Positions 1 to 62,042 are shown, numbered from the whole stretch's first letter. The stretch is DNA of 62,042 bases, filler included, from Choristocarpus tenellus KU-1152 (GCA_964200185.2; 9 parts of 9 records of this genome joined end to end with filler, not necessarily neighbours in it); one strand, 5' to 3'. Made by a program: numbers and translations. Notes: generated from the letters alone by a model not told the origin.

Positions 1-18
1 CCCCCCCCAGATACCTTG
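1..18. mobile_element. Terminal fragment of the CAAAGTATCT MITE family, cut by the window edge
   Basis: CCCCCCCCAGATACCTTG matches the end of the copy at 440-609 (CCCCCCCCAGATACTTTG) with one mismatch. Confidence 0.55.
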
Positions 19-42
19 GGTCACTAGCCTTGCGGTGCCAAC

Positions 43-1090
43 AATCGAAAACATTTGAGCTTTGCAGAGAAGGTGGAAGTGTTGAGACTCCTGAAGACCA
101 TGACGGGAACTGCGGTTGCTCAAAAGTTTGGAATCAATAACGGCACACTCTACAAGTTAAAGGAGGCAACAACCATCATAGAGAAAGTGCAGACACTGAA
201 GCTTGATGCCAAGTCTACGAGGGGTGCCAAAGAAGTCAAGGTGCGTCAGTGTGTGGATTGAAAGTCTGATATTAGGTTGATTGTTATTGTGATTGAATTG
301 TCTTTCTGCACTGTCTGCTGATGAGGATCATGATTGAATTTTTTGAAATTTTGTACTCGTTTCTGTCGTACTTTAATGTCTGGACTGTGTACTGTAGTAT
401 CACAGGTGATCATTTTTTTCGTAGAGGTACGTCCCGACCCAAAGTATCTGGGAGGGGGGGGAAGTCTACGCCAGGGTGTCCATTTGGACCAAAATAAAGT
501 GAATTTATATTATCCATTCGACATATGCAACTAAATTAATTACACAAAAATCGCGACATGAAAAGATTGACCCCAAGTGGACAGTCGCCACCCCCCCCCA
601 GATACTTTGTGCCTCCCACGAGGTGTCTATCCATACTAATGAGGATCTCTCTAATGCACTTGACGCTCTGCACCTCAAACCCGGCGGAAAACCGTCTCAG
701 GCTTCCATCAATGCAGCAAGAGCACGGATTGGTGTGAAAGACAACGATGAAGTGGCCAATGCGATACTAGAGGACATGAAAGATCACCTGCTCGAGAAAT
801 TCTTGTATCAGTCAGACAATGAAAGCTCGAGTGACGAGGATGACGAGGGTTTTATGGGAGGGGACAGCGCATTGGGGACCGTGAGGAAAGGAGCAGCCTC
901 TTCAGTGTTCTCTCGATTCCTCCACCGCCGTACTCTCAAGTAGTTGACGAGGTTGCAAGGTTAGAAACAACCGTCCGAAGAATGGAGCATGAACGATGTT
1001 TCATACCATCTCCGGAAAGCAAAGCTGACTTGACTCAGCACAATCAGGGCAAGGGCAATCAAACAAGCGGATATTCGATATTTTTTTAGC
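43..1090 (+). pseudogene. Decayed pogo/Tigger-like (CENP-B family) transposase, internally deleted and interrupted by a MITE
   Basis: 43-261 translates RKHLSFAEKVEVLRLLKTMTGTAVAQKFGINNGTLYKLK, resembling a CENP-B N-terminal/psq HTH. 623-1090 is one frame with stops at 941, 962 and 1031; it has an acidic tract and ends KQADIRYFF, a PIP box typical of pogo transposase C-termini. No DDD core seen. Confidence 0.6.
440..609. mobile_element. MITE of about 170 bp, subfamily A, with terminal inverted repeats
   Basis: Starts CAAAGTATCTGGGAGGGGGG and ends CCCCCCCCAGATACTTTG. A subterminal TGTCCA(T/C)TTGG motif occurs on both arms. Homologous copies at 35585-35760 and 59387-59440. No clean target-site duplication. 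Confidence 0.75.
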
Positions 1091-1676
1091 AGTGGCGATT
1101 TTTTTATCAGCGAATAAGTTGTTTTTCTCAGTGCGTGCGATGGGAGGTGTATGGCCGTGCAGCTACATTTATCCATGGTGGTGTTTTTGATACTGTACTG
1201 TATGATATCCTTGTAAGGTTGTACCAGTAGCTTCGCCCCTGTGGCAATCTTGTTGTTTTTCAATGTATCGCCACAACAGATATACAACAATGTATATATA
1301 TTATATAAAAGGGTATGGCAAGAGCTTTTGAAGGTTTGTATCCACGAATGTCCAGGCTTCAGGGAACGGGAGCTATGCCCCGATCAAATAATGGCGAAAA
1401 CGCGGGGGAACATCTCCGGTGCAATTTTGAAGGTTACGACTTAAAAACGGACAAAATTGAAGTGGTTGGTTGAACTCCTTGCGAAAAACTGGTCTGGGAT
1501 AGGTCGATGCCCAAGTTTGGTCGGTGTGGATACCGAGAAAAAAACAAGATTTCCGGACGTCTTTTTAACGCCTTTTGAAGACTTTCTGTGAGCATACACA
1601 CGTGTGACCCACACTGCAACATAAACCACAACGGCGAGACAAGGAGAGCCGCTGAGGCCACTCTGCCCCCTACATC

Positions 1677-1925
1677 TGTTACAGGCGAATAGCACGAGCA
1701 TTTCTTCTCGTGTTCTAGCAAACGGGAGCATTTGTTACAGATGAATAGCACAAGCATTTCTTCTTGTGTTCTAAGAAGCGCAAGCAGTATACGAGATTAG
1801 TAGCACATAGGTAGCCTTACAGAATAAGTGCTGATTCCTTAGAAGATGCAGAGTAAGATTCGCACTGCATGCGTAACCTTACAGAAGAAACGTCAAAGTT
1901 CCTAAAAGTTGCAGAATAAAGGCTT
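1677..1925. repeat. Two adjacent degenerate tandem duplications (56-bp unit x2, then about 60-bp unit x2)
   Basis: TGTTACAG..GAATAGCAC.AGCATTTCTTCT.GTGTTCTA occurs at 1677 and 1733. CCTTACAGAA....TTCCT.A.AAG.TGCAGA.TAA occurs at about 1816 and 1877. Confidence 0.65.
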
Positions 1926-2320
1926 ATGATTGGAGTATGTATACAGCAGTTGTTGGAGATATCTTTTACCATAGAAGTCCAAAGAAAATGGGTGAATGAT
2001 GAAAATAATAAAAAGGACTTTGGTCACAATCCATCACCTCTCTTTAACAGTCCTTTGATCTTGAACGAAACATTGAGTCGAGCTTTGAGCTATGCACTGA
2101 GTGGAGCATCGAGAGAAGGCTGTCTGACACCCAAGAAACTATTACCAAGGTCATTGCATCATTTTAAGGTCGTTGGATTTGAGTTGTACATCCTGTGGAG
2201 GTGAGTTCTGGAGTGTGCTGTAACAGATCTACCCTCGGAACCTTCTCTGTCGAGAGGCGACGGAAAAGCAAGTACCATGTGACACTTAGTGCGATGTTAG
2301 GTGACGAGAAAGAGTGAGTA

Positions 2321-3420
2321 GTGTGGCGCAGCAGCATGATCAAAGCATGCAATGGATCATGGGGCCGCGATGCTGACGCTGAGATAAGGTGCATTGAAAG
2401 CATTACCACACAAACGTGGTTGGATCTTCAACCACGTCGGAGCACTACTCTGAAGTCTCTGCTGCCTCGGGAAAGCAGGAAGAGAGCGGCAAGTCCATCA
2501 CCAGGTGGTACAGTGACGAAGTCTGTGGTGAAGCCTGGTCACAGCAGGCGAAGGGAGAACCGGGGTAGCCGGCCAAAGGGAAGGTTGGGGAAGAGAGCAG
2601 TGCGACTGCGTGCCACTGCACTCAGGAAACGCCTAAGCAAAAACCTGGGTGTAGAATATCTTAGTAGTCGACAGTTACCGCAGGCCCTAGCTGTTTGGAA
2701 GCTGTGCGAGCCGAAGTGGCTTAAGGAAACGAAAAAGAAGCTGTTAGGGTTGGGCTACAAGGGTTCTGAAGCTCGAAAGAGGGTTGAAAGGGCTCGCAAG
2801 GCAGAGGAGAAAGCAATCGTAACAAAGGCAGTGGTGGAGACCTTTCGATACTACCAAATCCTTTACTTGGAAGAGGTCCCGAAGCAGGTGGAGGTAGCCA
2901 TCAATGTGGACGCCAGGGAAGAAGAGAAGGTGAAATTGAGACTATTTGCACGCCGATGGTTTGGTGTCTCCCACGTCTTGCAAGATGCTGTGCATTTACT
3001 TTTATTCCTGGACTTAGGGTTGGACGTGTATAAAGTTGATTAATGCTTTCTCCCAGCCTGTATTCTTTCGAGAAATCACCATAATTTTCGTTCAACTCGA
3101 GCCTGTCCTCCCTCGCCCTTGCGCCTTGATGATAAAATATCACCCACCCAGGAAACACGGACGATGCCCATTTCCGGCGTTCAGCGAGGAAATGTGATAG
3201 TAAAGGCTCTAACACTGCGAATCCTGTACTTGTGTACGAACGTCGGTAAAGACCGTCAAATGGCACTCAAGATGGCAGCAGGATGTGCGATGGTCAGGTC
3301 GGAAACTGTGAGTAAATGGGAGAGAGATTTCCTAATTAAGGGCCACATCAAGGTGTTGGAGTAAGGGCGCTACGAGAGGCGTTTCGTTCTGGGCCTCGAT
3401 GAGGACATCCTTGCTGATGG
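2321..3420 (+). pseudogene. Intronless, broken ORF, probably a transposon-derived relic
   Basis: A 240-aa basic ORF is followed by a second frame reading ETVSKWERDFLIKGHIKVLE*GRYERRFVLGLDEDI, which resembles the HTH/linker region of IS630-Tc1-like transposases. The lack of introns contrasts with the host genes here. Confidence 0.3.
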
Positions 3421-3480
3421 GTTGGCGAACACACATGAAGAAAGCGTGGGGAGGCTTTCCCCCCCCCAAACATACTTAAT

Positions 3481-3775
3481 CAAGGAATTGTATATCGGTT
3501 GCCACTCTTGGTGACCCACAATCCGGGGTTCGAACCCCAATATAAGCACCCTTTCTTCAAAAATAGATTTTTTTTTTGGCAAAAACAACACGAAGCTCGT
3601 ACTATAGAGGGAAATGCGACGGGCATCACGGATATCCATTTTGTTTGTTGTTATATTCATCCTGTTCTTTTCCTACCGTCGGTGGCCCATCTTAAGGCGA
3701 CAAGTCCAACTAATACTTTATGTATATTATCATCATTATGCCCTCTGACTTTTTGCAGATATGTCGGGGGGGAAA
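3481..3775 (+). mobile_element. Candidate tRNA-derived SINE with a LINE-like 3' tail
   Basis: Pol III B-box GGTTCGAACCC at 3527-3537 inside a tRNA-like head (TGTATATCGGTTGCCACTCTTGG...CAATCCGGGGTTCGAACCCC). The 3' end ATTATGCCCTCTGAC...TGTCGGGGGGGAAA matches the 3' terminus of the LINE at 38684-38725. Confidence 0.45.
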
Positions 3776-3866
3776 CCAATGAAAACTATACATATTATGT
3801 CGTTATTAGCCCTAAAGAAACAAAATATCCTAAACTCGAGAACACTATAAAACATTGTAAGTGTGG
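3776..3866 (-). mobile_element. 3' UTR fragment of the RLE-type LINE family
   Basis: The reverse complement (CACACTTACAATGTTTTATAGTG...GATATTTTGTTTCTTTAGGG...TATGTATAGTTTTCATT) aligns with 38582-38667. Confidence 0.65.
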
Positions 3867-3966
3867 NNNNNNNNNNNNNNNNNNNNNNNNNNNNNNNNNN
3901 NNNNNNNNNNTTAATTAATTAANNNNNNNNNNNNNNNNNNNNNNNNNNNNNNNNNNNNNNNNNNNN
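3867..3966. other. Artificial contig spacer (also at 9760-9859, 14476-14575, 29699-29798, 32523-32622, 38031-38130, 53455-53554 and 59441-59540)
   Basis: Identical 44 N + TTAATTAATTAA + 44 N linker, which places stops in all six frames. Confidence 0.98.
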
Positions 3967-5445
3967 GTTGTGATATATTTTTTTGCTTGCATGGGAGCGG
4001 GGGGGGGGGGGGGGGGGGGGGGGGGTGGGCTCTTTTGGGTGTGTTGAGGCTCAGAGGTTGCAATCAAGCATATGGGAAGGGAATTGTCGGTTCAAAGCCT
4101 TCAAAGATACACACACACACACACACACATACGTAACATATAATATAATAATGCATACATGCAAAAAATGCATGAGAAATCTGTACAACCAATATGAGGG
4201 GAGACGGGGGATGTTGTCACAGAAAAAGGCTGAGAAAAAGGATGGCACTAATAAAATAAGAAAAATAATGTGTTTGGTACATTGAACCAACAGGACACAC
4301 ATGTACTCACGCTGATACCATTCCCTTACCCCTAGGGTATATATTATTAAATGTTATTTCCTATCATTACTGCTACTCAGAAGTGGGTGTTAATCTTGTT
4401 ATAACATCATTCATGAGAAGATGTACAAAAAGAATTCAACATGCTGTTGAATAATAGAGAGGTATGTTTCCAGTGTGGCCAACGGCAGGGTATATGATTC
4501 GAAAATAAAGAAAGACATTGAAGCCCTCGCTTGATCCAAATACAATATGTTCTGCTCGATCTAATCAAGTTCATAGAAAGAATTTGAGCCAATTGATTCC
4601 TACGAAAGATATCTGATTCCAGCAACAAACATGCAACATTACACTAGAAAAATCACATTTTTTTTTTTGAAGGAAGTGTAACTTGCACCCTTGTCTTCTC
4701 AAAAATCTCCGGGAGAGCAAAGAGGGACAACGCCTGAGTATAAACACACCATTGCACTAGAAAATGAACAAAGGAGGCACGGACTTAGATTGTACTCTTT
4801 GGCTTATAATCATGTGTAACCGACACTAGTCTCAATCGACTCTCTCAACACTAGTACAGCTCTATGGCATCTGTACATGTATGGTCTGAAAAACAGTCAG
4901 GGAGATTTCTTTCAAGAAGTGAATTTCTGAAACAGACGCACACAACCCTGGTGGTTGCAACACATACTAGTTTACAGGCATACCATGCATTTTCAAACTA
5001 CAATGATTTTCCTGATGGTATTTCTTTGTCATGACTTCAGCACAACACAACATTGAACCTTGAAATCTATGATACTATAAACGGTCTTTTCTGAGGCTCT
5101 TATGTGTGACGCATGTTGAGGTTATTACCAGAAATATCCAGGACCATGAAAACTGCCTAAGATATCGCCCTTTCTCTCTCCCTCCTATTCCCTACATCCC
5201 TCAATTCCTCATTGTACCCTACTCATCAACATTTTGTCAAAGCTTTCCCTCATGTTTCCCCCAAATAACCATGATTCAAGTAGCATGATTCTATCAATAC
5301 AACCATGGTGCGTCCATTTCCCTTCTACCTTTTACAGACGTAGCTCTAGGCAATGCACAACCCTAGTGCTATTGAAGTATACACCTCAGAAGGACCGTGC
5401 CCCAACTGTTCCCCCTTCACTCATCCCTGACTTTCCTCATCGCAC

Positions 5446-6179
5446 CTCTTCAAGGTACTCCACTGCACTGATGTTGCCCTTCATGCCCTTTTGCACCGTG
5501 GTTTGTAGCTCCTTTTCAAGGAGAAAGCACTCGCTGATGGCATCCATCTTCTCCCGAGTTGTCGGTTGCCCACATTGTCAAAGGAGGGCAGGTTATGTTT
5601 CGGTGGGCGGTTGGGGGAAAGGTGTCATTGGAAGAAGATGCCGAGAGGCTGAGGGTTAGGGATAGGTCATGGTGGACTGGCGTTTCCTACGAACGATCTT
5701 GCACACTTGCGACCCCACTCACATGGAGCAACAACCCAGAACTCAAACGAGGGGGACTGAAACAAGATAATCGCATCGATTTTGCAGTTTCAGTAAAAGA
5801 AGAAGAGAAGTGGTTTGGTTCCCATCCAGCTGGTGTCTAACTCAGCAGTGGTCGTTTGTGATGAAGCATAATTCGACCAAAATGCTGTGGTAACGATGGT
5901 GGGGTTTGATCAATAGTGGCAACATCTTCCAGTCTTCCTTGGTTCACCGACCTTGGCTATGGCCTTGGTGATATTTCGGCGCGCCAACGAGAGGTTCTCA
6001 CTAATATTTTTCATCGGAAGGATTTCTTTCTCCAGCTTTCCTAAACGAGTCTCGAAGTTGTCGTAGATGCCAGACATCTGTGTAGAGGCCTGTTCGAAGT
6101 TGCGGAGGCCTGCTCTGAGGGTATCAACTGCCGCCTCCGATACTGCAGCGCCTGCTGCACCATCTGTATCTGACCCCAT
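5446..6179 (-). CDS. EXO70: Exocyst complex subunit Exo70, first two exons (3' partial)
   Basis: Exons 6179-5952 and 5547-5446 (GT-AG, phase 0) give ...ASTQMSGIYDNFETRLGKLEKEILPMKNISENLSLARRNITKAIAK|MDAISECFLLEKELQTTVQKGMKGNISAVEYLEE, matching the Exo70 N-terminal coiled-coil pattern (FxxRLxxLExxIxP...NI). Confidence 0.8.
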
Positions 6180-6793
6180 TACTACTCTTCACAAGCAGTT
6201 TCCTCAGTGAGAAGTGCAGTAATGTATATTTTACCACTGAAAGATGGACTCCCAAAGAGCTGATCAGGTGTTGCGATTCCTTCTCTTGCAGCAGGTGGTC
6301 CCATACATGCTACACCCTTGCGCTCTTTCAAATCACCAAGGCCCCACCACTAAAACGATTCACTCGTTCCTTTCTCAAGGAGCTTCTCCCAACCCTCGGG
6401 TGAGGACCGGAGTGAACCTTGATCCTACAGCATACCAGGTCTCTCATCCCAATATTACGGTTGAAATAATTTTTCAGGACTTTATTGAACCTGCGAGGCC
6501 ATGAAATCTGAGGAGTTCACCAACCTTCCTCCAAATTACCTCCTATATACAACAATATTGGGTGGGAAAGAGGGACCTGTGCCTCGTCTCGTACAAGTGT
6601 CAACTTCTATTTTGATCCGTGAGGGAAACCTATATTGCAAAGCCGGATCCGTGGGCTTAGTCCATCTACCTATTGCTTGGGTGCTTGCTTGGGTTATCGG
6701 GAAGAGGGAGCCATTTCACAACAGAGTTGGATTAGGAGAACTTGCTAACCTTGGTCTCCATAGCTTTGGATTGGACACGCCAGCGTAGGCATC
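6180..6793. promoter_or_regulatory. Probable bidirectional promoter and 5' UTR region
   Basis: 614 bp between the divergent start codons of Exo70 (6179, -) and Rpn10 (6794, +). Inferred from position only. Confidence 0.5.
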
Positions 6794-8255
6794 ATGCCTC
6801 TCGAATCTACTATGATATGGTGGGTCCAAAAATGAACGTATTTCTGGTTCGTAAGATGTTTGTGCATGGGTTGTTGGGGCATCAGCACCAAGCAACACTA
6901 TCGACCGACACCTTGCATTTATGCAATACATACGACTAGAAAGTTTAGGATAGAAAACAAAGTGTTCTGCTAGCTTTGTGAACTCTCTGTGTACATTAGA
7001 TTTACGGGTTTGAGTGAGGAGGTTGAGGGCAGGTTCCTCCAACACTCCTGCTCAACATTGACCTCAGTGTAGTCCGTAGTTAAGGTAGAGGCAATGCCTT
7101 GTATGTATGCCGTTTTGTGCAACCAAGTCTATCCGCAAAGACTTGGTGAGATTGTGGTTGGGAATAATACTCCGGGAAGTTTGGCAAGAATTCTCTTCCT
7201 CCCAACACATCGCATATCAGTTCCGATGTGCTGAGTCCTAGACTGCATCATGGTTCGACCTTGGCAAAGGGGATGATGCAGATGAAAATATTTCGGCGAA
7301 GTCATTCGGCTTCTTGACGAAGAGTAAATTCTGTATATCAGGATAATTTTTCTTTGGATAATGGTATTGGTGCATTTTAGAGATGATGTACTCGATATGT
7401 GAGTCCTCATCCCTGTCATGAGCAAGTTATACAATGCCTTACACAAACGTTTTGGTTGCTCTAGAGAGTAGTACTGTGGTGTGAAAAAAGCTTGTGCAGG
7501 AGATTGCATTGTTGGGAAAGTGACTATGAATCTGGAAATGTAAAAAAAAACACGTTTTTCCATGCACTGCCGAATGAACCAAGACCCTCTAGATTGTGAA
7601 GTAGCTATTCATCTTGGAGTTCATTGAGACATAACAAAGGTGGGGCATTTCTTGTAATGGGTGCAAGGGAAAGAGAAGGACGAGAACGCAGATGAGACCC
7701 AAATTTCATGTGGAGACTGGAGGTTGAATAGGTTTGAAAGGTTTGCTTCTATCAAGGATGAAAGAGAGATGGTTAATGGAGAATATCAGCTAGTCATGAG
7801 AATATATTGGGTAGGAATGAGGTTTAGTCGGGCCCTGCCTTGCCTGCATGAAACTTGGTATAAAGATGGGACCTTGTTGAATAGAGAAGGATCCCCCAAG
7901 CAGAATCCAGTTGCTGAGCATGACTGTAGAGATGATGTGTGCAGCTAAGTCTGGCTTGGGTATTCATGGCTTAGGCACTTCAAGTGCATGAGAAGGTTCA
8001 TAAACCGGGGAAGTGCAATCTCGTAAGATATCCCATGAGTTTTGTGTTCATTCTGATATGTATATGTATGCTGTGTACGCAAGCTAGTCTATCGGATTTT
8101 TTTCTTGTTGTGAATGGAAGTGTGAATGACATGCTAGAACCTAATGAAAGACTTGATTTGTGCAATACTCGAAAAAACCTTTGCTTGTCAGTTCCATGCG
8201 TAGGATGGACAGATGATTCAAGGAACAAAGGTACATCTCTCTGGTGAATCCCTCC

Positions 8256-8321
<66 letters not shown>

Positions 8322-8590
8322 ACGGAGCAGACGCGGCGCCCCCCGCCCCCCCNNNNNNNNNNGTTCCTTTCGTTGGATGGACAGTTTATTCAAAGAACAA
8401 AGGTAACTTTCTCTTGTTATTCCCTCCTCCCCCCCCTCCCCCCCCCCCCACTCCTCTACCCTGTTCCTCCAGCCTGGACAACTCAGAGTGGATGCGAAAC
8501 GGTGATTACATTCCCACCCGAATGGAGGCACAGCACGATGCCGCTAATCTCCTCTGTGGGTCAAAGACACAGGCCAACCCAGAGAGTACG
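6794..8590 (+). CDS. RPN10: 26S proteasome ubiquitin receptor Rpn10/PSMD4, first two exons (3' partial)
   Basis: Exons 6794-6819 and 8473-8590 (GT-AG, phase 2) give MPLESTMIC|[39 protein letters not shown], the conserved N-terminus of the Rpn10 vWA domain. Confidence 0.93.
8257..8450. repeat. Poly-C tract and noisy duplicated sequence around a 10-N gap
   Basis: About 65 consecutive C. 8363-8430 is an error-rich copy of 8191-8257. Likely an assembly artefact inside the Rpn10 intron. Confidence 0.7.
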
Positions 8591-9861
8591 GTGAGAAAAA
8601 GGCAGCAGCAGAGTTCTTCCGCCTCCATCACGCTCCAAACTCTTTGGAGGCGTATCACTATGTTCTTTCTGCTCAATGTACTGTTCATTTTGATGTATAT
8701 CCCTGACCCTTACTCCCTTGCGACTGGGTGGTGCCAAGCGGATTTTTTTCCTTTGTTTCTTTTGAGATGTGAGCGCGCCTGACGTGTGAGACACGGTACC
8801 TTAGACGGTGTTAGTTCTGAGTGCTTAAATCTTTGGAGAGATCCCGTTCGAAAAGTTAATGCGCAATAAACAAAACAAAACAAAAAAAGAATTACGTTTC
8901 TGGTGCTTTTGTGTCGTATCTTAGTGTGAGGGTTTCCTAAAATATTGTTTTTAGGAATACACTCGCCATTCACCGTCGCTGTAGGAATATTTCGGGCAGG
9001 GCTTGTAGAGAGGGTGAGCACTACGCATCGGAGTAACTCTTCTTGTTTCATTTCGATACATTTTTTTTTTTGTTCCGTTCTTATGTTCTTTTTTTTTTTT
9101 TTTTTTTTTTTTTTGGGGGGTTGTTTTTTTTTTTTGTTTTTTTATCTTTGTTTTCTGTGGGTTGTTTGCAGATTTTTACTTGGGTCTGCTCAGCGTCGCT
9201 TCAAGTGGTTTGCATGGATGAGGAGAACTATTGTATCAGGAAGGCGAAGCTCGAGGCTTCACAGGAGGCGATGTAGAATGGACTATTGTTAAATTGAATT
9301 TCCCTGAGATTTCTGGGTACCATAATAATGAGTTTCTCCGAGACTACCCCCGAAGTAATTTAGTGGATTTCTGATGCCATCTTCTGTTTTTAAGCTCTTC
9401 CCCCGTATAGTGTTCCAAACTCACGTGGAAACGAAGGACTATGTGCTGTGGAAGTGTTGTGTTGTGTTGCAGAAGTGTTCCGCTGAAATTTTACTGACTT
9501 CACAACACAAAGTGGCAGGTATGAATGACCTTGGTCTGTTCTTGCGAGGTTGGGGGCTGTGGGCTCAATAGTTAGGCGGTACGACAAAGAGATCGCCTTC
9601 CAAGAAACCAAGAAACCTTCGGCATGAAGAGGGACAGTAGACCTTTATTTTGGTGCTCTCTACCATTCGATTTAGTTATTGTCAGGCGATGCTCAAAAGT
9701 AGGATGGTTATTGGTTGGGTTGTACGATATATGAAGGTTTTTTTTTTTCTCTTTGGGGGNNNNNNNNNNNNNNNNNNNNNNNNNNNNNNNNNNNNNNNNN
9801 NNNTTAATTAATTAANNNNNNNNNNNNNNNNNNNNNNNNNNNNNNNNNNNNNNNNNNNNCC

Positions 9862-13226
<3,365 letters not shown>

Positions 13227-15311
13227 TTTGAGCTGGGGTGAACAACTGCGACTGGTCTCGCCAGTTAGACCTCCCCACTACCTTCACCCCCTTCCTCCGT
13301 CCCAGCTCTGTCGACCTCAAAATGGAAAGCTCAAGCAAGACCTCGAGTACCAATCTATATCTCCTTCTTAATTTCGCTTCTTTATGACCTCCGGTCACCT
13401 ACGCTAACCTCTTCCCACCCGAAGTGATGCAACCTAGTTCTTCCTCAACTTTGCGTTGGCATAGACTGGTGAAGACTTTGAGACAAGGTAAGCGAACAGG
13501 CAGTGTACGTCAATCAACAAATGTTCTGGACTAGAATATGCTAACCGAGGCGTGTGGATGTGATGGAGAACAGTTCTTGGAGTTCAGAGGAAAAGTTCAC
13601 CTTGATCTCCTTGCAACACCACTTCGCCATCTCCCCCAATATTGTAGGAGACCAACAAAGAACCGCGCGAGATCGCCGCAAATGCACACTACAATAGTCT
13701 CCCTGTAATATCGCGCGGAATATGTACGATTTTGTCCATCCATCCATCCACCATCTTAATAAAAAATGCGAACTAATATTGTTCCATGATACTCCCTCAA
13801 TAACTCTTGTAACAGGAGGTGTACAACGTTGGATTCACTTAGTAGTGACAGAGATAGATTAAGTGTCTAGTGTTGGCTTCCTCAATTCTGTAGTTAAACG
13901 GAAGGTATTGCATCTATGAATTTCACACGTTGAACCCCATCAACCCCAAATATTTTGTACCCCAAAATATGATGTGGATTCATTATTAATATAATTTTAC
14001 ACCTTGGAAAAACTGTCTCGACTATTATATTTAGATGTGGAATTTACAACGAATTAATTTTATATCGCACTACTAACACTGTTGTAGTTGTGTCTGTCGT
14101 TACACTATTTAAGAAAGCGTGAGACGAAGAACGAGATGACAATGTCCAGGAGAGGTGGTCTAGGAAAAGTCTTTGGACGAGGAGCGACAGGGGGTTGGAG
14201 TGTTGAACACAACACGTGCGAAAAGCAAGGAACGAACGGAGGTTCCTCAATGGTTCGTACGGATTATGTAGTATGTAGTGCAGCAGATAGTAGTACAACT
14301 AACAGTGGATTTTAAAAATTGAGGATGGAGCGTACTATTGAGGATGGTTTTGACCGAAAATGGTGCGGAAAAGTGCCAATATGTTTTTTTTGGTAAATTT
14401 TGCGGCACTTTTTAAGGGCCCCTTTTTGAATGGGAATTTGTGCCGAATGTGGTCGTAGTACAGTGTGTGGGGGGCNNNNNNNNNNNNNNNNNNNNNNNNN
14501 NNNNNNNNNNNNNNNNNNNTTAATTAATTAANNNNNNNNNNNNNNNNNNNNNNNNNNNNNNNNNNNNNNNNNNNNGTGGTGATGAAGCCCCATCTTTGAT
14601 GGTGCTCGTCACTCCTAAGTTTGCACTTGTCCAACCTTAACCTTGTACCCTCTGTCACGGTTCGTCCTTGTTCGTGTGGTCCATCTTGCCCGGTGATTCT
14701 CTTCACCCTTCTTGCCTGAGTGAACCACGCCGCCACAGAATCACACAATTCACAGATGTAGTATTGAGAACACCTCAAACCATATTTTTTTTGTTACTAT
14801 AGATTTACGTTTATTGGAACTGTTTTGGAGTATTGGTCATATCTTTGCAACTATATGGTTAATACAGAAGAGAAGTACAGTAGTAATTGTTTTTTTTTAT
14901 GTTTTTGTCTCTTTTTGTTGTATGCGTACGTATTCAAGCTTTACAACCAACTAGAAGAATATTTTTTTCAAAATGACACTACATTTACTATCAATACTAC
15001 TATTTCAATCTATAAAATATGAATAGTCGACACCGCGTGAAAAAAATATCCCGCACCAATACACCTGCGCGCGATGAAAATCCCTGACAGAGAACCGATG
15101 ACGAAGTATGATACAACCTTGTTTTAATGAGTACGTTTCAACCCGCCTAGTTATTCCCCCCCTCCTACTTCTCTCTCCCCACCAGTCCACTCAGCAGTAC
15201 ATTCTCAACCACTTGAACCTGATATTCTACGAGGGTTTCGAATTGCTAAACTGCGCACGCACGTGAAAGGCGGGGAGCAAGAACAATCAAGCTGAACATC
15301 ACCTTTTGGAC

Positions 15312-18300
15312 ATGTTTCTTCCACGTTTGAACGTAGCTGGCCGGAAGGTGAGACATGGATGAAATCCCGCTCAGCTATTCGACGATATCTGGTCTATCGA
15401 GGTTGGCCAGTGAAATTGTCCTTTAGGAATTGAACAGCGGTGGGGTTAGCAGGTTCATGAACGTCATGTGTGTGAGCTCTCTCATCTGAAATCGAAGAAC
15501 ATGACGTTCAATCGAAATCATTTACTGTGAAACTTTGACATAAATCCATGATGCTGAGATTTCTTTGTGTCATTGTCTTGCTCTCCTGATCTTTCACACA
15601 AGGAACCTCGGTTTCGATCGTTTTCTTCTATGCATGGGGAGACTTGATCTTTCAAGTTTCCCTCCTGGCGTGTGTACCAATGGATCCTTTCCGGACTAGT
15701 ACTGATCAAGGTTAAGCGGCTTCGTTATTACTAAAATTTCAGATGGACATCCTTGTGGTTTCGATATCCTTTTGTGACCCTTATCAATAGAACACTTTGA
15801 CTGACATCACTCTTCATTGGACCCCGTATCAGGATATTTTCTTTGTATACCACTGGTAAGGAAAGATGGGCGAGCTCTATCCAATAATCGCCACAATCTC
15901 AGCTTTTGTGACCAACTCGTATCATCAAGATTTCCTGCTCGCTTTTGATTGGCACATGTCCAGAACCGGAAGCCAAAATTTATGCAGCAATCAACTGAAA
16001 CCCTTCGTCGTGTTAGGCAAAAGTTACCTCCTAGCTCCTCTTAATTGATGTTTACTCGGTGTTCCATGTATCGCTGCAGGTTCTGGCCTCCGGTCGGTCC
16101 GCTGTCCTTTCTCGAACACTCTCCACCAAGGCTGATGAAGTCTTCGCGGGAAGAGATACTGTGAGTCAAGCTCCAATGTTTGTCTGGATCTCCCTTGTTT
16201 AGACTCAACACTCGCACACATACTTGACGATTTTAGACCGTCATTGTTCATACCTTCGTTGACCTACTTACCACTTACCACATGGTACGGGATAGAAGGG
16301 ACTGTATAGGTGTACCGTCTCTGTTCTTGAGTAAACTCGTTTTTCTTCCCATCAATGCAGATATGAAAATAGGTCTGCTGTGAGCAGAAGTGCTGTGATC
16401 ATTGTTGTTGGGCACTGATATTAGTTATCCCTAGTTCCCTTTTCTCTTCAGGTTCTAAACATTTTGCCTAATCAGTCCACAATCTACCTCCTACATTCAC
16501 ATGTTCCTATTTTATCACAGGCCAATTTGTTTTGCCCTGACCCTACCCGTGATGATGAGACTACCCGCCTGTCCTTCCCTTTCACCTTCCCCTTACTTAA
16601 CCTTCCCCAACCATTGATTCCACTACCTGTTGAGTCTGCATTATTATGATCGTTTGACCAATTTAATGTACCACACGCCCTTACTTGATCTCTAGTTTGT
16701 GGGGAGGCACATTGGTCCTGGTGAAGCTGACATTGAGGAGATGCTGAAGGTGGTGGGCGTTTCTTCACTTGACGAGCTCGTGGATAAGACAGTTCCTCAC
16801 TCAATTCGTCTAGACAAGGTAAAAAGTAACAGGAGATGGTGTATTGTGGGTGCCTGTGGTTGAGTGCTGGATCTCTTTTCATTGGAGGATTTCTCTAGTT
16901 ATCAAGAGTTGCTGTCAAAGAAGGTACACTACTAAATTGTATGTAGTGATCACACTTTTCTTGGAGCACAGATGCAAGTTGAACAAGTCAAGTTGTCCAT
17001 GGGGCTAGAAGAGTGCTGAAGAATGTATGGGAAGTGTGGTGCTGATGTTGCTCAATTTGAGACAGCTGAGAGCAGTGAAAGGTGCTTTTGGCTAAGGATG
17101 TGTGGAGAAGTATTTTCAGGCATAATACAGAGTGGGAATGAGTTGGGGGATTTGGGGGAGGATGGTTTTACATATTTTTAGCGTAATATGTGTAATGTAA
17201 CGTGAATTTATGTGATGGGATTGAACGTATTGGAGTTTGTAAGTATGAGGATAGTGGTGTCCTGTATTATGATCTCGTTTGTGGGTGGAGGATGAGTTAG
17301 TGGTGTGAGTGACACAATATATTTCAGAGCATGAACCACTGTATTATTGCAATGTTTCTTTTGATATTAAAAAAGGGTGAGGAATTTGTGAGGGAATTTG
17401 GAGGTGGCTTGTGTAATAAATGGCTCCATACATACCTCAGCATAGTTGAAGAGGTGTGAATCATGTTTCTGTTCACCTTTGTTCATTAGTGGTATTATTT
17501 CAACAAATCTCGTTTGCAAAGAGTTATGACAAGTACGGAAAATGCTAGAAAATGGGTTGAAATAATGGGTTGAAATGATGGGTTTGTACTTATTTTGGAC
17601 GGGTTTTGTGTGTCGTGAGATTCTGCTTACTATCATGAATGCAATGAAAGCAGGATACATCAATTGCACCAAATCTGATAGAGCAGGATACACAAGAGAG
17701 CATAGTCAGCGAATATTTCCTTCTCCAATACCTCCCCATCCTTCCCTACACTCTCTTGGTGGATTTTGTCAATATGGTGTCAGGACATTGTACTCGATGA
17801 TGCCCTCACCGAGAGTGAAGCCCTCGCAAAGATCCGCAAGATTGCAGACAAGAACCAGGTGAAACTATTTTTTGTGAAGCAATTGAAACAGGGTTTGTTA
17901 CTGTGACTGCCAACTTTGTTCTTGTAATGACTGCCTTGTTTTTGTGGTGGTAAGCTGTGTTCATAAGAAGCAAAGTTCTCTCGCATATTTATTGGATTTT
18001 TTTTTTGCATTTTTTGACATTGCAGGTACTGAAGAGTTTTATTGGCATGGGTTACTATGAGACTACGACCCCCCCTGTAATCCTTCGCAATATGCTGGAG
18101 AACCCTGGGTGGTACACAGCCTATACACCCTACCAGGCCGAGATCTCACAAGGACGACTGCAGTCTCTGCTCAACTTCCAGACAATGGTGAGAGGGGTAC
18201 GGTTCACGTTTGATTTAAACAAAATGGAACTGTAGAAAGTGTATTTATACGAGTCACAATTTCATCGGTATTATGCTCCACAATACCTTGGGGTCTTTTT

Positions 18301-21300
18301 GTAAGAAGTGAGCCCCATGTATACCAGGTGAGTCTTGTGATTTTTCTGAAATCCTACCTCTTTTCTTGAAAGAGGATGGATCTAATTCTTGTTTTATTCT
18401 TTTCTTTCAAACTGCTACTATTCATGTGACACTTTCTGTCCATCTGCAGCTTCTTCTTTATCCCCTGACAAAACATGAATAAATGCCTTGTTGGTTAACA
18501 TTTGTTTTGCAGGTGGCTGACCTGACGGGAATGGACATGTCTAATGCCTCCCTGTTGGATGAGGCTACCGCTGCGGCTGAGGCCATGTCCATGTGAGAAA
18601 ATAATCATGTTTGATACTGTTGATGAACACATGTCTATTTTATAATTTTGATAGGCAGTTCTTCTCCTGTTGAGTTCCTGTATTAGGCATGCACACATGT
18701 GTGGTTAGTACTTCTAGGGCTAGTGTTAAGATGGAAAAAATGACAGGTGATCATAAATTTGAGCTATGTTGAGTACTGTGAGTACAGTGAGATGAATTGT
18801 GGAACTCATTTTAAGAATGTGGGAGATAGGGTATGATGTCACAGAGGGTTGTTTGACAAGGTTGCCCAATGTCCTCTCATTGCACTGTTCAGATTTTCAA
18901 CTTAAAGTAGACAAGCTTTTCATTTGCTGCCTGGGGTTGTGTGTAAGGATATGACTTAATTGCTTTTTTGTTGTGTGTGTGTGGCAAAGCATTGCTAATT
19001 CTTGCGTACTTTACTCACAAGTAGTTCGTCGATTTGTGTATTTCTACCGTGTTCAAAGGTGAACACCATGGCGTTTGAATAACAGCACCCTTGCCAACGA
19101 TCCAAACCCTGCCCCCTGCTCCATAATAATTGTTATTGGTGAAGGTGCCATGGTCTAAAGAATATGAAGAGGAAAAAGTTCTTTGTTGCTTCAGACTGCC
19201 ACCCTCAGACCATTGCCCTGGTGGAGACCCGAGGTGGTGCTATCGGGCTGGACATAGTGGTGAGTACGAGAGTCCTCAGGCAGGGACAATTGTTCTTGTT
19301 GATCCTCTCCCCGTTCCTTTTCCTCTGCCATCTGTCGAGACTCTTTGGAACTGGGCATTCGTTTTGTGTACTTTGAAATAGTGGATGCTCATGGTGGTCA
19401 GGGAGTAGAGAAGGCAATACTGCACTAGACATTTCATGTAACACAAGTTTCACTGTAAGGTTGTTCATTGTAGCAATCCCTCATGTTCCCTTTTGTACTC
19501 CCTGTTGGGTTTGCAGTTATGAAGAACTGATAATCCCTTCCTTCTCTAAGCTTCGTACCTGACCTTCCAATCTCTCTTTATTATTAGGTGGGCTCGCCGG
19601 ATTCTGTTGATTTCACGAGCAAGGAGTTCAGCGGTGCTCTCATCCAGTACCCTAACACATACGGAGTGGTTGAAGACCATGAGGCCTTTGTGAAGCAGGC
19701 GCATGAGGTGTGTTCTGTTGCGTGGGTTGTATGTAAGCCCACATAAGTGGCTATTTTGTCTTTCAACCCTTTGACTTGTGTGCTTTGAGAAAAAGATTGG
19801 TGTATGATATTGTCGTGCACATAGAAAAATCTTGCCAATGAAAGTGAGTTTCAAAGGTTCTTGTGATGATCCAATTGCTGTACGCATGCAGAATCTGGAC
19901 TAGAGTTAGATGAATTGTCAAGCATTTTACATACTTTGGGACAGGGGTATCATTATTTTGTTCTGGGTATGTCCTGCTCTTCACCCTCCTCTGCCTAACT
20001 ATTATTTTTCTACCCCAAACTTGAGATACTGCCTTCCTTCCCAACAAATTTCTATCCTACGCTGTTTCTATCCTACTTCATTGCTCTCATTACATCACTG
20101 CCCTCATCCCTTCATCTGTCAACTTTACTCTATTTGACATGAATGTCTTTGGTCAGTCTGGCACACTAGTGGTTGCTGCAACAGACCTTATGGCCCTTTC
20201 AGTCCTGAAACCCCCTGGAGAGTTCGGGGTGGACATTGCTGTTGGCTCAGCACAGAGATTTGGTGTGCCAATGGGGTGAGTGCTGTGTTGGGAGGGTAGG
20301 AAAAGTGAGGATGCTGAACTATCACAGAGAGAAGCAATACCGCACAACACATTAGAAGCTTTACAAACATAAACATAATTGTGCTGTCCAAATGTAATAA
20401 TTGTTCTTAACTTGTCAGGTGTACACACTCTGTGTTGTGTCCAAAACAGTTCCTCTTGGGTTCCTTCCACCCCTCTAATTCAACACATGTGAAGATATTG
20501 TGATACTGCACACTCCCAATGAGTATCCTGTTCTTGCTCAGTTCTTTGATGCCTACTCCTTCTGATGGTGTGGCCTGTCTCCTATTTTGGGGTGGGTTAT
20601 TTCTTTTGGGTGCGATTTGTTTTGATTGTAGGTATGGTGGTCCGCATGCTGGCTTCATGGCTACAAACACGTCATACTCGAGGCGTATGTCTGGACGCAT
20701 CATTGGTGTGACTATTGATAGCCTGGGAGGCCCTGCACTGCGCATGGCCATGCAGACGCGTGAGCAGCATATCCGGTGAGCGCCTTGTGGGTTGAGAGTT
20801 GCAATCAACACTCTTCTCATACATGGTTTATGACACTAGTTGCTACTTAAAAGCACTGAAAGTAAATGAGGTTAGAATTGTTTTGTTTTGTACCATTTTC
20901 TCCTAGTGCCTTGGTGTACATAATATCGCGAACCAACATTGATGTGGTTAGGATCAAGCAAAGTTAAAGACAGTAAGAGGAACAACACAATTGTCATCAA
21001 ATGTTTTTGTGATTTTTCAACGTCAGTAATTATTCTTTCTTCATGACAACAGCATTACATTGACCGATTCTGATCCTTCCCCTGCTGTAACACAACTCTC
21101 CGGTCTGGATCTTTGACAATTGGTGTACCACAGTCGTGACAAGGCAACCTCCAACATTTGCACAGCACAGGCTCTCTTGGCCAACATGGCGGCCTCATAT
21201 GGTGTCTACCATGGTCCTGCTGGTGTTAAATCCATCGCTGAACGCATCCACGGCATGGCAGCTATCACCTCGGAGGCTCTCAAGAAGGCTGGGTATGGAG

Positions 21301-24300
21301 TGCCTTCAGAACTGTTCTTCGATACCTTCAGTGGTAAGAACTTTGTTGATTTGTAGGACTCATGTACATTCAAAGGTTTCGGTTGTATTTGTGCCACCAA
21401 CTCGTTGTGGTGCTGATATTTTGACTGTGTGGAATGATAAACAGTATTGAGCTTAATGTAGTTCATCTTGAAGAACAATGCCACTGACTTGGTATTGAAA
21501 GTGGGGAGTTGTCAAGCTGTTTCTTGTAAATACCATACTGTGATGGAAATCCTGATGTTCTCACACTACCATCCACATGTAAGTACACTGTCTGGTTCAA
21601 TCCTGCTACACCAGATTTCATACTATATTCCCTTCCCTCCCCCCCCACTCCCCCCTTCATCTTTGTCTTGCCCTTTCCGTCTCACGTACCCTCTAATGCA
21701 TATATGCAGTGGATGTTTCGAAGGCTGGGAAGACCGCGGAGCAGGTGCGGGCTTCGTGTGAGGCTGTTGGGGCTAACATCCGGGTGGTGGATGACAACAC
21801 TGTGGGACTCAGCTTTGGAGAAGCTATCACCAAGGATGATGTTATTGCTCTGGTAATTTGCTTCTTTTTTGGCGTCGACAATTATGAGGATTTTTGTGTT
21901 TTGCACCTATGTTTTTCATTTTTTTCTCTTATCTATGAACAATTTTTTCAATGTTAGGTATGATACATATTTTTGTTTAGATACACTGTGTAGCATCACA
22001 TGCGTGATCCCAATATTTCTGCATGAGCAACACTTCAACATGCCTCAATAATATTTGCAAGCGGGCATACACTTAACAACTCAAATCCCTTCTTTCTTCC
22101 CAATCAGATACTCTCGTAGATTATAAAATGCACTTGGGTTCTAGCACATACATCTAATTTTATTTTCTATCTCCATTGTTTCCATGCCTTCTCAGTTGGA
22201 AGGCTTTGGCATCAAGAATGCAGACCTTGATGCTGCAGCTGCCAGTGCCCCCATTGATTTCCCAGAACACATGGCCCGTACCAGCACCTTCATGACCCAC
22301 CCTGTATTTAACACACATCACAGTGAGGTAAGTTGATTGGAGAATTTTGAAACAGTTCAGGGTCTTTTGATTAGGAGATGAATGGACTCCTATTCCCTCT
22401 TTTGTTTCATTGGTGACTTTGAAAAATTGTTCAAAAGATGTTTGATGACAGATCTCTTAGATTTTCGAAGAGTGGTTGAGCTAAGGCTTGTGCAATATGA
22501 GAGTTTGCACACTGATATTTTGCTTGTTATTGTTTATGTGCTCATGATGACAGTCCCCTCAAGTTGTTTTCGTATTTGTATTTGCTAGTGTCCAAAATTT
22601 CTCGCTTTGTTTGGTATCAATGTGATCCTAAATGCTGTCAGCGTGAGCATATATACTGACCTTTGCAGGTGAGCAATGAATACGCACGCCACAGAACAGA
22701 TACACGCAAGTATGTCTAGAGACATGATACGACACATAAAATTTTCAGCTTTTTAGAACAGGACCACCTTTTTGCAAAAGGTGCACAATATTAATTCCCT
22801 CTCCCTTCCCCCCCTCCTATCACCTGCTGACACCATCCCGTTTATCCCAATCGCCGTTGGAATCCCCTCATCCATCACAAGACTCAAATGCTGCGTTACC
22901 TCAAGAGCCTGGAAAACAAAGACTTGTCGCTGAATACCTCCATGATCAGCTTGGGGTCGTGCACAATGAAGCTCAATGCTGTGTCAGAGATGATCCCCGT
23001 TACCTGGAATGAGTTTGCGAACATGCATCCCTTTGCCCCTGCAAAGTGAGTTGTGGTCACCACGATAGCAATGAGAAGCAGTATTAATGTGTAATACTTA
23101 AGAGCAAGACTGGTTCCGTTTTAGCTTTTCTTAATGGTGTCTATTATTGTGTGTTGGCATTTCTCTACTAGTTGTCCCGACTGGTGTCCTTTTAGATTGG
23201 AGGATATGACTGTATTTTTAAGTGCCTGTTGTGTGTGGGACAGCATTCAATGAAAGCAGTTGCATTTCCCTTTTTTTTTAAATCCTTAATGCATGCTATT
23301 CTCAGGTACTACTTCTGAACCTCTTGAAACTTCTTGTAAACATTGTTTTAAATTGTTTCGATGCTTACCTGTTGGGTGTTTGCAGTCAGTGTGAGGGTTA
23401 CAAGGAGCTGATTGAGACTCTGCACGCAGATCTTGCAGAGATCACAGGGTTCGCGGCTGTGTCAGGGCAGCCCAACTCTGGGGCACAGGGAGAGTACGCT
23501 GGTTTGCTGTGCATCCGTGAGTACCACCTCGCACGTGGGGACACCGAACGGAATGTGTGCCTCATCCCAGTCTCTGCACATGGTACCAACCCAGCCTCAG
23601 CTGTGCTTTCTGGAATGAAGGTACTCTTGTTTCTTTTAGTGTGTTACATCTGTATGACTTTTTTTTGCTGGTTGTTGATTGTTAGACCTTGACTTTTTGA
23701 AATGGTTCTTGTGTGGATTGTATCATACTTTTGGTAGTTTTTTTTTAGTGAATGAAGGTCTTTCGGAGTGTATGATGTTTTTGTGAATGCGGGTTTGTAT
23801 GTTGTATTCAGTCTTTTTGTTTCTGGTCTTGTTTGGAAGTATGAGTGCTGTTCATAAAAGATGAGTTTGAAATGCTCTTGTTTTTTGTTCATTTTAAAGA
23901 AGTTTTATTCTTTTTTTTTGTTATTTTTGAAAATTGGTAACCTGTTGTTGCTGAAATACTATTCCAACCCCTGCCACCTCCACCTTTCTTTTCCATCCCT
24001 TGCTCATGAATGGATTCTTCTGTTTGGTACCCATTCATGCGTGTGGGCATGAACACAGGTGATTGTAATCAAGTCTGATGACAGTGGCAACATCGACATT
24101 GATGACTTGAAGGAGAAGGTGAGACTACTCTCTTTCTGTACACGTTGGTTTTAAGCACGTGTAAGTTGAGTATCAATAGTGAAGATGGAGGTATCACTGT
24201 GAGGTGAAGGCCAAAGATGATCACAGTGAAGGTGGCTTGGGAGGTTTGACCATTGACCTCTTGCGAGTACGTTTGAAGAGGTGGTATGTCCCTTTTGTTG

Positions 24301-27300
24301 TAAGGTGTTCCATTTGTAGTTTTGTTTTTGATTTGCAACCCCGTTAATGTGATGTCTGAAGTGGTTTGTTTAGTCTGTTTGGTCTGTTTACACTGTTCCT
24401 GTTAACATGTAGGAAATGTTTTGTTCTACAAGTTGTGATGAGTAATTTGAGGTGTCTTGTTGACGGCGCTCCTCACTGGTACTTTTGTACCTCAACTGCA
24501 CTCTGCTTTTTCTTTACTAGGCCACCAAGCACAAGGATAAGCTTGCTGCCCTGATGGTAACTTATCCGTCTACTTACGGAGTGTTTGAGGAGGGTATTAA
24601 GGAGATCTGTTCGACAGTGCATGAAAATGGGGGATTGGTGAGTTCTGTGTTCTTGAAGGGTATTTGATGTGAGGTTTAGCGTGCATTAAAAGTAATAAAT
24701 CCATGTGATTGGTGAAGAAATTGTACATCTATGTGTCCATTTGTTTTTGCAAAACTCCTACTATGACCTTGTTGATGAATAACCTTCAATGTTTTTTAAT
24801 CTCGATTCCTCTCTCGTTCAGGTGTACATGGACGGTGCAAACATGAATGCCCAGGTGGCGCTAACCAGCCCTGGCCACATCGGTGCGGATGTATGCCACC
24901 TCAACCTTCACAAGACCTTCTGCATCCCACACGGAGGGGGAGGACCTGGCGTAGGCTCCATCGGTGTTGCACCACGGCTTGCACCCTTCCTTCCTGGGCA
25001 CCCTGTGCGTAGGCCTTAGTTTCATTTGGTTGTGATGTTCAGTTGTGAACAATGTATAGAGTATCATCTCCAAGTGCTTTAAAGTATGAACTATCTGATT
25101 GAACCTACGGTATTTATCTTTTTGTGCACATGACAATGTTTGGTCTGGTATGAGTGCAGGTGCAGCCCTCTGGTGGTGAGGGCAAGGGGACTGTGGCCAA
25201 GACCACAGGAGCAATTGCAGCGGCACCTTTTGGAAGTGCAGCTATCCTTCCCATTTCGTGGATGTACATCAAGATGTTGGGAGAGAAAGGACTGAAGAAG
25301 TCTACTCAGGCATGTTATCGGTGTGAAAAATTGGGCCTTGCTTGTTAAGCCTTATTTTTGATCAAGTATATTGTACAATGAGTAGTGCACATCTTTGTGT
25401 TTGTGTGCTCTTGTGTCATCTGGTCAATGAATATTTCTTTATTATTGAGATGGATTCAGTGGGTTGTATGTTTTATGGAAACTGAAACAGGTATTTGGAC
25501 TCACCAGTGCATCTATGTTTTTTCCTCACTCATTGAAATTACATTTACAGGAGCAGTAGCGAATGGCTAGTGTTTATGGTCAAGGTACCAGCACAACCTT
25601 GATAAATTTTTTTATATGTGAACGTCTCATCCACCGTTTTGATTAGACCTGTCTAATGCAAATGTTACAAATTTGACATGCAGATGGCTATCCTAAATGC
25701 CAACTACATGGCAGCTAAGCTGTCAGGGCACTTTGATGTGCTCTATCGTGGTCGGGAGGGACTCAGTGCACATGAATTCATTGTGGACCTCCGTCCGTTC
25801 AAGGCTTCTACAGGGATCGTCGAGGAGGATGTGGCCAAGCGTCTGCAGGTGTGGATAATATGCAGATGCCACTGGGGGCCTTTTAGGCGGAAACTGAGAA
25901 TTTTTTGGAACTGAGTCTAGTTGTTGCCTGTGCAACACTAGTACCCTTCCAAATAAACCACTCTTTTACAGCTTCTACTTTAGCATGAAGCAGCGTTTTT
26001 ACATCAAGGATAAACACCAAAAGGTCTTTGCCTTAACTTCTCGTAGTTGCATCTGTTTGACCGAGTACATGTTTTTTTTTTTGTGAAAAACTGATAGGAT
26101 TTCCCCTCGCCTCTGTCATGAAGACATCAGCAATGAGGATAAACCTACCTGAAACTCTAGTAGTAAAACGTCTATTGGTTGTGTGTATGTTACGTTTGTG
26201 CAGGTTTGTGTGTCCTGTGTGCCATGCTTCCCTACCCCAATTCCTCTGATTGTCGAATTTTCTTGGAACTTCTCTTTCAGGACTTTGGTTTCCACAGCCC
26301 AACCATGTCTTGGCCTGTCCCAGGAACACTTATGATTGAGCCCACAGAGTCCGAGGACAAGGGGGAGCTTGATCGGTGAGTTTTTGATTTTTTTTTTTCC
26401 TTGTTCTTACTCTGGAGTATTATCTCCCCCTCCCCACTCCTCATATACCTCTCTTATTCTTTAACAGTATGTATGTTTAGCTCTCTATACTTCGCTATGT
26501 GAGTTTGTCTGTCATCCACCCCTAGTACCTCCCTCACTCTCAATTATGTTCCCTATTTTCTGGACTGTGACTGGAAGGTTCTGCTGGGCCATGATCAAGA
26601 TTAGGGAAGAGATTAATGACATTGCAGAGGGACGGGTTGCCATGGAGGAGAGGTGCGTTTTTTTCAGCATGGATTCCTCAGTTCTTGTCCTGGGTACAAA
26701 AAGGTTACCAACCATGACTCCCTCGACATCAGTGCTTTGAAAGTTGTCAACCTTTTCTGACAACAGGTAGAGATTCAGTATGGCAGGTCAATGTTGTAAC
26801 AGAATCAATATAGCATGGCAGGCAGTTCACAGTGTTTCAACTCAGCTTGGAGTAATGAAATGCAACACAATGCAATGCATCATCGTCAGTCCAACATCCC
26901 CCTCTACCACTGCACCGACTGATTGGTCAACAGCCCACTCAAGGCGGCCCCTCACACATGGGAGATGTGCTTTGAGAGTGAGTGGAACAAATCATACAGC
27001 AGGGAGACAGCAGCATTCCCTGCTCCGTGGGTAAAGGCCAACAAGTTCTGGCCTACAGTCGGGAGGGTGGACAATGTGCATGGTGACCGAAACCTGGTGA
27101 GCCACTAAAGCAGGAGGGTTTTAATGGGAGAGAGATTTTGTTTTGCCACAATTGCTAACGCTGGAAATCTGAGGGCATGGTTGTAAAGGCTGTGTTGGCA
27201 TTGGATCAAAAGGATCAGTCCCAGTAAAAGTAAGATACCTATGCCTAGGAACCTGTTGCAGTGACAGCATTCCCCCAAATGCCTGGATAACTCAAATACA

Positions 27301-27481
27301 AGTAGTAACCTTTTTCTAGAGAGTATGTGCTGGCTGTGAATGTCAGTTTACTGATTTCTAATGACAGTTTCACTTTTTCCCCTCAGAACTGCTAACCTAC
27401 TTCCCTACCCTTTTTGTCCATTTCGTCCAGATCTGCTCGTGCCCGCCCATGGACATATACGATGAGAGCATCACTGTGTGA
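15312..27481 (+). CDS. GLDC: Mitochondrial glycine dehydrogenase (decarboxylating), glycine cleavage P-protein; complete, 24 exons, about 995 aa
   Basis: Exons: 15312-15347, 16080-16160, 16696-16818, 17784-17858, 18026-18187, 18513-18592, 19145-19259, 19588-19707, 20157-20275, 20632-20775, 21134-21333, 21710-21852, 22196-22327, 22882-23045, 23386-23620, 24059-24118, 24521-24637, 24822-25004, 25160-25309, 25684-25848, 26281-26375, 26578-26652, 26934-27096, 27431-27481. They total 2988 nt in frame. Motifs include [26 protein letters not shown], the PLP-lysine motif [18 protein letters not shown] and the terminal GDRNL|ICSCPP. The N-terminus is R/S/L-rich, like a mitochondrial presequence. Confidence 0.96.
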
Positions 27482-29798
27482 TCGACAGGATGCAACCAAT
27501 CCGACAGTTACAAAAACAGTTTACTAAATAGATGCAAGGGGTTGATGGATTGTCGTAATGACATTGGGGGAGGGAGGGAAAATGTCTTGCTAAAAAAGAC
27601 AGGCACTGTTAGTTTTAAGGAGGCATGATAAAGGGGGGGGGAATGTTCCTGCAATAATAGTTGTGATGCATTACAATTCTGTTAAAACATCTTTTGTCTT
27701 GCAGTCGCAATTTTTCGTTTCCTCCTGTGTTCTTCACATCAGCATTTCTCACCTCATTCACACTATTCTTACCCTCTTGTGATACAAAAGCTATCTGAGA
27801 GATGGATAATTTTGTGTGTAAGATGGTAAGGGTTTGTTTGGGGTTGACGTTTTTGTAGTTGCCATTGACATTTATTGCTCGACTATGCTCTGCTGATCTG
27901 GCAGAATTTTGACCATTTGAGTTTGTTTACTCTTGCATCAAAGAGGAGAATTTGATTCTGTTGATGCACCTCCCTTTCCTGAGGTGGTTGTGTTGCTATG
28001 ACTGGGTACTTCGTGGAATAGAGACAGGGGAGTCCTCTTCTGATGGGAGGTTGGGGAAATTGTTAAGGTGTGGATCATAGGCGATCAGAGGGTCATAAGG
28101 GCTTTATAATAACCAGATCTCTTGGAACACCTGTATCGATGAGTGTTAGAATGGTAGCAGTGTGTATATGCCTGTTTTATGTTTGATTTTCTTGATTGGA
28201 TACAATGCTTAAAAGCGCGTAACCTTGTAAGAGTCCCCCTTCCCCCATCCACCCAACACCTACCATGGCACACACCATGTAGCCTTGTGTGAAAGATACA
28301 GCAAAGTTTACACAGAACATGGTAGTCTTCTGTGTGGGATTGGGCTTGCACCACCTAGGCAATGGTAGTTTGAGGGACTTGAGATATGTTTTGGTATTCA
28401 TGTATGAGCAATAAAGTAAGACGGTATAAGCCTGTGCAGGAAGGATCAATTGAAGACGGTGATACGAGCTAAAAGAGATCAATTGCATGTACGATTGCAT
28501 GTAGAATGCTGAACTCCTTTTTGAGAGAAGTCCTCAGGTGGGGGGAGTTTGGTTGTTACGTGTTTACACTGCAAGTACATAACGCCCCACATATACTGGA
28601 GCATGTAGTGAGACACTTATTTGTGGAACAGGTGCGAGAGATAGGTAGTCAAGACAACAAGATAAACCATCAGTGTTGATTGCATGTGCTAAGCACTTGC
28701 ACGTGTATAAAAAATGAGACTTCAGACTTCCATAATATCTACCCATTTGTTTAATGGGATACTAAGGTGTTGTATTTACTGTGCACACAGAGGGTCCGAG
28801 GAAGAACACGCAACATGTTGAAACATCCTAAGTCAAGCACAACATACTCCTCCATTTAATGTATTTGGGTAGTTGAGTATCTTATTATAGGATACCAACA
28901 TCGTTTCGAATACATACATATTTCAAATCAATGCCCAAGATTTGATCTACTGTAATATCAGATTGCAACTAACTGTCAAGGGGTAGCCAAGTAAAATGCA
29001 TCCTTGCAATCTTCATGGTTCCATCCTTAGTTTTTGCACTTGACTCTGAAAGCTGAACTGGATGATATACAAAGTTTCCTGAAGTTAGTGTTGGTTTATG
29101 TGGCAAGTTTAGTACAGAGTTTTGACTGATTTGGCATTTTGATCGAACACGGTTTTGTATTTGAACTGTCAGTGTCCGAGCTCTATAGTCATGGTACGTA
29201 CAACTCCCAGCGTAATCGTTGGAAACAGGGAAGTAAACTCAAGCAGTTTGGGTTTCGTGTAAGTGTCTCAATCGATAATTTTCGAGTTCAAATCACTTGA
29301 ACTACTGTACTCTTGTTGCTGATCTTTTTGACTTTTGTACCCGTTGAAAAGGTGGTTCTTGAAAACTAATACGTCGATAGAGCTTGAAAAGGGTTGGCAG
29401 ATAAGGCACAATAAATATTTATTCCCTGACATTAATTTAATAGGAACACATCATACAAACCACACGCTTTCACTTTCTACATACGTACGTGTGTGAGCTA
29501 TTTTAAGTCAAAGAAGACACCACTCTTGGGGTCTCAACCCTCGCATACCTCATCCCTACTTCCCTTATTTATTGTGAACCTATCTTTGTGGTGGTTGGCA
29601 TCACTAATCACCCCGCCATCCCACAGAACTTACATGCTCTCACAGTGATACTCATAGCGGGGCTCGAAGTTGAGGCCTTGCCTCTATCAGAACCTGACNN
29701 NNNNNNNNNNNNNNNNNNNNNNNNNNNNNNNNNNNNNNNNNNTTAATTAATTAANNNNNNNNNNNNNNNNNNNNNNNNNNNNNNNNNNNNNNNNNNNN

Positions 29799-29861
29799 GG
29801 TTGGGGGTTGGGGGTTGGGGGTTGGGGGTTGGGGGTTGGGGGTTGGGGGTTGGGGTTGGGG
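29799..29861. repeat. (GGGGGTT)n G-rich tandem repeat at a contig start
   Basis: About nine units of TTGGGG(G). Confidence 0.8.
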
Positions 29862-30794
29862 TGTACGTTTTTTTTAATGTGGGATGGGGACAGAGGTGAA
29901 GATGAGATGGTGGGTGGATAGGATGGGACAGGCTGATGGGTTCATTGAGAGCACATGCAAGAGTCTCCTGAAATTGACCAAAAACAAAAAAACAAAAAAA
30001 TTCCTCCAAACAAGTGTTGAGGGGAGAAAGAGGTCTGTAGGAACAAAGGCTCCGATTTTAGTTGAACTCTTGTCCCTGATAAATGGAAAAATATTCAGAG
30101 TATTTTTCAAGAGTCAACGGTGGGCCAAGCAGCGCGACACTCTGAATCTTTTTGAGACGTACTAATGCTTGGCGAATGAATGCTTGTCAACCAGAGATGT
30201 GAAATGTAGGATTAGTAGAGCCGGCTTAATGAAATGAGCGCCAGAGAAACGGATGGCGATACCAAGTATTGAAAATATGCTGTCAGTGGTATGTCTGTAC
30301 CTTGGTGCTATAATATTTGTAAGTGTGTAACCCTTGTATTGGTCTGGTGAGATCCTCCAATGTGTTGTTCACGGGAATATTAGATCTATTATATTTGAAT
30401 GTTAGATTCGTGCTTGTAATCGTCGCCGCGCGGCCGATTTTTGTTTAAGGTGGTAGTGTGATAGATGTCACTTGTGTACAGGATGTTTGTTCCTTTGAGA
30501 AGGTTTGTCCCCTGCTTGTTTCCTATCTCGTGGTTGTGTTGTGTTTTGGACCAGTCTAATATGTTTGTTTTTTTTCCTTTTCTCTCTAGTGTGAGGAATG
30601 GTAAGGCGTTTCTCGAGGACAACATTCGTTGCACACTGCACACGCACAGGCACAACGCACTTTGAATTGACTGGAAAATGTATTACTTACGGTGAAATCA
30701 AATAAAAAACAAAAAATCATGAGCTGCCCCTCCCCCCCCCCCCCCTTCCCTTGTCTGTCCTTACGACACATGTCACTTTTCAACGTGACTGAAG

Positions 30795-32264
30795 GCGTAC
30801 TACAGACCTGTTAACCGTGATCTTCAGCGTCTGGAGAGCGTCAGTCGCTCTCCTATTTTTGCCCAGTTCTCTGAAACTCTCAACGGGGTTTCTACTGTAA
30901 GGGCGTACAACCAGCAGGTAAGCAGTATGGCTTGCAGCGCATATAGTACAGTACGTTGAGTTATTTGTCAAAAGTGTTAGAGGGTGGAAATGGAAGGCAG
31001 AGTATTCTAAGGAGGTGTTGGATTGGAGGGGATGAGGATGGTGTGTGTGAGGGAGGGGGAGGGGGAGGGGGAGACGCTTGTTGAGTATTCGAGTGATGTC
31101 TATTCTGATAAAGGGAATGTGTGTTCTATGTACGTGTGTGGAGGGTGGAAGGGGGGGGAGATACATGTTTCGTTTGTCCTGAGGGAGCAAACATGGGGTA
31201 TCAATGTGGTATGGGTGGTGTGGGGTGCTAAAATGCATATTATTATTTTTTTCATTAATCCTAACCCTCTCTCTTGATTGTGTAGCTGTTCTCCTATCCT
31301 CTCTGACCTTCTTCCCCTGCTATTGCTTTTCCTTACTCCTTTTTCCATCACTGTTTGTATGTGTCACACGGCGGCGATCAGGAGGCTGTATCATACCTTC
31401 CCTCAAATCACTCAATACATCCCGACCATTTCACAGCACACACACACACACACACACACACTGCTGCAGCTGTTGTTGCCGCTGTTGCTGCTGCCATTAT
31501 TATTTTTGCATCTGCTGTAAATATAATACATAATATCTGTGCTGGTGTTGATTGTTTCTTATTCATTTTATTTTTTATTCTTTTTATTTTATTTTGTCAG
31601 GATGAGTTCATTAGGCAGAATTCTCACCGACTAGATCAGAGCACCAGGTCCTACTACCACATGCAAGTGTCCAACAGGTAAATGAGTTGTCTAGGAGGTT
31701 GTGAGGTTGTGAGTTTCATATCATAGTGAGGGGTAATGGTGGGTAGGGGCTGGGGTTGACAGAGATGTCGCCTCTAACATTTTGCTTTCGAGTGGTAAGA
31801 TTAGTAGAGAGATGGATGGGAATGCTGATTGGGGTATTTTTTTGTTATTGTCTCTGCAGCAGTTATTTGTTCGTTCTTTGTGCAATAATTGCTACTTTGT
31901 GGGTATGGGCAGGTTTCCATACCTTACATATTTTTTAATACTCGTGCATTATTGTTTTTGTGTTATCCAGCAAGGCGTTTGTTTCCATGAAGATTCTCTC
32001 CTCTTTGTTCCAGAGGATGCGAAAACAATTTCCCAGTAGTTTTTATTTTTTCCTCTCCTCTTGATTGCTGTTTGAAACCGACTGACTTCTCCCATTGTGT
32101 TAATTTATATATCACATGTGTACAGGTGGCTCCAGCTACGACTGGAAATGCTCGGGAACTCATTGAACCTGACAGCTGCCTTGCTGATCATCCTCAGCAA
32201 GGAGGCGTCTTTCTTCAGCATCAATGCTGGTGTTGCTGGGCTCATCCTCACCTACACGCAGCAG
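30795..32264 (+). CDS. ABC transporter C family (MRP-like), three internal exons of the second transmembrane domain
   Basis: Exons 30795-30917, 31601-31677 and 32126-32264 give AYYRPVNRDLQRLESVSRSPIFAQFSETLNGVSTVRAY...NRWLQLRLEMLG...AGVAGLILTY, which are ABCC signature segments. Confidence 0.92.
31438..31495. repeat. (CA)n microsatellite followed by a degenerate (TGC/TGT)n repeat
   Basis: Directly visible in an ABCC intron. Another (CA)n run lies at about 4110-4128. Confidence 0.8.
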
Positions 32265-32622
32265 GTATAGGCCGCCCTAAATGTTTTGTTTTTTTTTCTG
32301 CTGGTGTGTAGGTATGTATGTACTTACACATAGGTATGATTGTAACCTTACCTTTGTAACGCCTTTGGATACATAAGTGTGTTCTGTGTTGGAAGAAGTT
32401 GCAAGTGGAGTGAGTGCTTTGGCAGCACAATCGGAGAGAGGGGTGGGGGGTGGGGGGCGGGGGGGGGGGAAGAGGAAGGAGGAATGATGTGTTAATTAAT
32501 CTTCGCTACTCTATTGCCGTTGNNNNNNNNNNNNNNNNNNNNNNNNNNNNNNNNNNNNNNNNNNNNTTAATTAATTAANNNNNNNNNNNNNNNNNNNNNN
32601 NNNNNNNNNNNNNNNNNNNNNN

Positions 32623-33110
32623 CCATGTGGGGGGTGACACCATCTTGCTGAACGGCAACGTGCTTCCCCTGCAACCAAGGCACCTTGGTCTTGATTGCAG
32701 GCAGTAGCTCCTCAGTGTACCACTTCCTGTACCACAAATGGTCTAAAGTACAGTCTTGCTCATGCACATCCCCCTTTTCATCGTTCTTGCTTGTCCTGTC
32801 TGCCGTTTTTGGCGAACACACACCCCAAATACCAAGCTTCCCATCAAAGCTGTGAGCCAAATCTGGGCGGGTGTTGGCTGCAATTAATATGGTTTTGGGG
32901 GTATGACTCTTGTGCTGCACGGTAGGGAACTGGAAGGTCGCTACCATCCTCATCTGGAAATACTGTAACCCTTTCCCCATTGGTCATAACGTAAATCCAG
33001 GTTTCAGCAACATGGATCGCGTTTACCATGGAAGCATACACAACACGTTTCCGGTCCACTTGATCCCAAAGAAAGTCCATTCTGTTCGATTAGACTCTTC
33101 CAACTCTATC
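32623..33110 (-). mobile_element. DD39D (plant-type) mariner transposase relic, central part, frameshifted
   Basis: Reads IHVAETWIY (degenerate HxDEKWF) ... HKSHTPKTILIAANTRPD ... FDGKLGIW ... LLPAIKTKVPW ... VQQDGVTPH. Confidence 0.85.
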
Positions 33111-33349
33111 GGACAGTTATGGTAAAATATGTATGGAGTAACAGAACAATCAATTACTGGTTGAGTTATCAGAACACTTTACTAGTGATTAGTTGAATGA
33201 GAATTTTTCTAATATTAAAGGAAATGTTTCTGATTTTATGGGACATTGCATGCCCCACCTAACTTTAATCAATCACTCTACAGACACCAAGCAATCTCGC
33301 TGGGTTTATCACCTTTATTCTCTTGATGATTTTGGGGATACTTTAACAG

Positions 33350-33760
33350 CACATACAGTGTACATCATGTTCACCGTGGAGCTTCGGGGTCAGAAACCAC
33401 ATTGTTCTCCATGAAGGTCTCTCCCGTTCATGATCATACCCCATCCGTCATGGATCAACTTTGAGAAGGACATCGCCATCATATGACACCAATTATATGT
33501 CTTGTAGTTGCCATAATCAGTGCAGTCCTTCTCTTAGTAGAGTACGGGGACGACCTCATCTTTCCGGACCTGTGACACGACTTCCTGGTTCCACACAGCC
33601 AACACAATCAACCCTATGGAAACTGTGGAGGATAGCCACGTCCCCCTGTAGGCCAAGCTTTAGGAGCTTGACTGGAAGATTGTTTGGACTCGTATTCTTC
33701 CAATTTCCCATTGGCAGAGGTGCTGCAGCCACTTCCACTATCGTTGGGAGTGTCGAGAGG
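33350..33760 (-). mobile_element. RTE-clade LINE reverse transcriptase relic
   Basis: Across frameshifts it reads MGNWKNTSPNNLPVKLLKLG..ILHSFH / IVLAVWNQEVVSQVRKDEVVPVLY*EKDCTDYGNY / EQCGF*PRSSTVNMMYTV, matching RT domains 0-2 (GPDxLPxELLK, VPQxWKDA, CGNYR, EQCGFRPxRST). Confidence 0.75.
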
Positions 33761-34601
33761 GTCATGGGTGTGGGTTGTTGGTTGATGTAAGCCTATGCAA
33801 TTCCTATCTGTACGTTACAGTACCCCCTCGCGTCTTCGCTTGTAGGCTCTTCCACGCACTGGCACATAAAAAGATTACCAAAGCAAAAATGTTTCAGTAT
33901 TGGGTTTTATGGTCCCTATCACGTACGCACAGTACTAGAAAAGGGGAAGTTTATGAAGTAATCTGAGTTTTAGGGGTGGAGAATTCCGGAAGGAATGAAT
34001 GGGGAATGGAGTGATAGTTAGGGTATATAGAAAAGTAATCAGAGGGTGGACGAAGAGTTAAGTACTGGGTGGGTAGGAGGCAGAAGAGGGAGAAGTTAAA
34101 ATAAATCGGTGGTAGGTGGAAGCGTGAGGTAGGAAGTTATGGATCAGAACATAACAAAAACTTAAGGTTGGTGGGACAGGATAAGCAGGCTAGAAAAAGG
34201 CAATCTCCGAGATAATCTTTCCCACCCGACCACCCTTCCGATTGCTCACGACCGACTGGGATGCTGGGGAACGGGGGGGGGAGGTCAAGTTTGGGCAGGG
34301 TATATGTTTTCTAGTTCAAAGGCACGGTGTTGAAGTGGATGATGAAGGGGGGTTCTTGGATTATTGTTCGGTGATGTTGAGCAGTGTTGAATGGTGTGGT
34401 GAAGTGGTGGAAGGTGTTGTGGTGTTGAGTGGTGTTGAGTGATATGGTGGAGGGGAAAGTGGTAGAAAGTGTCATGGGGTCGAGTGGTGTTGACTGGTGT
34501 TGTGGAGTGGAAAGTAGGGTTGAGTGAGGTTGAATGGTGTGGTGGAATGGGAATTAGTGTGGGGTTGAGTGGGGTGAATGGTGGGGTGAAGTGCAAAGTG
34601 G

Positions 34602-34812
34602 TGGTGACTGGAAATTAGTGGCGAAGGAGTCGCACTGGCTGGTCATCGGATGTGGTTGGTGACTGGAAATCAGTGGTGAAGGGGTTGCACTGGTTGGTCA
34701 TTGAATGTGGCTGGTGACTGGAAATCAGTGGCGAAGGGGTCGAACTGGTTGGTCATGGGATGGATTGGTGACTGGAAGTCATTGAGAGAGGGGCTGCACT
34801 GGTTGGTCACGA
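34602..34812. repeat. 55-bp minisatellite, about four copies
   Basis: Unit TGGTGACTGGAAATCAGTGGCGAAGGGGTCGCACTGGTTGGTCAT... starts at 34602, 34657, 34712 and 34766. It is preceded by GT-rich low-complexity DNA from about 34320. Confidence 0.85.
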
Positions 34813-35584
34813 GTGGTGTTACAATGGGGGGAAAGAATAGGTGGAATACAAACAAAGGATAATTACTAATAATCCAGAATCTGTGAGTAAAGCAGACCAA
34901 GCAATTCCTATCCTTGCAAACCTATTTGTTAAAAAAAAATAGTAAAATAAGAAAACTTGCCAACACCGGCTCTCTAGATTTTTCTTGGCTAGTTGTTTGA
35001 AGTTCGAGTTCAGATGATAAATTTCACCATCTTTTTGGGTTCCTCTCACGTACAAAAACCAAGTAATTCTGGTCCATTCATCTCTCCGTCTCTCTGTACG
35101 TTACCATTGCCAGGTCAAGCCCTTGTGTGTAGTTAGAATTGTATATATGTAGGAAATATTTGGACCCAACACCTTCACTTCGGCATATTGGCTCCCTCAC
35201 ACGCAAAGATGAAGGGAGTCGCGCCAACCTCCCTCCTCTCTCCTATCCCTCTCCCTTTTGTATATGTGCAACTATTGATAGCAATGTGATCATTAAGTAC
35301 CCCAAAGCAATGATCGTTACAGCAATACACCCAGCCAGAATGTTAAGATCGTCGAAAGAAAGCATATGAGCTAAATCAATTGAGAGGTACGCAGGTTTGG
35401 ACCCTTTTGCATTCAAAGCCATCATCTTTCTTACCCTGTGCAATAAGCTCTACTTCATTGTCGTATGTGCACAATAATGTTGCCAAAAAATTGTACATAA
35501 TTTGTATTCTTCTTGCTAAGAATTTACGACTTAGACACCAAACTAGAAATTAAAACACATCATTCAGAACATGATGGTTTGGCT

Positions 35585-35760
35585 CATAATATCTAAAGGG
35601 GGTGTGGCGGCTGTCCATTTGGGGTCATTTTTTTCATGTCGCGATTTTTGGGTGATTTGGTTGCATACGTCAAATGCATAAGGTAAATGCACTTTTCCGG
35701 ATTTCGACCCAAATATGGACACCCTGTTGTAGACCCCCCTCCCCCTCCCCAGATACTTCA
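35585..35760. mobile_element. MITE subfamily A copy, inverted relative to 440-609
   Basis: GGCGGCTGTCCATTTGGGGTCATTTTTTTCATGTCGCGATTTTTG ... TGGACACCCTGTTGTAGAC ... CCCCAGATACTT is the reverse complement of the 440-609 copy. Confidence 0.75.
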
Positions 35761-37016
35761 ACCCCCTCAAGATGAACAAATGTTTTCTTCACCATAGTTT
35801 ATAGAGCTAATACATCAGTATGCATAAAAAATTTACACGCAATGTTCCTTTCTCCCTCACTGTCACCATTGCCAATATTATGTTGGCTTAGGGTTAGGGT
35901 CATGTTGCCATTCACCTCTATTTTTGTCGTTGTTGTTCTTATGATGGATTTTAATTATTTTTTCTTAAAAATTATTATCACCAGCGTTATTGATATTGGG
36001 TTTTTTTGTATGTATCGTTAATTTTAATCCTGGCATCACTCTCCTCATCCCCTGCACCTCCTTGCCCCTCTGCTGTCTCTTCCATGTCGACTCTTTGTTA
36101 TATGTTGTCCCTTCTGCCACGCCACCCCACCCCCCCATTTTTTACTTTCTTGGTGGACATGCCGTTGCGGCCTCTGCTTCAAAAAGGACGGGAACCAGGA
36201 GACCCGAACTAGCGCCAAGGCCATCACATTTGTCCTCCTTAAGTCGGTGTGTTTTTATTTTATTGAAACATTGTTCCTAACAACCGACCCATCTTCACTC
36301 TGGTACTCTATCCTGCACCTCCCTGCTTCATAGGGTAGTGCAGGCTTTTCTCCTTCACTTCTCCCAAAAGAGATCTAGTACCATTGTTATCCTAGTCCAA
36401 CCTTAGACAGGGTGTGTACTTACTTGCATGGATGTCTAATCTGAACTGTAGCCCTTGTCTCCCATCTCTTTTGAGAACAAGGACAAACTCTCTCAGGAGC
36501 CGCTTGCCCTCTAGAGACAGATCCCAATATTCACATTTCTGGAGTAGTATAATAGTATTCTGGGAGTGTAAAAGTGGGGTTTAAGGGGGTAGGAGAGATT
36601 ACAGGGAAAAGATATCTCATTCGCCAGGTGGCGACATATAGGCCATTCCATGGTTATAAACATTTTTCCAATACCTGCACCCACACAAAATAGTTCAAAT
36701 TATCATTAGTTAATCTTGTCAAGAGTCTTTGTTCCAACTCTACTCTCTGCATCCTACCTAGTGCACCTTACTTGCGGGTTTGACAGCCTCACATCCAAGT
36801 CTGATCTAAGTTCAGCGGAGCTCTAGCTATACAGTAGTAATCAACCCAACGAGGGAACCACCCTCCTCACTGAAATGTGCCATTTCCCCCCCCCTAATTG
36901 TTTGTATGTATGTGTCTCATCATGCCCATGCACACTCTTGACACAAGTGAAAAGGTTTGCATATTTGATAACGATGTGGAACACAAATCTCTTCCCCATG
37001 GTCACACCATGTGCAG

Positions 37017-37418
37017 GGCCTGATCGACAAGAAACGACTCCGAAAAAACCTACCTGAACATCTGCTTGAACGCCTGGAACGAGAAATCAACAGCACCTCT
37101 CTTGCTGTAGGACACGATTTCACTGCCCCACAAGAAGCGAAACAAAGTAGGCGCTTCTCTGGATCAGCACAAGTGGTATCATCTTCCTCCAAGCACCACA
37201 TTAGAAGCAGGGGGCATGGTGGAGGCGGAGGGATGAGTGGGATCACCACTGGGAAACTCTGTAACCGTGATGGTGAGGGTGTCAAGGACATTGGTACCAC
37301 TGGGAGCTCAACATGGCCACAGCCAGGACTTGGTTCAGTGCAGCTTCCTTCTACCCCGGGTTGGGACTGCTCTTCCTCTGACTCTGGGATGTTGGCAATT
37401 GCAACAACAGATGTGCAG
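37017..37418 (+). CDS. Probable internal exon of an unknown protein
   Basis: A 402-nt open frame bounded by CAG| and CAG|GTACGA (GLIDKKRLRKNLPEHLLERLEREINS..., then Ser/Gly-rich). No family recognised. Confidence 0.5.
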
Positions 37419-37522
37419 GTACGATATCTACGTGCTATTGCATGCAGTTCATTTTGTGACTGGAGGTGTGGACTCAGATAAACTCTGTGAACACTGGGAA
37501 TAATGAAAAGGAAATTGTGAGT

Positions 37523-37772
37523 GAAAATATCTTAGAGGGCAAGATTTCTTCCCTGTTTGTCCATTTGGGACTTGGCTTCCCACGGGTTTTAAGGACACTC
37601 TACCTACTCCAAGATGTTTCGGAGTAGGTAAAATGTATACGTTACGAAAAGGTGTGTCCGGAATAAGGATATTGACATCTCGTAACAAACACGATATCTA
37701 AAATTACATCAAAATTGCAACATTGGATTTTGTCTCCCAAAATGACGCGGCTCTACCCTCTAAGATACTTTG
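37523..37772. mobile_element. MITE subfamily B, about 250 bp
   Basis: Termini GAAAATATCTTAGAGGG ... CCCTCTAAGATACTTTG. It shares GTCCATTTGG and the terminal AGATACTTTG with subfamily A. A second partial copy lies at 53555-53609. Confidence 0.7.
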
Positions 37773-38130
37773 ACTACAGGTACCTTATAAGTCAGTCAAT
37801 GTTGAGAGATGTTTCTGCTTGTTGACAAGAGTTGACACGTGGATAACATCTTCTTCTCATCAATTTCATGCGAAGTGTATCCCTCATCACTTCTTCCCTT
37901 GTGATGAACCTCACAACTCACCCTTTTCTGTTCTCCATTACCTTTCCCATCTTCCTATCCCCCACCCCCCCGCACTCCTCTCCCCCATCGCCTACACTAC
38001 CCCCACGCCACCAGGAGCAACACCAAAGAGNNNNNNNNNNNNNNNNNNNNNNNNNNNNNNNNNNNNNNNNNNNNTTAATTAATTAANNNNNNNNNNNNNN
38101 NNNNNNNNNNNNNNNNNNNNNNNNNNNNNN

Positions 38131-38725
38131 CCACCTAACCCACTCATCCACCAGCAATAGTGTAGCTACTGCTGCAGCCGAGGCACGAAAGCACACCCAC
38201 TACGAGGGCTCCTTTGATCCTCGTAGTTATAACCTCAAAAAACCTTTGCGGTGGAAATTTTTGGGCACCTTGGCAAGCAAGCGGAATGCTTCCTGGATGA
38301 GCTGGCTACTCACATGGTGGGGGGGAGAGGAGCTGGAGGATATTGTAGGAAAGGAGTAGTCAAATCCCGGATACGCCAAATTGTTTCGGTGACCATGCAA
38401 GTGGCATTGTCTAGACGTGTCATGCACTTTAAACTAGAGTCACCAGGGAGATGGGCACGGAGGGGTTTGTTGGATTCTTGGGATGCCCCTAGCTCTCCCT
38501 CCCGGGGCGCAGGAGTAGGTAGATGGGAAGCACAGGAAGGCAGTAGTACAATATTAATAGTGGTGAAGTAACTGTGTTTTTCACACTTGCAGTGTTTTAT
38601 AGTGATTTTAACATTTATGATATTTTATTTCTTTAGGGTTTATACTGACGTATGTATAGTTTTCATTTGTTTGCTTCCATATTATTATGCCCTCTGACAT
38701 TTTGCTGTGTGTCGGGGGAAAAAAA
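38131..38725 (+). mobile_element. 3' end of a non-LTR retrotransposon with a restriction-like endonuclease (CRE/R2-type)
   Basis: Reads AAAEARKHTHYEGSF... / (PLA)VEIFGHLGKQAECFLDELA...IRQIVSVTMQ (KxxKY and PxxVExxGxxG motifs), followed by an AT-rich 3' UTR, a terminal stem-loop and an A tract. Confidence 0.75.
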
Positions 38726-38921
38726 GGAATCATATACAAACCAACGCTCCTATCTTCTTCTACCGATATATCGATTCACCCATCCCCAATTCAAAACATC
38801 GAAACATTTGGTAGATTGAACCCAACTCGATCAATGTCTTGAAGTTGTATAGGGTGGTATCTCATAGAACAAACAGGCTTTGGAGTGTTTGACAACCTAC
38901 ACTCTCTCTGCACCAAGAGCT

Positions 38922-41900
38922 ATGGCCGTCCAATGTGGCCAATGTTCGATCACTAGAGTGTTAGAGATACTGTTCGCAGCTCTTGTCGGTGCGTTGGTGT
39001 TCCGTACGTTGGGTATGGAGGAATTCTGCAATGAGACTGAGTTTAGAGATGTTTCACCAGGAAATCAATGCACCTGCCCCCCGCCAGGGAGCTCGGACGT
39101 GAACACTGTAGGGATTGTGGTGAGATGCGCCAAAAGAGTAAGATTTTTTTTCAGTACCGAGTTACAAGTTGAACGTCCTTTCGGGCATATTATCTCCAAC
39201 CTATCTTCTGCAGTTAGAAGCAGTTATAATTTTTCTCGGTATTTCGGGCACCTTTGACTATGTTTCAGCAGGGACATTACCTTATTGTGTAGTTTTCGGA
39301 GTGAAAACATGACGGTGTTGAAATGCCCACAAAGAAATGCCCCAACGCCGTCCATTAGATTCTGCCGTTTTTTCTTCCACACAGGTTGGGGAGCAGAGTG
39401 AGATCACGCCTACAAAACCAACGGCAGAGAACACGCTGGAGGAGGGCAACATCGTGCAAACGAAGGGATATTCTCCCGGTGGGGAAAGCGCAGTGGTAGT
39501 GGGAGGCGGAGTTGCAGCACCAAAGTTTGGACTACCTAAAGCCCTGCGAGATGTTCTGCATTCATGGAAAAGTGACCCCTTTATGTGGCATATGCCACAT
39601 GGAGCAGACAAACAAAGGGGAAAAGGCATTGAACATATGGTTCAGTTGGTGAGGGAATCCGCAGACGTTGATGCTACTTGTAGTGAGTCCTTTGATGTAT
39701 AGGGACGTCCTTTTAGGGAGTTGAGTGAAGGAGTCAGGGTTGATCTTTTTTCATCTCCAACCCTTATGCAAACAAACATGTGGATGGCCTTTGGAAAGAA
39801 TCAAACAATGTGCATTGAACCAGTAACTATGACCTCATGCACCTTTGCGTCCATCTGATCTATCAGTAACCCCATTCTCACCCCACATAGATTTTGTCTT
39901 CACTGTGTGATGCTTTAAATGCGTGGGACATCTAGAATTGCTTTTTTCATTGTTTGTGCTAGGTTTATTTGTCACTTGATACTTACTTTGTGTCTTTAAG
40001 GATGCGGTTGATATTGACACGAAAGAGGAAAGGAATGACTGATGAATGAGACTGTTGTTGAAGTTGTTTGCTTGTATTGGTACGATGGGATGTCCATATG
40101 AAGCACGTTTATTGTGTATAGGTCATGTTGGGGGTATTGCAGAGTTATATTGGCAAGGCAGTATAGGAAAGGACCCTTCTTCCATGTGAACTAAATACCA
40201 ACTGAGATGCTATCAATATGCTGTGTATAGAGATTGCCAATGCCATGTGCTCATTCATGCATTCATGATTGCTTTTATGTGGACTGTAGGACCCAATTGT
40301 GCTTCAACCAATAGAGTAGTGTAGCACAATGGGTGAGCACCAGTCCAACAACACACTCTCATTGTTGAGTAGTAAACTATCTCACTGAACCCTGCGAGAG
40401 CGGATATGACTTGTGAAGGTACAAAACCACTGAATGTTGCAAGTGGTGGCATTCAGTGCCCAGTTCATTGTCATTTTTTTGTTGTTGTGGGTGCAAATGC
40501 TCTGATTGAATGGCATGCATGAGATTATTTTTCGATTATTTAAGAGATGGTAATAGTCAACCTACTGCTCTCTCAACCATGTTGGCCTTACTGGTTTAGG
40601 TAGAAAAACTCAAGGAAAAATGCATTTGTCCAGCGGGGCTGATGGGTGTATTTGTATGGACATATGGTGATGAAAAAGGAGTGCCGCTTGTTCGCCAAGC
40701 TTATGAGGCCTGTGATTGCCCTTATGTGCAGCTTAACTACACTGCATCTAAATGGGACTGGTGAGTTGTCTGAGCCCCCTCTTGGAATATATCTAATTCT
40801 GTAATGTGATGCACTACTACTTCCAACCACAAGTCATGGTTGACAAATCTCAGTAGGATCAGACAGATAATGAAGAGATATTGTAACCTTTGTAATATGA
40901 TTCAAATACATGCGGAAAATCGCAACAATTTCTTGAGCAGTTTTAGGGGCATTTGGATATAGCTTCAATTGTAATCTGGCAAATGAGGATTTCTGGGTGA
41001 TGCAATTGGCACAGTACACAAAGCATAATTTTATACTTGATATACTATTCTACAGTAATTTGAACTCAAAGTGTAATATATAGCCCTCACATTGATTTGT
41101 TTATGTTCTACGCCTTCACTGTCGTCCCTTGACCATCTCCAGCTTTAGCAGCAGTATGCTAGAATATCCATGCTTATCAATGTGCTGCACAAAATTTGAC
41201 ATTGTGAAGAGGAGGTGTTGCCCTTTCTTTGTAGGCTGTATGGTTTATTCTTCCCAGAATATTGCTAGTTGTGTGTCCATTTGTATTGTTAGTACTTAAA
41301 TCATTGTAGTCACATCTCAAATGGTCTTGCGGACACTTCATAGTTAATACTATATATGCTTGGAGGTAGAGCACCATTACATCACCCTTGATCATTTTTT
41401 GTTAGATTGAGTTATGGAGCCTTCTTTTCATCTTCTGATGTCAGTAGTCTTCACAATTGTATTGGGTGGAGTTGCCTGTATGACAATGAAGGCTGGTAGA
41501 TTAAAATATGTTAAGTACGCACAGATGGAAACACACAGAATCTGCCAGTGAAGTTTCTATTGGTTTAGAATGAAATCCAGAATTTCCATGTACCAGATGC
41601 TTTGAGGTCCAGGCAGTGAATCATACCCGCTGTAGGACCGTGTGCCTCCTTTAGGGTATCAAATTGATGATGTTTCACCTCCTATAGGTGTCAAATTATT
41701 GACGTTTCATCTCCTATAGGGTGTCAAATTATTAATGTTTCACCTCCTATAGGGTGTCAAATTATTGATGTTACACCTCCTACTATAGGGTGTCAAATCG
41801 TTGATGAGTCACTGCAGTTGACTTGTATTGATATATATACTATTATTCAATCGTGGACAAGACATTATCAGAGCTTGGTACTATATATTAGATGAGTGCA

Positions 41901-44900
41901 ACATGTTGTAGTTCTAGGTGTGTCTATCTCACTTTAAGGGTTGGCTATGTGGTGCAGATTGTACAGAATGTTAAAGGATATGTAGAATCCCAAGTCTTGA
42001 TATTGAAATATGTAGATTAATTCCTTCTCACTTATTTTGTAGGAGGTAGAAAGTTGGAGTGAGATATATCGTTAAAGAAGGGGGGTGATAAACCTTTTAC
42101 TCTTTACTGTTCACTATTAACTCGTCAATCAAATTTACTTGCTACAACATTCCTTTTCTAGGATTCTTCTTGTTGTACTATAATAACCCGGATAATATTT
42201 TCTAGTCACCTGACAAAGACATTACTATAAATTATCCCGTTATTCAATAATAGTTCAACAACTCAATGTTTCTCCCACAGCATCATCTGTTACACATTAA
42301 TAAAAAGCATATTATTAACACTCTCCCCTGCTTTGAACTTCAAGTTTAAAATATTACCTCAAAATATAATCATCATATCACATCACACAATTACCCATAA
42401 TGATATCTGCATGCCAATTGAACAATTCCTTAGACAAACCCTTGGTAAAGAGATCTGCAATTTGAAATTTCTTAGGTACATATCCAATAATGACTTTCCT
42501 TTCCCTCTCTAGTTGTCGTACATAGTGGTACCTATTGTCTATGTGCTTAGTTCTACCACCAGATATTGCCTTCTGTGAAATCTTTATGGCACCATCATTG
42601 TCCTCAAACACAGATACAGGGTAATCCTTACAAAGTGGTAGCATGAACATGTGCACTTGCTTAAGGAACATAACCTCTTTCCCCAACTCACACAATGCAA
42701 CATACTTAGCCTCAGCAGTAGACAGTGTAACCGTTTNNNNNNNNNNCGACCACCAATCAACACATCCTCCCCAAACATCACAACACCCCCAGAAATAGAC
42801 AATGTACTGTCTTTACAGTTAGCATAATCAGCATCTGTATAGCCAATTAACTGATCTCTTGGTCCATTGCCATACACTCCAAAATCACCAAAGGTAATTC
42901 CATGCTCTTTAGTACCCAATAGATACCCAATCACTCTCATAGCATTCAACCGATCAGACCAACTTGTATTCTCCACACATGATGCCAACTGCAAACTCTG
43001 ATCCACCACAAGTGTCCCGGTTTCCTTGTTCCAGCAGCAAAGTTTCCACCTGCAGAAAATTTTAGTTGTCCTAGTCCCGCCTTGGACCTCTGCACTCTCC
43101 CTTTGCCATCCATCTGCCTCGGTCAAAAACCATATTTGTCCCTAGTGCCTTGTGACCATCAGTGGAGCGAGGCACTTGAATCCATACTCCCCTGCTATCC
43201 AGATCATCCACTTCTTCATGAATAGCAGCTTTCCACAAAGGCCACTCCTCACACTCTGCCGCTGCTCTCATGGTCTTAGGTTCTGGTGGGAGGGGTTTAT
43301 CTTTCCCACCCACAAGTAGACCAGCCATTCTTTGCTCATACCTTAGTGTCCGTTCGATGGTTCACCAGGTTCAGATGGGGGGTCGTGGTTATGGTCCACT
43401 AGTCGCAGTAACAACTTTCCACCACTCACTCCCCTGCTGTGACATAGGTGGATCCATACCACCAGCACCAGTGCTCAGCATCCCATCAGTACTTCCATCC
43501 TCCATAGTGTTCTCCACATCTATTCAACCTTCCCCACTTCCAAATTCTGAATCCAAATCCATTTTTTCCGAAGACACCCCTTTTGAAGCATTTTCCTCTA
43601 AAACCTCTTCTTCCGATCCCAAAGAAATTTCCTCTAGCACCAAATCCCCAGTCCTGTCAATCCCAGCAACAGAATATGGTTCCCAAACATAGTTGCGCCT
43701 GTTGACTATTTGTCCTGAAATTGCAAGAAGAACCTGCAGAGAATCAGACGGGTGGTCGGAAGAATACCCCATCATCAGACAAGGTTCGGCTCTTGGTGCC
43801 AACTTATGCATCCATTAGTCCACTCTCGTGAAACCCTTAGAACCCAAAGGAGGAAACAAATGAGGGTGGGTTGGAACACCATAAAACATTTCATACTGTG
43901 ATTTCCAGTGGGGGTTAGCAGTCTGGGGCAAAGATTTGTTAGTGTGGTAGCCATGTTGTGTGCCTCTTCCCACAAACCCAACCGATCCCCCAATCCAGCC
44001 GTGTGCATCATGACCAGCCCCTTCTCCGCTATCAGTGCAATCGCGAGTTCCACTTTCCCATTCAATTGGGGGGTACCCGAAACGGTGTACTCATGCATGG
44101 CGAATCTTGTGTTGATCCAATACCCCCTCAAAGTCCCCATTCCCGAATCATGTGTTGATCCAATACCCCCTCAAAGTCCCCATTCCCGAATCATGTGTTG
44201 ATCCAATACCCCCTCATCAGTCTCAAACTCCCCATTCTTGAACTCCGTGCCCTCATCAGTCCTAACATACCCAATGTGCAAATTTTCCACATCTGCCACA
44301 TCTTGAATAAAAGCCTGAAAATCCGTTGCAGTTTCATTCTTGGCTCGCAGGAATCAAATCCATCGCATTCCTGCCATGTCACATACCATCATAATCTCGT
44401 AAAGGTATCCACCCGCGCTGCTTGCCCTTGGCTTTGGTCTGCTCAAATCTATGAACACCCTTCCCAACCGTCGGTCAGACTTACTCTGGCAGAGCCATCT
44501 TTGGGTTAGGTCCCTCCCCCCCAACAATCCCCTCCTCTGGGACAATGGCATTAACTTCAACCCCCTCGGGGGGAAGTTTACTAATTTCTACAGCATCCTC
44601 CACTGATGGAAGTAGCCTCGATCATCAATCTTTCTTGATCAATATCCCTACCACTCCCCTCTTGGGCGAGATCGACATCTCTAGCCCCACCGTGGGCTAG
44701 GTCGATACCTCTAGCCTCATCCTGCACGAAGTCGACTCCTCTAGCCCTCTCCTGGGCGAGGTCAATACTTCCATCCCCATCCTGTGCGAAATTGATACCT
44801 CCAGCCCCCTCTTGGATGAGGTCGATTGCTACTGTTCCTCCAAGCGCAAATGCCACTTCGGTCTCATCATGGGGGAGTTGGTCTACGTGGTGGTGTAGGT

Positions 44901-47900
44901 TTTGTAGGCATTCTCCTCAAAGCCTTTAATGTGAACAAATCAACCTTCCCACGGGTTGATGAAAAAATAAGGGGAGGTCCACCTGCTGATGGGGTCAACT
45001 TCAAAGAATTTTCCCCTTGCCAATAAATTTCTCCTCCTGATTGGCATCCAGCTTGAACCATTGAGAAAAGATTGAACTTTAGCTCTGGAACCAACAGCAC
45101 ATTGCACAGAACAAAATCATAAACCTTCTCATTCTGTATACAACGTAATGGTAAGTTTCCAACCATGGTAGCTCGAAGTTTCTGTCCTGTACCAACAGTC
45201 ACAGACTTTCCACTAACAGGTCGTTGGTCTATTAAAGCAATGGGGTTGTTGGTTATATGGGTAGAACACGCAGTATCAAAATACCATATATCATCCCACT
45301 GTTCAATGTTCTTATCCCTCACTGTCGAGAAACCTCCAAGTATCTTCGGCGGTCCATTATTTCCACCATTCGCCTTCCCTCGACCACGCCTCTTCCTCTC
45401 TGTAGTTGCTGCACCACCATCTACAAATTGTTTAGCTGCCGCCATAGCCACTGCACATCCAGGACAACTTTTTGCTTTGTGTCCTGATCCGCTACAAATG
45501 TAGCTGGTACCGGAAAATTTGCCTGTTATATATAGGTGGGGAAGAACAGACGAACAAACAGACATGTAATGCAGTCCACTGCACTTGAAACATTTTACAC
45601 CATGTTTACCATGATGTCCAGCCGATGATGCTGAACGAGATCCATGATTGAAAGTCAAGCTTCGCAGACTCTCTTCTGTAGTTGCAATCTTGCCGATCGA
45701 CCCACATCGGAAATCTTTTGCATCTCAATCATACATTCTGCAGCAAAACAGTTATGAATAACTGTCAGCTGCTCTTCCTCGTCAGGTTCGGCACCAAGAC
45801 TCCCCAACTTCTTCACCAGCTTTTCCACCTCTTGGTTAATATCAGCAGGATCCCCCCCAATTGGTAGACACAATTCGTGTAATTTTGTCCTCCGGATCGC
45901 TCTTTCCGTGATACCATCCTCTTTGAAACGGTCTCTCAGATCCTGGAAAGCTTCAGATGGGCTGTTATCAACAATTTCGAGTGCAAGTCCTCCTACACTA
46001 ACAACCAATCATAACCAATCATAACCAATCCAGCTAACACCATGCTGGCTTCACGAACTTCTTGGCGTGTCCTCCTTGATGTATTTCCTCCTTGTAGGCC
46101 CACCCTGATATGGTCTTGAGTGAATAATGCATCCATTCATCCCCCCATCACAGCGCAAGTTACAAAATCATTTCTTGTACAAAGGAAACCCCTTCCCATC
46201 ATCGTCACCATGGTACGCCACAAATTTGGAGGGAAGTGGGATGAGGCGCACGCTCCCGCAATCCGTCTTGATATTGTGATCCCTCTTGTCGCTAGGTCCT
46301 CCTCATCATCAATGTTCTCATCATCAATGCCTGTACTTCCACGCCAACATCTTCAACCTCCACGTTCACGTTACGAACAACAGACACCATCGAGACTTAG
46401 AATGAACCCTCTACTAATAGCTAACTTGAGATATCAGCACACTTAAAAGTATGCTAGCTAGCATGTTAAAGAATGTGTAGAATCCCAAGTCTTGATATTG
46501 AAATATGTAGATTAATTACTTCTCAGTTATGTTGTAGGAGGTAGAAAGTTGAGTGAGATATATCGTTAAAGAAGGGGGATGATAAACCTTTTACTCATTA
46601 CCGATCACTAATAACTCATCACTCAATCTGTGTTACTTGCTATGTTACTTGCTACAACATTCCTTTTCTAGGATTCTTCTTGTTGTAATATAATAATACG
46701 GATAATATTTTCCTAGTCACCTGACAAAGACATTACTATAAATTATCTCGTTATCCAATAATAGTTCAACAACTCAATGTTTCTCCCACAGAATCATCTG
46801 TTACACATTAATAAAACATATATTCTTAACACATAAAGATACCATTTGTGTGAAATGTGCATGTAAACACACAATTTACTCAAGTCTTGGGTCCCCCTAC
46901 CCTTACCAGGTATCTGGGGGGCACTTTGAGGGGTCGATATTGAATCAGAGTATACCATACCCCTGGTATTCATTAGTACTTCAATGTTGTGTATTGTAGG
47001 ATATTGAAACCCTCTCAAGGTATATATATGCAGTGCTGTTGCAGGAGAAGTAAGATATTGTGCTAATCCTGTCGAATCATGTGCATATGTGCTTTCTCGG
47101 CCAATAATATTTTACATAGGGTCATTGATATATATATATATATTGTCAATGCTGACTATATTCCCAGGTTGTTGACTTAGATGTCCACCTGCTGTTGTGC
47201 CCTTTGTAGTATCTGAATCATGCACCGTTTTTTTACATACCTGAACCTTGCTTTGACTTGGATAAATTGGTTGTATCTACCTCCCTTTTTCATTCATTCA
47301 CTTGTGATTTATGTTGTTCTGGTTCAATACTTGCACCGACCTCTGGTACAACAACATCAAGGTGTTTTTGGAAAATTTGGTCATTGTGCTTCCATTTATT
47401 TGAAACAAAGGTGAATGCTCTTGTCTCGTTGAGACAAACACATTGCAGATCTGAAAACAAGATTTTGAGGTTGTGACTTATTTGTTGTTCCTTGTAATGT
47501 TTGTAATAACTCTGGAGTGCCACGCAGGTTGCCTTACAGCTGCATTTGGCTACAGAACGAAGCAACGTGTCTCAGTACCAGTAAAGTGTTTTCTAGCTTC
47601 CCATGGAAGGCGATGAAGTCTGAAAGTGTCACTTTGGTCACACAGAGCACTCTACTGATTTTCATAGTGCCTTCTGATTGGTCATATGTTCTGTCCAGCT
47701 TGGTTTGATGTGTGAATAACAAGAGCTTTCATGGAAACCAAAAGGTCTTGTATCTTGTATGTATCTTGGAAAATGCCAACAGCTGCTAGAATCTTTCCTC
47801 AAGGAAGAACTGTATCCTATTAGTAGGTCATTTTGGAGGTTAAAACTGGTCAAGTTGAGAGCCAGGTGGAAGAATTATCAGTCTTGGTAGTCAACAAATG

Positions 47901-50900
47901 TGTCACTTTTGCAAAATTTGAGAGAAACAGTGACAAGATTTCTATCTGAATCCAGCCTCAAGACCCTTGGTGACTAAAATACTCATCACCGGAAGAAGTC
48001 AAAGAGGATAACTCACAATAACTGAAAGGACCATTTCAAACAAGAATAAATTTTGGAAACCACTATCTCACCAGGCCCCCTTAGGGTTAGGGCTTCATAA
48101 TGGAGTTATTCTCGGTTCTTAATTGTTTGCAAATGGCAAGAAATAGTCTATTGCATATAATGGAATGCCAATCAATTTTGGCTAGATACACCACGGCCCA
48201 CTGAGAGGTACAACTTTATGTCACACTCCAGCATGTATAGTTACATAATATCATAATATCTCACCCACCTTGAGGGCTCATCTATTAGTCATGATCTCTA
48301 CACTGCACCATATCCTTGTCACCCTTTTCTACTGTTGGTGCATACTGACTACACCGTGTCGTGTTATTCCATTATCAGGTTTGGTAAGGTTGGACCAGTT
48401 CTGGATTGGATGGAAAATGGGGGGGGCAAGGACTACACCCATTTCCTAGTGACTGATGCGGAGGATGTGTCATTTGCAAAGGAGCCTACAAACTTGGTGA
48501 GCATGCTAACCAGGCAGTGAAACAATTAGCAACATTGGAAAAGTACGCATCCAAGGAGCAAAGGAATGACTGTCGGCCTCAACACTTCATTCTCTTGTAG
48601 GGGTTGCACTTTTTTCTTTATTTGGATGCATTGGTATAATTGATTTGGTGGTAGGTTTCTCTTACAGTAAAAAAGTATACTAGACACAAGATTTCTTATT
48701 AGAAGTATTAGGACATGTCAATGTGAAAACAGGTGGAACAAAAAATTTGCCTGTCTAACAGGACATACTCAGAGAATGGCCATAGAGTGCCTGTGCAAGG
48801 TCCCATGGTTTACCCTCAACATTTACTAGAGGGTTCTGAACAAATAATTTTTTGTTTGCCATCTGTCACCCGACCAATCAAGGACAGACAGGGATGAGAA
48901 CATATGGTAGCATTCCTTTTTGGAATGTTTATGCTCTTTCATGTAATTAACTGACATGAGGTTCTGAACCTGGATGAATCACTCTCTATAGCCGTACCTT
49001 TTTCATAACTATCATCAATCTTCATACACCCACTGACTCTTCTCACAGTTATTGTTTTGCAATGTGCAGCCTCAGCAACACCTGAATATGTATATTGTAT
49101 GAATCAATGACATCAATCAGACATGAACAAAGCATTTTGCCCGCTCCCACCAATGTCACTACCTGTGCTTTGTTTAGATTGATGTTTTTGAGATGTATGA
49201 GGCGGAGATTGTTTTTGCAAACACCCAGTCCAATTGGCCTTTTGATGAAGTGTGTGGCGAATTTGAGTCGCGTGTGAATCCCTGGAGTACAAAGCATCAG
49301 CACCTGTCTGCAGGAGGATATATGGCGAAGAGGGAGGTGTGTGACCATAGTGTAGACCAATATGCCTATGAATTTTCTTGGTCAGGTTGGAAGGCTTCTT
49401 GCCTGTTTGTAGAGAGTCGTGCCTGTGTGTTACAATATCTTGTTAGTCATATTGGTTTGTTGTAAACTACTTTGATGCAATATGTTTTGATAAGCCAGTT
49501 ACAAATTGATCTGGGGTCCATTGTTGCTGTTAATAGTATGATATGCAATTGTCAGACAAGACCCTGATTGAAGTCTCAACTCTTAACCCGTGGCACACTA
49601 ATGTCTGTTTAAGTGTGACATGCAAGTATGCAAGTGGGAAGTTGGCGAATATAGAATATAGTAGTTGAAAGGCTGATGTAGGGGTGGACGTGCATGTTCT
49701 GAGGATGGGAGAGAACATTGAAATATTTTGGAACATACTGAAAACTGTGGGAGTATGCAGTTCGCAAGAGCAAACTGGACCAAGTTCTGCTCAAGGTGCC
49801 GTGTTTTGCACATTGAATAGCTGAACTTTACCTTGTAGGACACTTGATGCTCGCCCAACAGGGCAAGAATTTTTCCAATGTTGTGTTTGTATGTATGTTG
49901 CTATGCCATTGCTTGTTTTGGTACGTAACCCAATCAGCGGTAAACCATAGAGTCATGAATAGCAAAGTGGTGTGGCCTTCCTTCTCAAATTCGATGCAGA
50001 GTGCTGTAACATGAGTCAAACAAGCCATTCAGTCTATGTCCATTCACTCTGTTGAGTATTATTTCCCTCACTGCATTGTGTCTGGCGATAGCCTGAGGAG
50101 AGCTTGTGGCAAGTAAACTAGAATATGCTGTCTGTGGGAGATGCAAATTGTGCCATTCACATGGCAGCCCGAGAATAGAGACAGGGTATACAGTTTATTC
50201 TGCCTACAGATATTCCATTTCTTGGGAGAAAGTGAGGGTTTGAAAAAGAGGCATGCAATCGCACTCCTCATGCTAGAATAATATGTTTGGAATGATGTAC
50301 TCAAAATTATCACCTCTTTTTGTGGCACAAGGTGGCTGCAAGTGGAAAAAACACGGTTTGGGACTTGTATTCATTTCCCCCCCGTAAGACCTGCTATTCT
50401 ACACAGTACATGTTTTTTATGCCATGACAATGATTAGTCTATTTTGCCAGGGATATTGGTGTGCATTACAATAGCCTGTCAATTTTGTGATGGCTGTTAG
50501 CTTCAACCAATATGAATTTATTTTTGAACTGTTCTGTTTCCAGACCTTGATGCCGTATTTGAAGATTCTAAGGGAAGACTATCGTCAGTACAAGGAGCCT
50601 GGCGGGGATGTGGCCTACCCTCAGAATAGATGGGGAAATCGTGTGTGGGATGATCAACTTGCGTGAGTGAGAGCACACCACCAGTGACCATGATGCCATT
50701 TGGAAGATGTTAAAATGCGAACACTGTCCCTGGAGACAACCACCTTTGTTGTGCTGGTTGCTTGCAGTTCCTCCTATCTATGTCACTGCCCTTAAATGAT
50801 TTTATGGCATAACTGTCTCAATATTATTTATTGGCCGCAGAACAGTTGTAACTGCGTGCTGATGCTGGTGTAGGAAGTTGTGTTTTTTACTGTAAAGTAG

Positions 50901-51207
50901 TATTATATCTGTATGTTTGGTCTGATTTGGTCCACATGTGGTGTTTCTCCTTCTATTCCTGTGTCTGTATACAAGCTGTCACGTTACTTTCATGCAAGAA
51001 ATTGTGCTCCCTTTGGTACTCACATAGAGGGGTGGGCTGACCCCTCTAACAAATATTTCCTGTTGCACTACTTTGTATATACCCATGAATATGTGAATAT
51101 GAGATGCTACTCTGTAACTAATCCGTCACAACTCCTTTTTGTAACATTGATGCCATCTTCCTCACAGGTGGAGAAGGCTCCACGTCAAGTTTTACCCCAA
51201 CATTCAG
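38922..51207 (+). CDS. Type II membrane glycosyltransferase-like protein resembling the PLOD/LH3 N-terminal GT domain (GT-A fold); at least seven exons, 3' end not found
   Basis: Exons 38922-39119, 39385-39648, 40600-40760, 48379-48496, 49178-49336, 50544-50662 and 51168-51207 are all GT-AG and phase-compatible. There is an N-terminal hydrophobic anchor (VLEILFAALVGALVF) and a stem. Motifs: WFGKVGPVLDW, FLVTDAEDV, IVFANTQSNWP, HLSAGGYM, WDDQLAW. Confidence 0.72.
41645..41806. repeat. 33-bp minisatellite, about five copies
   Basis: Unit CCTCCTATAGGGTGTCAAATTATTGATGTTTCA starts at 41645, 41678, 41710, 41743 and 41776, with no spacers. Confidence 0.88.
41969..42320 (-). repeat. 3' LTR of the copia element
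   Basis: Direct repeat of 46464-46831 with TG...CA ends. Confidence 0.9.
44101..44215. repeat. 43-bp tandem repeat (about 2.6 copies) disrupting the integrase
   Basis: CGAATC.TGTGTTGATCCAATACCCCCTCA starts at 44101, 44144 and 44187. Confidence 0.85.
46464..46831 (-). repeat. 5' LTR of the copia element
   Basis: Direct repeat of 41969-42320 with scattered substitutions and a small internal duplication (TGTTACTTGCTA x2). Confidence 0.9.
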
Positions 51208-53114
51208 GTAGATTCTTTGTCCCTTATCTTCTCCAGAAAGGATAATGTGATGGGTGTCATTTGATGTTACCAAGAACCAGTATCCAGAAGTATTCAGTGG
51301 ATTGATACTTACATGGAGCAGCGCTTGCTTGTCTTTTGCCAAATTGCATGTGTTATTCCTGTTTATGCTGTCCCTGCTGTCGAAGTCACCTCACCCCTTT
51401 GTTGAATGAAAGTGTTGTAGCTTTTTCTGCTGCATTGAGTATTTGGAGCTCTAGCAGGCACCTTATGTTCTTAGCAGGTGGGATAAGGAAAAATAGTTTT
51501 AATGAGAGGTATGTAAGTTAGCTTACGGCAATTTTTGTATCATTTTGTGAGCATGTGGGGTATTTTTCGTGGGAAGTAGTCATTACACCCGGTCCGCTCA
51601 CCATGTAAAATCAAGGATAGAGTTCTTTACTCATCAATGCCTTCCTGAATCGTAAGTATATGCATCCCCTGGTGTCCATTTTGACTTGTGTTGATTGTTG
51701 TTATCTTTTGCTTGTTGTGTTGCTTGCGTTGTGACCTTTCATGGTTTGTGTACTCTGTATTTGTATCTTGCTTATTGAGGTAGTACTGTGAGGAAAATGT
51801 GTAGGTTAGACTACAGTGTAATGTTGTACCACCTTCTGAGGTGTTAGCCTTGTCTTGTCTATTTACGAAGCCCTTGCAATGGTTATACTGTGATCTGTGC
51901 TTGATATTTTATAGTGCTTTAAATATGGTATAGGGGTAATAAGATCATCAGATAGGTTATGCTTCCTACCTTCAATTAAATGAGGGGTAGTGGTATCGGG
52001 ATGGTCTTCATTGTAAAAGATCTACAAATGTGTGCTGTGTGGGAGGGTATTTGCCATAGGGACCACCTGGATATCAAGTAGTTGATCTGCATAGATGAAA
52101 AGATAATATTTAGTCATATTTTTTGTCCTCATGTGCAAGCCTGGTCAATGCACTTCCCAAGGATATCTTGTGATATCACCTTACCCTACATTCCCATATT
52201 ATGGTCATACTGTGCAGAGGTCTACACTGATGCAATTTTTTTGCAGTTGAAGATAATCCCAAAACTACGAAATTTTGAGCAATATCCTCTTTTCCACACA
52301 CTGTTAATATTAATTTCAAGTCCCACCAAGTGTACAAGTTCAGTCCTATCTGTGATGATGGCCTGAAGCCACATTACTGGACCAAATCCACATAGGATGG
52401 AGGCGGGGAATGTTGAGGTCTGAATCTGTCCATAATACCCATCAACTCATTTTGAGCTATGACCGATCCACTCTGTTGGGATGGAACAAGTCTAAGGCCG
52501 CACACATGAGAAGCTCTCAGTTTGAAGTGAGTTGCGTTTGATCTACAAGAAGAGGTGGTACCAGAGCAAGGTTACTTGTGGTTCTTGTTGTTGTAGTTGC
52601 TAGGTAAGTCAGCCAGAGTGCTGTCATTGCTAAGTCTGAGGTCTCAAATACTGTACGAAGCACGCCAGCAAAGAAAGCAGGAGATGTGAATGAGTTGTCA
52701 TCCTTGCAACCATGGTTTGGCGAAAATCGAGGAATATTTGAAAGTAGTGGTACTAGTCAGTCAGAAGTAATATATTTCCGTGGGTGATTTTCTTCTGGTT
52801 GCTGTCAAATGAAAAGGACAATAGATAAATATCATATTTAAAGTATGGGGGGCGTATGGAGGTATATACGTGAAAAATGCGCCTGAAAGGTTGGGGAGTC
52901 TGTAACGGATTGGATAGTGATACATCTGTTCGAGGAAAAGACATGTCTTGTACTTACCTCCATGCCGTAAGTCCTTTCTGCGTTGTCCTTAACGTTTGAA
53001 GATGATGAAATTCATTTCTGAAAGATGATTTGGAATCCGAGACGAATTTCTGGTTAGGGTCAGCTCTTTTTATTATTATTACTCCCCATCCATCACAATC
53101 TTATCAACCACAGA

Positions 53115-53454
53115 AAAAGTCTCCATGTCTACCTTTGGTATGTTTTCAAGCTCACCAGACAACTGCCTCTTCCTTACCCCTGTGTGCTCCACACCGAAGT
53201 CATTCCCCTCTTTGTATCCAAGTACTTGGTTGTGCACCACAAAAAGGAGCTGTCAAGCCCTCTAAAGCGTGGTTTCATGATACTCCTCGTACTGTTTCTT
53301 AATGACCTTCACCATCTCCTGGACGGACCCAAACCACACCCCCATCACACGGCATTTCAAAGACCAGAAGAAGCACAGGTCCATGATATTGAGGTCGGGG
53401 GAGTTAGATGGCTGCATCACAAGCCCAATCGACCATCCCTCAGTCTTCCCTGCC
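53115..53454 (-). mobile_element. DD39D mariner transposase relic, C-terminal part
   Basis: The minus strand reads AGKTEGWSIGLVMQPSNSPDLNIMDLCFFWSLKCRV...QYEEYHETTL*RA*QLLFVVHNQVLGYKEGNDFGVEHTGVRK (QPxNSPDLNxxDLxFF motif). Confidence 0.85.
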
Positions 53455-53554
53455 NNNNNNNNNNNNNNNNNNNNNNNNNNNNNNNNNNNNNNNNNNNNTT
53501 AATTAATTAANNNNNNNNNNNNNNNNNNNNNNNNNNNNNNNNNNNNNNNNNNNN

Positions 53555-53609
53555 GCAACATTGGATTTTGACCCCAAATGGACGCGGCCCTACCCTCTAA
53601 GATACTTTG
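53555..53609. mobile_element. MITE subfamily B terminal fragment at a contig start
   Basis: GCAACATTGGATTTTGACCCCAAATGGACGCGGCCCTACCCTCTAAGATACTTTG matches 37717-37772. Confidence 0.75.
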
Positions 53610-55389
53610 GCTCTTCATCCAGTGAAACATGGGTTAATTGCAAAAGATTGAAATACTGGCATAAAATGCAAAACGGACAAAACCTGGCTACCTCTCGTTT
53701 AGTTTGCTTACAACCACCTACGGCTTCACATGTGTACTGTAACCTGCGAGGTGCTGGCTCCATGTCATGTTGTCCACACAGCTCAAACATGGAGTGGTGT
53801 CCCTTGCCATATGCATGTACCGGTAAACACCTGTCATTTACAAAAAAGTTAAGAGTATTTTCCTTATCAAACTTTATCGAAATAACCCTGCTCCAGTAGG
53901 ATGAACATTACTGGTGATGGGACACCTACACAACGTCGTTATAAGAGCAACATGTCAAGACGACGAAAGTGATGAAATTGCACCATTATTCAGTGACAAA
54001 GATCCCTTAGTACATGAGTACAAGTGATGTTATAAACACATTTACTATTTGGTGTTTGGATGGAAGATTTTGCCCTCTTTTGCCTCGTTACGGACATACA
54101 ACAACGTCCAGTGATTAGATGGAGCTCTTGTAGGTGTAGTAATGGAGTGTAGTAACCAGTCAACGGTAGCTGGAGTAATGGAAGTAATATTATATACCCG
54201 AGTATAGTACACTTCTACTAACTTCGAAGTAGTACATACTCATCGTATCGACGCAAAAAAATAGAATCCATTATCAAACTTGGAAAGTTTCATTGTACTT
54301 CCCTACTACCTCCCCCATAATTGAGGTCTACGAAAATTCTCAAGATGTTATTTCTCCTTGAGTATTTTAACGAAAATATTGTGCTATTTTTTCCTTCGTT
54401 TTGTTAACAATAACAATACTTCGTGCCCACAAAGTCGTACTCTTAACACTAGCACTACATAACACCTTTCTGTTGGTGTTACAAAGGCACGAAGAGTTGA
54501 CACCAACTCTACAATACTTTCATGATGCCGATAATTTCCAGAATTTATTATACTAGAAATACACACATACATAGTAGTATGGTCACCAACAAGGATAGGT
54601 TGCCTTCAAAGTTACGTAGGCTTGGTCATTCTTAGGAGTCCTTTCATATGACAGCGGTAGCTGAATATGAGAATGCTTGCAATCCTTTTTTCCCAACAAG
54701 GTTGTTTCTTGAGAGGAGATGAACGAATGAGAAAACTGATACAAACAAATTGACTTTGAAAAATGATACAGTGAGTTCTTTCGCGCAGAGCCGACACTGA
54801 CCTTCTATCACCAATCAATGTAGTACTAAACATATAAACGAACAGTGTATGAATTGTACTCTTACAAGTAATTGGAATGCTTTGTACTGTATTCATTGTT
54901 TCTTGGTCATTTCCTGCTGCTGCTGATACTGTTGTCGTTTGCATTATTCACTTACAAAGGAACTGCTAGTAGGAGTGTTTGGAAATTCCACCAAGAACAA
55001 GGATAAAGGAACAAAACTTACTTTCGCTCTTACTATTCCATTCTCAAAAATGGGGATCCTCACTCAGAGTCAGCCCAATCGGTTGTTCTAATTCAGAAGA
55101 AGTGAGATTTGACCCATAGTGCTACGAGAGAGGTTGATCATTCTGAAACGTTTTTTTTCTTATGTATGCATGTATGTACACATGCATACATGGTCTTCAG
55201 CATCGCCAGTCTTCCTTGAAAATGATCAGCTCTCAGAAGATGCTACCAACACGTTCCTTCTTTCATTGCGTCCTCTCCTCAAAATAATCTTATGAGTCTG
55301 CACAAGGTACAGGTACTTTGCGAAAGTGGTTAACTGATACAGCAACAAAATTGTTCTCGACAAAACTACCTTTGTTACACCATTCACAT

Positions 55390-56944
55390 CTACTGCAGAA
55401 TCCATAGTCCAGGGCTTCTTTCACCTGTTTGTGGAGAGAGAGAGAGAGAATTGGTGGGGGGGAAATATGTGTTATCGTTACACAGTCCAAACGTCTAGCA
55501 CTCTGAACGGCAATGTAATGCTCATGTGGAAGAATATTCCTCTTCTACAGCCATACCCTCTGAAGGGGGCCCCTTCATTTCAGACAAGAGAATGTTGATT
55601 TCAGGTAGAAGATACTCAGATCCCCAAATACTTAATAGGGCCGGGGTAGATGCCCTACAACGATTGAATGGCTCAGGTGAAATGTATCGCGTTACCCTGG
55701 TCTCAATATATTGTGTTTTCAAGAGTTGCACCTATTTAAGGCTTCTAGAAACTTCACCATCGCTCTACAATGCTACTGATCACAAAAGAGAGAGAGCTAT
55801 ATAGCCTCCCTAGTTGGTATAAAGCACCACAGTAGTCCTACTGAACATCCTACGAGCATTTTATCAAGAGGTATGAAACAGTTTGCATGCTACTCCCATA
55901 ACTTTGTTGAGTAACAGGCCACTGTAGAGTCTCAACTTGCGCGTTTGAGCGACGCTATGGCCATTTTACATTGAGCCGTGACAATATAATTTCTCTATAA
56001 TCAATAGTTTTGTTGGAAGTCAGAGGAAAGGGGGGGGATGAAAAACAAGGAAATGTTGAGAGTTGCCACGATCTATTGAAAAATACTGGTTGATACGACA
56101 TGAAATGAATTGAATACGTTGACTCCCAGCTTCTTCAAGCACATTATTCGGAACTACACACGACTCATCAGCTAAATCTTGCACTCATACCATATCTCAC
56201 AATGCACCATCATGGTTGCCCAGCACTTTATAGTCTAGTCAAACGAAAATAATAAAGGACTGTAGGTAGAATAAATACAAGAAAATACGAATTGTGGAAT
56301 AACGCTAAATCTTGCACCCATACCATATCTCACAACTCACCATCATGGCCTCGCGACACTTACACTCTAGGCAAACGAAAACAATGAAGGACTGTAGGTA
56401 GACAAATACAAGAAATTCGAATTTTGGAATGACTCCAAGTGGGAATGAAGCACAAGCACCAAACTGGCCTTGGTCAGTGTTTTCATGTTTTCATGAGACC
56501 AACATGTTGATTAGAATACAGAATATTGAAAGAAAGTCGAGCAGGTCACGATCATACTCCTGAGAATCGCTCATCAGAAAAATCAGTCAGTGTGACGGCA
56601 TTGTTCACTAACATTTTTCTAGGTTGAGGGACTATGTGAATTACCGTTAATGATGTCTAAGGTCGAGGAAGGGGAGAAGAGGCATTTTGTTCCTTCTCAC
56701 CTCCAATATCTGCTCATATGAGCTTACTCTTGTCAGGAGCTGGAGCTGAGCCTCTTTGTCAAATGAGCCTGCTGTTACATGGGCGTCGTTAGGGTTGGGC
56801 AAGATCTCGTTTTTATCCTCCCCAGAATCATATAGAGAGTATAAGTTAGACGTGAGCTCGGATGCATGCTCCTCACGCATGCCAAGAAAGCGTAGGAGAA
56901 GGCAAGATTGCGTGGGCCCATCATCTCCCAAAAAGTCACTGAAC
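55390..56944 (-). CDS. Last three exons of an unknown protein
   Basis: Exons 56944-56701, 55731-55557 and 55424-55390 are GT-AG, phase-compatible and end in TAG. No family recognised. Confidence 0.5.
56171..56433. repeat. 133-bp tandem duplication in an intron
   Basis: GCTAAATCTTGCAC.CATACCATATCTCACAA... starts at 56171 and 56304. Confidence 0.85.
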
Positions 56945-57095
56945 CTGGGTAAAGGACGACAGCAATACGATAGGATTTGGTGAGGGCTCCACCCTATCAT
57001 TCCCATGAACTACCAATGCCACGAACATTCTTTTTATATATGAGTAAAAGTAGATTCCGTAGGAAGCAATCTGATTGTGGAAGTGGCCATATTTG

Positions 57096-58900
57096 TGTTC
57101 TAAGAATGAAGGATAGGTATGTGTTAATGAACAAGAATATGACAGAGTCCAGGAATGGGAAACATTGTAGCAAGTAAATATGTGATTAGTGATCCAAAGA
57201 ATAGGGTTGATTTGGTGGCAAGGACCCCTCCCCCCCTTGGGCTTGAAGGCTTTCCTCCTTTCTCCTTATATCATCTACAACATGTCCAACCCATTTAAGG
57301 AATTCTTTAAGTTATTTTTATACACAAGCCATGGGAACATCAGCTCCTTGAACATGCTAGCTAGCATTACTTAATGAAGTGTGCAAAGTTTCAAGGATAG
57401 CACGAATTGACTGGAGGAGTCCTGATGGAGGCGGCCATCGGTAACAGTAGGCTTGATGCAAGAAGAACAGAGTACAGAGAGATGACACCAGCAGCAGCAG
57501 TTGAAGATGATGGGGAGGAAGTTGAGTCAGACTTTGAGGATGACGAGGAGGCGGCTAGCTGAACCACACACCGTGCAAGGACTGAAGGAGAAGGTCTGTG
57601 GCGGCTGATCCCACTCCCTCCAAAGTTTGGGGGGTACAATGGCAATGGTGCTAAAGAAGGATATCCAACTCTTGAGAGAAACTTCCTCATGTGTACTTCC
57701 ATGGGTGGATGGAAGGACGTTCTTCTGACTGAAGACTACGTAAGAGTGAGCTGTGTCCAGTTCGACGAAACAAGATGGACTGAGAGAGAAGTCCGAAAGG
57801 TCAGCATGGGTATGGCAGCTTTGATTACGGGTTTAGGTTGACTTTCCAAGCAAATTGCAGATAATCACGACAGTCCTTCAGAAGCATTCCAAGCTCCTAG
57901 GAATCACTTTGCCTGGAATGGGATTATGGAAAGAGCAATCATGCAGTCCAGGTTTGTGCAAAATAGAAAATCATAAGGTGTACCCTATATTGTGTATGCA
58001 AGACTATGGCATTGGACTGAGTCCATGTAATGCAACTTATGAGATGGCACATCCAGATTATGCATGGGTTTGATATTGCAGTTAAAGGTACTCTGACATA
58101 ACCATTGACTTACCTATGAGGCATAAATAATAATAAAACATGCAATAAGGAGTCACCCCACAAGGTCACTCTTCTAATTTCATCCACCCATTCATTTAAA
58201 GATCAGCAAAGTGAAGTAGTTTGAGGCTCCCCATCTTCTTGCCTTCAATACTGATCAAATAGCAATACTTTCCCAGGTTAATTGTACAAAATTAGATTCT
58301 CATCTACCCGTGGGGGAAGATCCGACTATTGATACTATGCAGCTGGACACACTCGTCAAGAAGATTAGGTTGATTGATGATGAGCCTAGCAAGGAGGCCC
58401 AACTTAGCGCAATGAAAAAGTGCCTTTCTGAGGAGTATTTCTTGATAGTTGACAAGTTACTGGGAGAGGGTGTGTGACCAGCCTCAACCTTAAAAGGCAA
58501 GCCTTTGAGATCTAACGCATGAACTAACATCAACAAGAACGCCAGGTAGAGAGCAATGGTGCGGCAGGGATGGATCATGGAGCCTATGTGAGAGGCGGAA
58601 CTACAGAGTGTCGAAAGGGTCGACATTCAGGACATGAGGAATGCTAGCTGTGCGGTGGACCACACTATCAGTTTTCTTACCCCACTGCTGTTTCCTCACA
58701 TTCCGGATCCTACACAGGTGCTTGTGGTGTTTGTGGAGTGACATGAAACAAGGCTTACCGACGTCGTAAACACGCTGGAGCTGTTGGGGTGACCGGTCAA
58801 GGATATAATAATTCTGGATCAAACCCCAGAAAGAACAGGAAGAATGGTAAAGGAAAGGGGAGAGGCCATGCTAACAACAATAGTTGGTGGTGACGGAGAA
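57096..58900 (+). mobile_element. Truncated copia relative: 5' LTR plus gag, interrupted by about 450 bp of unrelated DNA
   Basis: LTR at about 57096-57354 (TGTTC...GAACA) shares TTGTAGCAAGTAA, ATTAGTGATC and CTACAACAT with the other element's LTR. Gag segments RLIPLPPKFGGY..MGGWKDVLLTEDYVRV (57600-57840) and LPVGEDP..LVKK..EPSKEAQL (58304-58470) align with the gag at 45655-46250. Decayed knuckles at about 58640-58760. Confidence 0.8.
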
Positions 58901-59386
58901 TGTCAAGCAAATTATACACATCGTATGTTAAAACATAGGCTACTCATCTTCGTGTACTTGGTACGATACAGTATTACCAGTTCATACTGACCGTTGATTC
59001 GCATATTGGTACTGGTCGTTACTCACAATAACATCATTAGCACCTCATCATAGCATCACCTACAGTTAGAACCTCATCAAGTATGGAACAGTAGACATCT
59101 GTCAAACATACAACCATAGTATGTGCCATAAGAATCGCCCCAGATTTCGATTCAAGCTTGTTTCTTTGTTTTCTTATCATCACATCAGAACCATCAATTG
59201 CATCTCATCTGCTGATTATCCTTTTTTCTCTGGTTGGCTTTGCCCCGACTTAGACTTCAAGTTCACTCCGCACTAAGTGTACCTGATGTACGAGTTAATG
59301 CCATATATTCAGAGCTAGAACATTCACAGAAATCTTTCTTCACAAGGTGCCAGGCCTCTACTCAAATTATTTTTCTCTTTCTGGGT

Positions 59387-59440
59387 CAAAGTATCTGGAG
59401 GGGGGTGGCGGCTGTCCATTTGGGGTCATTTTTTTCATGT
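59387..59440. mobile_element. MITE subfamily A terminal fragment at a contig end
   Basis: CAAAGTATCTGGAGGGGGGTGGCGGCTGTCCATTTGGGGTCATTTTTTTCATGT matches 35585-35639. Confidence 0.78.
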
Positions 59441-59729
59441 NNNNNNNNNNNNNNNNNNNNNNNNNNNNNNNNNNNNNNNNNNNNTTAATTAATTAANNNN
59501 NNNNNNNNNNNNNNNNNNNNNNNNNNNNNNNNNNNNNNNNCCTCACCCCCATCAGTATCCAAGTGCCCCCCCCCCCCTGGGTTGAACAAGTTTGAACAAA
59601 TACCCTGCCGTCTCTATAGCTCCTCACATCCCTATCAAATGGAGAAATGCCATGTCATGTCGCTATGTTTCACTATGCCATTCCTCGCCATGCCTCTATG
59701 TCCATGTTACTTGTGTTTGTCTTGTAAAG

Positions 59730-62042
59730 GCTGGTTCGGTGAAGTCCGTGATGGAGGTCATTGGACTCATGGAGATGTCTGGAATACGGCGTTTGGTAGA
59801 ACCCTACAACCAGGTGGTGTTGGGTGTCATCATGTTGTCGTTGTTAGAGTTCTGTGTGGTTTTGTTGCAACATGGGACAGATGTAGTGTACTTCACATCA
59901 ATGGGAAGTGTGTTTTGTAGTGCATGGCTTGCGTGTAGAGGATCGAAGACACGAAATCCAACTCAGCAGCAAGTCTCTTGTTCAGAATGGGACCGAGGCT
60001 ATTGTCAATTTTTGGGCTGGTGCAGATGGTGCTGATGTGTCAGATGAGGAACCGATTGTCCAAGGTGGGATGTCTACATACAGTGTTGAGGAGGTGGGGA
60101 GTGATGGTGGGGAAGTTTATGGAAGGAGTGCCAGGTGCTTCGAGGTATACATCTAATCTAGTCTGTGTGGATGGAGTGCTTGTTGGTTGCAACCTGTGCT
60201 GCTTGCATGCCTATAGTATACGGATATATATATATATACCCTTGCAAAGCGACCTGTTCATCCTTTTCCTTCTGACTTTTGAAACAATTTTCGGTCTTTT
60301 CTTTAGCTCTTTCCTACTCCCCACCCTGTGCCTCTTTGCCTTTCCCCCTAAACAAGGCCATCAAAGGTTTCAGGCAGCTGGGGGAGTGGGAGTGGGCCGT
60401 GTCCTTGATAGACACGATGCGTGGATCAGGGGTTCGCCCTGATGCCTACAGCTACTCGATGGCCATGGACGCATGCAAGAATGGTGGAAGGCGTGGTCGT
60501 CGACGTGCACTGAGGCTGCTGGAGGAGCTTAAGGTGGATGGGGTGAACCCAAACACTGTAGTTTATAATACTCTTCTTGGCTTATTTAGGGATTGTGGGG
60601 AAGTTAAGCATGGGTTGCTAGACCAAGTGCCGCAAAAGCACTCAGAAGACCAGGACCATGGCGATGGGGAAGGTAATGCTGGAGGGGCTCATCCTCTGCA
60701 GTGGGGAAGTCGCTTGGGGGAGGGAGGGGGAGAGGGGTCAGGGAATTGGGAGGAGGAGGAAGATGAGGAAGAGGAGGAGGAGTGGAGCATTGCACTGAGG
60801 CTGTTAAAGGAGATGTGCCTGAGTGGGGGAGAGGCAGCTCCAGATAAGCTGTCGTTTGAGCTTGTGATGCAGGCGTGTGTGAATGGGGGGTGTCCTGATA
60901 GAGCGCTGTCAGTGTTCCGGCTGTTGAGGAAAAGGGAGGCAAATGGGGAAAGTGCGGGAGTCTCCAAAAGAGGGGCAAGGGGAGGAGTGCGGGGGATGGG
61001 TGTTGCGGGCGTGGTGAGTGCAGAGAGGGCTACCTTTCGACTAGCCTTGCGTGCAGCAGCTGATGCAGGAGATGGGGCTGCGGCAGTGGCTTTGCTGGAC
61101 GAGATGCGTGGGGAGGGAATGGAGGATGATGAGGTAGTGATGATGGTTGGTTTGGTTTTTGTGTTGACTGTGGTAGTTCAGAGGGGCGAGGGGGTGGGGA
61201 ATGGGTGACATGGGTCAGGGAGGGTGGAAATGATGTGTTACTCTATTCACTGGGTGAGTAACTTTGGGGTTCACTGATGGTCTATGGATTCTTTTGCACG
61301 AGGATGAACATAGATTGTTCCCATTTTTTTTCTGTTGGAAAGTAGTTGTATTTGTACTGATGGGGATGTTGGTTAGGGTTAGGGTTAGGGTTGATTTGTG
61401 CCGAGTATTGTTTAGTGCTTAAGATGAGACAAGGCATTTTGCTGCAGAACTCCTCTCCGCCTCCTCACAAACCAGATCCTTTCTGATTTCCCAGTTCTTG
61501 GGGGAAACTTTCTAGCCTTCCCTCCTCTGAACACCATGCAATTGACTCTCTGAACCCACCCCACCCCCCCACCCCCGAACTCCTTTTTCCACTTCGGTCT
61601 TTGACAACGAACTCTACCCAAATGTACAAGTCATCGTTTCATCTGGCTGTTACTGCCTGTGGCCGGTCCGGCATGTGGCGTGAATCGGCTGGACTGCTGG
61701 TTCAGGCACGGAAGGATGGGTACAAATTAGCCATCGACACTTGCGCCAGTGTGGTTGGTGCTTGTGCCAAGAAGGCACGGTGGAAGGAGGCTATTGCCGT
61801 GCTCCGGGAGATTCGACCTACTATCCAGGCGTGGGTTTTATCTTTCAAGGGTGCTGGTGGTGGAGGTATGGGGAGAGGAAATGGCGTTGGGGATGAGGGT
61901 CGAGTACGAGGACTGGAGGCTGCAGGTGGCGCAAAGGGGAGGAGGGCGGGTGAGGGTGTTGTGCGGGGGCGGGGGGCGGGGAGGAAGACCGACCCGGCTT
62001 TAGTGTACAGTTTGGTTATGGCTGCGTGTCACGCAGCGGGTC
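59730..62042 (+). CDS. Pentatricopeptide repeat (PPR) protein, internal exons (partial at both ends)
   Basis: Exons 59730-59813, 60357-61133 and 61631-end. PPR motifs include GEWEWAVSLIDTMRGSGVRPDAYSYSMAMDAC, PNTVVYNTLL, PDKLSFELVMQAC, SFHLAVTACGRSGMWRES and CASVVGACAKKARWKEAIAVL. Confidence 0.88.

Follow-up and report, generated by a model that had tools for sequence, protein, structure and literature searches.

A co-varying palindrome marks the primer-binding position in Copia elements of a brown alga and of aquatic metagenomes, with a possible role in priming between two genome RNAs

Three primer types are described for LTR elements, namely a whole tRNA, half a tRNA, and a self-primer taken from the 5' LTR (PMC6317226). 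One self-primer is that of Tf1, which is 11 nt long and belongs to an element whose particles hold an RNA dimer; Tcn2-5 are noted in the same source as proposed to prime by novel means (PMC7175516). Within Copia, self-priming has been predicted for the TAR elements Houba and Osr-1 (PMC6317226). In the fungal GalEa elements of the Ty1/copia group, the junction carries a palindrome of 10 nt to which the LTR's final A belongs, and no model is said to fit it (Donnart et al., 2017; PMC5445492). This Conserved Hairpin Site (CHS) corresponded to none of the three primer types and was left unexplained (PMC5445492).

The window, that is the whole stretch of DNA analysed (62,042 nt including filler, from Choristocarpus tenellus KU-1152), holds a decayed Copia element, E1, which runs from 46831 to 41969 on the minus strand. 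Comparison of its LTRs delimits a 5' copy of 368 nt (46464..46831, TGTTAA...TTAACA) and a 3' copy of 352 nt (41969..42320), identical at 329 of 351 aligned bases. They are bordered by a 5-bp target-site duplication with one mismatch (4/5 match; TTATG at 46832..46836 on the 5' side and TTCTG at 41968-41964 on the 3' side, minus strand), and a polypurine tract (42321..42334) precedes the 3' LTR. Between the LTRs, all on the minus strand, lie a gag remnant with stops, frameshifts and an approximate start (45655..46300; Retrotran_gag_2 at E 9e-5, below the cut-off), an open frame with two zinc-knuckle-like motifs and a protease with the motif DTAC (44867..45724; Pol_BBD, E 2e-15), broken remnants of the integrase core and an SH3-like domain (43674..44494), the start of the reverse transcriptase (43074..43289), most of which is deleted, and the end of the reverse transcriptase with RNase H (42378..42990; YTDAD ... 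RTKHID ... ADLFTK, including a gap of 10 N). These domains stand in the Ty1/copia order (gag, protease, integrase, SH3-like, reverse transcriptase, RNase H), which together with the TG...CA LTRs, the 5-bp duplication and the purine tract makes E1 a member of the Ty1/copia superfamily, in agreement with the original prediction. The closest named proteins to its protease (80% identical) and to its RNase H (74-81% identical; 64-80% in the RNase H alignment) are from the brown alga Choristocarpus tenellus, which supports the stramenopile origin supposed at first. Three repeat features were also seen in E1: three 43-nt tandem copies at 44101-44229 within the integrase remnant, a 12-residue acidic repeat at ~44650-44850 between protease and integrase that also occurs in the relative P0011, and approximately 15 bases at 46627-46641 that are extra in the 5' LTR relative to the 3' LTR and form a tandem copy adjoining a 13-nt LTR motif.

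A second element, E2, is a plus-strand remnant comprising part of an LTR (57023..57354, start not defined) and gag remnants only (57563..58703, with a break at ~57955-58223). Neither pol nor a 3' LTR of E2 was found within the window, so the end of its LTR is set only by alignment with E1. The LTR remnant scores 62, compared with 26 +/- 3 and a maximum of 37 in 200 shuffles. The 13-nt motif is identical in the LTRs of both elements, which are identical at 571 of 830 aligned pairs; their longest identical run is 16 nt and ends in the palindrome described below. When the E2 gag was used as a query in a representative search, three matches were returned, one of them a true relative, from Choristocarpus tenellus.

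The 14-nt perfect palindrome ATGCTAGCTAGCAT occupies the primer-binding position of E1 (46451-46464, minus strand), and the same 14 nt are found by sequence match in E2 (57354-57367, plus strand). In E1 the 3' LTR is followed by flanking DNA with no palindrome, which fixes the LTR end, and thus the palindrome starts at the final A of the 5' LTR. A conserved 12-nt core, defined by the register across relatives, lies at 46463-46452. When a full-tRNA primer site was looked for within a few bases of the LTR, the E1 site was found to begin without TGG. Both claims made earlier for this junction, the shared 14-mer after two LTRs and the missing TGG site, are therefore upheld, with the E2 LTR end placed by homology to E1. 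At up to two mismatches, ATGCTAGCTAGCAT has these two matches and no other in the whole window (0.19 expected; 1 of 100 shuffles reached two). Perfect non-microsatellite 14-mer palindromes occur at three further places in the window, so palindromy alone is unremarkable and the position of ATGCTAGCTAGCAT is what stands out. The divergence of E1 and E2 had been taken to make a one-off mutation unlikely; a 14-base identical run at a pre-named place has a chance of p ~0.005 at their 69% identity, so the pair alone is modest evidence and the weight is carried by relatives.

A set of 99 relatives was assembled from the best 80 of 548 confirmed metagenome loci, found by RNase H alignment in a scan that covered 13 of 64 parts, and from 19 Copia-bearing contigs in bacterial genome bins. 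The Copia contigs in these bins (L102-L119) are most likely eukaryotic contamination. A 5' junction was called in 46 of the 99 and none was called in 53. The 46 junctions comprise 33 with a half-tRNA-Met-type motif abutting the LTR, one full initiator-tRNA site, two (L088, L113) whose degenerate, tRNA-like site was recognised by eye, and ten palindromes, the tRNA-type calls resting mostly on motif and position. The 33 are taken to be half-tRNA-Met sites on the strength of an anticodon-arm screen (CAU, cut after 40) and of the half-tRNA literature (PMC6317226). In L113 (~2095-2110) the site after the LTR is initiator-tRNA-like and lacks TGG.

Nineteen of the 99 relatives score closer to palindrome-bearing than to tRNA-primed references, four of the scoring references having come from within that group of 19. 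Among this same sample, every one of the lineage loci with a visible 5' junction (10/10) has a perfect palindrome of at least 12 bases there. The carriers are L018, L023, L025, L026, L029, L060, L072, L103, L107 and L108; L023 and L025 are one element, leaving nine distinct carriers. Both LTR ends lie in the contig only for L025, and the other junctions were placed by purine tract, TG...CA and gag. L025, L026 and L029 are apparently intact, with single frames of 1349-1509 aa, and RVT_2 is present in L025 and L029. Several candidates were left out: palindromes in L027, L032, L058, L063, L065, L066, L073 and L083 lie away from the 5' LTR junction, the single LTR end visible in L047 and in L073 is a 3' one with DNA other than gag behind it, and L120 matches over 18 residues only. 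Among viral contigs, pattern scans picked out 10 and 11 loci, none coding Copia protein, which were therefore taken as chance matches. Protein scans of the viral contigs found no relative, and Atlas searches with the relatives returned generic Copia clusters only.

The palindromes of the lineage differ by matched changes. The core is TGCTAGCTAGCA in the window and CGTTTTAAAACG, CGTTTCGAAACG, CGTTTATAAACG or CGATAATTATCG in relatives, and L060 carries CAATTTTAAAATTG, a perfect 14-mer shifted by one base at an ambiguous LTR end. Six different palindromes are present, five of them beyond the window's own, and their two halves have changed in step, also at the centre. With the LTR-final A as position 1, Watson-Crick pairing is complete from pair 2:13 through pair 7:8 in 10 of 11 rows, the exception being L060, and slid-register controls are 27-46% paired. 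In a covariation set of nine of the 11 rows (eight distinct; L026 and L060 left out), 54 of 56 cells are paired, and four of seven pairs and 13 cells are changed on both sides. No shuffle of 500 was as high for cells paired, cells changed or covariation score, and two of five covariation measures were matched by shuffles (85 and 99 of 500); relatedness of the rows inflates these controls, and the structure was derived from the same sequences.

All four self-complementary combinations (UA, AU, GC and CG) occur at the centre pair, with no mispair across families. A hairpin loop needs no central complementarity, so this was counted for a duplex between two RNAs. Pairing fails only at 1:14 (two of eight rows); thus the duplex that is kept comprises the 12 nt after the LTR, with the same geometry as half-tRNA sites that abut the LTR. 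Those sites match the anticodon arm of a tRNA; of six possible self-pairs they form 0-3 in the 33 rows, whereas the palindrome lineage forms all 6. The palindrome is a real, lineage-wide feature; very probably its self-complementarity is the property under selection and no ordinary tRNA primes these elements. The original prediction had looked to co-variation among relatives for support and had suggested priming without an intact tRNA; the former was found in a lineage of relatives and the latter is graded likely.

A single origin of the palindrome carriers is likely from protein comparisons. In a quick tree built from 95 RNase H rows, E1 and the carriers fall in one 21-row group with SH-aLRT 88. 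When RNase H alone was used with 41 and with 29 rows, all carriers came together in 94% and 35% of bootstrap trees, respectively; the unstable row was the half-tRNA locus L011. For a 474-column alignment of protease, integrase, SH3, reverse transcriptase ends and RNase H, 26 rows with near-complete pol were chosen, and the resulting tree joined E1, P0001 and eight carriers at 100/99 under LG+G4, all carriers being on one side of one branch, and a quick mixture-model tree of the same columns gave that branch SH-aLRT 99. Furthermore, four residues beyond the GY motif of SH3 a histidine was seen by eye in 7 of 7 carriers printed and in 0 of 16 other rows. All trees are unrooted and were built without GalEa, Ty1, CoDi, Osser or TAR references; given no inferred root and no named reference elements, one origin is put no higher than likely. 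P0001 and P0015, which lie on long contigs, form an unnamed Copia lineage, the sister group of E1's family in every tree.

A fragment of a host RNA could act as primer, as in the half-tRNA priming known from Copia lineages (PMC6317226), and the nearest other branch of the trees does use half-tRNA-Met. The anticodon arm of tRNAs follows universal rules, which formed the basis of the screen in place of host tRNAs. For E1 a single register passed, tRNA-Ala(AGC) cut after 37, making this the candidate primer. The relatives would need different primers, since their passing registers were AAA, GAA and AUC, with none for L103 and L060, and no register is common to the lineage; each such primer would also have to be palindromic by chance. 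The half-tRNA control sites differ under the same screen, giving anticodon CAU and a cut after 40. Priming by a host RNA is thus rated very unlikely, although tRNA-Ala(AGC) may serve E1 itself. ARAGORN found no tRNA in the window, and Rfam gave seven matches, all far below cut-offs.

In self-priming of the Tf1 or TAR kind, the 5' end of the transcript would pair with the site and be cut off as the primer. Such priming is predicted for plant TAR Copia (PMC6317226), and the 13-nt LTR motif common to E1 and E2 holds five bases complementary to the start of the site. However, the best perfect complement of the site in the element's own LTR is 5-7 nt in all eight junctions tested, against 11 in Tf1, and the palindromy would be left unexplained, so that this account is highly improbable. 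A downstream partner like CHSeq2, a 9-nt inverse copy found in fungal GalEa (PMC5445492), was also sought in the eight junctions, where the best perfect match was 3-6 nt. With complements as short as these in the LTR and downstream, neither the Tf1 arrangement nor the fungal CHSeq2 is present.

Folding predictions for the E1 palindrome give a 14-bp homodimer at -22.5 kcal/mol and a hairpin at -2.9 kcal/mol; across junctions the hairpin stem is 4-5 bp at -1.2 to -2.9 kcal/mol. Its pairing probability in the local fold is 0.96 in E1 and 0.01 in E2. Around the palindrome, a U5-leader stem is predicted in E1 between a U5 arm (46472..46490, minus strand) and a leader arm (46424..46444, minus strand) that contains AAGTGTGC, which is common to E2. 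The E1 duplex is predicted at -19.9 kcal/mol (z -4.7; 0 of 300 shuffles as good), and the stem is strong in 4 of 11 rows (z -4.7 to -2.3). Its median z is -0.95 in the 11 palindrome rows and 0.01 in the 33 rows of half-tRNA type (p 0.016, from rows that are related to each other). The whole local folds of six junction windows were no better than shuffles (z -1.3 to +1.2).

These folds bear on the possibility that the palindrome acts at the tip of the U5-leader stem as a signal for dimerisation or packaging, in the manner of the retroviral dimer initiation site, while another primer nearby is used. Full central complementarity would suit any two-RNA duplex, the stem closes round the palindrome in E1, L072, L026 and L023, and a likeness to the dimer site has been raised for GalEa (PMC5445492). 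A retroviral dimer site is similarly a palindrome able to join two genome RNAs, but a normal tRNA site precedes the loop in which it sits (PMC5445492), and in E1 the palindrome replaces that site. Moreover, no other primer site was seen beside the LTR in the junctions read, the stem lacks significance in 7 of the 11 rows, among them E2, and the palindrome keeps the exact register of a primer site. A role as dimer signal with a separate primer is therefore considered unlikely.

The favoured but tentative reading, whose chance is judged to fall a little short of even, is that the palindrome would serve as both primer and primer site between two packaged RNAs. Two genome RNAs, presumably dimeric in the particle, would form a duplex over the 12 bases that follow the LTR, and one of them would then be cut 3' of these bases, between positions 13 and 14, perhaps by the element's own RNase H if Tf1 is a guide. 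The new 3' end, at position 13, would lie opposite the partner's first post-LTR base and prime minus-strand DNA on the partner, so that the LTR-final A would be the first base copied, in the geometry of half-tRNA sites. The primer would have to be trimmed such that plus-strand synthesis stops after the palindrome, which is the weakest step. Plus-strand copying of the primer would set its reverse complement opposite the copy of the template, and repair could produce a matched double change in one step. The contrast between a hairpin of 4-5 bp at -2.9 kcal/mol and a two-RNA duplex of 12-14 bp at -22.5 kcal/mol favours priming in trans. By analogy, the 12-bp duplex is close to the 11-nt primer of Tf1 (PMC7175516), which was counted for dimer priming.

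Copies within the genome offer a further comparison. Over 651 bases, contigs from three runs (one organism, one study) aligned in numbers of 785, 510 and 162 across all identity bands, which indicates a family with many diverged copies; over 46412-46492 the three runs gave 54, 47 and 7 contigs. Differences appear to be listed only ~31 or more bases from the end of a piece, leaving 46442-46462 as the readable span. There, seven differences are listed at 46455-46458 (palindrome positions 7-10), four on the flank and none in the arms 46451-46454 and 46459-46462, these rows being few, near the listing threshold and not phased. Most of the depth keeps the reference letters in the palindrome. At least two contigs of run X3 have one central base changed and its partner unchanged, and the mirror change is also listed for two of three central changes, unphased. 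Single changes at positions 6-9 are predicted to leave the hairpin unaffected and to weaken the homodimer by 6-10 kcal/mol.

Uncompensated central variation would thus fit a hairpin better than a homodimer and counts against the dimer model. It bears on priming in cis, in which the RNA would be cut after the palindrome and its 3' arm would fold over a four-base loop and prime on its own U5, central symmetry being kept as a by-product of the loop copied into the plus strand. The differences at positions 7-10, which affect the hairpin little or not at all, the mirror changes and the high hairpin probability in the E1 fold all speak for such a fold-back. A stem of 4-5 bp, predicted at -1.2 to -2.9 kcal/mol, is short for a reverse transcriptase primer; in addition, the cut would part U5 from the rest of the template, and no family representative has a mismatched centre. 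Fold-back in cis is accordingly rated quite unlikely. Under the two-RNA model, a central mismatch may be the one best tolerated in the dimer, or the variant copies may be dead.

On sequence grounds E1 is like the GalEa CHS in position and symmetry, and it is not classed as GalEa. Both are Copia elements without a tRNA site in which a palindrome including the LTR-final A follows the 5' LTR, variants arise by matched changes, and a larger stem closes round the junction in some elements (PMC5445492). The protease motif DTG(C/A)/DTAC (DTAC in E1) and the ADxxTK end of RNase H (ADLFTK in E1) are also shared (PMC5445492). The palindrome is 10 nt in fungal GalEa and 12-14 nt in the E1 lineage, which lacks CHSeq2 (PMC5445492). 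The RNase H motif TDAD of E1 contrasts with SDAS/ADAA/TDAS/TDGS/VDAS/VDGS in GalEa and is found in 0 of 12 rows of MOESM5 sheet 1 (PMC5445492). GalEa is further marked by the reverse transcriptase motifs KARLVA/KSRLVI, YVDD/QTDD and TRPDI/CQPEA, and E1 has lost most of this domain. Finally, unlike fungal GalEa, the E1 lineage is brown-algal and aquatic and groups beside half-tRNA-primed Copia. A derivation of the palindrome from an initiator-tRNA site is a possibility suggested by sequence, as six of its first seven bases match a metazoan GalEa site (PMC5445492).

Other described elements share single properties with E1. Tf1/Tf2 and Tf1/sushi likewise dispense with tRNA, and their primer comes from element RNA cut in a duplex of ~11-12 bp, as shown for Tf1 and as would apply to E1 (PMC7175516). 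The half-tRNA-primed Copia elements Osser, Bryco, Gymco-II, Bianca and FunCo1 belong to the same broad protein branch, and their site also abuts the LTR (PMC6317226, PMC5445492). The diatom CoDi6 is, by description, a stramenopile Copia with tandem zinc knuckles that clusters with copia and Tnt1 (Maumus et al., 2009; PMC2806351); the main text of that paper, in the part available, contains no passage on a primer site.

The arrangement was not recognised when the sequence was first read. It is not wholly undescribed, given the published GalEa CHS (PMC5445492), and what stands of that remark is that no description of a palindromic primer site was found for E1's own lineage in a search that lay outside most subscription papers, the Repbase and GyDB notes, the Ectocarpus FASTA library and the CoDi supplement. 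The available portions of PMC6317226, PMC7175516, PMC2806351, PMC2864245, PMC5006619, PMC12477816 and bioRxiv 10.64898/2025.12.07.692804 mention no palindromic primer site outside fungal GalEa. It is possible, at odds slightly below those of dimer priming itself, that a whole Copia clade extending from a brown alga to aquatic eukaryotes replaced half-tRNA priming with dimer-RNA priming, a fourth way to initiate reverse transcription, in which event fungal GalEa would be an independent case. If dimer priming is true, dimerisation of the genome would be tied to the initiation of reverse transcription. A second Copia lineage with six palindromes, central matched changes and apparently intact members opens the GalEa question to direct experiment. 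In addition, tRNA-based annotation would report no primer site in palindrome elements, and the palindrome explains why.

Several other features were observed in the window. An initiator-tRNA-like site without a TGG start lies at 41862-41880 on the plus strand (TATCAGAGC at 41866), approximately 100 bases from the E1 3' LTR and adjoining 33-nt tandem repeats at 41646-41822; it is perhaps a remnant of another LTR element. A broken frame at 53058-53453 (minus strand) resembles by eye the end of a Tc1/mariner-type transposase, and Pfam at E 0.001 gave no match for its first 63 residues. Pentatricopeptide-repeat exons of a host gene were seen at 60276-61208 (plus strand) and 61487-62041, with Pfam PPR matches in the first and none in the second. 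Eight assembly gaps (3867-3966 and seven more) consist of N44, a 12-nt AT palindrome and N44; scans for repeats and palindromes in the window are dominated by this linker artefact. The longest perfect palindrome in the window, of 18 bp, lies at 39583-39600, outside E1 and E2.
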